The notes: a model not told the origin generated them from the sequence alone. A DNA stretch of 64,000 bases from a bacterium (GCA_965213625.1 CBDBZU010000004.1:2112001-2176000); one strand, 5' to 3'; positions 1 through 64,000 are shown, numbered from the stretch's first letter. Numbers and translations: made by a program.

Positions 1-111
1 AAGCACAAGGGGTATCCCACGCGGGATCATCTGGCTGCTCTGGAGAGGCAAGGCCCCTGCCGCATTCACCGGCGCACATTCCGGGGCGTGCCGGCCGTGG
101 CCGGAGCATGA
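1..111 (+). CDS. rnhB: Ribonuclease HII, C-terminal fragment (truncated by window start)
   Basis: Frame 1 reads [27 protein letters not shown]...*, the typical RNase HII C-terminus; followed by yraN, a common synteny. Confidence 0.9.
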
Positions 112-118
112 GGACGCC

Positions 119-478
119 ATGAGCCGCGAGAGCGGAAAAATCGGAGAGGACGTGGCCGTGAAATTCCTGCGTAGACGCGGCTATGAAATCATCGAGCGAA
201 ACTACCGTGGCTCACGCTATGAGGTGGATATCATCGCGCGCGAAGGCGGGGTTTTATCGTTCATTGAGGTGAAGACCCGCGCGCCGGGCAAGTCCCTGAG
301 CGGCGCCGAGTCAGTCAATCGCGAGAAACAGCGCAGGATCGCGCAGGCCGCGCAGCACTACCTCATGACGCATCCGCAGGAACGCTCATCCGTCTGCCGT
401 TTCGACGTGGTTTTGCTCGAAGGGATGCCCGGGAAAAAGCCCAAAGCGAAGGAGTTGCTCAAGAATGCGTTTCAGTAG
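119..478 (+). CDS. yraN: YraN/UPF0102 family putative endonuclease
   Basis: GEDVAVKFL..GYEIIERNYR..EVDIIA..FIEVKTR and RFDVV motifs. Confidence 0.9.
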   Translation: MSRESGKIGEDVAVKFLRRRGYEIIERNYRGSRYEVDIIAREGGVLSFIEVKTRAPGKSLSGAESVNREKQRRIAQAAQHYLMTHPQERSSVCRFDVVLLEGMPGKKPKAKELLKNAFQ

Positions 479-530
479 CGAATCTTTGCAGCTGTATCCG
501 TCCGGTAAGATAGCCGCCGCCTGATATCCG

Positions 531-1310
531 TCAAGGATTTCTCTCGGCGATTAGGCGCAGACCCAGGAGGGTCAACTCGGGGTTGATCAGGTCGAAAACC
601 CCTTCTTCTCCACCCAACGCCAGACTCTGGCCGCCCGTTGCGACGACTTTCGTATCGCTTCCGAGTTCTGTTTTCATGCAGTCGACGATTTCCCGGACAA
701 GGCCCCGGTACCCGTACGCGATGCCGGATTGGATGCTGTGCACCGTATTTTTCCCGATGACGGAAGGAGGAACGGCGGTTTCGACCCTGGGAAGCCGGGC
801 CGTTTTGTCGATGAGCGCCTCGAGCGCGATTCCCAGGCCGGGCGAAATGGCGCCGCCCAGGTATTCCCCCCCGGCGGATATCGCGTCGAATGTGATGGCC
901 GTTCCGAAATCGACGATCACCAATGGCCCGCCGTAGAGGTGGTGTCCGGCGACGGCGTTGACGATTCTGTCCGCTCCCACCTCGCGGGGATTGTCGTATT
1001 TTATGGAGATGCCCGTCCGTATCCCCGGACCGACGACTAGCGGTTTGACGCCGAAATAGCGTATGGCCATCTCCTCCAGGTTCGGCCCCAGAGGCGGAAC
1101 GACGCTCGCAATCACCACGCGGCCCACGTCCGACATCTGGTGTCGCCCGAGCCGGAACAAGCCTTCCATGAGAATGGCCAGTTCATCCGTCGTGCGGCGG
1201 GCCACGGAGCCGAGCCGCCAGTTCGACAGGAGTTCTTCCCCGTCGAAAAGTCCCACGACTGTCTGCGTGTTGCCCACGTCGATGGCCAGCAAATAGGAGC
1301 CTTGGTTCAT
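531..1310 (-). CDS. coaX: Type III pantothenate kinase
   Basis: AIDVGNT, GADR, VDFGTA and ATGG motifs. Confidence 0.95.
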   Translation of the reverse strand: MNQGSYLLAIDVGNTQTVVGLFDGEELLSNWRLGSVARRTTDELAILMEGLFRLGRHQMSDVGRVVIASVVPPLGPNLEEMAIRYFGVKPLVVGPGIRTGISIKYDNPREVGADRIVNAVAGHHLYGGPLVIVDFGTAITFDAISAGGEYLGGAISPGLGIALEALIDKTARLPRVETAVPPSVIGKNTVHSIQSGIAYGYRGLVREIVDCMKTELGSDTKVVATGGQSLALGGEEGVFDLINPELTLLGLRLIAERNP

Positions 1311-2074
1311 GGGAGTTCCACCTCACCGGAGGTTATTCTATCGATTGACCCATCGGGTTTTTCGAGTAGCAATCGGCCCGCCTCGTCAATCCCCTTATTT
1401 TTCCCGGATAGCGTCTCATCCGCAACGTGGACGGACACCTGCCCACCCAGATTGTCGCATAACCTGAGCCATTGCTCCCGGACGGCGCCGAAACCACTCG
1501 ATTCATAATTCTTGTACCAGAAAGCGATGCGCCCCAGAAGGAGATGGAGAAGTTGCTCCGCGTCGGGAACCTCTCCTCCCGAGAGAAAAACGGAGGATGC
1601 CGACTCGCGCAGTTCGGGAGGAAAGTCGGCTTCCCGCGTCGTGAGGTTGATGCCCAGGCCTGCGACGACGGCGGGGGGCTGGTTCGGAAAACTCATGTAT
1701 TCGCACAGGATTCCACCGATTTTTTTTCCATTCACCCTCAGGTCGTTCGGCCATTTGAGCCCGATGCGAAGGCCCGTCGCCTCCGCCAGTCCTTCTGCGG
1801 CGGCGACTCCCAAGATGAGCGTCAGGAGGGATGAAATTCCGGTTCCGCCGCTCGGGCGAAGCAGGGCGGAGAAATAGAGTCCGCTCCCCGGCGGTGAAAA
1901 CCAGGAGCGCCCCTCTCTTCCTCTTCCTTTTGTCTGGGATAACGCGCGTATCACGAGGCCGCCCGGCTCGCCTACTCTTGCGCGAGCCGAAACCAGATCG
2001 TTGGTGGAGCTTGTTTCGTCAACCGTTTCGACCCGCCAATTGAGAGTTTTCCCGTCGGCGCCGATAGGGTTCAT
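1307..2074 (-). CDS. birA: Biotin-[acetyl-CoA carboxylase] ligase without N-terminal HTH
   Basis: SSTND, QTKGRGR, LKWPNDL and KKIGGIL motifs. Confidence 0.93.
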   Translation of the reverse strand: MNPIGADGKTLNWRVETVDETSSTNDLVSARARVGEPGGLVIRALSQTKGRGREGRSWFSPPGSGLYFSALLRPSGGTGISSLLTLILGVAAAEGLAEATGLRIGLKWPNDLRVNGKKIGGILCEYMSFPNQPPAVVAGLGINLTTREADFPPELRESASSVFLSGGEVPDAEQLLHLLLGRIAFWYKNYESSGFGAVREQWLRLCDNLGGQVSVHVADETLSGKNKGIDEAGRLLLEKPDGSIDRITSGEVELP

Positions 2075-4696
2075 CTAGCTTTGAAACTCTGCGATACGCT
2101 CTGCGCTCTCACGGAGTTTTTCCGTGCGTTCCAGAGTTTCACGCAGGCGGTTTTTGTCCTTTTCCACGATCTCGGCGGGCGCGCGTTCGATGAACGAGGG
2201 ATTGGCGAGTTTTTTCTCGAGGCCCGCTATCGTATCGCTTGCGTCGGAGATTTGTTTGTGAAGGCGCTTCAATTCCTCTTCGACGTCGATGAGTCCGCCG
2301 ATGGGGACGAACGCCTGCCCATAGCCGAAAACGGTGTGGGCCGAAGCCTTGGGCCGCTCCACGTCGGGACCGATTTTCCAGTCGGGGGCAATCCTCGCCA
2401 GTCTTCTAATCCATTCGGATTCGCGCATGATGACGTCGAGCTTGCCTGGGTCGTGCACCTGAATGTGTGCGGCCATCTCCTTGTTGGGAGAGATGTTCAA
2501 CTCACCCCGTATATTTCTAATACCGCCGATCATGTCCATCAGGGCCTCGAATTCCGCCTCCGCCTTGGGGTCGTCCCATCCATCTTGGGCTTTCGGCCAT
2601 TCGGCCATCATGATGCTCTCCCCGCTGCGATTCGGAAGTTTTTGCCATATCTCCTCGGTGATGAAGGGGATTAATGGGTGCAGAAGGCGAAGCGTGCGCT
2701 CGAGCGCTTCGGCGAGCACGGCGCGGCTCGCGTCACCGCCCTCGCCTGAGGTGAGGGCGGGTTTGATGACCTCGAGATACCAGTCGCACAATTCATGCCA
2801 GGTGAAATGGTAGAGCGCCAGGGCGGCGTCGTTGAAGCGGTATTCCTCAAGCGCTTCGTCCACCTGGCGCGTCACGCCGTTCAAGCGGCTCAATATCCAT
2901 CTGTCCCCGAGGGAGAGTTCTTCTCTCGGCGGCATGGGCGGAACGCTATCACCCAGATTCATCAGGGTGAAGCGGGCCGCGTTCCAGATTTTGTTGCAGA
3001 AATTCCGGTATCCGGCGATTCGCTCGGTGGACAGGCGTATGTCGCGCCCCTGGGCGGCCATGGCGGTGAGGGTGAACCGCAGGGAATCCGTTCCGAATTC
3101 CTCGATGATCTCCAGGGGATCGATAATATTCCCGCGCGTCTTGCTCATCTTCTGTCCCTGTTCATCCCGTACGAGGGCGTGGATGTAGACGTCGCGGAAG
3201 GGGACGTCGTCCATGAACTTGAGCCCTGTCATGATCATCCTCGCCACCCAGAAGAAGATGATGTCGAAGCCGGTGACGAGGACGGACGTGGGGTAGAAAA
3301 ACTTAAGATCAGGGTTGTCGTCCGGCCACCCGAACGTCGAGAAGGGCCAGAGAGCGGAGCTGAACCAGGTGTCGAGCACGTCGGTCTCGCGTCTCAGGTT
3401 CGGATCGCCTGGGTCTTCGCGCGAAACGATGACTTCTCCGGTCTCGTCGTTGTACCACGCGGGAATCTGGTGGCCCCACCAGATCTGACGGCTGATGCAC
3501 CAGTCCCTGATGTTGTGCATCCACTCGAAATAGGTGGATTCCCACTGTTTGGGGATGATCCTGATGCGCCCGTCCTCGACGGCGCGTATCGATTCCTCCG
3601 CCAGCGGTTTCGCGCGCACGAACCATTGCTTCGAGAGATAAGGCTCCACCACGGTGCCGCAGCGGTAGCATCCACCGATGGCGTGACGATGAGCTTCCAC
3701 TCCTCTCGCCAGCCCCTGTGCTTCCATGTCGGCGACGATGCGCTTTCGTGCCTCGAACCTGTCCAGACCCTCGTAAGGACCTCCGTTTTCGTTGATCTTC
3801 GCGTCCGGCGTGAGGATGTTGACTTGCGGCAGGTCGTTTCTGAGGCCCGCCTCGAAATCGTTCGGGTCGTGCGCGGGTGTGACCTTCACCGCGCCGGAGC
3901 CGAAATCGGCGTCCACGAAAGAATCCGCGATGACGGGGATTTTCCTGTCCAGAAGCGGCAGGCGCAGATACTCGCCCACGAGGTCCTTGTATCTCTCATC
4001 GTCGGGGTGGACGGCCACGGCCGTGTCGCCGAGCATGGTCTCAGGGCGCGTCGTCGCGATGGTGACGCCGTCCCCGCCGCTCCAGAGCGGGTAGTGGAAA
4101 TTCCACAGGTGGCCGTCATGATCTTCGTGTTCGACTTCCAGGTCCGATACGGCCGTCTCGCACCTCGGACACCAGTTCACCAGGTAATTATCGCGGTAAA
4201 TCAATCCCTCTTCGTAGAGCCTCACGAAGGCTTCGCGCACGGCGCGGGAGAGCCCCTCGTCCATCGTGAACCGCTCGCGTTCCCAGTCGCACGAAGCGCC
4301 CAGGTGGTGAAGCTGGCGGATGATGGTTCCGCCGCTCTCGGCTTTCCACTTCCAGACGCGCTCGATGAATTTCTCCCGTCCCAGGGATTCGCGCGAGAGG
4401 TTCTCCTCGGCGAGTTGGCGTTCCACCACGTTCTGGGTGGCGATGCCCGCATGGTCGGTGCCGGGCATCCAGCAGACGCGCAGGCCGCTCATGCGCTTCC
4501 AGCGGATGAGGATGTCCTGAAGGGTATTGTTCAGGGCATGGCCCATGTGGAGCGAACCCGTCACGTTCGGGGGCGGGATGACGATGGAATAAGGTTCGTG
4601 GTTCTCGCTGGGCGCGCCGTGAAAATATCCGCGCTTCAGCCATTCGGCATACCAGCGATCTTCGGCCCCTTTCGGGTCGTAGCGTGGTTCCAGCAA
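2075..4696 (-). CDS. valS: Valine-tRNA ligase
   Basis: PPPNVTGSLHMGH (HIGH), KMSKT, DWCISRQIWWGH, C-terminal coiled coil. Confidence 0.98.
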   Translation of the reverse strand: MLEPRYDPKGAEDRWYAEWLKRGYFHGAPSENHEPYSIVIPPPNVTGSLHMGHALNNTLQDILIRWKRMSGLRVCWMPGTDHAGIATQNVVERQLAEENLSRESLGREKFIERVWKWKAESGGTIIRQLHHLGASCDWERERFTMDEGLSRAVREAFVRLYEEGLIYRDNYLVNWCPRCETAVSDLEVEHEDHDGHLWNFHYPLWSGGDGVTIATTRPETMLGDTAVAVHPDDERYKDLVGEYLRLPLLDRKIPVIADSFVDADFGSGAVKVTPAHDPNDFEAGLRNDLPQVNILTPDAKINENGGPYEGLDRFEARKRIVADMEAQGLARGVEAHRHAIGGCYRCGTVVEPYLSKQWFVRAKPLAEESIRAVEDGRIRIIPKQWESTYFEWMHNIRDWCISRQIWWGHQIPAWYNDETGEVIVSREDPGDPNLRRETDVLDTWFSSALWPFSTFGWPDDNPDLKFFYPTSVLVTGFDIIFFWVARMIMTGLKFMDDVPFRDVYIHALVRDEQGQKMSKTRGNIIDPLEIIEEFGTDSLRFTLTAMAAQGRDIRLSTERIAGYRNFCNKIWNAARFTLMNLGDSVPPMPPREELSLGDRWILSRLNGVTRQVDEALEEYRFNDAALALYHFTWHELCDWYLEVIKPALTSGEGGDASRAVLAEALERTLRLLHPLIPFITEEIWQKLPNRSGESIMMAEWPKAQDGWDDPKAEAEFEALMDMIGGIRNIRGELNISPNKEMAAHIQVHDPGKLDVIMRESEWIRRLARIAPDWKIGPDVERPKASAHTVFGYGQAFVPIGGLIDVEEELKRLHKQISDASDTIAGLEKKLANPSFIERAPAEIVEKDKNRLRETLERTEKLRESAERIAEFQS

Positions 4697-4699
4697 AAG

Positions 4700-5422
4700 T
4701 TATTCTCCGCGTTTGATTTTCTCGATTTCTCGAATGACGATTTTCTCTACGATATCTGGGAGTTGTTTTAAAACGGCATCCTCAATATGGCTGAGCAACG
4801 TAGGAGCAATCCTTTCAGCGGCCTCTTCCAGGTGTTTCTGGATGATGGGAGCGAGTGTTTCGCTATCGAGAGCGAGCGTGGCTTGAGAAGAGGAGAGTTG
4901 TTCACCTTCTTCGCCCGGAGCTACTTCTGACTCTTCGAGCGTTTCTTCCGGTTCCTCTATTACTTCTACTGAAGGGGAGGGCGATTCCTCTGTCCCGATT
5001 TCAGGGGAAGCGGGCTCCGCCTGCGCTTCAGGCTGTTCTGTTGATTCGCTACGCGCAGGAGCGATGATGCGCTCGACCGCCTCGGTAAACACCACCGGTT
5101 TGAACGGTTTTTCGATGATTGCTATTGCGCCCACTTCCCGGATTTCCTCGTCGCTGACGCTGTTGCGCGTGCTCGTTAAAACGAGGAGAGGTACCTGGGA
5201 TAAATCCGGCTGTTCGCGCAGGCGACGACAAAAGTCCAGGCCGTCGGAACCCTCCAGGTCCAGGCCGGCGACGACGACGTCAGGAGACGTATTCTCCGCG
5301 ATTTCAAGCGCTTCGTCGGCATTTTCCGCTATATGGATATCGACCCCTTTTTCCCTGAAAGCCAGTTCCACGACGCGCTGCACGAGAAGGCTTTCGTCAA
5401 GGAGCAGTAATTTGGTCGTCAT
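4700..5422 (-). CDS. Atypical response regulator: receiver + acidic Pro/Glu linker + PopZ/RomR-like C-terminal helix
   Basis: Likely start ATG 5422 (MTTKLLLLDES); receiver fold with KPF; E/P/S-rich linker; ends LPDIVEKIVIREIEKIKRGE. Confidence 0.75.
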   Translation of the reverse strand: MTTKLLLLDESLLVQRVVELAFREKGVDIHIAENADEALEIAENTSPDVVVAGLDLEGSDGLDFCRRLREQPDLSQVPLLVLTSTRNSVSDEEIREVGAIAIIEKPFKPVVFTEAVERIIAPARSESTEQPEAQAEPASPEIGTEESPSPSVEVIEEPEETLEESEVAPGEEGEQLSSSQATLALDSETLAPIIQKHLEEAAERIAPTLLSHIEDAVLKQLPDIVEKIVIREIEKIKRGE

Positions 5423-5578
5423 CTTTTCGGTCCTCGTCCGGGTGTTCGCTGGATGAGCCGAATGGAGGATAATAGCAAGGATTCTACGCTCAATAATTTC
5501 AAGAACTATAGCGCCTTCTTTCACCAGGCAACTGGTTGCCAATCATGCCACTACCTCGATTACAGGGTCAACCAGTCT

Positions 5579-6646
5579 CTATTTGCGCTGATAACGATTC
5601 ACGGCGCGGCGGTGTTCGCGGTACGTGTGGGAAAATCGATGGCCGCCGTTCTTGGTGGCCACGAAATACAGGTATTTCACCTTGGCGGGATTCAAGGCCG
5701 CTTTGATGGATTCCAGCCCCGGACTTGCGATGGGCCCCGGGGGAAGACCCCGGTAAAGGTAGGTGTTATATGGCGAATCGTATCGCAAATCTTTCTTTGT
5801 GATGTTTCCGTCGAAATGAGGCAGCCCGTAAATGACGGTGGGGTCGCTCTGAAGGCGCATTCTTCGCTTGAGCCGATTGATGAACACGGCGGCGATGAGT
5901 GGCCGCTCGCTGCTCAGTGAAGTTTCTTTTTCGATAATCGATGCCAGGGTGAGCGTCTGGTGGATGGTGAACCCCATCGTTTCCGCTTGTTTTCTGAGAG
6001 CGGGCGAGAATTTCCTACGCATCGTGCGAACCATGAACTCCAGGATTTTTTTCGTCGAAGCGCCCACCGGGAATTGATACGTGTCGGGGAACAGGTATCC
6101 CTCTATGGAAGTTGCGGATATTTTCAAATCCCGAAGAAAAGATGGCTCCTGGGAGAGTCTAAGAATTTCTTTCTCACTCGCGAGTTTGACGCGCTGGATC
6201 GTCCGGGCGATTTCCCGAACGTTGTACCCCTCGGGAATGGTGAACATGCGCCGGGCGACTCTGCCTTCTGATAAATGTCGGTATATCTCTCGTGGTGACA
6301 TGGACCCTTTCAGCGCATAGACGCCGGCTTGTATGCTTTTGGCGCCGCCTCTGAGTCTGGCCTGGAGGTGGAACAATCCGGGGTTTTGGATTAAACGGCT
6401 ATTCTCCAGCAATTCGAGTATTTGGGTGAAAGACATGCCCTGGCGGACATGGATGTGCTTCGTCTCGTTTGCCTGCGGGTTCGCAGGTCGATTGAATTCA
6501 TCGGCCAGATATTGATAGCCGATGAAAGTGGCCAGGATGATTGAGGAGAAAAGCGCGACGAGGATTTTCCCGAGCCGTCGTTTACTGGAGGGAGGTGTTG
6601 ATTCTGGAGCCTCGGGTTCTTCTGTGGTGTTTTCTTTTTCACTCAT
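5579..6646 (-). CDS. mltG: Endolytic transglycosylase MltG
   Basis: N-terminal TM; EGYLFPDTY, ASIIEKET, LQSDPT, YNTY..GLPPGPI. Confidence 0.96.
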   Translation of the reverse strand: MSEKENTTEEPEAPESTPPSSKRRLGKILVALFSSIILATFIGYQYLADEFNRPANPQANETKHIHVRQGMSFTQILELLENSRLIQNPGLFHLQARLRGGAKSIQAGVYALKGSMSPREIYRHLSEGRVARRMFTIPEGYNVREIARTIQRVKLASEKEILRLSQEPSFLRDLKISATSIEGYLFPDTYQFPVGASTKKILEFMVRTMRRKFSPALRKQAETMGFTIHQTLTLASIIEKETSLSSERPLIAAVFINRLKRRMRLQSDPTVIYGLPHFDGNITKKDLRYDSPYNTYLYRGLPPGPIASPGLESIKAALNPAKVKYLYFVATKNGGHRFSHTYREHRRAVNRYQRK

Positions 6647-7082
6647 GGGAAATCGGGCGTTTCGTTTTTTGGTGATCCAGATACGCCTGAAGGATGAGTT
6701 GCGCTGCGATGACGTCGCGCTTTTTTGTCTTCCGGCTTGGCTTGGTTTCCATCTCGTTCAAAATCCGGTCCGCCTGCGTCGTGCTGAGACGCTCGTCCCA
6801 TTTTTCGACGGGAATTTCCAAATTCTTCCGTAAATATTTTATGAGTCTTCTGGTGCGCTTCGCTCTTGCCGTATCCCGGTTCGACAGTCCTATAGGGTGT
6901 CCGACCACCAGCAGATGAACATCATGCTCACGTATGATGCCGCTCATCTCATTGAGCAATTGCTCATCACTTCGCCTTTCGATGAGGCCGAGAGGCTGGG
7001 AGGTCAGACCCAGCGAATCGCTGATGGCGAGACCTACCCGTTTTTCGCCGAAGTCCATTCCCAGGGTTCGGGGACGAATCAT
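6639..7082 (-). CDS. ruvX: Holliday junction resolvase-like / pre-16S nuclease RuvX (YqgF)
   Basis: GMDFGEKRVGLA, WDERLST, D..AA.LILQ.YL. Confidence 0.93.
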   Translation of the reverse strand: MIRPRTLGMDFGEKRVGLAISDSLGLTSQPLGLIERRSDEQLLNEMSGIIREHDVHLLVVGHPIGLSNRDTARAKRTRRLIKYLRKNLEIPVEKWDERLSTTQADRILNEMETKPSRKTKKRDVIAAQLILQAYLDHQKTKRPISHE

Positions 7083-8704
7083 TTTGAGGTTGTATTCGCC
7101 TTGGCTTCGCCGGGATAGAACATTTCGATCTGGAATCGTTCGAGTGTGGAATGCGTCGCCCTGTCCAATGCGGCGAGAGATTTGTGATAGTCGATGAGCG
7201 CCCGGGTTTCCTCCGTCAGTGCGTTGGCCAGCCGCTCCTGGTCTTCGAGAATGTTTCTGCTCGTCGAGAGGCCTACCTTGAATTTTTTCTCCTGGGCATC
7301 CAGGCGCTCTTCCGCCAGCCTTCTGGCGACTCGCGTCGCCTCGATTCTTTTTACGTTAACGCGGACCCTGCGCGCATTACGGCGGACTTCTTCCATGATG
7401 GTTTGCTGCTTCTGATGGTAGGAGGCTACCGTTTTGGCGTGCCTGAGTCGTGCTTGGCGGTAATCAGCCTTTGCACGCCGGTTACCGATGGGCATGCGGA
7501 ACACGAAACCGCCGGAGTAGGTGTATCTCTCGTTTTTGAACTGCTCTTCAAAGGCCTCGCCCTGGTCATCAGCCAGAGAATTGTTGGATGCAGATGCCTT
7601 CAGATTGACTTCGGGAAGCAGATTTCGCTTCGCTACTTTCATATCGATTTGTCTTTTGTCGATATCGATGCGGGCGTTTTCCAACGTCGCATGCTTGCGC
7701 AAGGCGTCGAGCGTTAGTTGCATCTCATCTACGTTAACGTTTCTGAATTTCGGTTTGTCCTTCGGTAGTATGCTGATGTTCCAGGATGAGGGTTTGTCCG
7801 CTACGTTAAGCAGCATTTTCAGGGCATCTTCTCTGTCCTTGACTTCGCGCTCCGCTACGAGAAGGTCCTCATCCCGGGAGGCGACGGTTGCCTCCGCCTC
7901 CGTTATCTCAATCGGGGCGAGTGTACCGACCTCGACCTGTATTTTGTTTCGGCGCAAGAGGTCCTTTGCAAGTTCGAGAGACTTTTGCCGGAACTGGAGA
8001 TTTTCTATGGAGAAGACGAGGTTCCAGTAGGCTTGTTGAACGGCGTCAACCGTGTCGATGACCCTGCTTCGGTAAGTATGTAGCGTTTGTTCCTTCGTGG
8101 CCATGGCGATCTTGATTCTGGCCTGGTTGATATCGATGCCGAAATTCTTGAGCAAAGGCTGCTCGATGGTGAAAGTGAGGCTGGTTTGATAACTCGGATC
8201 GAATACGTTTTGTGGAGAATTCGTCGATTCCCTGATGTTTCGCAGAAAGAGGGAATACTCGGCTCCTGTGATGAGCCTTTGGCGGATGCCGGCCGCGAAT
8301 CCCAGATTGTCAGTTTCCCGTATTCCCCCGGTCCTGTTGAATACACTGTTCGCCGAACCGAGCTTGGATTTTCTGATATCCGTCTCCGCAATGGCTTGGG
8401 GATCGAAGACGGAGCGTTCTCTGGTGACGTTGCTTTCCGCGATGTCGGGGTCGAACCCGGCGATGGTGATGTCGAAATTACGCGAGAGAGCTATGCTCAC
8501 GGCTTCTCGTATGGATAGCGCGAGGCGAGGGCCTTTTATGCTTGGCGGCGCCACGTTGGTGCGAGGACGTTCGAAAGAAGTTTCCCCAGATTTGGTGGAA
8601 CTTGCGGAGAAGGCTGCGCCCGCGAGGGAAAGCGAGGATGCAAAAATGAAAATCGAGAGCACACCAATACAGTGAGAAAACAATTTGGGCGGTCTCATGA
8701 ACAA
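7079..8704 (-). CDS. TolC family outer-membrane protein
   Basis: Signal peptide and two outer-membrane efflux repeats (LSIREAVSIALSRN; LLPEVNL). Confidence 0.88.
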   Translation of the reverse strand: MFMRPPKLFSHCIGVLSIFIFASSLSLAGAAFSASSTKSGETSFERPRTNVAPPSIKGPRLALSIREAVSIALSRNFDITIAGFDPDIAESNVTRERSVFDPQAIAETDIRKSKLGSANSVFNRTGGIRETDNLGFAAGIRQRLITGAEYSLFLRNIRESTNSPQNVFDPSYQTSLTFTIEQPLLKNFGIDINQARIKIAMATKEQTLHTYRSRVIDTVDAVQQAYWNLVFSIENLQFRQKSLELAKDLLRRNKIQVEVGTLAPIEITEAEATVASRDEDLLVAEREVKDREDALKMLLNVADKPSSWNISILPKDKPKFRNVNVDEMQLTLDALRKHATLENARIDIDKRQIDMKVAKRNLLPEVNLKASASNNSLADDQGEAFEEQFKNERYTYSGGFVFRMPIGNRRAKADYRQARLRHAKTVASYHQKQQTIMEEVRRNARRVRVNVKRIEATRVARRLAEERLDAQEKKFKVGLSTSRNILEDQERLANALTEETRALIDYHKSLAALDRATHSTLERFQIEMFYPGEAKANTTSK

Positions 8705-8997
8705 GCTTGCTCCATGTTACTGGCGACGTAGAACGTATGTCGCAATTAACGTGAATCTATACCTCATTATCGCTAGCCAGTTTTCCGACTTCTTGAGGAT
8801 ATACTACTCGTATCTCGGAGAAAAGGGAAATAAGCTTTTTCTTTTCTATCGATTACTCTTTGTAAATACGGGGGATAGAGCGTTGCCCTTTCTATTCTTG
8901 CGTAAGTGCGTGACGCTCTGCTAGAAAGATTTTCGTGAGAAACCATTGGTTCGTAGTTGCTTTTCGCAAGGCGCGATTTATTTGAGGTGAGCGAGCA

Positions 8998-9930
8998 GTG
9001 GAAGTTTTTGAGGGAGTAAACGCCTATGATCCTGAGGATTCTCCCTCGGTTTTAAGCATCGGGAATTTCGACGGCGTTCATCTCGCTCATAGAGTGATCT
9101 GCCGACTCATCAACGAAGAGGCCGCCCGGCTCGGCGGCCGGAGCGTCATCTTGACGTTCGAGCCGCACCCGCTCTCCGTGGTCGCCCCCGAAAGACGCCC
9201 CCCTCTGATGACGACTTTAGAAGAGAAGCTGGCCCGTCTGGAAGCCCAGAATGTCGACGTCGTGGTGGTTGAGAAATTCACGCCCCGTCTGGCGCAAACC
9301 GAGGCGAGGGATTTCGTGAAGCATATTATCGACGAGGGTCTCAAAGCCGCGTTGGTGGTGATCGGCTTCAACTTCCGATTCGGAAAAGGACGCGCGGGAA
9401 ACGTCGAGCTGTTGCAGCAAGTGGGGGCCGACGCCGGTTTCGAAACGCACGTGCTGGACCCATATATGTTCGAGGGAAGACGGGTAAGTAGCACGGAGAT
9501 ACGAAAGCTCTTACTGAGCGGTGCGGTGGAGGAGGCCGCAAGCTTGCTGGGGCAGCACCACCTCATAGAAGGAAAAGTCGTGCGCGGTGATGGACGGGGC
9601 CGGCAAATCGGCATACCGACGGCCAATGTGGACTATCCCCCTATCCTGATTCCCGAAAACGGGGTGTACGCCTGCCGGGTGCAGTTAGACGGGAGGGAAG
9701 GCGTGCGGCATCCAGCCGTGACGAACATCGGGAATCGTCCCACTTTCGATAAAAGGGAAATTACTCTCGAAACCCACCTGCTGGATTGGGAAGGGGATAT
9801 TTATGAAAAATCCATTCGAGTGGAATTCGTCTCCCGCTTGCGAGAGGAGAAAAAATTCTCAGGACCCGAAGAGCTCGTGCGGCAAATTCATTTGGATATC
9901 GAAAATGGGCGGAACAAGTTGAGCGTCTAG
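8998..9930 (+). CDS. ribF: Bifunctional riboflavin kinase/FAD synthetase
   Basis: IGNFDGVHLAH, SST.IR, GIPTAN, NIG.RPT, LETHLLD. Confidence 0.97.
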   Translation: MEVFEGVNAYDPEDSPSVLSIGNFDGVHLAHRVICRLINEEAARLGGRSVILTFEPHPLSVVAPERRPPLMTTLEEKLARLEAQNVDVVVVEKFTPRLAQTEARDFVKHIIDEGLKAALVVIGFNFRFGKGRAGNVELLQQVGADAGFETHVLDPYMFEGRRVSSTEIRKLLLSGAVEEAASLLGQHHLIEGKVVRGDGRGRQIGIPTANVDYPPILIPENGVYACRVQLDGREGVRHPAVTNIGNRPTFDKREITLETHLLDWEGDIYEKSIRVEFVSRLREEKKFSGPEELVRQIHLDIENGRNKLSV

Positions 9931-10553
9931 GCAAGAAAAGCCGCCAGGCCGTCGTAGATGAAGAAAACCCCGAATCCGAGCATCACCCACGCGCAGCCTT
10001 GTTCAATTCTCAACCATCCGGTTTCACCGATCATGCGGCTCCCCTGGTTCGATGACCATGAGATGAAAACGGCCCATATCCCATCCGCCAGCAGATGGAC
10101 GGTAATCATTCCCGCCAGTCCGGCCAACCACCCGAATTCGCTCGTTCGCGCGATGAGGCTCGCGCCGATTGTAAGCCACCACAAAATCCAATATGGGTTC
10201 AAGAGGGTGAGCAATACGCCGCCGGTGAGGGAGTTGCACTCAAGAACGCTTTTTTGCTCGGGCGCAGCGGATCGGAAACTCCTGAACACGCCGCTTCCCA
10301 GATAGATGAGGACGCCGCCGCCCAGCAATGAGACGCTCTCGCGGATTCCCTGGATTTCAATGAATGGCTGAAGCCCCGCGTAGAGGCCGATGATGAGCGG
10401 AACTTCGGCCAGAGCGTGGCCGAGCGTGACCCAGATTCCGGCCCACGGACTTTGCTTGCCGCGCGCGATAAGGAATGCGGTGAGTGGCCCCGGCGACATG
10501 ACGCCGCTTAGGGAAATGACGGTGATGAATCCGTAAAAGGCGAGCAGGTTCAT
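9927..10553 (-). CDS. LysE family translocator
   Basis: SPGP motif, LLNPY.ILWW, multiple TM helices. Confidence 0.88.
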   Translation of the reverse strand: MNLLAFYGFITVISLSGVMSPGPLTAFLIARGKQSPWAGIWVTLGHALAEVPLIIGLYAGLQPFIEIQGIRESVSLLGGGVLIYLGSGVFRSFRSAAPEQKSVLECNSLTGGVLLTLLNPYWILWWLTIGASLIARTSEFGWLAGLAGMITVHLLADGIWAVFISWSSNQGSRMIGETGWLRIEQGCAWVMLGFGVFFIYDGLAAFLA

Positions 10554-10795
10554 GCCTTCGGTTCTGTTATGTCGAGCAGGCGGCGCAATCGTTTGACGTC
10601 CAGGTGATATTTGAACACCTTTGTTTTTCCAAGATAACCGACCGGCACCTCATCGCCGTAGAGGCGGATTAGCTCGGGATCCGTGTCCACGTCGATCTCT
10701 TCAATCGCAATATCCGGGAAATGCCGCAAAATCGCCGCCTTCGCCTCGTGGCAGAGATGGCATTCGCTTCGCGTATAGAATGTGATTTTCCGCAT
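10550..10795 (-). CDS. Glutaredoxin-like protein (DUF836-like)
   Basis: YTRSECHLC CxxC, EEIDVD, YG.EVPV. Confidence 0.85.
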   Translation of the reverse strand: MRKITFYTRSECHLCHEAKAAILRHFPDIAIEEIDVDTDPELIRLYGDEVPVGYLGKTKVFKYHLDVKRLRRLLDITEPKA

Positions 10796-10886
10796 CTCTT
10801 ATCATAACCTTGTCGGATTCGGGATTGTTCCGCCTTCATCGAAATATATCAAATGACGAGATAGTTTTATTCATCGACTCGAATCC

Positions 10887-10915
10887 TTGACAATGCTTTC
10901 GCCCCCCGATATAGG
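10887..10915 (+). promoter_or_regulatory. Sigma70-like promoter for tRNA-Leu
   Basis: TTGACA-17 bp-TATAGG, 20 bp upstream of the tRNA. Confidence 0.6.
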
Positions 10916-10935
10916 AAGTGACTACCAATCTTCTC

Positions 10936-11022
10936 GCCGGAGTGGCGGAACTGGTAGACGCGCTAGATTCAGGTTCTAGTGGGCTTCGGCCCGTGGAGGT
11001 TCAAGTCCTCTCTCCGGCACCA
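10936..11022 (+). tRNA. tRNA-Leu(CAG)
   Basis: GCCGGAG/CTCCGGC acceptor stem, anticodon arm CTAGA-TTCAGGT-TCTAG, long variable arm, GGTTCAAGTCC T-arm, encoded CCA. Confidence 0.97.
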
Positions 11023-11077
11023 TTAAAACAATTCTCATTCAGGCGAAGGTTCGCGCTTTCTTAATGCAGGGGGCTTC

Positions 11078-12331
11078 ATGAAGATAGTAGAAGACAAACT
11101 TTCCAACGGCATTCGCGTGGTGACGGCGGAACGCGCGGAATCGGCGGCCGTGGCGTTTCATATTTATTTTGGCTGCGGCGGCCGGCATGAACGCGACGAA
11201 GTGGTGGGCGTTTCCCATGCGCTGGAACACATGGTCTTTAAGGGCACGCCTTCGAGAACGACGCTCGACATCGCACGTGAGATGGAAGGAAACGGCGCGT
11301 CCATAAATGCCAACACCGCACCCGAGCGCACTTGTTATCACTTCACGGCGCCGGCCGATGCGTTCGCCACCGTGCTGGAAGTCTATGCGGATGCGGTGAA
11401 CAATTGCCTGTTGGACAAGGACGAGTGGGGCAGGGAGCGGATGGTCATCCTGGAAGAGTTGAAGATGTATGAGGACATGCCGCGCATCTGGGTGTCCGAT
11501 ATGCTGGAGACCACCGTCTACAACCTGCAGATGGGCGTCATCGGCAACCGCGAAACCATCAATGCAATCGAACCCGAACATATGCGCGAGTTGATAGAAA
11601 AATGGTATTCCCCTGGGAACACGGTGATCTCCGTGGCGGGAGGAGTGAAACACGAGGAGGTGATGGCGCTGTCCGAGCGGTATTTCGGGGAGCGGACCGG
11701 CAGCGAGGAAAAGCCTCTTTCCCCCGGCTTGCCCGAGGAGAGCAAGGCCAAAATCGTGGATCAGGCCCGCCAGACGGATCAGGTAAACCTCGCCATCGGG
11801 TTTCGCGCCTTTGGCCTCAATCACGAAGACGCCGCTCCCCTGCGTGTGATGTGCAACATATTGGGCGGGAAGATGAGCAGCCGACTATTCACCGAAGTGC
11901 GCGAAAAGCGGGGCCTTGCCTACAGTGTGGGCGCAGCGCCACATCGCTACACCGATACGGGTATGATTGAGTTGAAGGCAGGCGTGGCTCTCGAGAAGGC
12001 GGTGGAAGCGACCGAGGTGATGCTCTCCGAAACGGGCAAGTTCAAGAGCGAACCCGTAACGGATGAGGAACTGGCGGAAGCGAAGCGCTACATCAAGGGC
12101 AATCTCCAGATACACGAGAGTTCGCAATACCATGCCGGCCGAAACGGCTCGAATCTCATGCTCAAAGGCAAAGTTTACCCGGTGGAGGAGGAGTTAACGG
12201 ATATTGACTCCGTGGGTGAAGAAGATATCCAGCGGGTTGCTAACGAGGTTTTTCAGGAAAATGGACTCACCGGCGCCGTGATTGCGGAGAAACCACTCGG
12301 CTCCGAACTAGAGGCGGTCCTCAAGATTTAG
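11078..12331 (+). CDS. M16 family (pitrilysin/insulinase) zinc peptidase
   Basis: HALEH (HxxEH) motif, SSRLF.EVREKRGLAY. Confidence 0.93.
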   Translation: MKIVEDKLSNGIRVVTAERAESAAVAFHIYFGCGGRHERDEVVGVSHALEHMVFKGTPSRTTLDIAREMEGNGASINANTAPERTCYHFTAPADAFATVLEVYADAVNNCLLDKDEWGRERMVILEELKMYEDMPRIWVSDMLETTVYNLQMGVIGNRETINAIEPEHMRELIEKWYSPGNTVISVAGGVKHEEVMALSERYFGERTGSEEKPLSPGLPEESKAKIVDQARQTDQVNLAIGFRAFGLNHEDAAPLRVMCNILGGKMSSRLFTEVREKRGLAYSVGAAPHRYTDTGMIELKAGVALEKAVEATEVMLSETGKFKSEPVTDEELAEAKRYIKGNLQIHESSQYHAGRNGSNLMLKGKVYPVEEELTDIDSVGEEDIQRVANEVFQENGLTGAVIAEKPLGSELEAVLKI

Positions 12332-12351
12332 TCTTCCATACCCGGAAAATG

Positions 12352-14232
12352 CTAGCGAGCCACTCCTTCCACCGCAGGTCGTGGGCTGCCGAGCAGGATG
12401 ACGGTTCGTCTGTTCCTGGCGCGGCCGTCTTCTGTGTCGTTGCTCGCCACGGGACGGTAAAACGAATGACCGATCGCCGACATGCGCGCAGGCGATATGT
12501 TTTTCGATTCGAGGAACTTGACGATGGCGACGGCGCGCGCGAACGAGAGTTCCCAATTCGAGGGATAGCGATCGAGAAGGTTGCTCTTGATGGGCTGATC
12601 GTCGGTATGCCCTTCGATACGGATCATCTTGCCTTTTTGTTTCTGGAGAAATTCCGCGATATTTGAAAGTGCCTCGAAACTGTTTTCCTTGAGCGTGGCG
12701 CTGCCGGAATCGAACAAGAGGCTGTTCACGATGGACACGCGGAGCATGTCCTTGGTTTGTTCCAGGTTAACGGTCTGTTTTCTCAACTTGGCGTCCAACT
12801 CGCTCAGGTCCGTTTCCAGCCTTTTCGCCCGCTCGGCTTCTTCGCGCGCTTTTTTCTCCAGCACTTTCGAGCGTGCGATCGCCATCGTGTGTTTTTTGAT
12901 CGTTTCCGACAGACTCAGGTTCGTCTGATCCAGCTTGTTCTTGATGAGTTCGGCCACGGAAGTTTTCTCGGCGATGAGTAGGCTCATCTCCTGAATCTGC
13001 GCCCGTTGAAGTTCCCTGGCTTTTGAGTGGTTTCTTATTTCTTCAGCTCTTTTTCTGGCGAGTTCGGCGTTTCGCGCATTCGCATTTTCCGCCTTCGTAC
13101 GCGTCTTGCGCTCATTGTCGAGGGCTGTGCGAATTTGGGTGAGCGCAAGCTCAAGGTTTTGCGCTTTCGTTTTTTCACGCGCGATGCCGGCGTTTTTCTC
13201 CGCTATCAACTGGCTCATTTCCTGAACCTGGGTTTTGAGGAGCGTTCTTGAATCTTGAAGACGCTTCAATTCTTTGGCTTGGTTTTTCGCGAGCTTAGCG
13301 TCTTGCGCATTCGATTTTTCCGTCTTGGAGGTCGATTTCCGTGAGTTCGCTTTTTTCTGCGCGGAAGCGATAAGTTTGTCCACTCTCTGTAGCTGGGTTT
13401 CGAGTGATCCCTGGACAATTTTGAGGCGTTTTATTTCTTTCACTTGCACCGCAGCAAGTTCAAGGCTTTGTTTGGTTAATTTTTCCACCATTGACTGAGT
13501 TTTGCGGTCGCTCTTGAGATTCGCCTGGATTTGGTTGAGGGCGATTTCGAATTTACGGGCCTTTGCTTTTTCCTGATCGATAGCGACGTTTTTCTCCGCA
13601 ATGAGTCGGCTCGTCTCATTGGCCTGAGTTTCGAGACGCTTTATCTCTTCGTCTCGTTTGGCCGCCAGTTCGCTGTTTTGTGTGTTCGCCTTTTCCACCT
13701 CGGCGCGGGCCTTGCGCTCGTTCTCGAGAGAGCCGTTGAGGATGTCGAGCGTGGCCGCGAGGTTTCGGATTTTGGCTTTTTCCTGCTTGATACCGACGTT
13801 TTTCTCCGTGATGAGTCGGTTTGTCTCATTGGCCTGAGCTTCGAGGCGCTTTACCTCTTCGGCGCGCGCCTTGCGCTCATTATCGAGGGTAGCCTGGTTT
13901 TCTTTCAGAGTGGCTTCGAGACTTTGAATTTTCGCTTTACCCTGCTCGATGGCGGCGTTTTTCTCTGCAACGAGTTTGCTCAACTCTTCCATCCGCGTCT
14001 TGGCGGAGGCGCTGACGTTGGAGAATCGTGACTCCAGGCCCTTCATCTTTTGTTCTAGGTTTTTGAAACGGAGGATGTCGCTTTTGAGCTTTGCGGAACT
14101 TTCTTTTTCTGTTGAAAGTTCAGCCTCTCGTTGTTGGAGTAGATTTTTCGTCGATTGTGTTTGTTGGGCGAAATATCCTGTCCCGCCGAGAAGGACTGCG
14201 ATAATCGCCCCTATTGAGATCCGAAGACCCAA
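12352..14232 (-). CDS. OmpA/MotB-family peptidoglycan-binding protein with long repetitive coiled coil
   Basis: N-terminal TM; long heptad region; C-terminal LFDSGSA, IEGHTD, NWELSFARA, RNRR. Confidence 0.88.
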   Translation of the reverse strand: MGLRISIGAIIAVLLGGTGYFAQQTQSTKNLLQQREAELSTEKESSAKLKSDILRFKNLEQKMKGLESRFSNVSASAKTRMEELSKLVAEKNAAIEQGKAKIQSLEATLKENQATLDNERKARAEEVKRLEAQANETNRLITEKNVGIKQEKAKIRNLAATLDILNGSLENERKARAEVEKANTQNSELAAKRDEEIKRLETQANETSRLIAEKNVAIDQEKAKARKFEIALNQIQANLKSDRKTQSMVEKLTKQSLELAAVQVKEIKRLKIVQGSLETQLQRVDKLIASAQKKANSRKSTSKTEKSNAQDAKLAKNQAKELKRLQDSRTLLKTQVQEMSQLIAEKNAGIAREKTKAQNLELALTQIRTALDNERKTRTKAENANARNAELARKRAEEIRNHSKARELQRAQIQEMSLLIAEKTSVAELIKNKLDQTNLSLSETIKKHTMAIARSKVLEKKAREEAERAKRLETDLSELDAKLRKQTVNLEQTKDMLRVSIVNSLLFDSGSATLKENSFEALSNIAEFLQKQKGKMIRIEGHTDDQPIKSNLLDRYPSNWELSFARAVAIVKFLESKNISPARMSAIGHSFYRPVASNDTEDGRARNRRTVILLGSPRPAVEGVAR

Positions 14233-14346
14233 GGCTGTTCTCCTGCAAGGGCGATGGTAGGTGTTTCAACTTTCATATTTCTAATTCTATCACTTATTTT
14301 TTAGAAATTGGAAGAGATAAACGATAGTTGTGTCGTTATGAAAGAG

Positions 14347-14374
14347 AAGCCGGGGCTCAAAGCCCCGGCTTTTT
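14347..14374. terminator. Intrinsic terminator, possibly bidirectional
   Basis: AAGCCGGGGCT-CAA-AGCCCCGGCTT flanked by T- and A-rich tracts, just after the YccA stop. Confidence 0.75.
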
Positions 14375-14392
14375 GGATGAGCGATGTACTTT

Positions 14393-15103
14393 TTAATCGC
14401 GCGAAGCGCCCAGCAAGTGCGTGAGATAAATGAACATCATGATGAAATCGAGGTAGAGTTCGAGAGCCGCCATGATGGAGGCGCGCCTGCCCGTTTCGTT
14501 GTCCGTGTCCTGGCTGTAGGCGTATTCCTTCATCTTCTGGGTGTCATAGGCTGTAAGTCCCGCAAAGATGAGAACGCCCAATACGCTGATGGCGAAATGT
14601 ACGGCGGAACTGCCCACGAAGATGTTGACGACGCTGGCGAGAATGATGCCGATGAGTCCCACCATGCAGAAATTGCCCACGCCCGATAAGTCTTTTTTCG
14701 TCACGAAGGCGAAGAGGGTCAGTCCGCCGAATGCGCCGCCGGTGACGAAAAACGCCTGAGCCACGGAAGTGAGCGTGTAGCGCAGGAGCAGGGTGGAAAC
14801 GGTGACGCCCAGCGTCGCGCTGTAGAGCAAAAACAGAACCGCGCCCACTTGCCAGCCTTTGCTCCGCATCGCCGGCCGGATGGAGAAAACCAGGGCGAGT
14901 TGAACGCCGATGACCAAAAATACCGAGATGGAGCTTCCAAAGATGAATTGAATGGCGGCGGGGCTTGATGCGACGTAGAGCGCGCTGAAGCCCGTGACGA
15001 AGAGTCCCAGCGTCATCCATCCATAGACGCGCTGCATAAATGCGGCGGCGTCTTGTGCGATGACGCGTTGTCCGGTCGAGCGAGTGAAGTCTTGAGAACG
15101 CAT
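14393..15103 (-). CDS. Bax inhibitor-1/YccA family membrane protein
   Basis: FMQRVYGWM, TAYDTQK, ALELYLDF; likely start ATG 15103. Confidence 0.92.
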   Translation of the reverse strand: MRSQDFTRSTGQRVIAQDAAAFMQRVYGWMTLGLFVTGFSALYVASSPAAIQFIFGSSISVFLVIGVQLALVFSIRPAMRSKGWQVGAVLFLLYSATLGVTVSTLLLRYTLTSVAQAFFVTGGAFGGLTLFAFVTKKDLSGVGNFCMVGLIGIILASVVNIFVGSSAVHFAISVLGVLIFAGLTAYDTQKMKEYAYSQDTDNETGRRASIMAALELYLDFIMMFIYLTHLLGASRD

Positions 15104-15319
15104 TTCAGAAATCCTCCTGGATATCCAATCATTTAATATCTTAGGCGAAGCGGCCAAAGTATATTCACGAATCGTTAAATTCATACCCTTTGAATTCATG
15201 GAGTTCACCATACTCCCGCTAATATATCCCATTTAATGAATGTTTCAAGACCTAAAAATGTGGTTTCTTGCATCGGGGCCATATATAGAGTTTAAGAAAC
15301 ATTCGTGAGAAAGCGCTGG

Positions 15320-15348
15320 TTGACGCAATTAGTAAGGCCCCATATAAT
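15320..15348 (+). promoter_or_regulatory. Sigma70 promoter of the marR-LLM unit
   Basis: TTGACG-17 bp-TATAAT. Confidence 0.7.
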
Positions 15349-15382
15349 TAGGCTCCATAGCATCTGTTTTCGGAGCAAACCC

Positions 15383-15925
15383 ATGTTCTACATGAAAGAA
15401 CTGCCCAACGAGGAAGATTTCAGGCCACTCGTTCCGGAATATTCTTCTCTGGATACTTCTTCCGTTATGCTTTTTTATCTTTTCTTGCAGGTCGGCAGCG
15501 ATATGCTCACCGCCTTTGAAACGTATTTGGCCGATCACGGCGTTTCGCAGGGCAGATTCATAGTTTTGCTGTTGTTGTTGCGCTCCCAGGCTAGAAACAA
15601 CGGCTCGGGTCTCAGCCCGTCGGAGTTGGCAAGGCAAGCGGGCGTGACGCGCGCGACGATGACCGGGTTGATGAAAGGACTTCAGCGTGATGGACTCATC
15701 GGGCGCTTCAGCCACGATGGCGACAGGAGGAAAGTCATCGTGCGCCTTACGCGCAAGGGAAAAGAGAGCCTGAATGCTATTTTCCCCGATTATTACTCGC
15801 GCATAGCGGAACTCATGAATGATTTGGAGGACGATGAACGGGAGAAATTGTCCAAGCTCCTTCATAAAGTGAAGAATAAAATTTACTCATCAAAACAGGC
15901 GCTGGCCGCAAGCGCTCAAGGATGA
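15383..15925 (+). CDS. MarR family transcriptional regulator
   Basis: LSPSELA..GVTRATMT.L..L...GLI.R....DRR...V.LT.KG. Confidence 0.92.
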   Translation: MFYMKELPNEEDFRPLVPEYSSLDTSSVMLFYLFLQVGSDMLTAFETYLADHGVSQGRFIVLLLLLRSQARNNGSGLSPSELARQAGVTRATMTGLMKGLQRDGLIGRFSHDGDRRKVIVRLTRKGKESLNAIFPDYYSRIAELMNDLEDDEREKLSKLLHKVKNKIYSSKQALAASAQG

Positions 15926-15959
15926 AGAAAACCCTCTGACGAGGAAGGAGAATAAGGAA

Positions 15960-17204
15960 ATGGCGAAACCCAAAGTGATTATCCAGCTATATCCCATGCT
16001 GCCGACGGAAAACCGGGAGGAGCGCGAACAGAAAAGGCCTCTGGCCAGAGACAAGGATTTGTACCATCACGTGCTTCATGAATGGACCGATATCGTGAAG
16101 GCAGCCGATGAAATGGGCGTATGGGGCATCAGCACCATCGAGCACCACCTGCATTCGGAGGGTTATGAGGTAGGCCCCAATCCAGGCGTTCTCAACGCTT
16201 GGTGGGCTAACCATGTCAAGAATGCGCGGGTGGGCGCGCTCGGTTACGTCATGGCGACTCAAGATCCGATTCGCGTGGCAGAGGAGACGGCCATACTCGA
16301 CCACATCACCAAGGGGAAGTTCTTCTGTGGTTTGGCAAGAGGGTATCAGTCCAGGTGGTCGAACGTGCTGGGACAGTTCAGCGACACCCGGGCCACTGTC
16401 TCCGACGCCCTCGGCGGGGCCGACGACGTGAAGAACCGCGACATTTTTGAAGAGCGCGTCGAGATGCTCCTGAAATTCTGGCAGGAAGATTCGGTGGAAG
16501 TGAAGGGCGATTACTACGAGATTCCTTACCCGTATGAGGACGGCATCGATTATCCGGCCTGGAAGAGCGCCCGGGACGCCGGCGCAATCGGAGAAGTCGG
16601 CGATGACAATCGGGTGCGGAGGGTGAGCGTTGTTCCCAAGCCCTATCAGGAGCCTTACCCGCCCATGTTCCAGGCCGTGAGCGCGAGCCCGGATTCCATA
16701 AAATTCGCGGCGAAGCACGGGTTCCGACCCGTGTATTTCACCAAACTGGAAAAAATGGAGGAATTCTCCCACCTCTACGTTGAGGAAGCAGCCAAGGCGG
16801 GCCACAACTTTGCGCACGGCGAGAGGCAGTGCGTCTGCCGGTGGATTCACGTAACGGACACAGAAGAAGAGTACGACGAGAAACTCAGGAAATACGATCA
16901 GGACATCTACCAGAACTTCTACGTGCCCTTCTTCCCGCAATTCCCCGACGATACGGAGAGCATCGACTGGATCCAGAACATCAAGGAAAGCGGCATCTTC
17001 CTGGGTGGTCCGGTGGACAAGCTCAAGCGCGAGTGGGAGGAAACGTACGAGAAAGTGCCTTCTGAGTTCATCACCCTGATCTGGCACTATGCGCAATGCC
17101 CCAAGGAAGAAGTCATTTACGAATTGGAAACGTTCATGACGAAAATCTGGCCCGACCTGGAGTGTCCGGTGTCGAACGGCGTCACGGTCGGCGGCGTCGC
17201 CTGA
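15960..17204 (+). CDS. Luciferase-like (LLM) flavin-dependent oxidoreductase
   Basis: EHH motif, DPIRVAEE.A.LDH.TKG, PKPYQ.P.PP. Confidence 0.9.
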   Translation: MAKPKVIIQLYPMLPTENREEREQKRPLARDKDLYHHVLHEWTDIVKAADEMGVWGISTIEHHLHSEGYEVGPNPGVLNAWWANHVKNARVGALGYVMATQDPIRVAEETAILDHITKGKFFCGLARGYQSRWSNVLGQFSDTRATVSDALGGADDVKNRDIFEERVEMLLKFWQEDSVEVKGDYYEIPYPYEDGIDYPAWKSARDAGAIGEVGDDNRVRRVSVVPKPYQEPYPPMFQAVSASPDSIKFAAKHGFRPVYFTKLEKMEEFSHLYVEEAAKAGHNFAHGERQCVCRWIHVTDTEEEYDEKLRKYDQDIYQNFYVPFFPQFPDDTESIDWIQNIKESGIFLGGPVDKLKREWEETYEKVPSEFITLIWHYAQCPKEEVIYELETFMTKIWPDLECPVSNGVTVGGVA

Positions 17205-17219
17205 TATTTGATAACGATG

Positions 17220-17249
17220 AAGCCCCCGCATTCACTTGCGGGGGTTTTT
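17220..17249 (+). terminator. Intrinsic terminator after the LLM gene
   Basis: CCCCCGCA-TTCACT-TGCGGGGG followed by TTTTT. Confidence 0.75.
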
Positions 17250-17267
17250 CGGATTGATTTTGAGGAG

Positions 17268-17987
17268 ATGAGCATGTACGAAATCATCGATCTGAGCCAG
17301 GAAATTTACACCGGAGCACCCAGGTTTCCGGGACATCCGGCAACGACGATCGAATATGTCGCCAGGCACGAAGATGCGGCCAATGCGCCGATCAAACCCA
17401 AGGACATCACGTACGCGGCCATGATGCTCCATATGTGCGATCACGGACCGACGCATACCGATTCGGTCAGCCACATCGATGAGCGCGAAACGGCGCCGAA
17501 CATCGATCAGGCGCCATTGGAATGGTTCATCACAAGGGCGGTTGCGCTGGATTTCACGGGCAAGGTGGAACCGATGGAGGAGATTTCCTTACAACTCTTG
17601 CAGGATGAACTTTCCGCAGCGGACTTGACGCCCCCCAGGGACGGCACGCTCCTCTTCACGGGCGGCCATTTCAAGCGCACCTACCCGACGGATGATTATC
17701 TGAGCACGTACCCGGGTTTGGGCTATGACGCCGCGAATTTCCTCTATCGCGAGTGCGGCGTGGTGAACATCGGCCAGGATGCGCCCAGCATCGACGCCGG
17801 CGTCAACACCATAGAACTGACGTTCCCCTGTCATGTACTTTGCCGGGAACTCCAGCGTCATAACACGGAAAATCTCGCGAACATCGAAGCCGTGGCGGGG
17901 GAGGAATTCCTCTATGTGGGGCTCCCGCTCAGGATTCGCGCAGGCACGGGCTCTCCCATACGAGCCGTCGCCGTGATGAACATTTAG
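17268..17987 (+). CDS. Cyclase/kynurenine formamidase-like family protein
   Basis: IIDLSQ, HGPTHTD, ENL.N, GSPIRAVA; GAGGAG adjacent to ATG 17268/17274. Confidence 0.88.
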   Translation: MSMYEIIDLSQEIYTGAPRFPGHPATTIEYVARHEDAANAPIKPKDITYAAMMLHMCDHGPTHTDSVSHIDERETAPNIDQAPLEWFITRAVALDFTGKVEPMEEISLQLLQDELSAADLTPPRDGTLLFTGGHFKRTYPTDDYLSTYPGLGYDAANFLYRECGVVNIGQDAPSIDAGVNTIELTFPCHVLCRELQRHNTENLANIEAVAGEEFLYVGLPLRIRAGTGSPIRAVAVMNI

Positions 17988-18107
17988 TCAAGCGGGGGCA
18001 TCCTCGCCTTCATCATGAGTGAATTGCGGGGCAACTTCCCAATCGTTCTGCATACGTTATGATTTTTTAACGAGAGGGTTCACGTTTTTTTAAGGAGGTT
18101 TTGAGAC

Positions 18108-18458
18108 ATGTTGAAGACAGTGGATTGGTATTACCACCGCTCCGGCTGAAAGACCTGCGCCAAAACGCAAGCGTTTCTTGCGGAAAATGGAATCGAGATA
18201 TCAGAGCAGGCCAGTTCCAGAAAAGACGTGGTGGATGAGGACAACGTCGATTCGCTTCTGGATGGCGTGACGGACCTGTATTCGACCAAGAGCAGGAAAG
18301 TAATTCACCTGAATCTCAAAAAAGAGAAACCTGCGCGCGAAGACGTGCTGGCTCTAGCGATGGGTCGCTCGGGCACGCTCAGGGCGCCGGTCATCAAACA
18401 TCGAAACACGCTCATCGTCGGCTTCGATGAAGATACCTACACCAAGGTATTGACGTAA
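18108..18458 (+). CDS. ArsC/Spx-like thioredoxin-fold selenoprotein (UxxC), in-frame TGA at 18147-18149
   Basis: AAGGAGG RBS then ATG 18108: MLKTVDWYYHRSG-U-KTC..., in frame with the 18228-18458 ORF (G.LRAP, LIVGF.E..Y); hairpin CGCAAG-CGTTT-CTTGCG downstream of the TGA. Confidence 0.88.
18166..18182 (+). promoter_or_regulatory. Putative bacterial SECIS element (ArsC-like gene)
   Basis: 6-bp stem CGCAAG/CTTGCG with loop CGUUU, starting 16 nt after UGA. Confidence 0.65.
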
Positions 18459-18475
18459 ATTTTTTCTGGGACGAC

Positions 18476-19930
18476 TTAGAGGGCCAACTGGCCCTGTGTG
18501 GGCTCCGCTCAGCAAAACCACGATTCGGTCAGGCGAGGCGGGCGGATTCGATCGGGTGCGAAGGTAGCCTTTGGCAGCGCCTGATCGGGGCGCTCTAGAA
18601 TATCGGCCGCCAGTTCGCGAAGCCTTGCAAAAGTCATGGCGGCGTCCTCCTGGCGCGCTGCCGCATCTTCGGCGAGGATGAGTGCCTCCTCGTGTAGTTT
18701 GTCCATTTTTTCGTCCGGATGTTCCCAGCGGCAGATGAAATTCTCGGGGTCGAGTTCGGTGACGTATCGCTCCATGTGGGGGGAGCGGAGCAAATGGGAA
18801 CCCGGTGGCACGAGCAGGCGAATGGCCATCTGAATGGGGTCGACCTCGTCGATCAATGTGTATTCTTCGATGAAATCCAGCAGATCGAAATAATCCTGAG
18901 AGCTCGTCCACGGCGTGAATGCGACCAGAGACGGCCGTATGGAAACATCCGCTTCCCGGGCGGCTTCCACGGCGCGGAAAACGTCTTTTCTGTTGTGTCC
19001 TTTATCCAGATGACGGAGGACGAGGTCGCTTAAAGATTCCATCGCGGTGACGAAAAACACGCATCCGTATTCCCTGAACTCCGGCAGAAGCTCCTCGTGC
19101 TTGATGATGTGCTCGACCTTGGCCGTGAAGTCGAAGGTGAGCGAGGGGAACCTCTCGTGCATAGCGCGGGCGACTCGAAGCGCATGAGTGGGGCCGTTCA
19201 GGAAATCCGGGTCCGCAAAGGTAATGTGGCGTGCGCCCTGCGCTGCCAGATATTCAATGTCCTCTAAAACCTTATCCTGGTGCACGATGAAGAAACGTCC
19301 CTCATAAACCGGTGGAATGGGGCAATGGAGGCATAAGTGCTTGCAGCCGCGGCTCGCCTCGACGGCCCCTGCGGGGTAGTGATTCTCCCCATTTACCAGA
19401 TGGGCGTATGCCTGGAGCGCGGGCAACTCTTCTCGTTCTGGTTTGAGTAGTGGGATTTTTTCGAGATACGGGCCGGATGTGTGCTCTCTCGTGGCTGCGC
19501 CGGAAACCTGGGTGGCGCCTGAGTTTTGGGACAGCCCTTGAACGAGCTTCACGAGCGGCAACTCGAACTCGCCGCCGATGGCCGAATCGCCGCCGTTTTC
19601 AAGTAGATAGCCTTTGTTAAGCAGACCGTAGAGGCCGTAAAAACAAATGTGGCACGCGGGGTTCGTCTCGCGTACTTTCGCCGCCACCTCCACGCCGAGC
19701 CTGAGCGCGGTGTGCATGGGTACGCTGATGCCGACGAATTTCGCGTTTGTGATTTTTTCTTCTGAGAAATCCTCTACCGCGATGTCCATCGCCCGGGGCT
19801 GGAAACCCGCTTCGCGTAAAAAGGCCAGGGGAGAGGCGACCGCCAGGGGCTGGTGTCCCAGCTCATAGCAGGAGATGAGGACGACGGCGCCGGGTGCGCG
19901 CCAACCGGAGTCTTTATCGTTTCGGTTCAT
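18476..19930 (-). CDS. Cobalamin-binding radical SAM selenoprotein with CUAEP tail; TGA at 18511-18509 read as Sec
   Basis: B12-binding-like N-terminus; CKHLCLHC radical SAM motif; ...RLTESWFC-TGA-AEPTQGQLAL-TAA; hairpin follows the TGA. Confidence 0.88.
18480..18495 (-). promoter_or_regulatory. Putative bacterial SECIS element (radical SAM gene)
   Basis: 6-bp stem AGGGCC/GGCCCT with loop AGUU, starting 13 nt after UGA. Confidence 0.65.
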
Positions 19931-19952
19931 GGTGAAAGCTCTCGATCGTCAC

Positions 19953-19986
19953 AAAAAAAGCCCCGGGCGCATGATGCCCGGGGCTC
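19953..19986 (-). terminator. Intrinsic terminator after the IscA-like gene
   Basis: Minus strand AGCCCCGGGCA...GCCCGGGGCT followed by a T run. Confidence 0.75.
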
Positions 19987-20002
19987 GTAAGACATTGTTT
20001 TA

Positions 20003-20386
20003 TCACGCAGTGAACGATTTTCCGCAGCCGCACATGCTCATGGCGTTGGGGTTGTTGATCTTGAAGCCGGAGCCCTGGAGGCTGTCGATGAAATCGATTT
20101 CCGTTCCCGCGATGACGGGATAGCTCTGCGGGTCCACGAACACGTCGAACTTCTCGGCGTGGAAAACCTTATCCTCCGGGTTGGCGGATTCCTCGAAATA
20201 GAGGCCATAGTTGTAACCCGAGCACCCGCCTGCGGTGACGGCCAGACGCAGCCCGTGACCGCTCTTGCCTTCCGCCTCGAGAATCTCGCTCACCTTCTGG
20301 TTGGCGAGCGGCGTAACCGTAATGCCTTCAAGGGCTTGTGGTTTTTCTTGGGATTGATCGAATAAAGTGACCGTTCCATCCGTCAT
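20003..20386 (-). CDS. HesB/IscA/ErpA family Fe-S carrier
   Basis: GGCSG, NPNA..CGCG.SF; AGGAG RBS before ATG 20386. Confidence 0.93.
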   Translation of the reverse strand: MTDGTVTLFDQSQEKPQALEGITVTPLANQKVSEILEAEGKSGHGLRLAVTAGGCSGYNYGLYFEESANPEDKVFHAEKFDVFVDPQSYPVIAGTEIDFIDSLQGSGFKINNPNAMSMCGCGKSFTA

Positions 20387-20603
20387 CTGTTGTTTCTCCT
20401 TGACCTTGTTGATTGCAACCAAGATTAATTGTGATATTCACATACTGAATATACTACTTTTTTGTCTTTTTGCAAAGGCTTGAGGCCCATATATCTTTGA
20501 AATACAGGCTTGTTCACGCAATAAGCCGCTTATTTCCTTCCAGGTCGGCGAGGCGTACTCCGGTGTAAATAAAAAAAGTCTGCATATTTTAATATTATAA
20601 AAC

Positions 20604-20632
20604 TTGACAGTTCATGACTAAGATATTATATT
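20604..20632 (+). promoter_or_regulatory. Sigma70 promoter of the clpB heat-shock locus
   Basis: TTGACA-17 bp-TATATT in an AT-rich region. Confidence 0.65.
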
Positions 20633-20781
20633 TCCCTTGCGTCATCAAGCCTCGGCCGCCTCCGGTATATCGGAATTGACGGGGTTTCAGGCGCCGGAAA
20701 ATTTATCGAAATACAGTGGAAATTTACCTGAATTTATCGAATATTACGGAAATTTTCACAATAGTATTCGGAGCATATTTC

Positions 20782-23412
20782 ATGAATTTTGAGCAATTCA
20801 CCCACAAGACGCAAGAGGCGCTCCAGCACGCCCAGGAGTCGGCCCAGACGAGAGGCCACCAGGGCGTCACGCCCGCGCACGTTCTCCAGGCGCTTCTGGA
20901 TCAGCCAGAAGGCGTGCTCGCTCCGCTGGTCGAGAAGGCGGGGCTGAAGGTCCACATCCTGAACCGTGAACTCGAAGCCTCCCTGGAGAAGCTCCCGAAA
21001 ATCGCCGCAAACGACGGCCCCCTGTATGTCACCCAGGAGTTGGCGACGCTCTTCCAGGCGGCGCAGCGCGAAGCGAAGGCCATGGCCGATGATTACGTGA
21101 GCGGCGAGCATCTGCTCCTGGCCGCACTTGAAAGTGGCGATGCGGAGGTCAAGAAAATTCTGCGCACGGCCGGTCTCGACCGAGAGGCCGCCCTCGCGGC
21201 GCTCAAGGATATCCGCGGAAGCCAGCGCATCACCGATCAGAACCCGGAAAGCCGCTACCAGGCGCTCGAGCGATTCGCAATCGACCTCACCCAACAGGCC
21301 GGTTCCGGCAAGCTCGACCCCGTCGTGGGCCGCGAGGAGGAGATCAGGCGCGTCATGCAGGTGCTCTCCCGCCGCACGAAGAACAATCCGGTGCTCATCG
21401 GGGATCCCGGCGTGGGCAAGACCGCCATCGTCGAGGGTCTGGCGCAGCGGGTCGTGGATGGCGACGTGCCCGAGGGCCTCAAAGGCAAGCGCCTGCTCAG
21501 TCTCGACATGGGTTCGCTCGTCGCGGGCTCCAAGTTCCGGGGCGAGTTCGAGGACAGGCTCAAGGCCGTGCTCAAGGAAGTGAGCGATTCCGCCGGCGAG
21601 ATCGTCTTGTTCATCGACGAGCTTCACACCGTCGTGGGCGCGGGCGCCGCGGAGGGGGCGGTGGACGCCTCCAATCTCCTGAAGCCGGCCCTCGCCCGTG
21701 GGGAACTCCACTGCGTGGGCGCCACCACGCTCGATGAATACCGGAAACACATCGAGAAGGACGCGGCGCTCGAGCGGCGTTTTCAGCCCGTGTTGGTCGA
21801 TGAGCCCGGCATGGAGGACGCCGTTTCCATACTGCGCGGCTTGAAGGAGAAATACGAGATTCATCACGGCGTCCGCATTCTGGACAACGCCCTTGTCGCC
21901 GCCGTCGCGCTCTCGCATCGCTACATCAGCGATCGCCATCTGCCGGACAAGGCCATCGATCTTATTGACGAAGCCGCGAGCGGCCTGCGTTTGGAACTCG
22001 ACAGTCTGCCCAAGGACATCGACAGGCAAGAGCGCGAGCTTCTCCGGTTGCGGATCGAGGAGCGCGCCCTGGAAGGGGAACAAGACGAGGACAGCCGGGA
22101 GCGTCTGGCGCAGATACGCGAGCGAATCTCCTCTCTCGATGTGCAGAGCCGGGCGCAGCGAAACCAGTGGGCGGATGAGAAAAAGGCCATTTCCCGGGTG
22201 CGTGAACTCAAGGAGCGCATCGAGGATTTGAAGGCCGAGGCCCAGCGCGCCGAGCGTGAGGGAGATTTGGGCCGGGCGGCGGAGCTTCGCTACGGCGGGA
22301 TCATCTCGGCTGAAAAAGAAATGGCCGAGGCGGAAGCCGACCTGGAAAAAGAGAGCAATGGCCGCATGCTGAAAGAGGAGATCACCGAGGACGACGTGGC
22401 CGCTATCGTGAGCCGCTGGACGGGCATCAACGTGAGCCGGCTGCTAGAGACGGAGCGGGAGAAGCTCCTGCAGATGGAGGAGAACATCCACAAACGCGTC
22501 GTGGGCCAGGAACCGGCGGTGGAGGCCTTGGCCGAGGCCGTGCGCCGCGCCCGTGCGGGCATCATGGACGAGAACCGCCCCGTCGGCTCGTTCATCTTCC
22601 TGGGACCCACCGGCGTCGGCAAGACGGAACTCGCCCGCGCGCTCGCGGAATTCCTGTTCGACGACGAGTCGGCGATGATTCGCGTGGACATGAGCGAGTA
22701 CATGGAAAAACATGCCGTCGCCAGGCTTATCGGCGCTCCGCCCGGATACGTCGGCTACGAGGAGGGGGGACAGCTCACCGAAGCCGTCCGGAGAAAACCC
22801 TATTCCGTGCTTTTGCTCGATGAGATCGAAAAAGCGCACCCCGAGACCTTCAACCTGCTCCTGCAGCTACTCGACGAAGGACGCCTCACGGACGGGCACG
22901 GCCGCACGGTCGATTTCAGGAACACAGTCATCATCATGACGAGCAACGTGGGAACCGCAGAGCTTGCGCGAACCAGGCTCGGTTTCAATAAAGGCAGCGT
23001 GGAGGAGACGGATGAGTCCGAAGAGGTGCTTGCGGAGCTTCGCAAGGTCTTTAGACCGGAATTCCTGAACCGGGTCGATGAGACCATCGTCTTCCGCGCG
23101 CTCACGAAGGAGCAGATCGCAGATATCGTGGAGATTCAGTTGCAAGAACTCGAAAAACGTCTCGAAGCGCAAAAGATCAAGCTGCGTCTCACGGACGCCG
23201 CCAGGAAATTCCTGGCCGAGCGCGGCTACGATCCCGTCTACGGAGCGCGGCCCCTCAAGCGCGCGATTCAGACTTATGTTATGAATCCGCTCAGCAGGAA
23301 GCTCCTCGCCGGGGAATTCGAGGCGGGAGAAACCGTGGAGGCGGACCACCCGGAGGGGGCGGATGCGCTTTCTTTCGCCGTGCTCGTGGAGGCGGAAGCG
23401 GTGAATACTTGA
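20782..23412 (+). CDS. clpB: ATP-dependent chaperone ClpB
   Basis: Two AAA+ modules ([16 protein letters not shown]), middle coiled coil, GARPLKR; likely start ATG 20782. Confidence 0.97.
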
Positions 23413-23466
23413 ATGCTCCCGGATGCGGGTGGGCCTTTCAATCCCGCGGAAGGAGGGTTCGGTTTT

Positions 23467-23686
23467 GTAGGTCAGACATATATGTCTGACATATGGGGTT
23501 GTTGAAAAAGTTAAGTTTCTGGAGCGGGCGGTATGGGAGTCTTACGCAACGGTGGAAGGGAAGCCAGCTCAGCGCAAGCGGGTGTGATTGGTCGTGTAGG
23601 TAGCGCTCCCTTGTTGGGTGCGCTACATATATGCGGCCCATGGTCGGCAGGCATAAAAGGCAGGGTCGCATATATGCGACCCCTAC
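23467..23686. repeat. REP-like cluster A: three GTAG-footed palindromes plus an IS-end-like motif
   Basis: GTAG+GTCAGACATATATGTCTGAC; GGGGTTGTTGAAAAAG; GTAG+GTAGCGCTCCC-N5-GGGTGCGCTAC; GGGTCGCATATATGCGACCC+CTAC. Confidence 0.85.
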
Positions 23687-23731
23687 AACCGATAAAACTT
23701 TAATTTTGTATCCCGATAAGGAGAAAGTTAG

Positions 23732-25651
23732 ATGTCGAAGGTAATCGGAATTGATTTGGGCACTACCAACTCGGTCGTATCCGTCATGGAGGGTGGGCAG
23801 CCTACGGTCATCGCCAACCAGGAGGGCAACCGCACGACGCCCAGCGTCGTGGCGTTCACCGACGATGGGGAGAAACTCGTTGGCCTCGTGGCCAAGCGCC
23901 AGGCGGTCACGAACCCGACCAGGACCATTTATTCCGCAAAACGCTTCATGGGCAGGCGTTTCGCGGAAGTGCCCGAGGAAGTCACCATCGTACCGTATGA
24001 GGTCGTGAAGTCGGACAGCGGCGACGCGCGCATTAAAATCGACGGCAAGGAGCACGCCCCACCCGAGATATCGGCGAGCGTGCTGCAAAAGCTCAAACAG
24101 GCCGCGGAGGACTATCTCGGCGAGCAGGTGACGGAAGCGGTCGTCACGGTGCCGGCGTATTTCAACGACAGCCAGCGCCAGGCGACGAAGGACGCCGGAA
24201 AAATAGCTGGCCTGAACGTGCAGCGCATCATCAACGAGCCGACGGCCGCCGCCCTCGCCTACGGACTCGACAAAAAGGCGGATCAGACCATCGCGGTCTA
24301 TGACTTCGGCGGCGGCACGTTCGACATCTCCATCCTCGAGGTGGGGGACAACGTGGTCGAGGTGAAGGCCACGAACGGAGATACGCATCTGGGCGGCGAC
24401 AACATCGACCACCGGATCATCGAGTGGATGGCCGAGGAGTTCAAGAAAGACCAGGGCATCGACATCTCGGGCGATCCCATGGCGCTTCAGCGTCTGCGAG
24501 AGGAATCCGAAAAGGCGAAAATCGAGCTGTCGAGTTCGATGGAGACGACCATCAACCTGCCCTTCATCACGGCGGACGCTTCGGGCCCCAAGCACCTGAA
24601 CCTGAAACTCACGCGCGCGAAACTCGAGCAGCTGACCGGCGATCTGGTGGAGAAGACGCTGGCGCCCTGCCGCCGCGCGCTGGATGACGCCAAGGTCCAG
24701 CCCGGCGACATCGACGAGGTCGTGCTGGTGGGCGGTTCGACGCGAATGCCGCTGGTGCAGGAGACGGTGGAGAAATTTTTCGGCAAAGAGCCCCACAAGG
24801 GCGTGAACCCGGACGAGGTCGTGGCGGTCGGAGCGGGCGTGCAGGGCGGCGTGCTCGCCGGAGACGTCAAGGACGTTCTGCTGCTCGACGTCACCCCGCT
24901 CTCCCTGGGGATAGAGACGCTTGGCGGCGTGTCCACCAAGCTCATCGAACGCAACACGACGATACCCGTCAAGAAGAGTGAAACCTTCTCTACGGCGGCT
25001 GACAACCAGCCCTCCGTCGAAGTGCACGTCTTACAGGGCGAGCGCGAGATGGCCTCGGGCAACCGCTCGCTGGGCAAGTTCCATCTCGTCGGCATCCCCG
25101 CTGCGCCCCGGGGCGTTCCCCAGATTGAGGTGACGTTCGACATCGATGCCAACGGCATCGTGAACGTCTCCGCCAAAGACCTGGGCACCAGCAAGGAGCA
25201 GGCGATCACCATCACGAGTTCGAGCGGCCTCTCTGAGGAGGAGATCAACAACATGGTGTCCGATGCGGACGAGCACGCCGAGGAGGACAAGAAGCGGCGC
25301 GAGGCCGTCGAGGCGAGGAACATGGCCGACAGCATGGCGTATAGCACGGAGAAGATGCTCAAGGAGAACGAGGACAAGGTTTCGGCCGAAGACAAGAAAG
25401 AGATAGAAGACGCCATCGTCGCGCTCCGGGCGGTTCTGGAGAAAGAAGACGCGACGGTGGAGGAGATCAAGGAAGCGCAGGAAAAACTCGAGGCGGCCTC
25501 GCACAAGCTCGCGCAGGCGATGTACGAACAGGCGAGCCAGGCAGACGGCGCCGCCGCCGAGACCCCGGAGTCCGGCGGTGGGGAGAACGGCGCGCCCGCG
25601 GGCGACGTCGTGGATGCCGAGTTCGAGGAAGTGGACAAGGACAAGCCCTAA
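23732..25651 (+). CDS. dnaK: Chaperone DnaK
   Basis: [34 protein letters not shown]. Confidence 0.99.
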
Positions 25652-25675
25652 GCGTCCTGCCCGGATGAGGATGGT

Positions 25676-26629
25676 ATGCCTAAGCGTGATTATTACGAGG
25701 TGCTGGGAATCGACCGGAGCGCTTCGGAAGCGGAACTGAAACGCGCTTTCAAAAAGCTCGCGCGCAAGTATCACCCCGACGTCAATCCGGGGGATGCCAA
25801 GGCGGAGGAGCGTTTCAAGGAAATCAGCGAGGCCTACGCCGTCATCTCGGACCCGGAGAAGCGCAGAAAATATGACGCCATGGGGCATGCCGCTTTCGGC
25901 GGGGGCAGTCCCTGGGGCGGAGGCGCCCCACCCGGAATGGAAGACATTCTGCGCGAATTCGGCCTGGGCGATATTTTCGGTGGCGTGTTCGGCGGCGCGC
26001 GCGGTGGCGCTGCCCGCGGCGGCTACCACGCGCAACCCCAGGCCCCCCGGCGGGGTCAGGACGTGAACTACTCGATGGAGATAGGCTTCGACGATTCCCT
26101 GAAGGGGCTCAACACCACCATCACCGTGCCCAAGACCACGCAAGAGAACGGGAAAATCCAGCACACTACCGAACGCATTCAGGTAAAAATTCCGCCCGGC
26201 GTCTCGAACGGTTCGCGAATCCGCCTGGCGGGCAAGGGGGAAGCCTCCCTGAACGGGGGGCCGCAGGGGGACCTCTTCATCGTCACAAAGGTGCGGGAGC
26301 ATCCTTTCTTCGAGCGAAAAGGGGATAATCTGTATCTCGAGCTTCCCGTCAGCCTCGGTGAGGCGCTTCTGGGCGCGCGCGTGGAGATCAACACCTTCGA
26401 GGGGGTGACGAAGATGACGATTCCCCCTTCGACCCAGAACGGTCAGGTTTTCAGGCTTTCGGGCAAGGGTGCGCCGAAGCTCAAAGGCTCGGGCAAAGGC
26501 GATTTGTTCGTCCGGGTCCAGGTCTTGTTGCCGGATCAGATGGATGAGGAAAGCAAGGAAATCGTCCGCGAACTCGAAAGTCGCAACCCCACGTCGCCGC
26601 GGGCGAACATGACGGGTGTGAGCATGTAG
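25676..26629 (+). CDS. Class B J-domain protein (CbpA/DnaJ-like, no Zn finger)
   Basis: HPD J domain, G/F region, C-terminal domain, no CxxCxGxG repeats. Confidence 0.92.
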
Positions 26630-26690
26630 TGATGGGCGGATGCGGGTATGGGCGCGAGCAGACATATGAGGATAGGCTCTGGAGAGGATA

Positions 26691-27098
26691 ATGGCGCGTA
26701 GGGGCGTAAGAAACGGGCGCTACACCATCAGCGCGGTGGCCGAGATGTTCGAGATTCACCAGCAGACGCTCAGAATGTATGAGCGTCAGGGTCTCATCGA
26801 ACCGGGCCGCAGCGAGGGCGGGACGCGCTATTACTCCGAAGCAGATATCGATCAACTCGAAGTCATCATGGCGCTCACGCGGGACATGGGCGTGAACCTG
26901 GCGGGCGTGCAGGTCATCATCGAGCTTCGCGAGAAGCTGATGAGCGCGCTCGAACGCCTGGGCGAACTCGAGGAATTGATAGAGAGCCGGGCGTTCGAGG
27001 AATTCCGCGAGCAGATGAGCAACGCAACGCCCGATATGCAGGCCATGATACCTTCGGTCGCCGCCAAACTCGTGCATATCAGGAGGAAGCGGTTGTGA
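26691..27098 (+). CDS. hspR: MerR-family heat-shock repressor, HspR-like
   Basis: [42 protein letters not shown]; follows a J-protein gene. Confidence 0.85.
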
Positions 27099-27955
27099 GC
27101 ACGAATTCCATAAAATCCTTTTTGCTGCTCGGTTTGCTGACGGGGCTGATTCTGCTCATCGGCAATCTCCTCGGCGGGACGACCGGGCTGGTCATCGCCC
27201 TGGTGCTCGCGGTGGGCATCAACGGTTACAGCTACTGGTATTCGGACAAAATCGTTCTCGCCAGCACGGGCGCGAGCGAGGTGCTTCCCGAACATGCTCC
27301 CGAACTCTACGGCATGGTGGCGGACCTCGCCCGGCGCGCGAACCTGCCCATGCCGCGCGTCTACGTTATCCCCGAAGATGCGCCGAACGCTTTCGCCACG
27401 GGTAGAAACCCCGAGAACGCCGCCGTCGCCTTCACCGAGGGAATTTTGCAGGACCTGAATAGAGAAGAACTCGAAGGCGTGGCCGCGCACGAACTTGCCC
27501 ACATCAAGAACCGCGACATTCTTCTGAGCACGGTCGCCGCCTCTCTCGCGGGCGCCATCATGTATCTCGCGCAGATGGCGCAGTTCGCCGCGTTTTTCGG
27601 CGCATACGGCCGGGGCGACGACGAGGAGGGCGGCGGCGGAGGCCTGTTGGGAATCATCGTCGCCGCCATCGTGGCCCCCATCGCCGCGACGCTGCTTCAG
27701 ATGGCGGTGAGTCGCTCGCGCGAGTATCTCGCCGACGCCACGGGCGCGCAAATCGCGGGTACGCCGGTCGGTCTGGCGAACGCCCTGCATCGCCTCGATG
27801 AGGCCGCCCACCGCGAGGAACTCCACTGCGCGAGCGAGGCGACGGCCCACATGTACATCGTCAACCCCCTTGCGGGCGGTGGTCTGGCGAATCTTTTCAG
27901 CACGCACCCGCCGATGGAGGAGCGGATTCGGCGGCTGATGGAATTGAGATACTAG
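27095..27955 (+). CDS. htpX: Zinc metalloprotease HtpX (M48)
   Basis: PNAFATG, HELAH, SR.REY.AD, STHPP..ERI. Confidence 0.95.
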
Positions 27956-27976
27956 GTCCTGGGAGGAAGTCGTTTC

Positions 27977-28693
27977 ATGAAAGCCAAGGATGTAAAAGTC
28001 GAGACGGAAAACGGCGATGGCGCGAAGGCCGAAGCCGAAGCAGCAGAGTCGGTGGATTCGGGCGATGCGGAGGCGGAAACAAAGGAGAAGCCGCGCGTCG
28101 TGGACAGGCGGCGCGTCCGCGAAGACGGCGAGGTGAGCGAGGAGAGCGCCGGGGAGGCAGAAGAAGCCCCGCGCGTGCCCGCCTACGTGGAACAGCTTCA
28201 GGCGAAGGTCGCTGCCGCCGAGGAGAAGTTCAAGGAGTATGTCGATAAGATCGACAAGGATACGGCTGATTTCAGGGCGCGTCAGGAGCGCGAGATGGAG
28301 CGCAGGACCCAGGAGGTGAAAAAACAGGCGGTATCGGGCTTTCTGAGCATCGCCGACGATCTGGCGCGCGCCACGGCGGCCGTGGACGGAGGACCCGCTG
28401 AGGGGGAGAAGGGAAAGACTCTCGATACCCTCGTGCAGGGGGTCCGGATGATTCAGGGCCGGTTCTTTCAGGAACTCTCGAACCTGGGCGTAGAACCTCT
28501 CTCGGCGATGGGCGTCGCCTTCAACCCGGAAGAGCACGAGGCGGTGCGGATGGTCGAGGTGGACGATGAGGCGCAGGACGGCCTGGTGGTGGAGGAGTTG
28601 GCTTGCGGCTACAAGCTGGGCGACGCGGTTTTGAGACCGGCGCGCGTCTCTGTGGGCAAGTACGCGGGTGGGCAGCCGGACTCGCGCCCTTGA
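27977..28693 (+). CDS. grpE: Nucleotide exchange factor GrpE
   Basis: FNPEEHEAV, GY.LGD.VLRPARV.V. Confidence 0.93.
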   Translation: MKAKDVKVETENGDGAKAEAEAAESVDSGDAEAETKEKPRVVDRRRVREDGEVSEESAGEAEEAPRVPAYVEQLQAKVAAAEEKFKEYVDKIDKDTADFRARQEREMERRTQEVKKQAVSGFLSIADDLARATAAVDGGPAEGEKGKTLDTLVQGVRMIQGRFFQELSNLGVEPLSAMGVAFNPEEHEAVRMVEVDDEAQDGLVVEELACGYKLGDAVLRPARVSVGKYAGGQPDSRP

Positions 28694-28752
28694 ACCGGAT
28701 TCGTGCGCATAGTATTGTCGCGTGTTTTCGATTTTCAGGATGAAGGGAAAGT

Positions 28753-29901
28753 ATGAGCAAGCGTGACTATTACGAAGTGCTGGGCGTAAGCCGCGATGCG
28801 GACGACGCCGAGATCAAAAAGGCGTATCGCACGCTGGCGATGCAGCATCATCCGGATCGCAACCCCGGCGATGCGAAGGCGGAGGAGTTGTTCAAGGAAG
28901 CCTCCGAGGCCTACCAGGTGTTGAGCGAGCCCGAGAAGAGGAGCGCCTATGATCGCTTCGGTCACGACGGGCTTCGGGGATTGGGACATCAGGGATTTTC
29001 GAACTTTGACGACATCTTCTCCTCGTTCGGGGATATTTTCGGCGATCTGTTCGGCGGCGTGTTCGCAGGCTCTCGCGCGCGCCGCGACGGGCCGCGCCAG
29101 GGCCGGGACCTCGCCTATCAACTGGAGATGACGTTCGAGGAAGCGGCTGTAGGCATCGAGCGTGAAATCGAGTTCGAGCGGCCCACCGAATGCGTCTATT
29201 GCGGCGGCAGCGGGGCCAAGTCGCCCGATGCGATTCGCGAGTGCCCATCCTGCGGCGGCAGCGGCCAGATGACCTACCGCCAGGGTTTTATGACGTATTC
29301 CACCACTTGCTCGGATTGTAACGGCGCAGGGAGGCGAATCACTGAGCACTGCGAGGAATGCAGTGGCGCTGGCCGCCGTCTGGAGCAGAGGAAGATGAAG
29401 GTGAAGATTCCTCCCGGCGTGGACGAAGGCGCCAGGCTGCGTCTTCGAGAAGAAGGAGAAGGGGGCGCCAAGGGCGGGCCGTCGGGTGATTTGTTCGTCG
29501 TCGTCTCCCTGCTTGCGCATGAGGAATTCGAGCGCAACGGGGCGGACGTGGCGAGTCAGGTATCCGTTTCGTTCTCGCAGGCCGCCCTGGGCGATACGGT
29601 GAAGGTGAGGACGCTCTATGGAGAATCCGAGCTCGATATACCCAAGGGGGTGCAGTCTTCGGACGTGCTCAGCCTGAGGGGCGAGGGATTCCAGCTCCTC
29701 GGCAGGAAAGGGCGCGGCGATCACATGTTTTTGGTTCACGTCCTGACGCCGACGAAGTTGACGCCGGATGAGGAAAGGCTGTTTGGCGAATTGTCGGAAA
29801 TCGAACGTGAAAAGGCGGAGAAGAACGGAGCCGGAAGAAATGAGGAAAATGGCGCCGGGAAAAAGGGCATTCTCGATAAGTTGGGTTCTCTTTGGGGATA
29901 A
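28753..29901 (+). CDS. dnaJ: Chaperone DnaJ (class A)
   Basis: HPD J domain and four CxxCxGxG repeats. Confidence 0.96.
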   Translation: MSKRDYYEVLGVSRDADDAEIKKAYRTLAMQHHPDRNPGDAKAEELFKEASEAYQVLSEPEKRSAYDRFGHDGLRGLGHQGFSNFDDIFSSFGDIFGDLFGGVFAGSRARRDGPRQGRDLAYQLEMTFEEAAVGIEREIEFERPTECVYCGGSGAKSPDAIRECPSCGGSGQMTYRQGFMTYSTTCSDCNGAGRRITEHCEECSGAGRRLEQRKMKVKIPPGVDEGARLRLREEGEGGAKGGPSGDLFVVVSLLAHEEFERNGADVASQVSVSFSQAALGDTVKVRTLYGESELDIPKGVQSSDVLSLRGEGFQLLGRKGRGDHMFLVHVLTPTKLTPDEERLFGELSEIEREKAEKNGAGRNEENGAGKKGILDKLGSLWG

Positions 29902-29971
29902 GCGTCTATTCGGGCGGAACGAGAAGAGGCGGGGTTCAACAGCCCCGGCACCAGACGCCGGAGGATAAGCA

Positions 29972-30502
29972 ATGGATGATGAAAACGTAGAAGAAAAGGG
30001 GTTCAAGGTTTCCGACCGGAGATTCTCCGTGAGGGGATATGAGGATGAAGAATCGCCTGCTGCGGGAGGTGAAGGGCAGTTGCTCTCCGCGGATGCGGCC
30101 GATGCAGAGATGAGTCCGCAAACCGGCGCGTTTTCCCCGAAACCTGAGCCGATGGAAGCCGAACCGGCTCCACCCCGGGCTCCGGAAGTTCCGCAGCCGG
30201 AAGCCGAGGAAAGAGCGCAGCCTGATGGTGACGAGGCGGACGGGGAAGAGGAGGAAGACAGGAGTTTCGAGATGCTCATCGCCATCGTGCAGCAAAACAC
30301 ACTGGCGGCAATGGGCATTCACCCCCAGACGGGGGAGCGCATAGGAGCGGCGGACCCGCGCAGCTCGAAACTATTCGTAGATTTGTTCGGCGTTCTCAAG
30401 GAGAAGATGCAAGGCAATCTTTCTGAGGAAGAGGAACAACTATTGAATCAGGTTCACTCTGATTTGCAAATGATATATGTTCGGGAGGTTGGGTTTGGTT
30501 AG
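29972..30502 (+). CDS. DUF1844-like protein
   Basis: GFKVSDRR N-terminus; AMG..P.TGE, LKEK..GNL..EE..L...H.DLQM.YV. Confidence 0.7.
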   Translation: MDDENVEEKGFKVSDRRFSVRGYEDEESPAAGGEGQLLSADAADAEMSPQTGAFSPKPEPMEAEPAPPRAPEVPQPEAEERAQPDGDEADGEEEEDRSFEMLIAIVQQNTLAAMGIHPQTGERIGAADPRSSKLFVDLFGVLKEKMQGNLSEEEEQLLNQVHSDLQMIYVREVGFG

Positions 30503-30582
30503 GCCCGGAAGATCGGCGAGGCGCCGGTCTGTTGCGCGTCATCCCCAATCGTCCTTTTTATTTACCTCTTGCGGGAGATTAC

Positions 30583-30858
30583 ATGACCGTGTCTACGTCT
30601 TATGACGAGATGTTCGAAGAAGCGCTCGGTATCGTCAAGAATCGTTTCTTGCTTTCGGTGCTGCTCGCCAAGCGGGTGGCCCAACTCAGGCGGGGTGCGG
30701 AGCCTCTGGTTCCCTCACAGTCCCACGAGACGCCCGAGCAGATCGTGTTTCGCGAAATCATCGAAGAAAAACTGGAGTGGCGAAAGACAGCGTCGGCCAT
30801 GGATTTGACCGACGTTGACCAGGGTTTCATGGATGTCGGGTTCGACGACGAGGCGTAG
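30583..30858 (+). CDS. rpoZ: RNA polymerase omega subunit
   Basis: NRFLL..L.AKR..QL..GA.PLV, REI. Confidence 0.88.
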   Translation: MTVSTSYDEMFEEALGIVKNRFLLSVLLAKRVAQLRRGAEPLVPSQSHETPEQIVFREIIEEKLEWRKTASAMDLTDVDQGFMDVGFDDEA

Positions 30859-30881
30859 TATCGCTTGAAAGCGCAAGCCGG

Positions 30882-30913
30882 CCGCTGCCCCGTTCACCGG
30901 GCAGCGGTTTTTT
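30882..30913 (+). terminator. Intrinsic terminator after rpoZ
   Basis: CCGCTGCCC...GGGCAGCGG followed by TTTTTT. Confidence 0.75.
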
Positions 30914-32063
30914 ATTGCTTCCTGAGGAACGCCCCCACTCTTTCGATTCCGGCTTCGATGTTTTCGATGGAGTTACAGTAGGAGAACCGCAGAAACCCTT
31001 CCCCCCCGGGGCCGAAATCCGCTCCCGGCGCCACGGCCACGCCGGTGGCCTCCAGAATTTCCCTGGCCAGTTCCAGACTGTCCGTTCCATACTCGCGCGC
31101 ATCGGCGAAGGCGTAGAACGCGCCAGTCGGCTCGTGGAGCATTTTCAGACCGATATCCTTGAGGCGCGCGAGCATGATTTTGCGTCTTTCGTCATAAATC
31201 CCGCGCATGCGCTCCGCTTCGGGCAGGGCGTCTTTGAGAGCGGATATCGCCGCGTGCTGGACGAAAGAATTGGGCGAGACGAAATAGTTTTGCTGCAGTA
31301 TCTCCAGCGGGCGGACGTATTCGGGGGGTACGATGAGATAGCCGACCCGCCAGCCCGTCATGGCGAAATACTTTGAAAAGCCGTTGATGACGAAACAATC
31401 CTCCGTAAAGTGGAGCGCCGTGTATTCCGCATCCTCGTAGCTGAGGCCGTGATATATCTCATCCGAGATGATGGGTTTCCCCAGTCCGGCGAGCGACGCC
31501 ATATCCTGGCGCGAGAGCGCCGCGCCCGTGGGATTTGAGGGCGAGTTGATGAGAACCGCTCTTGTTTTCGGTGTGATGGAATCGCGAACGGCCTCGGCTT
31601 TCAGTGCAAAACCATCCTCTGCATGGGTGGGTACCCGCACCGGTATCCCGCAGGCGGACTGAATGAAGGCAGGGTAGCAGGCATAGTGGGGGTCTGAAAT
31701 GATGATCTCATCGCCCGCATCGACGAGAACGGAGAAGAGCATCAACAGGCCCGGGCTCGTGCCGTTCGTCACCACCACGCGACCGGGCGATACGGATACG
31801 CCATATTTGTGACTGTAATAATCCGCTATCGCCTCGCGCAGTTCGGGTATGCCCAGGGCCGCCGTGTAGTGAGTGTGGCCTGCGCGCAGGGCGTCTTCGG
31901 CGGCGCTGGTGATGACTTCGGGCGTGTCGAAATCGGGCTCTCCCACTTCCAGGTGGATAACCTCTCGGCCCTGCGCCTCCAATTGATGGGCGCGCTCCAT
32001 GATGTCCATCACCAGAAAAGGCTTGATGCCCGAGATGCGCGGCGGGACGGAGAGTTCCTTCAT
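30912..32063 (-). CDS. Class I PLP-dependent aminotransferase
   Basis: GEPDF, NSPSNPTG, SDEIY, GFSKYFAMTGWRVG. Confidence 0.94.
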   Translation of the reverse strand: MKELSVPPRISGIKPFLVMDIMERAHQLEAQGREVIHLEVGEPDFDTPEVITSAAEDALRAGHTHYTAALGIPELREAIADYYSHKYGVSVSPGRVVVTNGTSPGLLMLFSVLVDAGDEIIISDPHYACYPAFIQSACGIPVRVPTHAEDGFALKAEAVRDSITPKTRAVLINSPSNPTGAALSRQDMASLAGLGKPIISDEIYHGLSYEDAEYTALHFTEDCFVINGFSKYFAMTGWRVGYLIVPPEYVRPLEILQQNYFVSPNSFVQHAAISALKDALPEAERMRGIYDERRKIMLARLKDIGLKMLHEPTGAFYAFADAREYGTDSLELAREILEATGVAVAPGADFGPGGEGFLRFSYCNSIENIEAGIERVGAFLRKQ

Positions 32064-32265
32064 GTTTTTCTGACCTTTCGGGTTTCTGATTGATTTTTAA
32101 TTAGTTGCTCCCCTGCAAGGCTAGTGGTAAACTGTATTGAACTCAAGACGTTACACGGAATTTTGATAAACTTTTAATTGGGAATCAAAGAATTTTCCAC
32201 CCCGGCTTTGCTCCCTCGACGAGGGCGGGGTTGTGGGTAAGTCTGGGTAAGAAGGGGGGAGTCCT

Positions 32266-32559
32266 TTGACGAAAATCGACATCATAAATCTCGTATCGGA
32301 AGATACCGGTCTCAGTAAAGTAAAAGCGGAAGAAGCATTCGAGACGATTATCCACACCATCAAGGAATCCCTCCAGAACGGCGATTCGGTCATTTTGAGG
32401 CGCTTCGGTTCTTTTCAGGTGAGAGAGAAGAACGCTCGCGTGGGGCGCAACCCGAAGACGGGTCAGGAAGCGCCCATCAGCGCGCGCCGCGTCGTGCGCT
32501 TCAAGGCGGGCAAGCACTTCAAGGATGCGGTGAACGGCGCCGAGGTGAAATTTCACTGA
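32266..32559 (+). CDS. HU/IHF family DNA-binding protein
   Basis: FGSFQVR....R.GRNPKTG, F.AGK. Confidence 0.95.
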   Translation: MTKIDIINLVSEDTGLSKVKAEEAFETIIHTIKESLQNGDSVILRRFGSFQVREKNARVGRNPKTGQEAPISARRVVRFKAGKHFKDAVNGAEVKFH

Positions 32560-32580
32560 GCCGGTGAATCACCCGTTCAC

Positions 32581-33612
32581 CTAGTCTATCAGCATGGCGT
32601 CCCCGTAGCTGTAGAATCGGTATCCCTCTTCAATCGCCTCCGCGTATGCGCTCAATATTTTCTCCCCGCCCGCGAACGCCGACACGAGCATGAGCAGGGT
32701 CGAACGCGGCAGGTGGAAATTCGTCAGCATCATGTCCACCACCTGAAACCGAAATCCCGGCCTAATGAACAGGCGGGTGCTGAACTCCCCTGCCTGTAGC
32801 GTCCGGCCGCGCGTGGCCGCCTCGATATATGCGGACTCCAGAGCCCGAACCACCGTCGTGCCCACGGCCAGAATGCGGCCGCCGCCCGCTTTGGTCTCGT
32901 GGATCGAGGCGATAGCTTCTTCGCTGAGAATATAGCTTTCCGCGTCCATCTCGTGTTCATCGACGTTTTCCGCCTGAACTGGCCGGAACGTGCCAGCTCC
33001 CACGTGGAGGGTGAGCCGGGCGATGCGCGCGCCGGCGGCCGATATGTCTTCGAGCATCTTCTCGCTCAGGTGCAGGCCCGCAGTGGGCGCGGCGACGGCC
33101 CCCGGGTTTTGGGCGAATACGGTCTGGTAGCGCTCCTTGTCGATCTCCTCGGCGCATCGCTCCAGATAAGGCGGAATCGGCATCTCGCCAAAAGATTCCA
33201 GCCATGCGGCGAGACCATACGGGGAGGAAAATTCGAGTTCCCTTTCCAGACCTTGGGGCCCGAGCGTGGCGTGATGCGCCTCGTCGAAAACGATAGTTTC
33301 GCCCTCGGGCAGCGGGCGGTTGGCGTGCGCCATGGCGCGGAATTTTCCGGGGGAGAGCTGTTTGAGCAGCAGAACCTCCACCCGGCCTCCGCTCTTGCGC
33401 CTGCCGTGTATCCGCCACGGGTTGACCTTCGTGTCGTTTATGACGAGCAGGTCCCCCGGGCGCAGACGGCGCGGCAGGTCGGTGACCTGCAGATGCGCGA
33501 TCTTTTCGCCCTCTCTGGGAAGATGGAGGAGTCTCGCGTCTTCCCGGTGCGGTGGCGGATACCGGGCGATGAGGTTTCGGGGCAGGTGGTAGTCGAAGTC
33601 ATCGAGTTTCAT
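32581..33612 (-). CDS. queA: tRNA preQ1 S-adenosylmethionine ribosyltransferase-isomerase
   Basis: DFDYHLP, YQTVFA, AAPTAGLH, TNFHLPRS, YSYGDAM. Confidence 0.97.
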   Translation of the reverse strand: MKLDDFDYHLPRNLIARYPPPHREDARLLHLPREGEKIAHLQVTDLPRRLRPGDLLVINDTKVNPWRIHGRRKSGGRVEVLLLKQLSPGKFRAMAHANRPLPEGETIVFDEAHHATLGPQGLERELEFSSPYGLAAWLESFGEMPIPPYLERCAEEIDKERYQTVFAQNPGAVAAPTAGLHLSEKMLEDISAAGARIARLTLHVGAGTFRPVQAENVDEHEMDAESYILSEEAIASIHETKAGGGRILAVGTTVVRALESAYIEAATRGRTLQAGEFSTRLFIRPGFRFQVVDMMLTNFHLPRSTLLMLVSAFAGGEKILSAYAEAIEEGYRFYSYGDAMLID

Positions 33613-33657
33613 GCGTCTCACGCTCTGCGCAGGTTGCCTTCTGGACGACGCCCGAAG

Positions 33658-34485
33658 TCAGTCTTCTTCACCCGGGCGGGACGAAACGGCGGACTCATGC
33701 GGCTCGTCTTTTTCCCCCGGATGAAATAGTTTCCAGATCGCCTGCCGCAGCACGCCCCGCATCACCCGCACCTCTCTCTCGTCCGGCCCCAGCCTGTCGA
33801 GCATCTTCCTGAATGTCCGGGCTACGCGATCCGGGTCGTTGTGGGGCACGAAGCCAATCTGCTCCATGGATTCGATGAGGTGATCCACCAGGCCCTCGAT
33901 TTCCTCGCGCGATGCGAGTTCAAGTTCATGCGCGCGCTCGCGCTTCGCATCGCTTTCTCGGGCAGGAGTGTTCTCCTGGTTTTGGCTGAAAAGTTCCCAC
34001 AAAATGATCAACACGGCCTGGGAAAGGTTGAATGACTCGCCATCGGGAAGCGCCGGAATGAGGAGCCTTTCCTGGCACAGGCTCAATTCCTCGGTGAACA
34101 GGCCCTTGTCCTCCTGCCCGAACACCAGGCCGACTTTCATGCCAGATGCACGCTCGAGCAAAGCGCCCGCATCCTCTCTCGGGCGCATGGTGGGCTGTCG
34201 TTTTCTGCCAAGGCGCCTCGACGTTCCCACCAGCCAGCCGCAATCGTGCGAAGCCTCGCGCAGGCTGGCGAAATGCTTCGCGCCCGCCAGAAGGGGTTGC
34301 GCTTTCATGGCCATGGAGCGCGTCTCCACGCTTTTGACGTCGCATTGCGGCGCGACGAGGCGCAAGTCCGACAGGCCGAAGTGTGACATGACGCGCGCAA
34401 TGGCGCCCACGTTGCCCGCGCCCCTCGGTCGCACGAGGATGACGGCGAAATCGGCATTTTCTTCCAGAGAAACGGGCTCGTCCAT
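33658..34485 (-). CDS. trmJ: TrmJ/LasT family SPOUT RNA methyltransferase
   Basis: NVGAIARVM..FG, LVFG.ED.GL..EEL, S.NLSQAV. Confidence 0.85.
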   Translation of the reverse strand: MDEPVSLEENADFAVILVRPRGAGNVGAIARVMSHFGLSDLRLVAPQCDVKSVETRSMAMKAQPLLAGAKHFASLREASHDCGWLVGTSRRLGRKRQPTMRPREDAGALLERASGMKVGLVFGQEDKGLFTEELSLCQERLLIPALPDGESFNLSQAVLIILWELFSQNQENTPARESDAKRERAHELELASREEIEGLVDHLIESMEQIGFVPHNDPDRVARTFRKMLDRLGPDEREVRVMRGVLRQAIWKLFHPGEKDEPHESAVSSRPGEED

Positions 34486-34694
34486 GAGGTGAAATCACCA
34501 TAATGCGAAAACAGGAATTCGGTGGCTCACCCGCCCGGAGGCAACATTCATCATGCCGCCCCGACGCGGGCGTCGCTCGTTTCCTCCTCATAGCACGAAG
34601 AAGCCCGGCCTGCCATGAACGAATCGGGTGTGAACGCCGAAATTCACACAGGGGCAGTGTCATCCGTTCCGTTTTGACGTAATATGGACGCGCT

Positions 34695-35087
34695 ATGAGT
34701 TCCGACATCACGCGAACATTCGAGGGCGGGAACCTGCACGAGTTGGCGGAATTTCTGGTGACGCCCGCCCGCTCGGGCATATTCCTGACGAGGAGCCGCA
34801 TCCGCGCCCTGGCGTTGGAGATGGGCCTGCGCGCGGGTGTCCAGAACCGGGCCAGAATGCTGGAGAATCTTTTCCGCGAAGCGGGTTCGGACGGCCGGGT
34901 TCGGGAACTGCTCAGGAGAATCGACGGGGTGGCGGAGGAGAATCTCGCCCGGTACCGCGCCTGGTCGAAGGCGTGCCCGCCGTCCAAAGCCGCGTGGCGC
35001 GACTGGAGCAAGAAGACGCGGGAATTAAGACGCCACCTCACGCAGGCCCAAAAGTGGGCGAGCGCCATGAAAGAGGAAGCCCCGTAG
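34695..35087 (+). CDS. Hypothetical protein
   Basis: 130-aa ORF with ATG start filling the gap; converges on the TorD-like gene. Confidence 0.65.
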   Translation: MSSDITRTFEGGNLHELAEFLVTPARSGIFLTRSRIRALALEMGLRAGVQNRARMLENLFREAGSDGRVRELLRRIDGVAEENLARYRAWSKACPPSKAAWRDWSKKTRELRRHLTQAQKWASAMKEEAP

Positions 35088-35109
35088 CAGGAATGGCCGC
35101 CCCTTGTCC

Positions 35110-35748
35110 CTAAAGTATCCCGGCGATGTATTTCCTGTCCGAGAAGGCGAACTCGCGTATCCATCCGGCGAGTGCGCGGTAGAGGTACGTTTCCGCGTCC
35201 TCTTCCATGCTCGACGTGTAGACGGGCATCCAGCCCATGAGGTGCTCATCCATGAACCGCGCGCACAAACCCAGTTTCTCCCGCGCGAGGTCGGCGTTTT
35301 CCTCCTCCCAGGCGTCCGCTTCTTCCGTGGCGAGTCGGGCCAGGAATTCCAGCTCCACACTCAGGTGATCCACCGCCAGCACGCTGGACTGGGAGAGAGC
35401 GGCGCTTCCACGGCCGGGGTTGTAGCCGCAGGCGCGGTAGAAATCGGCGACCGCATCCGTCCGCTTCGAGTTCAGATGCCCGCTCTCATCCATCAGGGCG
35501 GCTTCGTAGGGAGGGGAGGAGAGCACGAACAGGTTCGTGAAATCGACCCTGAGTTTCTGGAGGGCCTCTTCGGTGACCTCGAATGCTTCGGGGAAGAGGA
35601 ACGGGTAGTTCTCGCGCAGGAAGCCTGCGAGTTCCGTGTCGAGCGGGTCGAGCATCGCCCGCGCCTGCACCCGGTAGAGTTGCGCGCGGAGCCTCGCTTG
35701 CTCGGCGTATTCAGCGTGTGAGGCGCGGCGCTTCCAGCGGAGACTCAT
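35110..35748 (-). CDS. TorD/DmsD family molybdoenzyme chaperone
   Basis: PPYE, DHLSVELEFL, F..EHL..W; ATG 35748 overlaps the stop of the catalytic subunit. Confidence 0.9.
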   Translation of the reverse strand: MSLRWKRRASHAEYAEQARLRAQLYRVQARAMLDPLDTELAGFLRENYPFLFPEAFEVTEEALQKLRVDFTNLFVLSSPPYEAALMDESGHLNSKRTDAVADFYRACGYNPGRGSAALSQSSVLAVDHLSVELEFLARLATEEADAWEEENADLAREKLGLCARFMDEHLMGWMPVYTSSMEEDAETYLYRALAGWIREFAFSDRKYIAGIL

Positions 35749-38621
35749 TCGGTAATGGTGTAGGCCTCGGCCTGGGGCTTGTTGGGCCGGGCGAACCACA
35801 GCGGGCGCCTGAGGTTGTCGGGGCCGGGGGCCGGCTTCGTCATCTCGAGCCACTGCTTGTAGTGCTCGAAGCTCTTCTTCGTGTCGACGCTGATGTCGCC
35901 GTAGCGATCCGCCGCCCCCGCCTTCGTCACCCGCACCTTCTGGTGCCAGCAGTGCATCCCGCTCACCGGGTCGGGGTTGACCGGGAAGGTGAGGTTCTGG
36001 TTCACGCCCACCTCGCGCCACCAGATGCGCTCCGTGTCCGGGTCGTCGCTCTTGAAGGGCTGGACGCCGTGGACCTGGCGCATGGTGTATTCCCCATCCC
36101 CCTTCTCGTCGAGGCGAACGACGGCGGAGGCGATCTTGGGCGCGCCCTGGTCTTCGCTCAGGCGCCAGCGGCCCAGGTGGTGCGCCATGGCGACGATGCC
36201 CGGCCTCAGTCCCTCCGTCACCCAGCATCTGGTGACGAAATGGCCAATCCCGGTCTCGACCTTCGCCAGGTCGCCCGTGTTCAGCCCGAGTCGCTTGGCG
36301 TCGTCCGTGTGGAGCCACAGCGGGTTGTTGTGGGTGATCTCATAAAGCCATTTCACGGCCGAGCGCGTATGGATGAGGGTGGCGAGGCGATAGTTGGGCA
36401 GCAGGTCGAACTCGTTGTCATCTCGGTTCATGTCGCGCCAGTAGACGTGGGTCTTCATGTACTTGGGTATCGCCTCATCGTTCCAGTTCCAGGCTGCCAT
36501 GGTCGGGCTGTAGAACTCGAGTTTCTTGGACGGCGTGTGGAAGCCCTCTCTCGCTCTTCCCCGGCTCATGTTGCCGATGAGCGCGCCGTCTTTCCAGACC
36601 GAGCCTGTCGCCTCATCCACGTGGGCGTCGTGCATGGCTTCGTCCGATAGCTCGTGCATGTGGGGTTCGTACACGTTTTCCTGCACGGCGAAAACGCCGT
36701 ATTTGCGCATGTATTCAAGCGGCGTCATGCCTTCCTTCTCGGCGGCCTCGGGCAGGCCCGGAACGCCGTTCTCGAACATCCACTGGTAGTATTCGTTTAC
36801 CGTTATCTTCTCGCCCGGCCTGTAGGGGCTCTCGAAATACTGCCGGATGCCGAGCGAACCGTCGGGGTCGATGCGCCAGGAGAGTTCGATGTGGAGCTCG
36901 TCCTCTTCCCACACCTCGCCGGGGTTCGTCTCGCGCGAGGTCTCGAACGTCTCGCCCATTTTTTCGCGGAGCGCCCGAAGCACCGGCTGGCGGAAGCCCA
37001 CCCATTTCGTGGGGTGCGTCTCCTGGCTCTGGTTGTCGTGTCGCTCCGTCGCGTTGCCCATCGGGAGAATGTAGTCCGCGAACCACGCCGTCTCGCTCCA
37101 GGTGGGGGTGAGCGCCACGTGGCAACCAATCTTGTCGTGGTCCTTGAGCATGTCCACCCACATGAAGCCGTCAGGGTTCGTCCACACCGGGTTGTAGACC
37201 CGCGTGAAGTAGACGTCGACGCTGTGGCCCTTGTCCTTCATGAGATGGGGCATCAGGAAGCTCATCTCGAAGAAGGCGAGGGGGTATTCCCGGGGGAAGA
37301 GAAGCTCGTTCCAGTCTTTGGGGCCCGGAGCGGGATTGGGGTGTTTGGGAACGAACTTGTGCGTGTTCGCCAGGTGGGTTCCGCCCACCGTGCCCACCGC
37401 GCCCGTAAGCGACGGCAAAAAGTGCAGACACCGCGCCACCTGCCAGCCGTGCAAGTTGCCTGTGGCGGCCGCGCGCCAGACGTGGACGCAAAGGCGGCTG
37501 CCGGCGCGGGCGACGACCTGGGCGACTTCGGCGATCAAGTCAACGGACACGCCCGTCTCCTCAGCCGCGTATTCGAAGGTGAACTCCGCGTATTCCTCTT
37601 TTAGCTTCTCAACGAAGTTCTCGAAACTCGCCTCCTCGTCGGGGTGGACGGTCCGCATGTATTCGGTCCAGTTCATCCACTCCTCGACGAACTGCGCGTC
37701 GAACTGTCCGGTATCGAGCAGGTAGCGCGCGATGGCGAGCAGAATCGCGCTCTCGGTTCCGCTGTAGGCGGGCAGCCAGTAGTCGGCCTTCGCCGCCGTG
37801 TTGGAGAGCCTGGGGTCAATCACGATGAGCTTGGCCCCGCTCGTCTGCGCCTCGATGATGCGCTGGGCCGAGGGGTTGTAGTAGTGGCCCGTGTCGAGGT
37901 GGCTGCTGATGAGCAGGATGGCGTCGGCGTTCGTGAAATCGGGCGAGGGCCTGTCCGACCCGTTCCAGAGGAACTGGCCGATGCGGGCGGAGGAGCTGCA
38001 CACGTTCGTGTGGCTGTTATGGCCGTCCACGCCCCAGCCGGCGAGCGTCTTGAACATGTAGCCGTCCTCGCCGGGGCGTCCCACGTGGTAGATGACGCCG
38101 TTTCGCCGCTCCGCCAGGATCGCTTCTCTGATGCGTCCGGCGATGTCGTCGAGCGCCTCGTCCCAGCTCACGCGCTCCCATTTCCCCTCGCCGCGCTCGC
38201 CCACGCGTTTCAGGGGATAGAAGATGCGGTCGGGGTCGTAGACCTGGTTGAGCGTCACCCAGCCTTTCGCACAGTTGCGTCCGCGCGAGGCGGGGTGGAG
38301 CGGGTTTCCCTCGATTTTCCGGATCTTCATGTCGTCTTTGTCGACGTAGGCCAGGAGTCCGCAGCCCGCCTCGCAGTTGAAGCAGAGGGTCGGGACCAGC
38401 GCGTAGTTTCTCGCCACCTTCTGCGGCCACTTGGTGCTCTCGTATTCCGTCCAGTTGTCCCATTGGTCCGGGCTCGGGTAGGAGGTGAGAGCGCCGTTCG
38501 TGTTCGTGTAGTTGAGTTGACCCGCAGGCGCCGCGGGCGGCGCCTTGGCCAGCAGATCGGGGCGGCCCAGTGAGGCGATGTCGCGTGCGCCCTTGCCGAC
38601 TTGTAGATGACTTGTGCTCAT
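35745..38621 (-). CDS. DMSO-reductase-superfamily molybdopterin oxidoreductase catalytic subunit, no Tat signal
   Basis: CFNCEAGC..C 4Fe-4S motif, W.R.SWDEALD, SHTNVCSS, TA..AD.ILP. Confidence 0.92.
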   Translation of the reverse strand: MSTSHLQVGKGARDIASLGRPDLLAKAPPAAPAGQLNYTNTNGALTSYPSPDQWDNWTEYESTKWPQKVARNYALVPTLCFNCEAGCGLLAYVDKDDMKIRKIEGNPLHPASRGRNCAKGWVTLNQVYDPDRIFYPLKRVGERGEGKWERVSWDEALDDIAGRIREAILAERRNGVIYHVGRPGEDGYMFKTLAGWGVDGHNSHTNVCSSSARIGQFLWNGSDRPSPDFTNADAILLISSHLDTGHYYNPSAQRIIEAQTSGAKLIVIDPRLSNTAAKADYWLPAYSGTESAILLAIARYLLDTGQFDAQFVEEWMNWTEYMRTVHPDEEASFENFVEKLKEEYAEFTFEYAAEETGVSVDLIAEVAQVVARAGSRLCVHVWRAAATGNLHGWQVARCLHFLPSLTGAVGTVGGTHLANTHKFVPKHPNPAPGPKDWNELLFPREYPLAFFEMSFLMPHLMKDKGHSVDVYFTRVYNPVWTNPDGFMWVDMLKDHDKIGCHVALTPTWSETAWFADYILPMGNATERHDNQSQETHPTKWVGFRQPVLRALREKMGETFETSRETNPGEVWEEDELHIELSWRIDPDGSLGIRQYFESPYRPGEKITVNEYYQWMFENGVPGLPEAAEKEGMTPLEYMRKYGVFAVQENVYEPHMHELSDEAMHDAHVDEATGSVWKDGALIGNMSRGRAREGFHTPSKKLEFYSPTMAAWNWNDEAIPKYMKTHVYWRDMNRDDNEFDLLPNYRLATLIHTRSAVKWLYEITHNNPLWLHTDDAKRLGLNTGDLAKVETGIGHFVTRCWVTEGLRPGIVAMAHHLGRWRLSEDQGAPKIASAVVRLDEKGDGEYTMRQVHGVQPFKSDDPDTERIWWREVGVNQNLTFPVNPDPVSGMHCWHQKVRVTKAGAADRYGDISVDTKKSFEHYKQWLEMTKPAPGPDNLRRPLWFARPNKPQAEAYTITE

Positions 38622-38639
38622 GCTTTTGAAGCTCCCGTA

Positions 38640-40160
38640 TTACGAAAGGGGAACGGCCTGTCCGGCCTTCACCCAGATTTTATCCCAAAGATACGCGCCC
38701 GCCGTGGCCATGATGCCGGCCAGGACCGCGCCGAAACCACCGAAGCCTCCCGCCCAAAGCAGGAGCAGGGGAGCGAGGCATCCCACGGCGATGGCGCCTC
38801 CCCAGAAATCGTTCTTGAACGGCCCGTTCGTCAGCAGGTGGATCGCCCGCTCATGCGCAACGGAGCCGAATCGATGCACGAGAATCGAGAACACCAGGAT
38901 GCTCAGATGCAGCAGAACGAGAACGGCGAGCAGCCCGCCCAGGATGTTCAGGGCCGAGGCCTGATTCTGTATCGGGAAGAGCGTGGCGAAGAGAAGCAGG
39001 ATTGCCGCCCCCTTCAGGCCCGATTGCACGCCGATGTCCAGAGTGTTCTCGCTTCCTTTCCACAAATCGCGCGCCGAGGCCTGGGCGAAGAAAAAGCCCG
39101 TATATATCGAGGCAAGCACGCCCATGATGATGGTGGGCCACAGGATGAGGTTCATGAAGCCCGTCGCGCCGAACAGGGCGCCAATCACCCATAGGAGGGT
39201 GAAGACGCCGTCGAGCGCGATGAACCACGTGCCCCACGCCATCCAGCTTCCCCAGTTCGAGCGCAGCATGATGTAGTAGAACCGCTCGGGCCGCTTGAGG
39301 TCGGTGATGAGCACAGCTCCCGTCGCGGCGAGGAGGATGCCGCTCAGTGCGGGCATCCAGAAGGAGAAAAGCGAGCTCTTGTAGCCGAACATCCACATGA
39401 AGAGGCTGATGACCAGAAGACCCGTGCTCGCGCCCTTGGTCAGCAGATAGGTGATGATCTTCGTCTCCCAGGGAACCTCGTGGAAGGTGTCGTACACGGT
39501 GCGGCTCTCGCCGGGCTTGTTCTCCCACTCGGGCACGACGTCTTCTTTTTCCATGTCCATCTCGCCCTGCTTGTAGATGCCCGACTGGCCCGCCTCGGTG
39601 GGGTCCAGGAGCTGGCGGCTGCCCTCGAGATAATAGATGTTGGGCGCCGTGTTGTATTCGGGCTTTCTCACGTTGTAGGGGCGCTGCGTGGTGAGTTTCG
39701 ATATCTTCGAATCCGCATCCTCGACGTCGCCGAACACGCGGCACTGCGTGGGACAGACCACCACGCAGGCGGGTTCCAGATTCGCTTCAAGGCGGTTTGC
39801 GCAGAAGTTGCATTTCTCCGCCGTCATCGTGTTGGGGTCGATGAAGAGCTGATCGTAAGGACAGGCCGCGATGCAGGATTTGCACCCGATGCACCAGTCC
39901 GGGTCCAGGTCCACGATTCCGTCGCTGCGCCTGAAGAGTGCCTTCGTCGGGCAGATGTTCTGGCACGGCGCGTCGTCGCACTGATTGCACAGGACGGGCA
40001 GAAATTCCCTCCTGGTGCTAGGGAAGGAGCCTTTTTCGACTTCCTTCACCCAGCATCGCCAGACGCCGATGGGAATATCGTGTTCGGATTTACAGGCGAT
40101 CGTGCATGCGTGGCATCCGATGCAGGACTCGAGGTCGATCGCCATTGCGTACTTGGGCAT
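38640..40160 (-). CDS. Fused 4x[4Fe-4S] subunit and NrfD/PsrC membrane anchor
   Basis: Four Cys clusters (CIGCHAC, CNQC, CIGCKSC, CNFC) then DL.RPER, SWM..G and multiple TM helices. Confidence 0.92.
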   Translation of the reverse strand: MPKYAMAIDLESCIGCHACTIACKSEHDIPIGVWRCWVKEVEKGSFPSTRREFLPVLCNQCDDAPCQNICPTKALFRRSDGIVDLDPDWCIGCKSCIAACPYDQLFIDPNTMTAEKCNFCANRLEANLEPACVVVCPTQCRVFGDVEDADSKISKLTTQRPYNVRKPEYNTAPNIYYLEGSRQLLDPTEAGQSGIYKQGEMDMEKEDVVPEWENKPGESRTVYDTFHEVPWETKIITYLLTKGASTGLLVISLFMWMFGYKSSLFSFWMPALSGILLAATGAVLITDLKRPERFYYIMLRSNWGSWMAWGTWFIALDGVFTLLWVIGALFGATGFMNLILWPTIIMGVLASIYTGFFFAQASARDLWKGSENTLDIGVQSGLKGAAILLLFATLFPIQNQASALNILGGLLAVLVLLHLSILVFSILVHRFGSVAHERAIHLLTNGPFKNDFWGGAIAVGCLAPLLLLWAGGFGGFGAVLAGIMATAGAYLWDKIWVKAGQAVPLS

Positions 40161-40308
40161 GAAGATTCCTCACTAGTGGTGAAACGTGTTTCTCGTATCG
40201 TGGCTATGGAAGTTCAAAGCTAGAACTTTGCGGCGGGCGTGTCAATTGAGGCAGAGTGATCTGGGTTTTTCGCGTTTTCACGCGCTTTGCCGCTGGGGAG
40301 GAAGGCAG

Positions 40309-40884
40309 GTGGGTGGGGGAGGATCGTTCAATCCGAAACTCGCGTATCTGGCGAGGGGCCTCACGCTCGGGCGGATTCTTGCGATTCCACTTATCGTCTG
40401 GGCGTTGCTCGAAATGGGTTCCGCACCCGATGCACGGTGGCGCCTCTTGCTCATCGCCGCCTACTTATACGCTATCCTGAGCGATCTGATTGACGGCCCG
40501 CTGGCCAGGCGCGCGGGTGCGAAGAGTTATTTCTGGGGACAGGTGGACGCCCTCTCGGACGTGGTCTTCAACGCGACGGCGCTCTTAGCCGCCGCATGGA
40601 CGGGGCGGGTCGGTCCCTTGGCTGCGCTGGGCGTATTGGCGCTTGGCGCTCAGTTTCTCTGGCGTTGCCGGAGGGAAGCCCGGAGCGTGGGCGAGGCGTT
40701 GCCCGAGGATGCGGCGGGAAAGTGGGCGGGGGTCTGTTTTTATGCTCTGGTGGGTGTCGTCGTTTGCGAGACGGGTTTTTCGTGGGATTGGCTCCGGCCC
40801 GTCCTGCCCTGGCTCGGCCGCCTGGTTTTCTTCTACGCCTTATATTTGCTCATCCGGAATGTGCGCTCGCAATCCGGAACCTGA
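40309..40884 (+). CDS. CDP-alcohol phosphatidyltransferase family protein
   Basis: LT..R, D.IDG.LAR......G..D...D motif; start uncertain. Confidence 0.85.
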   Translation: MGGGGSFNPKLAYLARGLTLGRILAIPLIVWALLEMGSAPDARWRLLLIAAYLYAILSDLIDGPLARRAGAKSYFWGQVDALSDVVFNATALLAAAWTGRVGPLAALGVLALGAQFLWRCRREARSVGEALPEDAAGKWAGVCFYALVGVVVCETGFSWDWLRPVLPWLGRLVFFYALYLLIRNVRSQSGT

Positions 40885-40952
40885 AAAAGACCTGATTTCA
40901 TGATTCGGGGGTATATTCCCTGCCGGGGAGAGAGAAGAATTGCTCTCCCCTT

Positions 40953-41202
40953 GGGGGTTGTTGAAAACTCCTTTCCACTCGGAATTCACGACTGCTGTTA
41001 ATCCGGCGTCATTGCCGTTTCTGCTGTAGGTCGGACATATATGTCCGACATATTATGCGGCCCTGCCTTTTCACCTTCACAATGCGGGTCGCATAATATG
41101 TAGCGCTCCCAAGAAGGGAGTGCTACCTACACGTGTATTGACATCCCGACCAAGGGGCAAGTGGTATTGCCCGGCCCGCACCGACTTTTCCAACAACCCC
41201 CC
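40953..41202. mobile_element. MITE-like element with IS-type inverted termini enclosing REP-like cluster B
   Basis: GGGGGTTGTTGAAAA ... TTTTCCAACAACCCCC; internal GTAG palindromes at 41026-41130. Confidence 0.7.
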
Positions 41203-42144
41203 TCAGGCGGCGCGCCTCTTCCCGAACAGATCCGAGTACGCTTTGGGCATGAACAGCAAGCCTATCGTCCCGTTCGCCAGCATGAAGGTGAGATGCGATA
41301 CGAGACTGTAGGCGAGCAGGTCTGCTTCCGCCGCGTAGTCTTTGAAGAAGAATATCCACGCCGCCTGGGAGGTGCCCAGGTGCGCCACCGTCACCGGAAG
41401 CGCCCCTATCATGAAGACGAGCGGCAGGAACGTGAGAAGCTGCAGCAGCGGAATGTCCATCCCGAAGAGCGTCAGGGCGTATTTGTGCACGAAAAGCGAA
41501 AGGAGGAATACGGAGCCTTTGAGCGCCAGGACGGTGAGGCCCTGCCCAAGGCGAACCGCCCGGAAAGTGTTGAGCAGGGTGTGGCCGCCGATTTTCTCAC
41601 CGATGACGCCAAGTCCCCCCCGCGCCACCTGGGTGATGAGCAGCCAGCAACAGGCGAGCCCGGCGGGCAGGGCGAACAGAAAGAGCGGCGCGCCTCCTGG
41701 AAAGGCGATGAGGCCGATAGTGGCGAAGGAGATCAGGTTCGTTACTTCGAGCAGGATGAGCATGGCGACCGTGCTCGTGATTTCGGCGAGCGGGGTCTGG
41801 AACCTGCGGTGAAAATAAAGCGCCAGCGCCACCTGTGCGAGCTGGGTGTTGATGATGGAGACGACGTAGGTGACGGCGCGCACGGGCAGCAGCGTCGGGA
41901 ACGTCAGCGGGCCGTGGAACCAGCGGATCATCCGGCTCAGGACGAAGGTGTCCATCAGGAAAAAACAGATGGAAAAACACCCCATCAGCACGAGAAAGGG
42001 CGCAAGCCTCGCCTTCGATATAGCGAGGACGAACTCGTGGAAGGGTATCCGCCAGAAGATGATGACGAAAATCACCACTGTGAGGCCGATGGGGATGAGT
42101 CGACCGGCTTTGCTGGATTGATGCGTATCCTGGTTTTGCTCCAA
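41203..42144 (-). CDS. Lysylphosphatidylglycerol synthase TM (flippase-like) domain protein
   Basis: Multiple TM helices, LP.T...LG..Q motif. Confidence 0.75.
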   Translation of the reverse strand: MEQNQDTHQSSKAGRLIPIGLTVVIFVIIFWRIPFHEFVLAISKARLAPFLVLMGCFSICFFLMDTFVLSRMIRWFHGPLTFPTLLPVRAVTYVVSIINTQLAQVALALYFHRRFQTPLAEITSTVAMLILLEVTNLISFATIGLIAFPGGAPLFLFALPAGLACCWLLITQVARGGLGVIGEKIGGHTLLNTFRAVRLGQGLTVLALKGSVFLLSLFVHKYALTLFGMDIPLLQLLTFLPLVFMIGALPVTVAHLGTSQAAWIFFFKDYAAEADLLAYSLVSHLTFMLANGTIGLLFMPKAYSDLFGKRRAA

Positions 42145-42170
42145 TGCGAAACTCCTTGAAGGCGCAGCGG

Positions 42171-43124
42171 CTATTCCTGGTGCGGCAGCGAGAAGTCCAG
42201 AATCTCGTCGACGCCCGTGCGGGCGATGGGCGCGTCGCTTCCGGCTTCCTCATCGTTGCACAGATGCTCGTAGAATATAACGTCGAATACGGTGCGGCTC
42301 ATGGGGGAGGAGGGCGAGAGGCGGCTGATGATGCCCGACGCAAGCCGGGCCGGCCCCCTCGGAATCGTCAGGATACGGGGCCGTTTGCCGAGCCTCTGCC
42401 CGGCGCGAATGAGCAGTTCGCGGTAGAGCAGGGTCTCCGGCCCCACGAGGTTCACCCGCGTGAACGGCGCATCAAAATGATGAATCGCCCAATCGACAGC
42501 GCTCAGAACGTCGCCCAGGTATATCGGCTGTATCCGCACCGCGCCGCCCGCCACGAGGGGGATCGTCGAGGAGCGGAGCAGTCTTTTTATCTGGTTCATC
42601 GCGGGTGTGTCAGCCCCCAGAATCATGGGTACACGGAAGATGGCACCCGACACGAATTTTTCTGCAATCACGTCCTCGGCCTGGCCTTTCGTCCTGATGT
42701 ACTCGTTGTGAGACCTGGAATCCGCACCCGGAAAGCTAAGGTAGATGAACGACTTCACGCCGCAGCTCTTGCTCGCTTCGGCGACGTTTTTCGTGGTGAG
42801 CAGGTTCGCCTGGAGCAGGGAATCGCCCGCTCTCGGAACCAGCGAACCCGCAAGATGCGCCACGCAGTCCGCGCCGTCCATGGCGCGCGCGAGGCTTTCT
42901 GTGTCGTCGTAGTCCACTTCCATCAATTTGGCGGTGAGATCGCTGAGATTTGCGCTTCGCCCCAGGTCCCGGACGAGCGCGCGCAGACGCGGCGGACCAA
43001 TGGCTGAATTCTCGCCTAAGCGTTCGATGAGCGCTTTGCCTACGGCGCCGTTCGCACCCGTGATGGCGATGTCGATGGGGCTTCTCCCGATATGTCGAAA
43101 GGCGGCCGAGCGCACAGGGGCCAC
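42171..43124 (-). CDS. NAD(P)-binding SDR/epimerase (NDUFA9-like)
   Basis: ITGANGAVG, Y..TK..AE, QPI...DV. Confidence 0.85.
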   Translation of the reverse strand: MAPVRSAAFRHIGRSPIDIAITGANGAVGKALIERLGENSAIGPPRLRALVRDLGRSANLSDLTAKLMEVDYDDTESLARAMDGADCVAHLAGSLVPRAGDSLLQANLLTTKNVAEASKSCGVKSFIYLSFPGADSRSHNEYIRTKGQAEDVIAEKFVSGAIFRVPMILGADTPAMNQIKRLLRSSTIPLVAGGAVRIQPIYLGDVLSAVDWAIHHFDAPFTRVNLVGPETLLYRELLIRAGQRLGKRPRILTIPRGPARLASGIISRLSPSSPMSRTVFDVIFYEHLCNDEEAGSDAPIARTGVDEILDFSLPHQE

Positions 43125-43160
43125 TCGCCTTTTCTTGAGACGCCTATACGGCGGCCTGGC

Positions 43161-44399
43161 CTATACCGTGAGCAGTTCGTGGGTCGGCGCGGTCATCTTC
43201 TCGATGGGCAGCCCGTGCGTGCAGGAGCCGGCGCAGCTTTGGTGGCTGCAGGTGAGGCACGCCGATGCGCCCGCGCCCAGCATGGAGTACTCGGCCTTGG
43301 CGAACCGCACGTCCTCATAGTCGGTCGCATACATGCGGGTGCGGAGCACGTCCGCGATGGGCACGTTCTCCGGGCACGCGCCCGCGCAGTCGTTGCACGC
43401 ATGGCGGCAGTAGGAGGTTCCGTTGAGCCGCGCGTATTTCTTCAAAATCGGCACCTCGCGGCGCGATATCTTTTTCCAGCCAGAGCCGCCCACGAACTCG
43501 GTGATGTTCTCCTTGCTCGTCATCGAGATAATGAGCGAGTCCACGTTGGGGTTCGAGAGCACCCAGCGGAAGGCGGCCTGCGAATAGGTGGCGCCTCCTT
43601 TCTCGTATGGACGCATGTCGTTCAGGCGCGCGCCCATGAGCGTCTTCATGGCGATGACGCCGATGCCCTTGGCTTTCGCCCGGGCAAGCGCGAGGGGCAG
43701 TTTCGGGAATCTGGCGATGAAATCGAATCCGCGCGTGAACCGCTGGTAGAAGGCCGGGTCCTGGCCGAAGTTGTAGGCCACGAGATATACGTCCACGACG
43801 CTGTTGTCGGTGCAGTAGTCGAGGCACTCGATCAGGTTGCCCGCATGGCCCGACATGCCGGAATAGCGGATTTTTCCCTGTTTTTTCGCGAGAGCGACGA
43901 ACTCGCTCCACTCGGGGTTCTTCATCCTGTCCACGTCGTTCACCGCGTGGTTGAAGTAGACGTCTACGTAGTCGGTCTGGAGTTTCTGGAGGCTCTGCTC
44001 GAGCGAGCGCATCATCGAGGCTTTGTCGTCGCTCGGTCCCGCATGCGTTTTGGACGCGATGTAGACCTTGTGGCGTTTTCCCTTGAGCGCGCGGCCGATG
44101 GTGGTCTCCGATTCCCCCCAGGAGTAGCTCTCGGCGGTATCGAAATAGTTGATGCCCAGATCGAGCGCGTGGTGTACGAGGTCTTCCTCGTCAGAGCCAA
44201 GCCTGCTGCTGCCGAATGAAATATCGGACATCTTGATGTCCGTCTTGCCGAGTGTCACGTAGCGGCGCACCCGGTTCTGCGCGGCGTCCGCGTTCATGGC
44301 GCGCGCGAAGGGCAGGAGTCCGGCGCCGAGGCCGGCGAAAGCGCTTTTTCGGATAAAATCGCGTCTTGGCAGAAAGTCGTAGTTTCGGGGCATCGGCAT
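43161..44399 (-). CDS. Aldo/keto reductase with Tat-like leader and C-terminal Fe-S domain
   Basis: PRRDFIRK leader; GINYFDTAESY; CRHACNDC...CP and CLTC...C...C. Confidence 0.88.
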   Translation of the reverse strand: MPMPRNYDFLPRRDFIRKSAFAGLGAGLLPFARAMNADAAQNRVRRYVTLGKTDIKMSDISFGSSRLGSDEEDLVHHALDLGINYFDTAESYSWGESETTIGRALKGKRHKVYIASKTHAGPSDDKASMMRSLEQSLQKLQTDYVDVYFNHAVNDVDRMKNPEWSEFVALAKKQGKIRYSGMSGHAGNLIECLDYCTDNSVVDVYLVAYNFGQDPAFYQRFTRGFDFIARFPKLPLALARAKAKGIGVIAMKTLMGARLNDMRPYEKGGATYSQAAFRWVLSNPNVDSLIISMTSKENITEFVGGSGWKKISRREVPILKKYARLNGTSYCRHACNDCAGACPENVPIADVLRTRMYATDYEDVRFAKAEYSMLGAGASACLTCSHQSCAGSCTHGLPIEKMTAPTHELLTV

Positions 44400-44529
44400 T
44401 CTCCAGGCTAGAGAAATGTGGCGACCCGCCTATCTCACATTATTTTTCCGTTCAGGTCAATTCGCGGGAATTGCTCCTGTAATAGTTTCACAGCAAAGTC
44501 CCAGGAGAAGTTTCGGTGCTTGGTCATAG

Positions 44530-45090
44530 TCAAGACGGCTGGAGAATTCCCAGAATGAACAGGAACAAGGCGAAAATGACTGCTATCCATATGATGCCTT
44601 TCAATCCACAACCAGAACCTGACGCCGCAACCGACTTTAACGGAATTGGATCGTGACCTGTAATTTCCTGAAACCGTTCCGACGACTGATCTCTCCACGA
44701 CTTCAGCGCAGCTTCAAATCCCGCGGCATCTTCGCGAGTAGAGAAGGGACTGGACGTCCATAGTAGCTTCGGGTCTCCACCGGCCGTGGATTTGACTTTG
44801 TTGTCTGTATGAGCCTTTACTCTCGCCCGAACATTGGCGCTGTGCCCCACATAGTGACCGTAGTCGGTATCCAGCAGGTATACAAAGAATTTTTTACGGC
44901 CCAGCTTCGCATCACGCTTGGCTTGGCCGCTGAGATGTTCCGGGTCGTGCCAACTGCTCCGTCGACGACGCATCTCACAGTTGTAGCAGCGTGTGTAACG
45001 GCGACTTATACGCCGTCCGCAATTGGAACAAGTGTTGAAGCGCAACATATTCTTGCCTGATTCACATGCCTGCGCCTCGGCCCAGCTCAT
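44530..45090 (-). CDS. Zn-ribbon + GIY-YIG-like nuclease + C-terminal TM protein
   Basis: CSNC..CYNC; FVYLL....HYVG.S.N...R...H; A..FE..LK; hydrophobic tail. Confidence 0.7.
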   Translation of the reverse strand: MSWAEAQACESGKNMLRFNTCSNCGRRISRRYTRCYNCEMRRRRSSWHDPEHLSGQAKRDAKLGRKKFFVYLLDTDYGHYVGHSANVRARVKAHTDNKVKSTAGGDPKLLWTSSPFSTREDAAGFEAALKSWRDQSSERFQEITGHDPIPLKSVAASGSGCGLKGIIWIAVIFALFLFILGILQPS

Positions 45091-45219
45091 TCTTTTTCAC
45101 TGAGCCGAGGCTTGGCATCCTCGTGTGTTCGCAGCTTATGGGGTCAAAAACAGTTCTTTACTCACTTTCGCGTAATTGCCTCAACATTCGTGGTCGTAAA
45201 ACAACCCCGCGCTTACAAA

Positions 45220-46452
45220 TCACGCGTCGATGACGCGGAAGCTCCTGTCCTGGGGAATGAGCATCTCCCAGCCGTTTTCCTTCACGATGACCGAGTATTC
45301 GATCTGGTAACCGCCCTGGCCGAACGTGCCGATGGGCGCCTCGATGTTGATCACCGAATCGACGGGGTAGGGGATCTCGGAGGTTTCCGGGTAGAACGGC
45401 TGGTTGTACTTCGATTCGGGCCCGAGGATGAAGGGGAACTCCCTGGCTTCCAGGCCAATCGTGTGCCCTGCGAAGGGTGCGTCGAACTCGGGAAAGCGCG
45501 ACTGGATTCCCTTGACCAGCGCCTGATATATCTGGTTGCCCGTGCAGCCGGCCTTTATGACCTCCAGGCACTCGTGGAACCCCTCTTCGACTCCTTTCCA
45601 TTCGCGCTGCACGCGCGCGCTCGGCTCGCCGATGGAGCCGCAGCTTCCCGTGTCGGCGTTGTAGTTTTTATGAAACAAGCCGGCATCGAACATGAATCCG
45701 TCGCCTTTTTCGAGCTTTCTGTCGGTGGGCGGGAAGATGAAGACGCCCCTCGGGCCTGAGTTGAAGTGGAACCAGTGCCACATGCCGCCGGGCCGGGCCA
45801 CCTCCTGCCGCCAGACCTCGGCCACCTCGCGCTCGCTCACGCCCTCGCGCACGAATTCGAACACCTTGGTGATGGCGTCTTCGTTCACCTGCGCCGCCTC
45901 GCGCAGGCGGTCGAGCTCATCCGCCGTCTTGACGAGCCGCGTCATCAGGAACAGTCCCGAGCCGGGGATGAATTCACAATTGGGCAGTTTTTCCTTCAAG
46001 GTCGCGAACAGGCTGTCCGGGCAGCCCTCCTCATCCAAGGCGATTCTGCCGGAAGTGATGCCCCGGTCCCTGAGAGCGGCGAGGAGCCCGTCGAGCAGGG
46101 TCGCGTGTTTGGCCCCGCTTGCGTGGAGTTCGCGGTAGCGCTTCATCTCGTCGTCATGCGGCTCGTAGCCCTCCGGCTCGATGTGGTTCGCCTGTCCGCC
46201 CCAGACGTAGACGTTCTCCGCGTGTCCGCCGTAGGCGGCGTAATAGGTGTTGTCCGCGCGGTTCATGATGAGGTCGGTGCCGGCGTCCGGGTCGTTGGTC
46301 ATCACGCCGTAGCTTTTTCGCGCGCGGTAGACCCGCTGCGCCCAGCCGATGTGGCCCGTCAGGTAGGTGACGTTCTCGAGGGTCGTGCCGATCATGGCCG
46401 CCACGTCGTGTTCTCGCATCAGTTCCAGCGCGCGTTCCCTGTTGTAGAGCAT
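45220..46452 (-). CDS. M24 Xaa-Pro peptidase/creatinase family protein
   Basis: R.VKT.DE...LR.A, D..D, GHTIGL, two conserved Glu; ATG 46452. Confidence 0.88.
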   Translation of the reverse strand: MLYNRERALELMREHDVAAMIGTTLENVTYLTGHIGWAQRVYRARKSYGVMTNDPDAGTDLIMNRADNTYYAAYGGHAENVYVWGGQANHIEPEGYEPHDDEMKRYRELHASGAKHATLLDGLLAALRDRGITSGRIALDEEGCPDSLFATLKEKLPNCEFIPGSGLFLMTRLVKTADELDRLREAAQVNEDAITKVFEFVREGVSEREVAEVWRQEVARPGGMWHWFHFNSGPRGVFIFPPTDRKLEKGDGFMFDAGLFHKNYNADTGSCGSIGEPSARVQREWKGVEEGFHECLEVIKAGCTGNQIYQALVKGIQSRFPEFDAPFAGHTIGLEAREFPFILGPESKYNQPFYPETSEIPYPVDSVINIEAPIGTFGQGGYQIEYSVIVKENGWEMLIPQDRSFRVIDA

Positions 46453-46644
46453 GTTTTTCTCCCTGAAAAAATTTCTTTTGCTGCACGGAATTTTGTTGGA
46501 AAATGTCTTGGGGGGAATATGTACCACAACCAAAGCGCCTCAAGCGAGGCTGAGCGCCTTGACAGAAACGGGCCGAAGCGCAAGGTTTAGCAACAGCGGG
46601 AGCAGTTGGCCCGTCATCTATTTCGTCATCCTGAGGAGAAGAAG

Positions 46645-47226
46645 TTGAGCGTGGACCTGGATCGCGCAAGCGCCGAGGCGCTTTTATTTGAGTGGACCAA
46701 GAGCCCCGGCTTGAGAGCGCACGCCCGGGCGGTGGAGGCCGCCCTTTGCGCCTACGCGAGGAAATACGGTGAAGACGAGGCGCTCTGGAGCGTCACAGGT
46801 CTCTTGCACGACATGGATTACGAAAAGCATCCCTCGCCTGAAGAGCACCCCGAGACCGGCTGCGCGGTGTTGCGGGAGGCGGGCTATCCCGAGGAAATGA
46901 TACAGGCCATTCTGGGGCACGCGGAGTACCTGAACATCCCCCGGGAGACGCGCCTCGCCCAGGCGCTCTTCGCCGTGGATGAACTGGTGGGCCTCATCAC
47001 CGCCGTCGCCCTGGTGAATCCGGCGAAAGACGTCCGCCAGGTGAAGCCGAGAAGCATACGGAAAAAGTGGAAGGACAAGAATTTCGCCAAGGGCGTGAAT
47101 CGTGCGGATGTGGAGCTGGGAGCCTCGGAGCTTGGGGTGCCTCTGGAGGAGCACGTCGCCTTTACGCTGGAAGCCATGCAGGGGGCGGCTGAGGATTTAG
47201 GCCTCGACGGTTCCCGTGCGGGCTGA
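46645..47226 (+). CDS. HD-domain hydrolase
   Basis: H...VEA, GLLHDMDYE, AI.GH, A.DEL.G, FA.GV.R. Confidence 0.88.
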   Translation: MSVDLDRASAEALLFEWTKSPGLRAHARAVEAALCAYARKYGEDEALWSVTGLLHDMDYEKHPSPEEHPETGCAVLREAGYPEEMIQAILGHAEYLNIPRETRLAQALFAVDELVGLITAVALVNPAKDVRQVKPRSIRKKWKDKNFAKGVNRADVELGASELGVPLEEHVAFTLEAMQGAAEDLGLDGSRAG

Positions 47227-47263
47227 TGTATTTGATTTTTTTGAAAAAAAGCTTGGTTTTGCG

Positions 47264-47292
47264 TTGACGGCTTTGAATGATTTCCGCATAAT
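47264..47292 (+). promoter_or_regulatory. Sigma70-like promoter of korAB
   Basis: TTGACG-17 bp-CATAAT with an AT-rich upstream tract. Confidence 0.55.
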
Positions 47293-47444
47293 TCGCGATC
47301 GGCTGGTTGATGTATGAATCGCCACTCGGACTCGAATGGACATGCCCAAAAAAAATATGCACGACATATGGTATTTCTCAGTGAATGAAACCCTCCACGA
47401 ATTTCCCTATACCAGATACATCCAATTAAAGGACAACCAAACCA

Positions 47445-49301
47445 ATGGCTGAGTCTTCAGGTAAAAACGGGGCCGAGAAGCAGCTTGTTGAACTCGAAAC
47501 GGTTGCGATTCGATTCGCCGGCGATTCCGGCGACGGGATGCAGCTCACCGGAGACAGGTTCACGAACGCGGCGGCCATCGCCGGGAACGATTTGAGCACG
47601 TTTCCCGACTTTCCCGCCGAGATTCGCGCGCCCGTCGGAACCCTCGCCGGTGTCAGCGGGTTCCAGATCAACTTCTCGAGCAAGGACATCCATACCCCGG
47701 GCGACGCCGTGGACGTACTCGTGGCGATGAACCCCGCCGCGCTCAAGACGAGCATCGGCGATTTGAAGAGCGGGGGCATCATCATCGCGAACGTGGACAA
47801 CTTCGGCCAGAAGAACCTGGCCAAGGCCGGTTATGAGTCCAACCCCCTCGAGGATGAGGAGTTCAAGGGCAACTACGACATCCACGAAGTGAAGATCACC
47901 TCCATGACGCGCCAGGCCCTCGAAGACATGGAGCTGCAGTCCAACCTGGCGGATCGGTGCAAGAACTTCTTCGCGCTGGGCCTGATGTACTGGATGTACT
48001 CGCGTCCGCTGGATCCGACAAAGCAGTGGATCGAGGAGAAATTCGGAAAACGCCCCGAGTTCGTGCAGGCCAACACGCGCGCGCTCGAGGCCGGGTATTT
48101 CTTCGGTGAGAACACCGAGGTCTTCACCAGCAACTACATCGTGCGCGAGGCGACCTATCCGCCCGGCAAGTACAGGAACATATCCGGCAACGTCGCCCTG
48201 GCGTACGGCTTCATTGCGGCGACGAAGAAGATGGGCATCAACCTCTTCTGGGGCGCCTATCCGATTACGCCGGCCAGCGACGTTCTCCACGAACTCTCCC
48301 GCCACAAGAATTTCGGCGTGCAGACCTTCCAGGCGGAAGATGAAATCGCCGCCGTGTCCGCGGCGCTTGGCGCTTCGTTCACCGGCTCGCTCGGCGTAAC
48401 GTGCTCGAGCGGCCCCGGCATCGCCCTCAAGGCTGAAGCCATGGGTCTCGGCGTGATGACGGAGCTTCCCATGGTCATCGCCAACATCCAGCGCGGCGGC
48501 CCGAGCACGGGCCTGCCCACGAAGACCGAGCAGGCCGACCTGCTCCAGGTGATGTTCGGGCGCAACAGTGAAAGCCCGCTGCCGATCGTGGCGGCGGCCA
48601 CGCCGGGGGATTGCTTCTGGACGGCGATAGAAGCGAGCCGCCTGGCGGTGAAATACATGACGCCGGTGGTGGTCCTGAGTGACGGCTACCTGGCCAACGG
48701 CTCGGAACCCTGGCTGCTGCCCAAGGCGGATGATATTCCCGAGATGCCGGTGACCTACAGGACGGACCCGGAAGGGTTCCTGCCCTATCTTCGGGACCCG
48801 GAAACGATGGCCCGTCCATGGGCGATTCCCGGGACGCCCGGACTCGAGCACAGAATCGGCGGGATCGAGAAGGAAGACCAGACCGGCAACGTCAACTACG
48901 AGCCCGAGAACCACGAATTCATGGTGCGCACGCGCGATGAGAAGATTGCGGGCATCGCGAAGGACATCCCGCCCGCGGAGGTCATCGGCGATCAGAGCGG
49001 CAAGGTTCTCGTCATCGGCTGGGGCGGAACCTTCGGCGCCATCACGGCGGCAATCGAGGCTCTACAAGCCCGGGGCGCTTCCGTATCCCAGGTACACCTC
49101 CGGCACCTCAACCCCTTCCCGGCGAACCTCGAAGAAGTGCTCGGCAATTTCGAAAAAATTCTCGTCCCCGAGTTGAACCTCGGGCAACTCTCCAAGATGC
49201 TCCGCTACCAATATCTGGTCGACACGATCAGCTTCAACAAAATCCAAGGAAAGCCCTTCAAGGTCGGCGAACTGATTACCAAGATTGAGGAGTTACTCTA
49301 A
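47445..49301 (+). CDS. korA: 2-oxoacid:ferredoxin oxidoreductase alpha subunit
   Basis: GDSGDG, YPITPAS, EDEIAA, QRGGPSTGLPTK.EQ.D. Confidence 0.93.
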   Translation: MAESSGKNGAEKQLVELETVAIRFAGDSGDGMQLTGDRFTNAAAIAGNDLSTFPDFPAEIRAPVGTLAGVSGFQINFSSKDIHTPGDAVDVLVAMNPAALKTSIGDLKSGGIIIANVDNFGQKNLAKAGYESNPLEDEEFKGNYDIHEVKITSMTRQALEDMELQSNLADRCKNFFALGLMYWMYSRPLDPTKQWIEEKFGKRPEFVQANTRALEAGYFFGENTEVFTSNYIVREATYPPGKYRNISGNVALAYGFIAATKKMGINLFWGAYPITPASDVLHELSRHKNFGVQTFQAEDEIAAVSAALGASFTGSLGVTCSSGPGIALKAEAMGLGVMTELPMVIANIQRGGPSTGLPTKTEQADLLQVMFGRNSESPLPIVAAATPGDCFWTAIEASRLAVKYMTPVVVLSDGYLANGSEPWLLPKADDIPEMPVTYRTDPEGFLPYLRDPETMARPWAIPGTPGLEHRIGGIEKEDQTGNVNYEPENHEFMVRTRDEKIAGIAKDIPPAEVIGDQSGKVLVIGWGGTFGAITAAIEALQARGASVSQVHLRHLNPFPANLEEVLGNFEKILVPELNLGQLSKMLRYQYLVDTISFNKIQGKPFKVGELITKIEELL

Positions 49302-50324
49302 ATGTCTACGACGACAGCCAAGAACGGCGGGGGGTTGGGCCTCACCCGCAAGGATTTTCAGTCCGACCAAGTCGTGCGCTGGTGCCCGGGTTGCGGTGAC
49401 TACGCGATTCTGGCGCAGATGCAGAAGGTGCTGCCGACGCTCGAGATTCCGCGCGAGAAGTTCGTTTTCGTATCCGGTATCGGCTGCGCGGCGCGCTTTC
49501 CCTACTACATGGACACGTTCGGTTTCCACACCATTCACGGACGCGCTCCGGCGTTCGCCACCGGCGTGAAGGTGAGCAACCCGGACCTCTCCGTCTGGGT
49601 CATCAGCGGCGACGGCGACGCGCTGTCCATCGGCGGAAACCACCTGATTCACTCCATGCGCCGCAACGTGGGCGTCAAGATCATTCTCTTCAACAACCGC
49701 GTGTACGGATTGACCAAGGGCCAGTATTCACCGACCTCGCTTCTGGGCTCGCGCACGAAATCCACGCCCATCGGCTCGGTGGACTATCCGCTCCACCCGC
49801 TGACGCTGGCCCTGGGAGCGGAGTGCAGCTTCGTGGCCCGCACGACGGACAGGGATCAGAAGCACATGGCCTCGATGTTCGAGGAGATGGCGAACCACGA
49901 AGGCACGTCGCTTCTCGAGGTGTTGCAGAACTGCATCGTGTTCAACGACGGCGCGTGGCACAAGTTCACCGAGAAAGGCATGAAAGAGCAGAACGTGATG
50001 TATCTCGAAGACGGCCAGCCCCTCGTCTATGGCCCGCAGGATGATCGCAAGGGAATCTCCCTGGATGATTACAAGGTCCGGGTCGTCGAGGCCGATTCTC
50101 CCGACGTCACCGTCCACCGCGTGGACGATGAGGCGGGCGGCTACGCCCATATCCTGAGCCGGGTCGAACTCGAAGGCGGCCCCGTGCCCCTGGGCGTTCT
50201 GAGAAAGGTGGAGCGTCCGCCGTTCGAGGGATTGATGGTGGATCAAGTCGCCGCAGCCCAGGCGAAAGGCGAGGGCGATATCGACACGCTCTTGAATTCG
50301 GGAGATACCTGGGAGCACCACTAG
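49302..50324 (+). CDS. korB: 2-oxoacid:ferredoxin oxidoreductase beta subunit
   Basis: WCPGCGD, SGIGC, GDGD...IGGNH, YGLTKGQ.SPT. Confidence 0.93.
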   Translation: MSTTTAKNGGGLGLTRKDFQSDQVVRWCPGCGDYAILAQMQKVLPTLEIPREKFVFVSGIGCAARFPYYMDTFGFHTIHGRAPAFATGVKVSNPDLSVWVISGDGDALSIGGNHLIHSMRRNVGVKIILFNNRVYGLTKGQYSPTSLLGSRTKSTPIGSVDYPLHPLTLALGAECSFVARTTDRDQKHMASMFEEMANHEGTSLLEVLQNCIVFNDGAWHKFTEKGMKEQNVMYLEDGQPLVYGPQDDRKGISLDDYKVRVVEADSPDVTVHRVDDEAGGYAHILSRVELEGGPVPLGVLRKVERPPFEGLMVDQVAAAQAKGEGDIDTLLNSGDTWEHH

Positions 50325-50341
50325 TATTCGTCGCCTCCAAG

Positions 50342-50372
50342 GGCCGCCGGGATTCGACCTGGCGGCCTTTTT
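50342..50372 (+). terminator. Intrinsic terminator after korB
   Basis: GGCCGCC...GGCGGCC followed by TTTTT. Confidence 0.7.
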
Positions 50373-50396
50373 CGCGCCTTCTGGCGTCCGGAACCC

Positions 50397-51266
50397 ATGT
50401 CAAAAACCTTCACCCTTCTTCTAGTTCATGCGCACCCCGACGATGAGTGCAGCAGTACGGGCGGTCTGATTCTCAAGAGCGCGCGAGAAGGTCACCGCGT
50501 CATACTCGTCACCTGCACCAACGGCGAGATGGGGAAGATGGAGCATCTCGACGTGAATCTTGACCCCGAATCCGAGTCGGACCAGGACAGGCTCGGGGAA
50601 ATCAGAATCGAAGAACTGGAACGCGCGGCGCGGATTTTGCGGATTACGGAAGTTCACACCTTGGGCTATCGCGATTCGGGCATGGACGGCTGGGAGGGCA
50701 ACGGGCACGCCAAGGCGTTCAAGAACGCCGATGAGGAAGAAGTCGTCGGCAGGATTGTGGGCTACATACGCCGCTATCGCCCCGACGTGGTCATCACCTA
50801 CAACGAGCAGGGTGGATACGGCCACCCCGATCACTTGAAGGCCAACAAGGTCACCACCGAAGCGTTGGAGGCGGCCGCAGACCCCGCTCGATTCCCCGAA
50901 GAAGGAAATGAGGTCTGGCGCGTGCCCAAGTTTTACCACACGGCGTGGTCGCGCTCGAAGATGCTGCGCGCCTGGCGCTGGATGAAGTTTTTCGGGCAGA
51001 AAACGCCGCTCGACGATCCCGACTTCCGGGAGGACAAGTACGGTACGCCGGATGAAGTCATCACCACCCGCGTGAACATCCGCTGGCAGCTTCGCCGCAA
51101 ATTTCGCGCGCTCACCGCGCACCAGAGCCAGATTAACGGAAATTTCTTCTGGTGGTTCGTTCGCTTGACCGGGCGCTGGCTCTACAAAGAGGAATCCTTC
51201 GTTCGCGTCCAATCACAGGCGGAAGTGCGAGGCGAGGAGAGTTCGGTGTACGAGGGACTATCCTGA
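50397..51266 (+). CDS. PIG-L family deacetylase (MshB/Mca-like)
   Basis: HAHPDDE, GYRDSGM, GGYGHPDH, AH.SQ. Confidence 0.92.
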   Translation: MSKTFTLLLVHAHPDDECSSTGGLILKSAREGHRVILVTCTNGEMGKMEHLDVNLDPESESDQDRLGEIRIEELERAARILRITEVHTLGYRDSGMDGWEGNGHAKAFKNADEEEVVGRIVGYIRRYRPDVVITYNEQGGYGHPDHLKANKVTTEALEAAADPARFPEEGNEVWRVPKFYHTAWSRSKMLRAWRWMKFFGQKTPLDDPDFREDKYGTPDEVITTRVNIRWQLRRKFRALTAHQSQINGNFFWWFVRLTGRWLYKEESFVRVQSQAEVRGEESSVYEGLS

Positions 51267-51656
51267 GCCGCCTGGAAGGGGTTTGCTGACCTCGATCAGA
51301 AACCCGTTCGGGTCCTTCAGCATGAACATGCGCACGCCCCAGGGAGCGTCGCGGGGCGGAAAAATGACCTCCGCACCTTTTTTGATAAGTGCGTCATGGG
51401 CGCGGTCCACGTCCTCGGGTGTGAGCGTGACGACGACGCCCGAACCTCTTGGTTCCTGCAGGGGTTCGAGATTCCACTTGCGCATTTCCTCATCCGCGAT
51501 CGGCGCGTGGATGACGAGCGAGGTTCCTCCCAAATCATAGCGTACGTGGTCTTTCGCCCGGCTCGCTTCTTTCAACTCCAGCGTTTCGGTATAAAATCGA
51601 CAAGACGCCTCATAATCCTTAGTGATGAGAAACACGGCGGGCAGCGATTCGAACAA
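51258..51656 (-). CDS. VOC/glyoxalase family protein
   Basis: FY...L, DVD.....L...G, PWG.R.F..KDP.G..IE; AAGGAG RBS before TTG 51656. Confidence 0.85.
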   Translation of the reverse strand: MFESLPAVFLITKDYEASCRFYTETLELKEASRAKDHVRYDLGGTSLVIHAPIADEEMRKWNLEPLQEPRGSGVVVTLTPEDVDRAHDALIKKGAEVIFPPRDAPWGVRMFMLKDPNGFLIEVSKPLPGGSG

Positions 51657-51701
51657 GTGAAGACTCCTTGGTTTTCTTAAGTTCGCCTTCGGAGAAACGG
51701 T

Positions 51702-52385
51702 ATGGCCCATCCCCTGGTCGAGTTGAAAGAGGTATCCAAAACCTACGTCGCGGGTGACGCCCTCATTCACGCGCTCAAAGACGTGAGCTTCCGGGCGGAA
51801 TCAGGCGAGTTTATCACGGTTTCGGGCCCGAGCGGGTCGGGCAAGAGCACGTTCCTGCACCTGATGGGCGCTGTCGACGCGCCTTCGAGCGGCGAGGTTT
51901 TTTTGGGTGGTCGCGAAATATCGAGCTTGAGCGATGAGGGCCTGAGCGAAATCCGCCTGAAAGAAGTCGGCTTCATCCATCAGTTCTTTCACCTCATGCC
52001 GACGATGACCGCATACGAGAACATCGCCCTGCCCCTTATGCTTCAAGGCGTAAAACGGGCCGATATCAAAGAGATGGCCGAAAACGCCCTGGCGCGCGTG
52101 GGACTGGCGAACCGGATACGCAGCTTCCCGAGACAGCTCTCCGGCGGCGAGATGCAGCGCGTGGCCGTTGCGCGCGCCATCATCCACAAGCCCCGCCTGA
52201 TCCTCGCCGATGAGCCGACGGGAAACCTTGATACCGAAAACTCACGCAACGTCCTGGAACTCATCTCCGAACTCCACGTAGAAGACGGCTTTACGATCGT
52301 CATGGCGACCCACGACCAGATGCCCCTGCGCTACGCCACCCGGAAGGTCGGGATGACCGATGGCCGCCTTGAGGAGGGTTGTTGA
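51702..52385 (+). CDS. ABC transporter ATP-binding protein (LolD/MacB-like)
   Basis: GPSGSGKST, LSGGEMQR, ADEPTGNLD. Confidence 0.95.
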   Translation: MAHPLVELKEVSKTYVAGDALIHALKDVSFRAESGEFITVSGPSGSGKSTFLHLMGAVDAPSSGEVFLGGREISSLSDEGLSEIRLKEVGFIHQFFHLMPTMTAYENIALPLMLQGVKRADIKEMAENALARVGLANRIRSFPRQLSGGEMQRVAVARAIIHKPRLILADEPTGNLDTENSRNVLELISELHVEDGFTIVMATHDQMPLRYATRKVGMTDGRLEEGC

Positions 52386-52556
52386 AAAAACCGGAGAGGG
52401 AAAATTTGTTTGTGTGTAGGGGTCGCATATATGCGACCCTGATTTTTTTAACCCACTACAAGGGCCGCATGTATGTCGGACAAATATGTCCGACCTACAA
52501 AAACCGACCCTCCCCGGTCGCGAAAAGCCCTCGTTCATCAGGGGATTGTTGAAAAA
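52376..52556. repeat. REP-like cluster C between two IS-end-like motifs in direct orientation
   Basis: GGGTTGTTGAAAAA; GTAG+GGGTCGCATATATGCGACCC; GTCGGACAAATATGTCCGAC+CTAC; GGGGATTGTTGAAAAAG. Confidence 0.8.
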
Positions 52557-52642
52557 GTCCCCCAAAGGGGTTTTTGCCTTCCCAATCGAGAGTGTTCACC
52601 GTCATTCCGAGCGAGAAGGGGTTTCCTGGAGGAAGCGGATTG

Positions 52643-55237
52643 ATGAGCGTTACCGCCCAGCTTTTGCGGCTTCTCGCCTGGCGGCGTCTCAAGGAAGAGC
52701 CGTTTCGCCTGGTTCTCACACTGGTGGGTGTGGCGCTGGGCGTCGCCGTCTTTCTCGCAATCAAAATGGCGAACGAAACGTCCACCCGGGCGTTTGAGAA
52801 TAGTCTGGTGGCCATATCCGGCAAGACGCAACTCGAAGTTTCAGCGGGCGGTCTGGGTGTGGATGAGAATCTCATCTTAAAACTCCGGGCGATGAAGGAA
52901 GTGAAAAGAGCAACGCCCGTCATTCAGCAGCACATTTGGGTGAGGAAAGTCGGAGAGTCAGGTGCAAGGTGGCGGCGCGGCGCGCCTTCGCAAGGACGCG
53001 CCGTATTGGCCTTAGGGCTCGACTTGCTGGGGGACAATGATTTCAGGGGTTATGAGTTCGAAAATAAGTATTCGCGCGAGGAAGTTCTCTCACGCATCGC
53101 CGACCCGCAGGGCCTGTTCGTCGCCCGGGGAGCAGCCGATGCGCTGGGCGTCGGGGCAGGCGACTTCGTGGAAATCGAGGCTGCTCGGAGAATGCGTTTT
53201 CGCGTCCAGGGCGTCCTCAAGCCAGAGGGCATGGCGAAGTCGATGGACGGGCGCCTCCTCATCATGGATATCGGCGTTGCGCAGGAGGTGTTCGAGCGTT
53301 TCGGCCGTCTGGACCGAATCGATCTGATTCTCGAAGATGGAGGCGAAATCGAATCGATCCGCGAGAGAATCCAGAGCTTTCTCCCGCCCGGCGCGGTCGT
53401 CGAGCGGCCCGCGCGGCGCGGACGCGACGTGGAGAAGATGCTTGCGTCGTTCCAGCTCAATCTCACGGTGCTGAGCGTCATCGCACTCCTGGTGGGGTGT
53501 TTTCTGATTTACAACACGATGTCGGCTTCGGTATTGCGGCGAAGAGGTGAAATCGCCACCCTGCGCTCATTGGGTATGACGTCCAAGGCAATCATCTTCC
53601 TCTACGGGGCGGAGACGTTTTGCATCGGCCTGGCGGGTTCGTGCCTGGGCGTTGCGATGGGTGTGTTCATGGCCCAGGGCGCTCTCTCGTTCATCTCCCA
53701 GACGATCCGGAACCTCTATGCATTCCTGGAGGTGCGCCATGTACCTTTGGGGCCGGAGACACTTCTTTGGGGATTCGGCGTAGGCTTGGGTGTTTCTCTC
53801 GTTTCGGGTCTTTTCCCGGCAATCGCGGCTTCGCGCCAGACTCCGCGCCAGGGCGTCGTGGAAAGGCGCGGAAAAGTAGAGGTGCGGCCTGTGTTCATTG
53901 CTGCCTTGGTTGGGAGCGCTCTGCTCACTGCCCTTATCGCCTACTGGCTGAATTTGGGGGCAGTTGCGCGAGGAACTCCTCTGCCCGGCTATCTATCGGC
54001 GGCGGCGGTCGTCCTGGCCACCGCGCTTTTCAGCCTGCCGGTCGTTCTGTGCGGCTCTTTCATCGTCCGGCGTGTGCTGGGCGGCTCGGTGAACGCCTGG
54101 CTCGCCGCGCACGGTCTGGGCAGGCACCCGCATCGAAACGCGGTTACCCTATCTTCACTGGCGATCGCCGTGGCCATGCTGGTGAGCCTCATCATCATGA
54201 TAGAGAGTTTCCGCGCCACGGTGGAACTCTGGACGCAGCAGACGCTGAGAGCCGATTTCTACGCAGCACCCGCATCGCGCTTCATCAAGGGGTCAAATGC
54301 AAGTATTTCAGAAGATGTGCTCAAGAGCATCGGCGGCGTTTCTGGCGTCGCGGCGGTCGATGGCTTCCGGGCCGTGCGATTGCCCTGGCGCGGGAGGCGC
54401 ATCACCCTGGCGGGTGGGGATTTCCGCATCGTGGCCGAAAGGGGCCGGCTGCTGTTCGTGGATGGCGATTCGAAAGAAACGCTCACGAGGGCGAGGACGC
54501 GCGGCGAGGCGATAATTACGGAGACGTTCTCGAACCTCTACGGGGTGAAAAAAGGAGACCTCCTCCATCTACCGGCTCCTGGGGGCGCGGTCGCGGTGCG
54601 CGTTGCGGGCGTGTATTACGACTACACAACAGACGGCGGCTTCGTCGTGGTGGACCGAAAATTCCTGAAAAAACATTGGGGGGACGATCGCTTAAGTTCT
54701 CTGGCGATATATCTCACTGAAAATGCGCAGCCGGAAGACGTCCGAAAATCGCTCGAAGAAGTTCTCGACCCCACCATGGTGCTGATCTCGAACGCGGGTC
54801 TCAAAAAGCGCGTATCGAGCATTTTCGACCAGACGTTCGCCATCACGTATGCGCTGGAGTTTATCGCCGTTCTGGTGGCTCTTCTCGGTGTGGCTACGGG
54901 TTTGAGTTCCAACATTTTAGAGCGAGTACATGAAATCGGCGCGCTCCGCGCGATGGGCTTGAGCCGCAAGGGCATCGTATCCGCCATCATGGGGGAGGCG
55001 GTCATTATTGGGGTTCTCTCCGTGCTCGTCGGTCTCGCGTCCGGCGTGTGCCTGGCGGCCATTTTGATTTTCGTCGTCAACAAGCTGAGTTTCGGCTGGA
55101 CGATTCAGTATATTTTCGCCTGGAAGGGAATGGCGGTATATCTTCTCGTCGTGGTGCTCGCCTCGCTGGCGGCAAGCTGGTTTCCTGCGAGAGCCGCGGC
55201 GCGTATTCCGATTCGTGAGGCGTTGAGCGAAGAATGA
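52643..55237 (+). CDS. FtsX-like double-domain ABC permease (AttF/G-like)
   Basis: Two MacB/FtsX repeats (RR.EIATLRSLG; EIGALRAMG). Confidence 0.9.
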   Translation: MSVTAQLLRLLAWRRLKEEPFRLVLTLVGVALGVAVFLAIKMANETSTRAFENSLVAISGKTQLEVSAGGLGVDENLILKLRAMKEVKRATPVIQQHIWVRKVGESGARWRRGAPSQGRAVLALGLDLLGDNDFRGYEFENKYSREEVLSRIADPQGLFVARGAADALGVGAGDFVEIEAARRMRFRVQGVLKPEGMAKSMDGRLLIMDIGVAQEVFERFGRLDRIDLILEDGGEIESIRERIQSFLPPGAVVERPARRGRDVEKMLASFQLNLTVLSVIALLVGCFLIYNTMSASVLRRRGEIATLRSLGMTSKAIIFLYGAETFCIGLAGSCLGVAMGVFMAQGALSFISQTIRNLYAFLEVRHVPLGPETLLWGFGVGLGVSLVSGLFPAIAASRQTPRQGVVERRGKVEVRPVFIAALVGSALLTALIAYWLNLGAVARGTPLPGYLSAAAVVLATALFSLPVVLCGSFIVRRVLGGSVNAWLAAHGLGRHPHRNAVTLSSLAIAVAMLVSLIIMIESFRATVELWTQQTLRADFYAAPASRFIKGSNASISEDVLKSIGGVSGVAAVDGFRAVRLPWRGRRITLAGGDFRIVAERGRLLFVDGDSKETLTRARTRGEAIITETFSNLYGVKKGDLLHLPAPGGAVAVRVAGVYYDYTTDGGFVVVDRKFLKKHWGDDRLSSLAIYLTENAQPEDVRKSLEEVLDPTMVLISNAGLKKRVSSIFDQTFAITYALEFIAVLVALLGVATGLSSNILERVHEIGALRAMGLSRKGIVSAIMGEAVIIGVLSVLVGLASGVCLAAILIFVVNKLSFGWTIQYIFAWKGMAVYLLVVVLASLAASWFPARAAARIPIREALSEE

Positions 55238-56346
55238 GAAAACTATTCACAGCTCTTCTGGCCGCCGTTTTCATACTGGTCGCTGCGCCCGCGCATCCTG
55301 AGAGTTGGCGGCAGGCGCTCCCCGGTTATCGTTACCAGTTCCCACGCGATCACGGTGCGCACGAGAAGTTTCGTACAGAGTGGTGGTATTTCTCGGGAAA
55401 CCTGGAGGATGCGGGAGGAGAGAAATACGCCTTCATGCTCACGTTCTTCAGGGTGGGGCTTCGGCCGGGGATGCCCCGCAAATCGAAAAGCCGCTGGGCG
55501 CTCAGGAATCTATATTTCGGGCATTTCTCGGTCCTGGACGCGAATCGGGAGAAGCACCGGTTTTCAGAGCGAATCAGCCGTGGCGCTCTCGAGCAGGCGG
55601 GCGCGTCGGAGGAGGGTCTCAAGGTATGGCTGCGCGACTGGCGCGCCGAAAGCGTCGACGGGAATGGCCCATCCTCGCTCCGGATAAGCGCGGCGACGCC
55701 CGAGATGAAACTGCGCCTCAATTTGAAGCCCGTGAAACCCCTCGTTATTCACGGCAAGAACGGGGTGAGTCAGAAGGCTCCGGGTCCAGGGCGCGCGTCT
55801 CACTATTATTCGTACACGCGGCTTCTCGCGTCGGGTGCTCTCGAAATCGAAGGGAGACGGCTCGATGTTCGGGGAACGGCGTGGATGGACCATGAGTTCG
55901 GCTCGAACCAGCTATCGAAAGATCAGGTGGGCTGGGATTGGCTGAGTCTTCAGTTGTCCGACGGCCGGGATTTGATGTTATATCTCCTGAGACGAAAGGA
56001 CGGGAGCGTCGAGCCCACGAGCAGCGGCACGCTGGTTGCGGCGGATGGCAGCGCAACGCATCTGCGCCTCGGGGATTTCCGCTTCAAGGGCACGGGCAGC
56101 TGGAAGAGCGAGCGAAGTGGTGGTGTTTATCCCATGGGGTGGGAGGTCGAGGTTCCGTCGCATGGTCTTCGCTTGCGCGTTGAGCCCTATGCCCGCGCGC
56201 AGGAGATAGAATCTGCAGGCAGCACGGGGATCACCTATTGGGAAGGTGGTGTTTTCGCCAATGGCGTTTCGGGTGAAAAAAAGCTCACGGGGGTGGGATT
56301 TATCGAAATGACGGGGTACGCTCACGAGGGACGACCCAAATTCTGA
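55234..56346 (+). CDS. AttH/CrtC-like lipocalin-domain secreted protein
   Basis: FP.DHG.H...TEWWY, WMDHEF, GWDW..L, YWEG, E.TGY. Confidence 0.9.
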   Translation: MRKLFTALLAAVFILVAAPAHPESWRQALPGYRYQFPRDHGAHEKFRTEWWYFSGNLEDAGGEKYAFMLTFFRVGLRPGMPRKSKSRWALRNLYFGHFSVLDANREKHRFSERISRGALEQAGASEEGLKVWLRDWRAESVDGNGPSSLRISAATPEMKLRLNLKPVKPLVIHGKNGVSQKAPGPGRASHYYSYTRLLASGALEIEGRRLDVRGTAWMDHEFGSNQLSKDQVGWDWLSLQLSDGRDLMLYLLRRKDGSVEPTSSGTLVAADGSATHLRLGDFRFKGTGSWKSERSGGVYPMGWEVEVPSHGLRLRVEPYARAQEIESAGSTGITYWEGGVFANGVSGEKKLTGVGFIEMTGYAHEGRPKF

Positions 56347-56394
56347 TTTTCTACTCCCCTCGGGGGAATGGATTCTTATGTGTGGAGACGCGAG

Positions 56395-57291
56395 ATGGCG
56401 GAAAGCGCAAAAATCGGAGTCGTAGGACTGGGTCTCATGGGAACGGCCATGAGCCAGAAGCTGATGGAAGAGGGGCACAGCGTGCGGGGGTTCGACATCG
56501 ATCAAAGCAGGCTCGATGCGCTCGCCGCGAACGGAGGCACTCCCGCAAGTTCGGCGGCGGAGGCGGCGGAGGATGCGCAGTTCGTCATCATCTCCCTGCT
56601 CTACAGCCACGTCGTCCGCGAAACCTGCCTGGGCGACGGGGGAATAGCGAGCGTGGCGCGAGACGGCCTCATCATCATCGATACCTCCACGTCGAGCCCC
56701 GATGATTCGGCGCAACTCGGGGCGGACCTACGGGAAAGGGGAATCGGCTTTCTCGATGCGAGCCTCAGCGGTTCGCGCAATCAGGTGCTCGAGGGGAAGA
56801 TCGTCTCCGTCGTCGGGGGCGAGGATAGCGATTTCGAAGCGGGGGAGCCGATTCTGGCGACATTCGCCCGCTCCATCCACCACATGGGGTCGAACGGGGC
56901 GGGCGCGCGGACGAAGCTCGTCATCAACCTCGTGCTGGGCCTGACGCGCCTCGCGCTCTCGGAGGGTCTCGTCTTGGGCATGAAGTCGGGCCTCGATATG
57001 GAGCGCGTGCTCGAAGTGCTCAAGGACAGCGCGGCCTACAGCAAGGCCATGGACCAGCGCGGCCCCCGGATGATTCACGCGGATTACGACAACCCCCTCT
57101 CGCGCATCAAGCAGCACCACAAGGACGTGCGGCTCATGCTGGAGCAGGGCCAGAAACTCGGCTCCCCCATGCTGCTCAGTTCGGTGCACCAGCAGGTGCT
57201 CCAGGCCGCCGAGCATGGCGGGCTCGCGGATGCGGACACAGCGGCCATCATCGAGGTATTCAGGCGCATGGCGGGCATTCCCTCCCGCTAG
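56395..57291 (+). CDS. NAD(P)-dependent beta-hydroxyacid dehydrogenase
   Basis: GLGLMG, D.STS.P, DA..SG, KL..N, KD. Confidence 0.9.
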   Translation: MAESAKIGVVGLGLMGTAMSQKLMEEGHSVRGFDIDQSRLDALAANGGTPASSAAEAAEDAQFVIISLLYSHVVRETCLGDGGIASVARDGLIIIDTSTSSPDDSAQLGADLRERGIGFLDASLSGSRNQVLEGKIVSVVGGEDSDFEAGEPILATFARSIHHMGSNGAGARTKLVINLVLGLTRLALSEGLVLGMKSGLDMERVLEVLKDSAAYSKAMDQRGPRMIHADYDNPLSRIKQHHKDVRLMLEQGQKLGSPMLLSSVHQQVLQAAEHGGLADADTAAIIEVFRRMAGIPSR

Positions 57292-57327
57292 GCGTATGGC
57301 TCATACACACTGGAAGGACTCGCAGAC

Positions 57328-58923
57328 ATGGTGAAAAGAATATCCCCGGTTGTGCTGAAGGAATTGATGGATAGCTCCAGCGCGTACGCGGTGCTCGACG
57401 TGCGTGACCCGATGGAGTTTCACGAAAAACAGATTTTCATGACGACGAACGCCCCGCGCGGCGAGGTGGAAATCCTTGCGGCGCGCCTCGTGCCCGTGAA
57501 GTCGACGCCCGTGGTATGCATGGACGAGGGCGGCCTCCGGGCGGAGCGCGTCGCTGCGCTTTTTGAGGAATGCGGCTATGCGGACGTCTCGGTGCTCGAA
57601 GGCGGCCTGGGCGCATGGGAGGCGCAGGGCTTCCCCACGGCTTCAGGCACGAACGTGCCGAGCAAGGATTTCGGCGAGCGGATTCACGTGGAAAACGAGG
57701 TGCCCGAAATTACGGCCCGTGAGCTTTACGATCTGATCGATGGCGATACGCCCCCTCGCATATTCGATACGAGGACGGAGGTGGAATTCGAGCGCTTCTG
57801 CGTCCCCACGGGGCGGAGCCTGCCGGGAGGCGAACTCATCCTCCACGCGTGGGATCTGGACCAGGACAAGGAAACACCTCTCATCATCAACTGCGCGGGC
57901 CGCACCCGCAGCATCATCGGCACGCAGGCGCTTCACAGGCTGGGCGTCACGCACGCGCGCGCGCTCAAGAACGGCAGCATGGGCATCATACTCGAGGGCT
58001 TGCAACTCGAAGAGGGAAAACCGAGCGAGATTCCGGCTCCCTCAGATCAAAGCCGCGCCCACGGTGAGGTGCTCGGCGCGCAGGTGGCCGAAGAGGAGGG
58101 GATTCCCTTCGTATCGGTCGAGGAGCTTCGCGCGCTTCAGGCGCAAGCCGACAGCAGCACGCTCTACGTGCTCGACGTACGTCTCGCGCCCGAGTTTTCG
58201 GGAGGCCACATTCCGGGGGCCATCTCCATCCCAGGCGGGCAGGCGGCGCAGCGCACCGACGAGGTGGTCGCCGTGCGTGCGGGAAAAATCGTGACCTATT
58301 GCGATAAAAACGCGCGCGGCATCATGGCGGCATACTGGCTTCGCGAGATGGGGCTCGACGTCAGCGTGCTGCGTGGTGGCCTCACGGCGTGGCGTGAGAA
58401 TGGAGGAGCGCTCGAAAAACCGAGCGAGGCGGCTTCGGGAGAAAGCCCGGCGGGGGCGGGGGAAGTTCTTCTTCTCGAACAAGCGCGGGCGCAAACGCGC
58501 GCCTTTTCGTCGGGAGAGGCGAGCGCCCGGAGGTTCGGCGCGATTCTGGACGTGGATTTGAGTTCTTCCTACGAGGGAGGCCATCTGCCGGGTTCTCTCT
58601 GGGTATCCAGGGGCCGGCTCGAGGAAGAGGCGCCCGAGCGGGCGGAGAACAAAAGAGCGCGGGTGATGTGCGTCTGTGAGGATGGGCGAAAATCCGCCCT
58701 GAGTGCGCTTGCCCTGCAAAAAATCGGTTACCGGAGAGCCGGTTATCTCGAAGGGGGCAAGGCCGCCTGGCGGGAGGCGGGCCATTTCCTCGATACCGGA
58801 CGCGAGGGAATCGATGCGCAGCCCAAGGACGTGCAGCTCAAGCCCTACGACATCGGCCGAAGCGCGATGGAGGGCTACCTCACCTGGGAGGAGAACTTGG
58901 GGAAGAAATACGCCCGCAAGTAA
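57328..58923 (+). CDS. Four-domain rhodanese/sulfurtransferase
   Basis: Repeated DVR...F...H.PG and L.GG..AW motifs; CAGRTR active site. Confidence 0.9.
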   Translation: MVKRISPVVLKELMDSSSAYAVLDVRDPMEFHEKQIFMTTNAPRGEVEILAARLVPVKSTPVVCMDEGGLRAERVAALFEECGYADVSVLEGGLGAWEAQGFPTASGTNVPSKDFGERIHVENEVPEITARELYDLIDGDTPPRIFDTRTEVEFERFCVPTGRSLPGGELILHAWDLDQDKETPLIINCAGRTRSIIGTQALHRLGVTHARALKNGSMGIILEGLQLEEGKPSEIPAPSDQSRAHGEVLGAQVAEEEGIPFVSVEELRALQAQADSSTLYVLDVRLAPEFSGGHIPGAISIPGGQAAQRTDEVVAVRAGKIVTYCDKNARGIMAAYWLREMGLDVSVLRGGLTAWRENGGALEKPSEAASGESPAGAGEVLLLEQARAQTRAFSSGEASARRFGAILDVDLSSSYEGGHLPGSLWVSRGRLEEEAPERAENKRARVMCVCEDGRKSALSALALQKIGYRRAGYLEGGKAAWREAGHFLDTGREGIDAQPKDVQLKPYDIGRSAMEGYLTWEENLGKKYARK

Positions 58924-58941
58924 CGGGTTGAGCCTCGGCTA

Positions 58942-59388
58942 CTATTCCGGCACTGTGGGGTTCGGCGATGAACCCCGCGCCTGTTTTCTCGCGTTCAGTG
59001 AGGCGATGATCTCGTATTCGAGGGTTTCGTTGTACGTGTTTACCTGTCTCGGAATCGTGAACAAATCCACAACCCACCAGACGCCATAGATGAGCAGGGC
59101 GAGCAGGCTTAAGCCTGCGGTCGCGCCGCCCGCTTCGAGATTCGATTCCGCCATGACGACGCCGAGCACGAAAAAAACGATAAAAATCCACGGGGCGACA
59201 ACATAGGCGATGCCTGTCGCTATTTTCCCCAGATAGAATTTGTGAATCCCCAGCCAACTGAGAAAAAACCAAAGGCCGTACGTGACGCCCGTCGATTTCC
59301 TGCGGCGGTCGAGTTCGATGTTCAGTATGTGGAGTTCGCGCTCGTCCAGCCCGCTCTTAAGTGCGATGAGCCTCACGCTTTGGTTCAT
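58942..59388 (-). CDS. TM2 domain protein
   Basis: KS....Y.LW.FL..LG.H.FYLG, W..DLF.IP..V. Confidence 0.88.
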   Translation of the reverse strand: MNQSVRLIALKSGLDERELHILNIELDRRRKSTGVTYGLWFFLSWLGIHKFYLGKIATGIAYVVAPWIFIVFFVLGVVMAESNLEAGGATAGLSLLALLIYGVWWVVDLFTIPRQVNTYNETLEYEIIASLNARKQARGSSPNPTVPE

Positions 59389-59390
59389 GA

Positions 59391-59981
59391 TTACTTGCAG
59401 CCGTTATGGAGCCGCCACATTTTCGCGTTGTGGCCCTTGGGGACGTTGGCACAGGGGTCCGCCTTGGAATAGCCCCTGAGCGCGTTGTAGGTATTTATCT
59501 GCTTCTCGGTGAGAATCTTGAGAGTCTCGATGTGCGCTGCCAGATGGACGTAGCGCAATTCCTTTTTCGTTTCGGCGATGGCGTTAAGCGATGCGCGCAG
59601 CAGCGCGTCGGTGATGGATCGGTTGCGGAAACCGCTCTCGAGACGCCGTTCCAGATCGATCAGACGTTCACCCTGAAGGATGGCCCGGCTCTTCATGCGC
59701 CGGTAAATCGCGTTGATGGCCGAGCGCTGGGTGTCGTCGAGACCGATTTCGTTTTTCATCTCCAGAAGATGGATCGGCCCCGGGACGCCGTTCAACTCAG
59801 CCGCCAAGGCCAGCCCCCAGCCGCCTCCGCGCCTGAGTTCGGCGATGTCTTCCGCCGAGAGGCTTTTGATCTCCCGGCCCTGCTGGCCGGCGTATTTGGA
59901 GCGGTGGGACGATGCGTTCTCGTTCGCATGTGCGGTGAAAGCGGGCAACAAAACAGCGAGAATCAACAATAATCTTGTCAT
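59391..59981 (-). CDS. Secreted helical protein (Spy/CpxP-like)
   Basis: Signal peptide; G.G.GLA..AELNG.PGP.H.L; L..LT.KQ...Y..LRGY. Confidence 0.65.
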   Translation of the reverse strand: MTRLLLILAVLLPAFTAHANENASSHRSKYAGQQGREIKSLSAEDIAELRRGGGWGLALAAELNGVPGPIHLLEMKNEIGLDDTQRSAINAIYRRMKSRAILQGERLIDLERRLESGFRNRSITDALLRASLNAIAETKKELRYVHLAAHIETLKILTEKQINTYNALRGYSKADPCANVPKGHNAKMWRLHNGCK

Positions 59982-60053
59982 GCAGGTATCTCCAAGGACT
60001 TTAATTCGGCGGCGCTGGTATGGCGATGTGGTTTCTCTGACGGAGGCTTCTGC

Positions 60054-60338
60054 TCAGGCGTTGATAATGCCGGGTTCGTTCCGGCCGATGTCCCATCCCT
60101 TCGTTTCCATGAAGCCCTTGAACTTGTCCCAATCGAATTTGCCGGATTCATGGAACTCAAGGATGGCTTCCCGTGACAGGCGCATTTTCATCCACTGGTA
60201 GAGCGCCTCCCCGAGCGTATCGTGATGTTCGGCGGCGAATTCCACCAGCGGAATTCCTTCGGGCTCGAGTACGATCCAGTAACTGCTCCTGTATCTTACC
60301 AGCTTCAAGTCTTCTTCCAAAGTCCTGGGTTCGCTCAT
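60054..60338 (-). CDS. Hypothetical protein
   Basis: 94-aa ORF with ATG and plausible composition. Confidence 0.55.
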   Translation of the reverse strand: MSEPRTLEEDLKLVRYRSSYWIVLEPEGIPLVEFAAEHHDTLGEALYQWMKMRLSREAILEFHESGKFDWDKFKGFMETKGWDIGRNEPGIINA

Positions 60339-60488
60339 TATCTTGTCCGAGTCCTCGTAATGAATACGGCGGTTCCGTGTGATTTCTCGTCCGGTCCATC
60401 GCCTGCAACCCGCCCGTATTGCACCCTCGTGTCCTGAGAATATAACAAGGCCTCCAGTACAATGGAATAAATTTTGTGTAAAGAATCT

Positions 60489-61139
60489 TCACTCCCATTT
60501 TCTTCGCATCATCTTGACGAGTTCGGCGCCCGATTCGCCCGCGTCGAACCTCCGGGTGAATTCTTCCTCGATTTCCATGACGATTCGCGTACGCTCGCGA
60601 ACCCTTTGAGCTTCTTTTATCGGGACTACGGCCACGCCGTCCGCATCGGCGACGACGATGTCTCCCGGCGCAACCCGCACTCCGCAGCAGGTGACGGGAA
60701 CGTCGCGCTCCGCAGCGACCAGGCGCCTGGAGTAGGGCAGGGGCCTCGCGCCGCAGCACCACACGGGAAGGCCCAACTCCCTGATTTCCAGGACGTCGCG
60801 CGCGCGCCCGTCCGTGACGACGCCCGCTGCGCCTCGCCTGTGGATGACGCGCGCGCCGTTGGCTCCCAGAACGGCCATGTCGCTCGCTTCAGTTGCGAGC
60901 ACGACGAACTTGCCCGGCTCCATCTCCTCATGCGTTCCGTAGAGGCTCACGCGGGAGGGGCTCACCTCGCCCCGGACGGGCTCGAAGCGCATGGTGGCCG
61001 CAGGGGCGGCGACGCGCTCCTCCGTGAAGGGCGTGAGCGGGCCGATGTCCTTCATGATGAGGTCGAGTCCCAAGAATATCGAGGCGTCCGCGATGGCCGT
61101 CGTCGGCGCGCGGGTGAAGAATTCGAGAGCGTCTTCCAT
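60489..61139 (-). CDS. RraA/HMG aldolase family protein
   Basis: G.V.DG..RD, V.PGD.VVAD.DGV.VVP. Confidence 0.88.
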   Translation of the reverse strand: MEDALEFFTRAPTTAIADASIFLGLDLIMKDIGPLTPFTEERVAAPAATMRFEPVRGEVSPSRVSLYGTHEEMEPGKFVVLATEASDMAVLGANGARVIHRRGAAGVVTDGRARDVLEIRELGLPVWCCGARPLPYSRRLVAAERDVPVTCCGVRVAPGDIVVADADGVAVVPIKEAQRVRERTRIVMEIEEEFTRRFDAGESGAELVKMMRRKWE

Positions 61140-61299
61140 GGGGTTCTCCATCGGGTGAGAAGCGTGGGTATGAAGGTTTCTCCTGGGCTATAAGAAGTCC
61201 CCTATTTGAAAAACAAGTCTTTATAAATTATTATTCCATATTGCGAGCGTACCAAAGGACCCTTTATACATTTCAAGTCCTTGAGGAGTGCGTGGAAAA

Positions 61300-61470
61300 A
61301 TGACTGCCGTAATGATCGAAATCGCCGTTTTCGGAATCGCCATCTTGGTTTACATCTACAAGCTTGATGGGCGTATATCGTCCCTAGAAGCATCTCTCGG
61401 TTCCCGAATATCACGTCTCGAAGGTATGTTTGAAGGCCTTCTGGCGGGACAAAAATTACATCAACCATAG
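61300..61470 (+). CDS. Small single-TM hypothetical protein
   Basis: GAGGAG upstream; hydrophobic N-terminus then RISSLE/RISRLE repeat. Confidence 0.5.
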   Translation: MTAVMIEIAVFGIAILVYIYKLDGRISSLEASLGSRISRLEGMFEGLLAGQKLHQP

Positions 61471-61504
61471 AGATTTCGCGCGAAACTCCCGCAACCCCGA
61501 ACGC

Positions 61505-62197
61505 CTAGTCAACGACGGCCACGGCCCGGCAGGGGGAGCCTTCGATCCCCGGCATCTTGAGCGGCAGCGCGATGACCTCGAAGCGCTCCTGCGGTATGGC
61601 GGAGAGGTTCGTCATGTGCTCGATCTGGATGATCCCGTTTCCCAGCAGCGTCCTGTGGACGGCATAGTTCTCGGGCACGTTCTCGGGAATCTTCTTGACT
61701 TCCTCTTCCTGGAGAAAATCGAAGCCTGCGGCCTTCACCCCCTTGTCCACGAGCCACCTGGCGCCGTCGCCGGTGAGAAAGGGGGAATTCCTCAGATAAG
61801 CGTCTGTACCCCAGAATTTGTCCGTAAAATCGGTGCGCAGAAGCACGATGTCGTTTTCCCGCACGAGTCCCGCATGCGCCTCTAAATCCTCAGCCGAGAT
61901 TGCCTCATCCGCCCCCTTGGATGAGAAATCGAGCAGACAGGCCGGTCCCATGAAGCGATCGAGTTCCACCTCGTCTGTCGTCTTCCCCCAGCGGTAGATG
62001 TGGCGCGGGCAATCGAGGTGCGTTCCCGCATGGGCGAATATGGAGAGCCAGCTGTCGACGAATACCACGTCGGGTTCTTTTTTTGGGGGGAAGAACTTGC
62101 GCCGCACGGAGGTTTCGGCGTTCATCATCTTGCCCACGGCGGCCGCCACAGGGTCCATTTCGTCGTAGTGGGCGAGACTCAAATCGATAATGGGCAT
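61505..62197 (-). CDS. Cyclase/kynurenine formamidase family protein
   Basis: IIDLS, HAGTHLD.P.H, EH..NL, GSP.RAVA. Confidence 0.92.
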   Translation of the reverse strand: MPIIDLSLAHYDEMDPVAAAVGKMMNAETSVRRKFFPPKKEPDVVFVDSWLSIFAHAGTHLDCPRHIYRWGKTTDEVELDRFMGPACLLDFSSKGADEAISAEDLEAHAGLVRENDIVLLRTDFTDKFWGTDAYLRNSPFLTGDGARWLVDKGVKAAGFDFLQEEEVKKIPENVPENYAVHRTLLGNGIIQIEHMTNLSAIPQERFEVIALPLKMPGIEGSPCRAVAVVD

Positions 62198-62306
62198 GCG
62201 TGTTCCTTTCCGTATGAGCGTACGTGAGCCATCGTCTGTTCGTGAGTGAGGTCCATCCTGTCATAAAGACGGCTTTTTGAGAAACTTTGATGGGGGCAAG
62301 TCCTGT

Positions 62307-62535
62307 GGGGCTGATGAAAAAGGCCTCTCCGCCTCATCCTGAGTAGCGGCGAAGCCGCGTATCGAAGGATGCCCTCTCGCTCCCCGGCGCGTGGCGTTCG
62401 ACTCCCCTCGCCCTTCGATACACCGCCTTCGGCGGCTACTCAGGGTGAGGGAAAAGCGCCCCATTCAGGGCGGTGAGCGAACCGATAAACTCTCTCTTCT
62501 TCGTGGTTCTCTAAACAGGGTTTTTCAGCAGCCCA
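62307..62535. mobile_element. MITE-like element with inverted termini, CTGT direct repeat and a long internal palindrome
   Basis: GGGCTGATGAAAAA ... TTTTTCAGCAGCCC; CTGT at 62303-62306 and 62536-62539; internal CCTGAGTAGC..TATCGAAGG / CCTTCGATA..GCTACTCAGG. Confidence 0.7.
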
Positions 62536-62655
62536 CTGTCCGCCGCCTATGCTTTATCTAACCGCTTGCCCCGGTGAGGACGCATCGCTTCTCACGCTCC
62601 AGTTTTCAGGATAGTATTTCCCTCATCCATCTAACGCCGACCGGAGGAAGAAGGG

Positions 62656-63480
62656 ATGAAAAAATCACTTAGCCCCGTTCTTCTCATATGTTTTCTGGCT
62701 GCGCCGGTTGTCGTTTCCGCCAAATGCTCACCTGGTCTGGTGCGCCACATGCCTTTCAGACGAGCGGCGCCCGTATCCTACGTCCAAGTGGCGAAGGCCC
62801 CGCGCCGGATCAGCGTCCAGTGGTTCGGCCACGCATTTTTCCGCATCATTTCCCCTCAGGGCATCCGAATCGTGACCGATCCGTTCTCCCCTCACCGGGG
62901 TTTTCCCATCCCGAAGACAAGCCCCCACGTGGCTACCACGAGCGAGGTGGCGATGAACCACAGTTCTGTCGAGGTGCTGGGTGGAACCCCTGTCGTCTTG
63001 AGCGGTGTACTGGAGCATGGAGAAAAATGGAACGAAGTGGATTACCGGAAAGGCGACGTGCGCATCAGAAACGTGCCCATCGTGCAGGGCGATGGGGCTG
63101 ACGAATTCGACGCAGGCGAATCGAAGGCCTCGTCTTTTCTGTTCGAGATGGGGGGTCTTTGCATCGCGCATCTCGGGGATCTGGGCTCACCCATGAACCC
63201 CGAGCAGTTGAGAAGGCTGGGGAAGATTCATGTGGCGCTGGCGATAATCTCTGACCCGGGGGCCATGAACCCGAGAATCATGGCGGATTTCGTCCGGAGG
63301 CTGAGCCCCAACGTCGCGATTCCGATGGACGTTCGCTCGCTCGAGGAGTTGAACGTATTTCTCGGTGCTTTCAGGCGCGTCAAGAGAATCGAGGGCGACA
63401 CCTACGTCTTCAGTCGCAGGACGCTGCCGCCCCCCACCGAGGTGGTGCTCATCAAGCACAAGGCTTGGGAGTGGAAATAG
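62656..63480 (+). CDS. Secreted MBL-fold protein with degenerate metal motif
   Basis: Signal peptide; WFGHA.F.I, I.TDPF, HLGDLG, P...IP. Confidence 0.82.
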   Translation: MKKSLSPVLLICFLAAPVVVSAKCSPGLVRHMPFRRAAPVSYVQVAKAPRRISVQWFGHAFFRIISPQGIRIVTDPFSPHRGFPIPKTSPHVATTSEVAMNHSSVEVLGGTPVVLSGVLEHGEKWNEVDYRKGDVRIRNVPIVQGDGADEFDAGESKASSFLFEMGGLCIAHLGDLGSPMNPEQLRRLGKIHVALAIISDPGAMNPRIMADFVRRLSPNVAIPMDVRSLEELNVFLGAFRRVKRIEGDTYVFSRRTLPPPTEVVLIKHKAWEWK

Positions 63481-63539
63481 GGAATACTTTGAGTCTCGTC
63501 TCGCTGGCATTCGCCGGAATGACGACTCTGGAATCGGTT

Positions 63540-63569
63540 CGTAGGGACAGGTCGCGACCTGTCCTTACG
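63540..63569. repeat. Single GTAG-footed palindrome (REP-like)
   Basis: CGTAGGGACAGGTCGCGACCTGTCCTTACG. Confidence 0.7.
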
Positions 63570-63769
63570 GGGTGGCAGTGTCTGTTTCTGGATGTCTTCA
63601 TTCCGAAATGAATCCATTCAGAACAGGCAATACCAGTTATTGATTTTACAATCACTCCCCTCAAGGGGGGAGTGGGTGTATTGCTAGATAAGCTGGGATG
63701 AGAAGACGATACAAATCTCTAATTAACTAAATAGGAACATATCAGACGAATCGAAACGCACTCGTCACT

Positions 63770-64000
63770 TCAGCTTTTCTCCACCTCCACGCGGTAGCTG
63801 TTGAACGTGGCGTTTTCGTATTCGGACAAGGCGTCGCCGGTAAGCTGGTTGGCCGCGCCGTCCTCGGGCAACCCGCCTGCAGGGACGTGCACGACTCCGG
63901 GCCTGATGCCCTCGCTCACCTTGGCCTCGAACACGGACTCTCCATAACCGTTTTTAAGACGCACGCTGTCGCCGTTTTCGATGCCCCGGGCGGCGGCGTC
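63770..64000 (-). CDS. Molybdopterin oxidoreductase C-terminal dinucleotide-binding domain (partial)
   Basis: DAAARGIENGDSVRL.N..G, IRPGVV, N.LT, V.V.K. Confidence 0.85.
   Translation of the reverse strand, partial: DAAARGIENGDSVRLKNGYGESVFEAKVSEGIRPGVVHVPAGGLPEDGAANQLTGDALSEYENATFNSYRVEVEKS

Follow-up and report, generated by a model that had tools for sequence, protein, structure and literature searches.

The window analysed here, a stretch of 64,000 nucleotides of bacterial DNA (GCA_965213625.1 CBDBZU010000004.1:2112001-2176000), most probably encodes two independent, already catalogued selenoproteins, whose genes lie side by side and convergent in a single lineage, inherited as part of a stable gene block. 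Both families are known, and as a pair they form no new system; the main interest lies in the chemistry of one of them, NF040546, a widespread and unstudied relative of ArsL. The features of the locus are as follows.

18092..18099, plus strand: Shine-Dalgarno sequence of the ArsC-like gene, AAGGAGGT, strong, read directly from the sequence
18108..18458, plus strand: predicted ArsC/Spx-fold selenoprotein, 116 aa, ATG at 18108, TAA ending at 18458, U14xxC17
18147..18149, plus strand: UGA, very probably Sec14, in a GUKTC context, aligned to Spx Cys10, conserved
18166..18182, plus strand: SECIS-like hairpin of the ArsC-like gene, 6-bp stem, 5-nt loop
18459..18475, no strand: spacer between the convergent stops, 17 bp
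18476..19930, minus strand: predicted CUAEP-tail radical SAM selenoprotein, 484 aa, ATG at 19930, TAA ending at 18476, ArsL-related
18480..18495, minus strand: SECIS-like hairpin of the radical SAM gene, 6-bp stem, 4-nt loop
18511-18509, minus strand: UGA, very probably Sec474, in WFCUAEP (C473-U474); TGA in 58, TGC/TGT in 16 and no tail in 6 of the best 80 loci
19958..19986, minus strand: intrinsic-terminator-like hairpin in the iscA/radical SAM interval, with a T run, z = -5.05, 0/200 shuffles as stable
20003..20386, minus strand: IscA/HesB A-type Fe-S carrier, ordinary Cys form, TIGR00049 120 bits against a cut-off of 58.8

This layout confirms that of the earlier note, which had placed the two genes on opposite strands, with their stops (18458 and 18476) separated by 17 bp and an IscA gene and a terminator upstream of the enzyme. 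No terminator-like site was found in the spacer at 18459..18475; its length elsewhere is 15–33 bp in 23 loci of the genus, and 17 and 153 bp in the related loci L062 and L063, respectively. IscA is matched by TIGR00049 up to model position 105 of 106 and lies below the cut-off of NF038090. Its terminal TGA was considered as a Sec codon and ruled out; it is a real stop, because the family model ends there and a TAA comes directly after. A hairpin like the one following iscA is present in 26 of 27 distinct loci of the lineage. Because only 27 bp part it from the enzyme start, we infer partial read-through, and the hairpin is probably a partial, attenuating terminator. In other genera of the lineage, iscA is preceded by Rrf2. 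The enzyme gene, co-oriented with iscA, would thus probably be carried on the iscA transcript through the leaky terminator, and IscA would supply the enzyme's [4Fe-4S] cluster.

The radical SAM protein belongs to NF040546 (663 bits against a cut-off of 500) and has both the C-(U/C)-A-E-P tail and the CxxxCxxC motif, whose C196, C200 and C203 are invariant in 30 sequences. Among 120 listed database homologs, 112 end at WFC, i.e., at the Cys before Sec, six have CCxEP, and two are partial. Because so many stop at this Cys, the putative substrate-binding tail is absent from public records of the enzyme, and restoring it is the modest gain for annotation. A wider sample of the enzyme, spanning many phyla, comprised the best 80 of at least 581 GTDB loci. 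The accessible text of Haft and Gwadz names NF040546 as uncharacterised (10.1101/2022.07.06.499078). A literature search for NF040546/NF041106 and CUAEP/CCAEP, with subscription journals mostly outside its scope, yielded only that work and PMC13188914 as relevant; a search of the same scope for ArsL with ATP-grasp or ArsL with selenocysteine yielded nothing on NF040546.

Its closest characterised family is ArsL. An ArsL-family protein from Priestia is 35% identical to the enzyme over 421 aa (E 2e-86), colinear and with the N-terminal domain included, and the ArsL profile NF040542 scores 312 bits, below its cut-off of 450; the tail reads WFCUAEP, not RCCLKC. ArsL breaks the C-gamma-S bond of SAM and transfers the aminocarboxypropyl (ACP) group to As(III), which is held by the RCCLKC tail (10.1101/2024.02.01.577332), and the ACP transfer to As(III) on this tail is also described in the available portion of 10.64898/2026.04.29.721666. 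By analogy, the window's enzyme would most likely work like ArsL; a transfer of ACP to a heteroatom held by Cys473-Sec474 we would rate at about an even chance.

The reading proposed in the earlier note, a B12-dependent methylase, was not upheld. According to this alternative, the enzyme would belong to the class B cobalamin-dependent methylases and, by analogy with HgcA, would methylate a metal(loid) bound at its Cys-Sec tail; we consider this improbable. It draws on the N-terminal Rossmann fold and its weak match to the B12-binding domain PF02310 (21 bits against a cut-off of 32.1), and on the heavy-metal handling to which the accessible text of Haft and Gwadz ties CU motifs (10.1101/2022.07.06.499078). 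A Foldseek search with the AlphaFold model of the enzyme (pLDDT 91, tail low) placed AprD4 first (E 3e-20) and TsrM close behind (E 1.4e-19), with OxsB and MgmA also among the top matches; because AprD4, which does not use B12, and TsrM, which does, score nearly alike, the fold is not decisive on cobalamin use. Against a methylase, the class B and B12 radical SAM families all score 55 bits or less, far below their cut-offs (best 54.5 bits against 650), whereas ArsL is much closer, at 312 bits and 35% identity over the same N-terminal domain. Moreover, AprD4 and ArsL homologs are named in the accessible part of PMC12931638 as binding no cobalamin despite their Rossmann-like domains. With a cobalamin-independent family as the nearest characterised relative, a cobalamin-dependent methylase is thus unsupported. 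Of the metal(loid) methylation/redox module that had been suggested for the two genes, the metalloid hint stands, as it fits the kinship with ArsL, while the cobalamin methylase and the joint module, discussed below, do not.

Returning to the ArsL-like transfer, As(III) or methyl-As(III) is a possible but doubtful acceptor, judged by analogy. Arsenic is weakened in this role because ArsM does not track the enzyme, ars genes do not recur among the neighbour clusters that could be identified, and the tail offers two ligands instead of three. No ars-operon context with ArsM was found, the ArsM-like gene lying about 2 Mb from the enzyme; ArsM was rejected as a partner, being present in 37 of 41 genomes, including seven without the enzyme, and not found in two that bear it (G031 and G032). 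No ars genes recurred among the neighbour clusters found in three or more of the best 80 loci, ten of these clusters having been scanned against NCBIfam and the rest judged by sequence. YggX and Acr3 were not found in the window's genome. The ArsM-like methyltransferase (L183:1450-2247) lies about 18 kb from the ligase/NfuA locus described next.

As judged from the gene neighbourhoods, the partners of the enzyme are likely Fe-S helpers and an amino-acid ligase. Among the best 80 of at least 581 loci, an ATP-grasp gene is located beside the enzyme in 36 (29 of the 52 with at least 3 kb downstream), NfuA lies near it in 28, and YggX is directly upstream in 11. An Fe-S or iron helper beside the radical SAM gene, such as the IscA pointed out for the window, is a recurring arrangement (IscA in the lineage, NfuA or YggX in the wider sample), and IscA looks like the lineage's version of the iron helper. 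The ATP-grasp protein is of the L-amino-acid-ligase type, its top matches being PRK02186 and BacD, both below cut-off. In the window's genome, it is encoded at a distance:

C4:134428-135678: ATP-grasp ligase about 2 Mb from the enzyme, with NfuA convergent to it; 52% identical to an enzyme-linked copy

The interval holding the ligase and NfuA is L140:6429-8288 (G000:C4:134428-136287, G000 being the window's genome). Presence of the ligase agrees with that of the enzyme in 40 of 41 relatives, the single exception being a genome 79% complete, versus 33 of 41 for the redoxin. A ligase copy directly adjoins the enzyme in five class-level relatives. Genomes G029-G033, of the same class, carry two copies, one beside the enzyme and the other elsewhere, and it is the distant copy that is closer to the ligase of the window's genome (53–55% versus 44–48% identity). 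An ATP-grasp ligase also occurs in the ArsL cluster of the Priestia megaterium plasmid NZ_CP059466.1 (L173:653-5269), possibly an independent pairing; this gene was rejected as an orthologue, being only 25% identical to the genome's ligase. Judging by gene context, the ATP-grasp ligase probably joins the enzyme product to another amino acid. That the ligase is kept though 2 Mb away, while the adjoining redoxin is apparently dispensable, guides which proteins to assay together.

The small protein is a member of NF041106 (122.6 bits against a cut-off of 85 for the NCBIfam profile), with the UxxC motif (U14-C17) in place. LRAP is invariant in this ArsC family (seleno)protein, and codon 14 is TGA in 46 of 46 family loci. 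A 2026 review describes NF041106 as a UxxC selenoprotein resembling arsenate reductase (PMC13188914, accessible part). The top PDB matches in both sequence and fold are Spx (E 1e-10; TM about 0.55), with scores below the Spx cut-offs (TIGR01617, 50.6 against 75; NF002459, 37.7 against 123), and TIGR00014, the glutaredoxin-dependent arsenate reductase, gave no match at E <= 0.01. No conserved neighbour was found across 24 redoxin loci. From these sequence comparisons, we consider the protein to be probably a stand-alone ArsC/Spx-fold thiol-disulfide redoxin, which would cycle a Sec14-Cys17 selenenylsulfide and, with no conserved partner, would act alone; a Spx-like regulator and an arsenate reductase are each unlikely. 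The same genome encodes many other redoxins and also, next to an aquaporin-like gene, a separate LMW-PTP-type reductase, whose motif and context suggest a role with arsenate. Upstream of the redoxin and on its strand are MarR, luciferase-like monooxygenase and cyclase genes (15305-17987 of the window); the redoxin may nevertheless be transcribed on its own, from a weak promoter-like site at 18036-18063.

In each of the 23 genus genomes, the two genes lie next to each other in convergent orientation. They sit in a 13-gene syntenic block extending from an M16 peptidase to HspR, with M16 peptidase-YccA-MarR-LLM-cyclase and ClpB-DnaK-DnaJ-HspR as further members. In G023, a genome of the same family (96% complete), ClpB-Rrf2-IscA-enzyme-YccA-M16 is kept, an MFS-like gene replaces the redoxin, and no match to NF041106 was found. 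In the wider sample (the best 80 of at least 581 GTDB loci), four loci have the redoxin next to the enzyme, all from its own lineage: two belong to the genus and two to close kin labelled Nitrospinae and Tectomicrobia. Among 78 enzyme-bearing genomes outside the genus, many of them incomplete MAGs, NF041106 was found in 20 and not in the other 58, and it adjoins the enzyme in two, both close kin; within this set, G043 and G024 seem to be one and the same genome. In three chromosome-scale cases (G032, G071 and G115), about 280, 440 and 690 kb lie between redoxin and enzyme, and G026 has the redoxin without the enzyme. The redoxins of the two related genomes with an adjacent pair (L062 and L063) show 52–56% identity. 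The genomes searched are mostly incomplete MAGs, and kin are not independent. Linkage together with co-occurrence of the redoxin and the radical SAM gene was not found beyond one lineage.

With adjacency confined to one lineage and the redoxin not found in 58 of 78 genomes, a two-selenoprotein module is unsupported. The joint module of the earlier note therefore fails, in the co-localisation across genomes that it had named as a check as well as in the occurrence of the redoxin, and its own alternative, coincidental adjacency, is the better reading. A narrower variant holds that the two form a lineage-specific pair, in which the UxxC protein reduces As(V) or the Cys-Sec tail of the enzyme, feeding the ArsL-like enzyme, with the layout kept by selection. 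The constancy of the arrangement, with a gap of 15–33 bp in the 23 genus genomes and adjacency in L062 and L063, makes selection for linkage within the lineage possible, and the proposal is chemically sensible: ArsL requires a reduced thiol tail and acts on As(III) only, As(V) not being used (PMC13598754, accessible part), and NF041106 is listed as 'arsenate reductase-like' in the available text of PMC13188914. It is nevertheless very unlikely, since convergent genes are not co-transcribed, synteny is common to unrelated genes, G023 and 58 of the 78 other enzyme genomes yielded no redoxin, the redoxin occurs without the enzyme in G026, it is closest to Spx and has no TIGR00014 match, and the genome has both the LMW-PTP-type reductase and the many further redoxins.

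Two independent selenoprotein genes, our preferred reading, could plausibly come to lie side by side by chance in this genome. A rough read-through scan gave 70 candidates, and 35 TGA sites belong to paralogue groups in which TGA is aligned to TGA or Cys. With singletons, the candidate Sec list comprises 46 sites plus SelD (about 47 genes), and 18 of 18 representatives matched thiol-redox or selenoprotein families. The probability of at least one adjacent pair is 0.31–0.48 for 38–50 Sec genes among an assumed 3,800; an adjacent Sec pair is thus unremarkable with about 47 candidates in the genome. This number is probably a lower bound, as the rough scan missed known cases; the record sizes of selenoproteomes are 57 and 63 according to the accessible part of PMC13188914. 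A second neighbouring candidate pair, OsmC-like and Blh-like sulfur transferase, was seen at G000:C4:315748 and 316368, on the same strand and with TGAs 620 bp apart. The candidate selenoproteome of G000:C4 is very large, with expanded AhpD/YciW-like CxxU (about 14) and UGSC (8) groups and further OsmC-like, deiodinase/Prx-like, PrdB/GrdB-like, DsbA-like and rhodanese groups plus GrdA; an AhpD-like gene at G000:C4:604967 apparently carries a UxxU motif, with two TGAs in frame. One group of seeming TAG/TGA read-throughs was rejected, as these resemble antisense frames and no PylS over the cut-off was found, and two further seeds were dropped, one a probable true stop and one an antisense frame.

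Both in-frame UGAs very probably encode selenocysteine. Sec machinery, which the earlier note had asked to be confirmed, is complete in the genome: tRNA-Sec was found together with selA, selB and selD (above cut-offs), and selD itself carries a TGA. Both genes combine the signs by which bacterial selenoproteins are recognised, i.e., a UGA at a Cys-homologous site, a downstream hairpin, and selA/selB/selC/selD. Among 41 related genomes, all 32 radical SAM matches contain one TGA. As to the expected Cys at the TGA sites, the radical SAM TGA alternates with TGC/TGT in 16 of the 74 tailed loci among the best 80 of at least 581 GTDB loci, and the redoxin TGA aligns to Spx Cys10. The claim of two selenoproteins hidden by stop-codon-based annotation is accordingly supported, with both UGAs and their hairpins conserved.

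The hairpins are supported by conservation across the families rather than by the window alone. Taken singly, neither of the window's SECIS-like hairpins is significant (z about -1.4, with 15–17 of 200 shuffles equal or better; p 0.13–0.19 against synonymous shuffles), and they were dropped as stand-alone evidence of Sec. Judged by eye, many of the 46 family loci have a stem like that of the redoxin with the same spacing. The sequence after the radical SAM codon folds with a mean of -11.5 kcal/mol in 56 Sec loci versus -4.2 in 16 Cys loci, and synonymous shuffles are beaten by 30 of 56 Sec loci versus 1 of 16 Cys loci, the kin among them not being independent. In 20 hand-picked Sec loci, a stem with a 5-nt loop shows 19 double-sided change cells, a number reached by 0 of 500 shuffles, and the 4-nt-loop register of the window scores lower; both structures were drawn by eye from the very sequences tested. 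That the TGAs are true stops or mark broken genes is scarcely credible: such a reading has on its side the insignificance of the window's own hairpins and the 112 of 120 database gene calls ending at WFC, and has against it the conserved sequence past each TGA, the exchange of TGA with TGC/TGT in the radical SAM gene, the hairpin present in Sec loci and weak in Cys loci, and the complete Sec machinery.

What was observed directly are the ORFs and their families, the conservation of the UGAs, the Sec machinery, and the distribution and synteny of the genes, whereas all of the chemistry is inferred. We tentatively hypothesize that the enzyme is a selenium-assisted counterpart of ArsL that would bond ACP to a metalloid and, with the distant ligase and Fe-S helpers, would make a metalloid amino acid or dipeptide not described so far; the pathway would span many phyla and, in this lineage, be split across two loci. 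The boldest version, in which the neighbouring UxxC protein would have been recruited in the lineage as the enzyme's reductant, is highly improbable.

Compared with known systems, the UxxC protein differs from NF041106 only in its adjoining radical SAM gene, a lineage-specific position. It resembles the Spx / YffB / glutaredoxin-dependent ArsC fold, with Spx as the nearest match in sequence and fold; unlike Spx, it falls below every Spx cut-off, has no TIGR00014 match, and has Sec in place of the first Cys. The enzyme shows no structural difference from NF040546, with which it has CxxxCxxC and the WFCUAEP tail in common, but its context departs from the usual one of the family, the ATP-grasp and NfuA genes being about 2 Mb away and IscA being the adjoining Fe-S helper. 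AprD4 (PDB 6fd2), TsrM and OxsB share with it a Rossmann domain and a partial TIM barrel at 12–17% identity. With ArsL, it has in common the B12-like N-terminal domain and a vicinal C-terminal pair, Cys-Cys or Cys-Sec, whereas its tail is CU-A-E-P, about 45 extra residues precede the tail, two tail thiol/selenol groups stand against three, and its context lacks arsQM and has an ATP-grasp ligase as the recurring partner.
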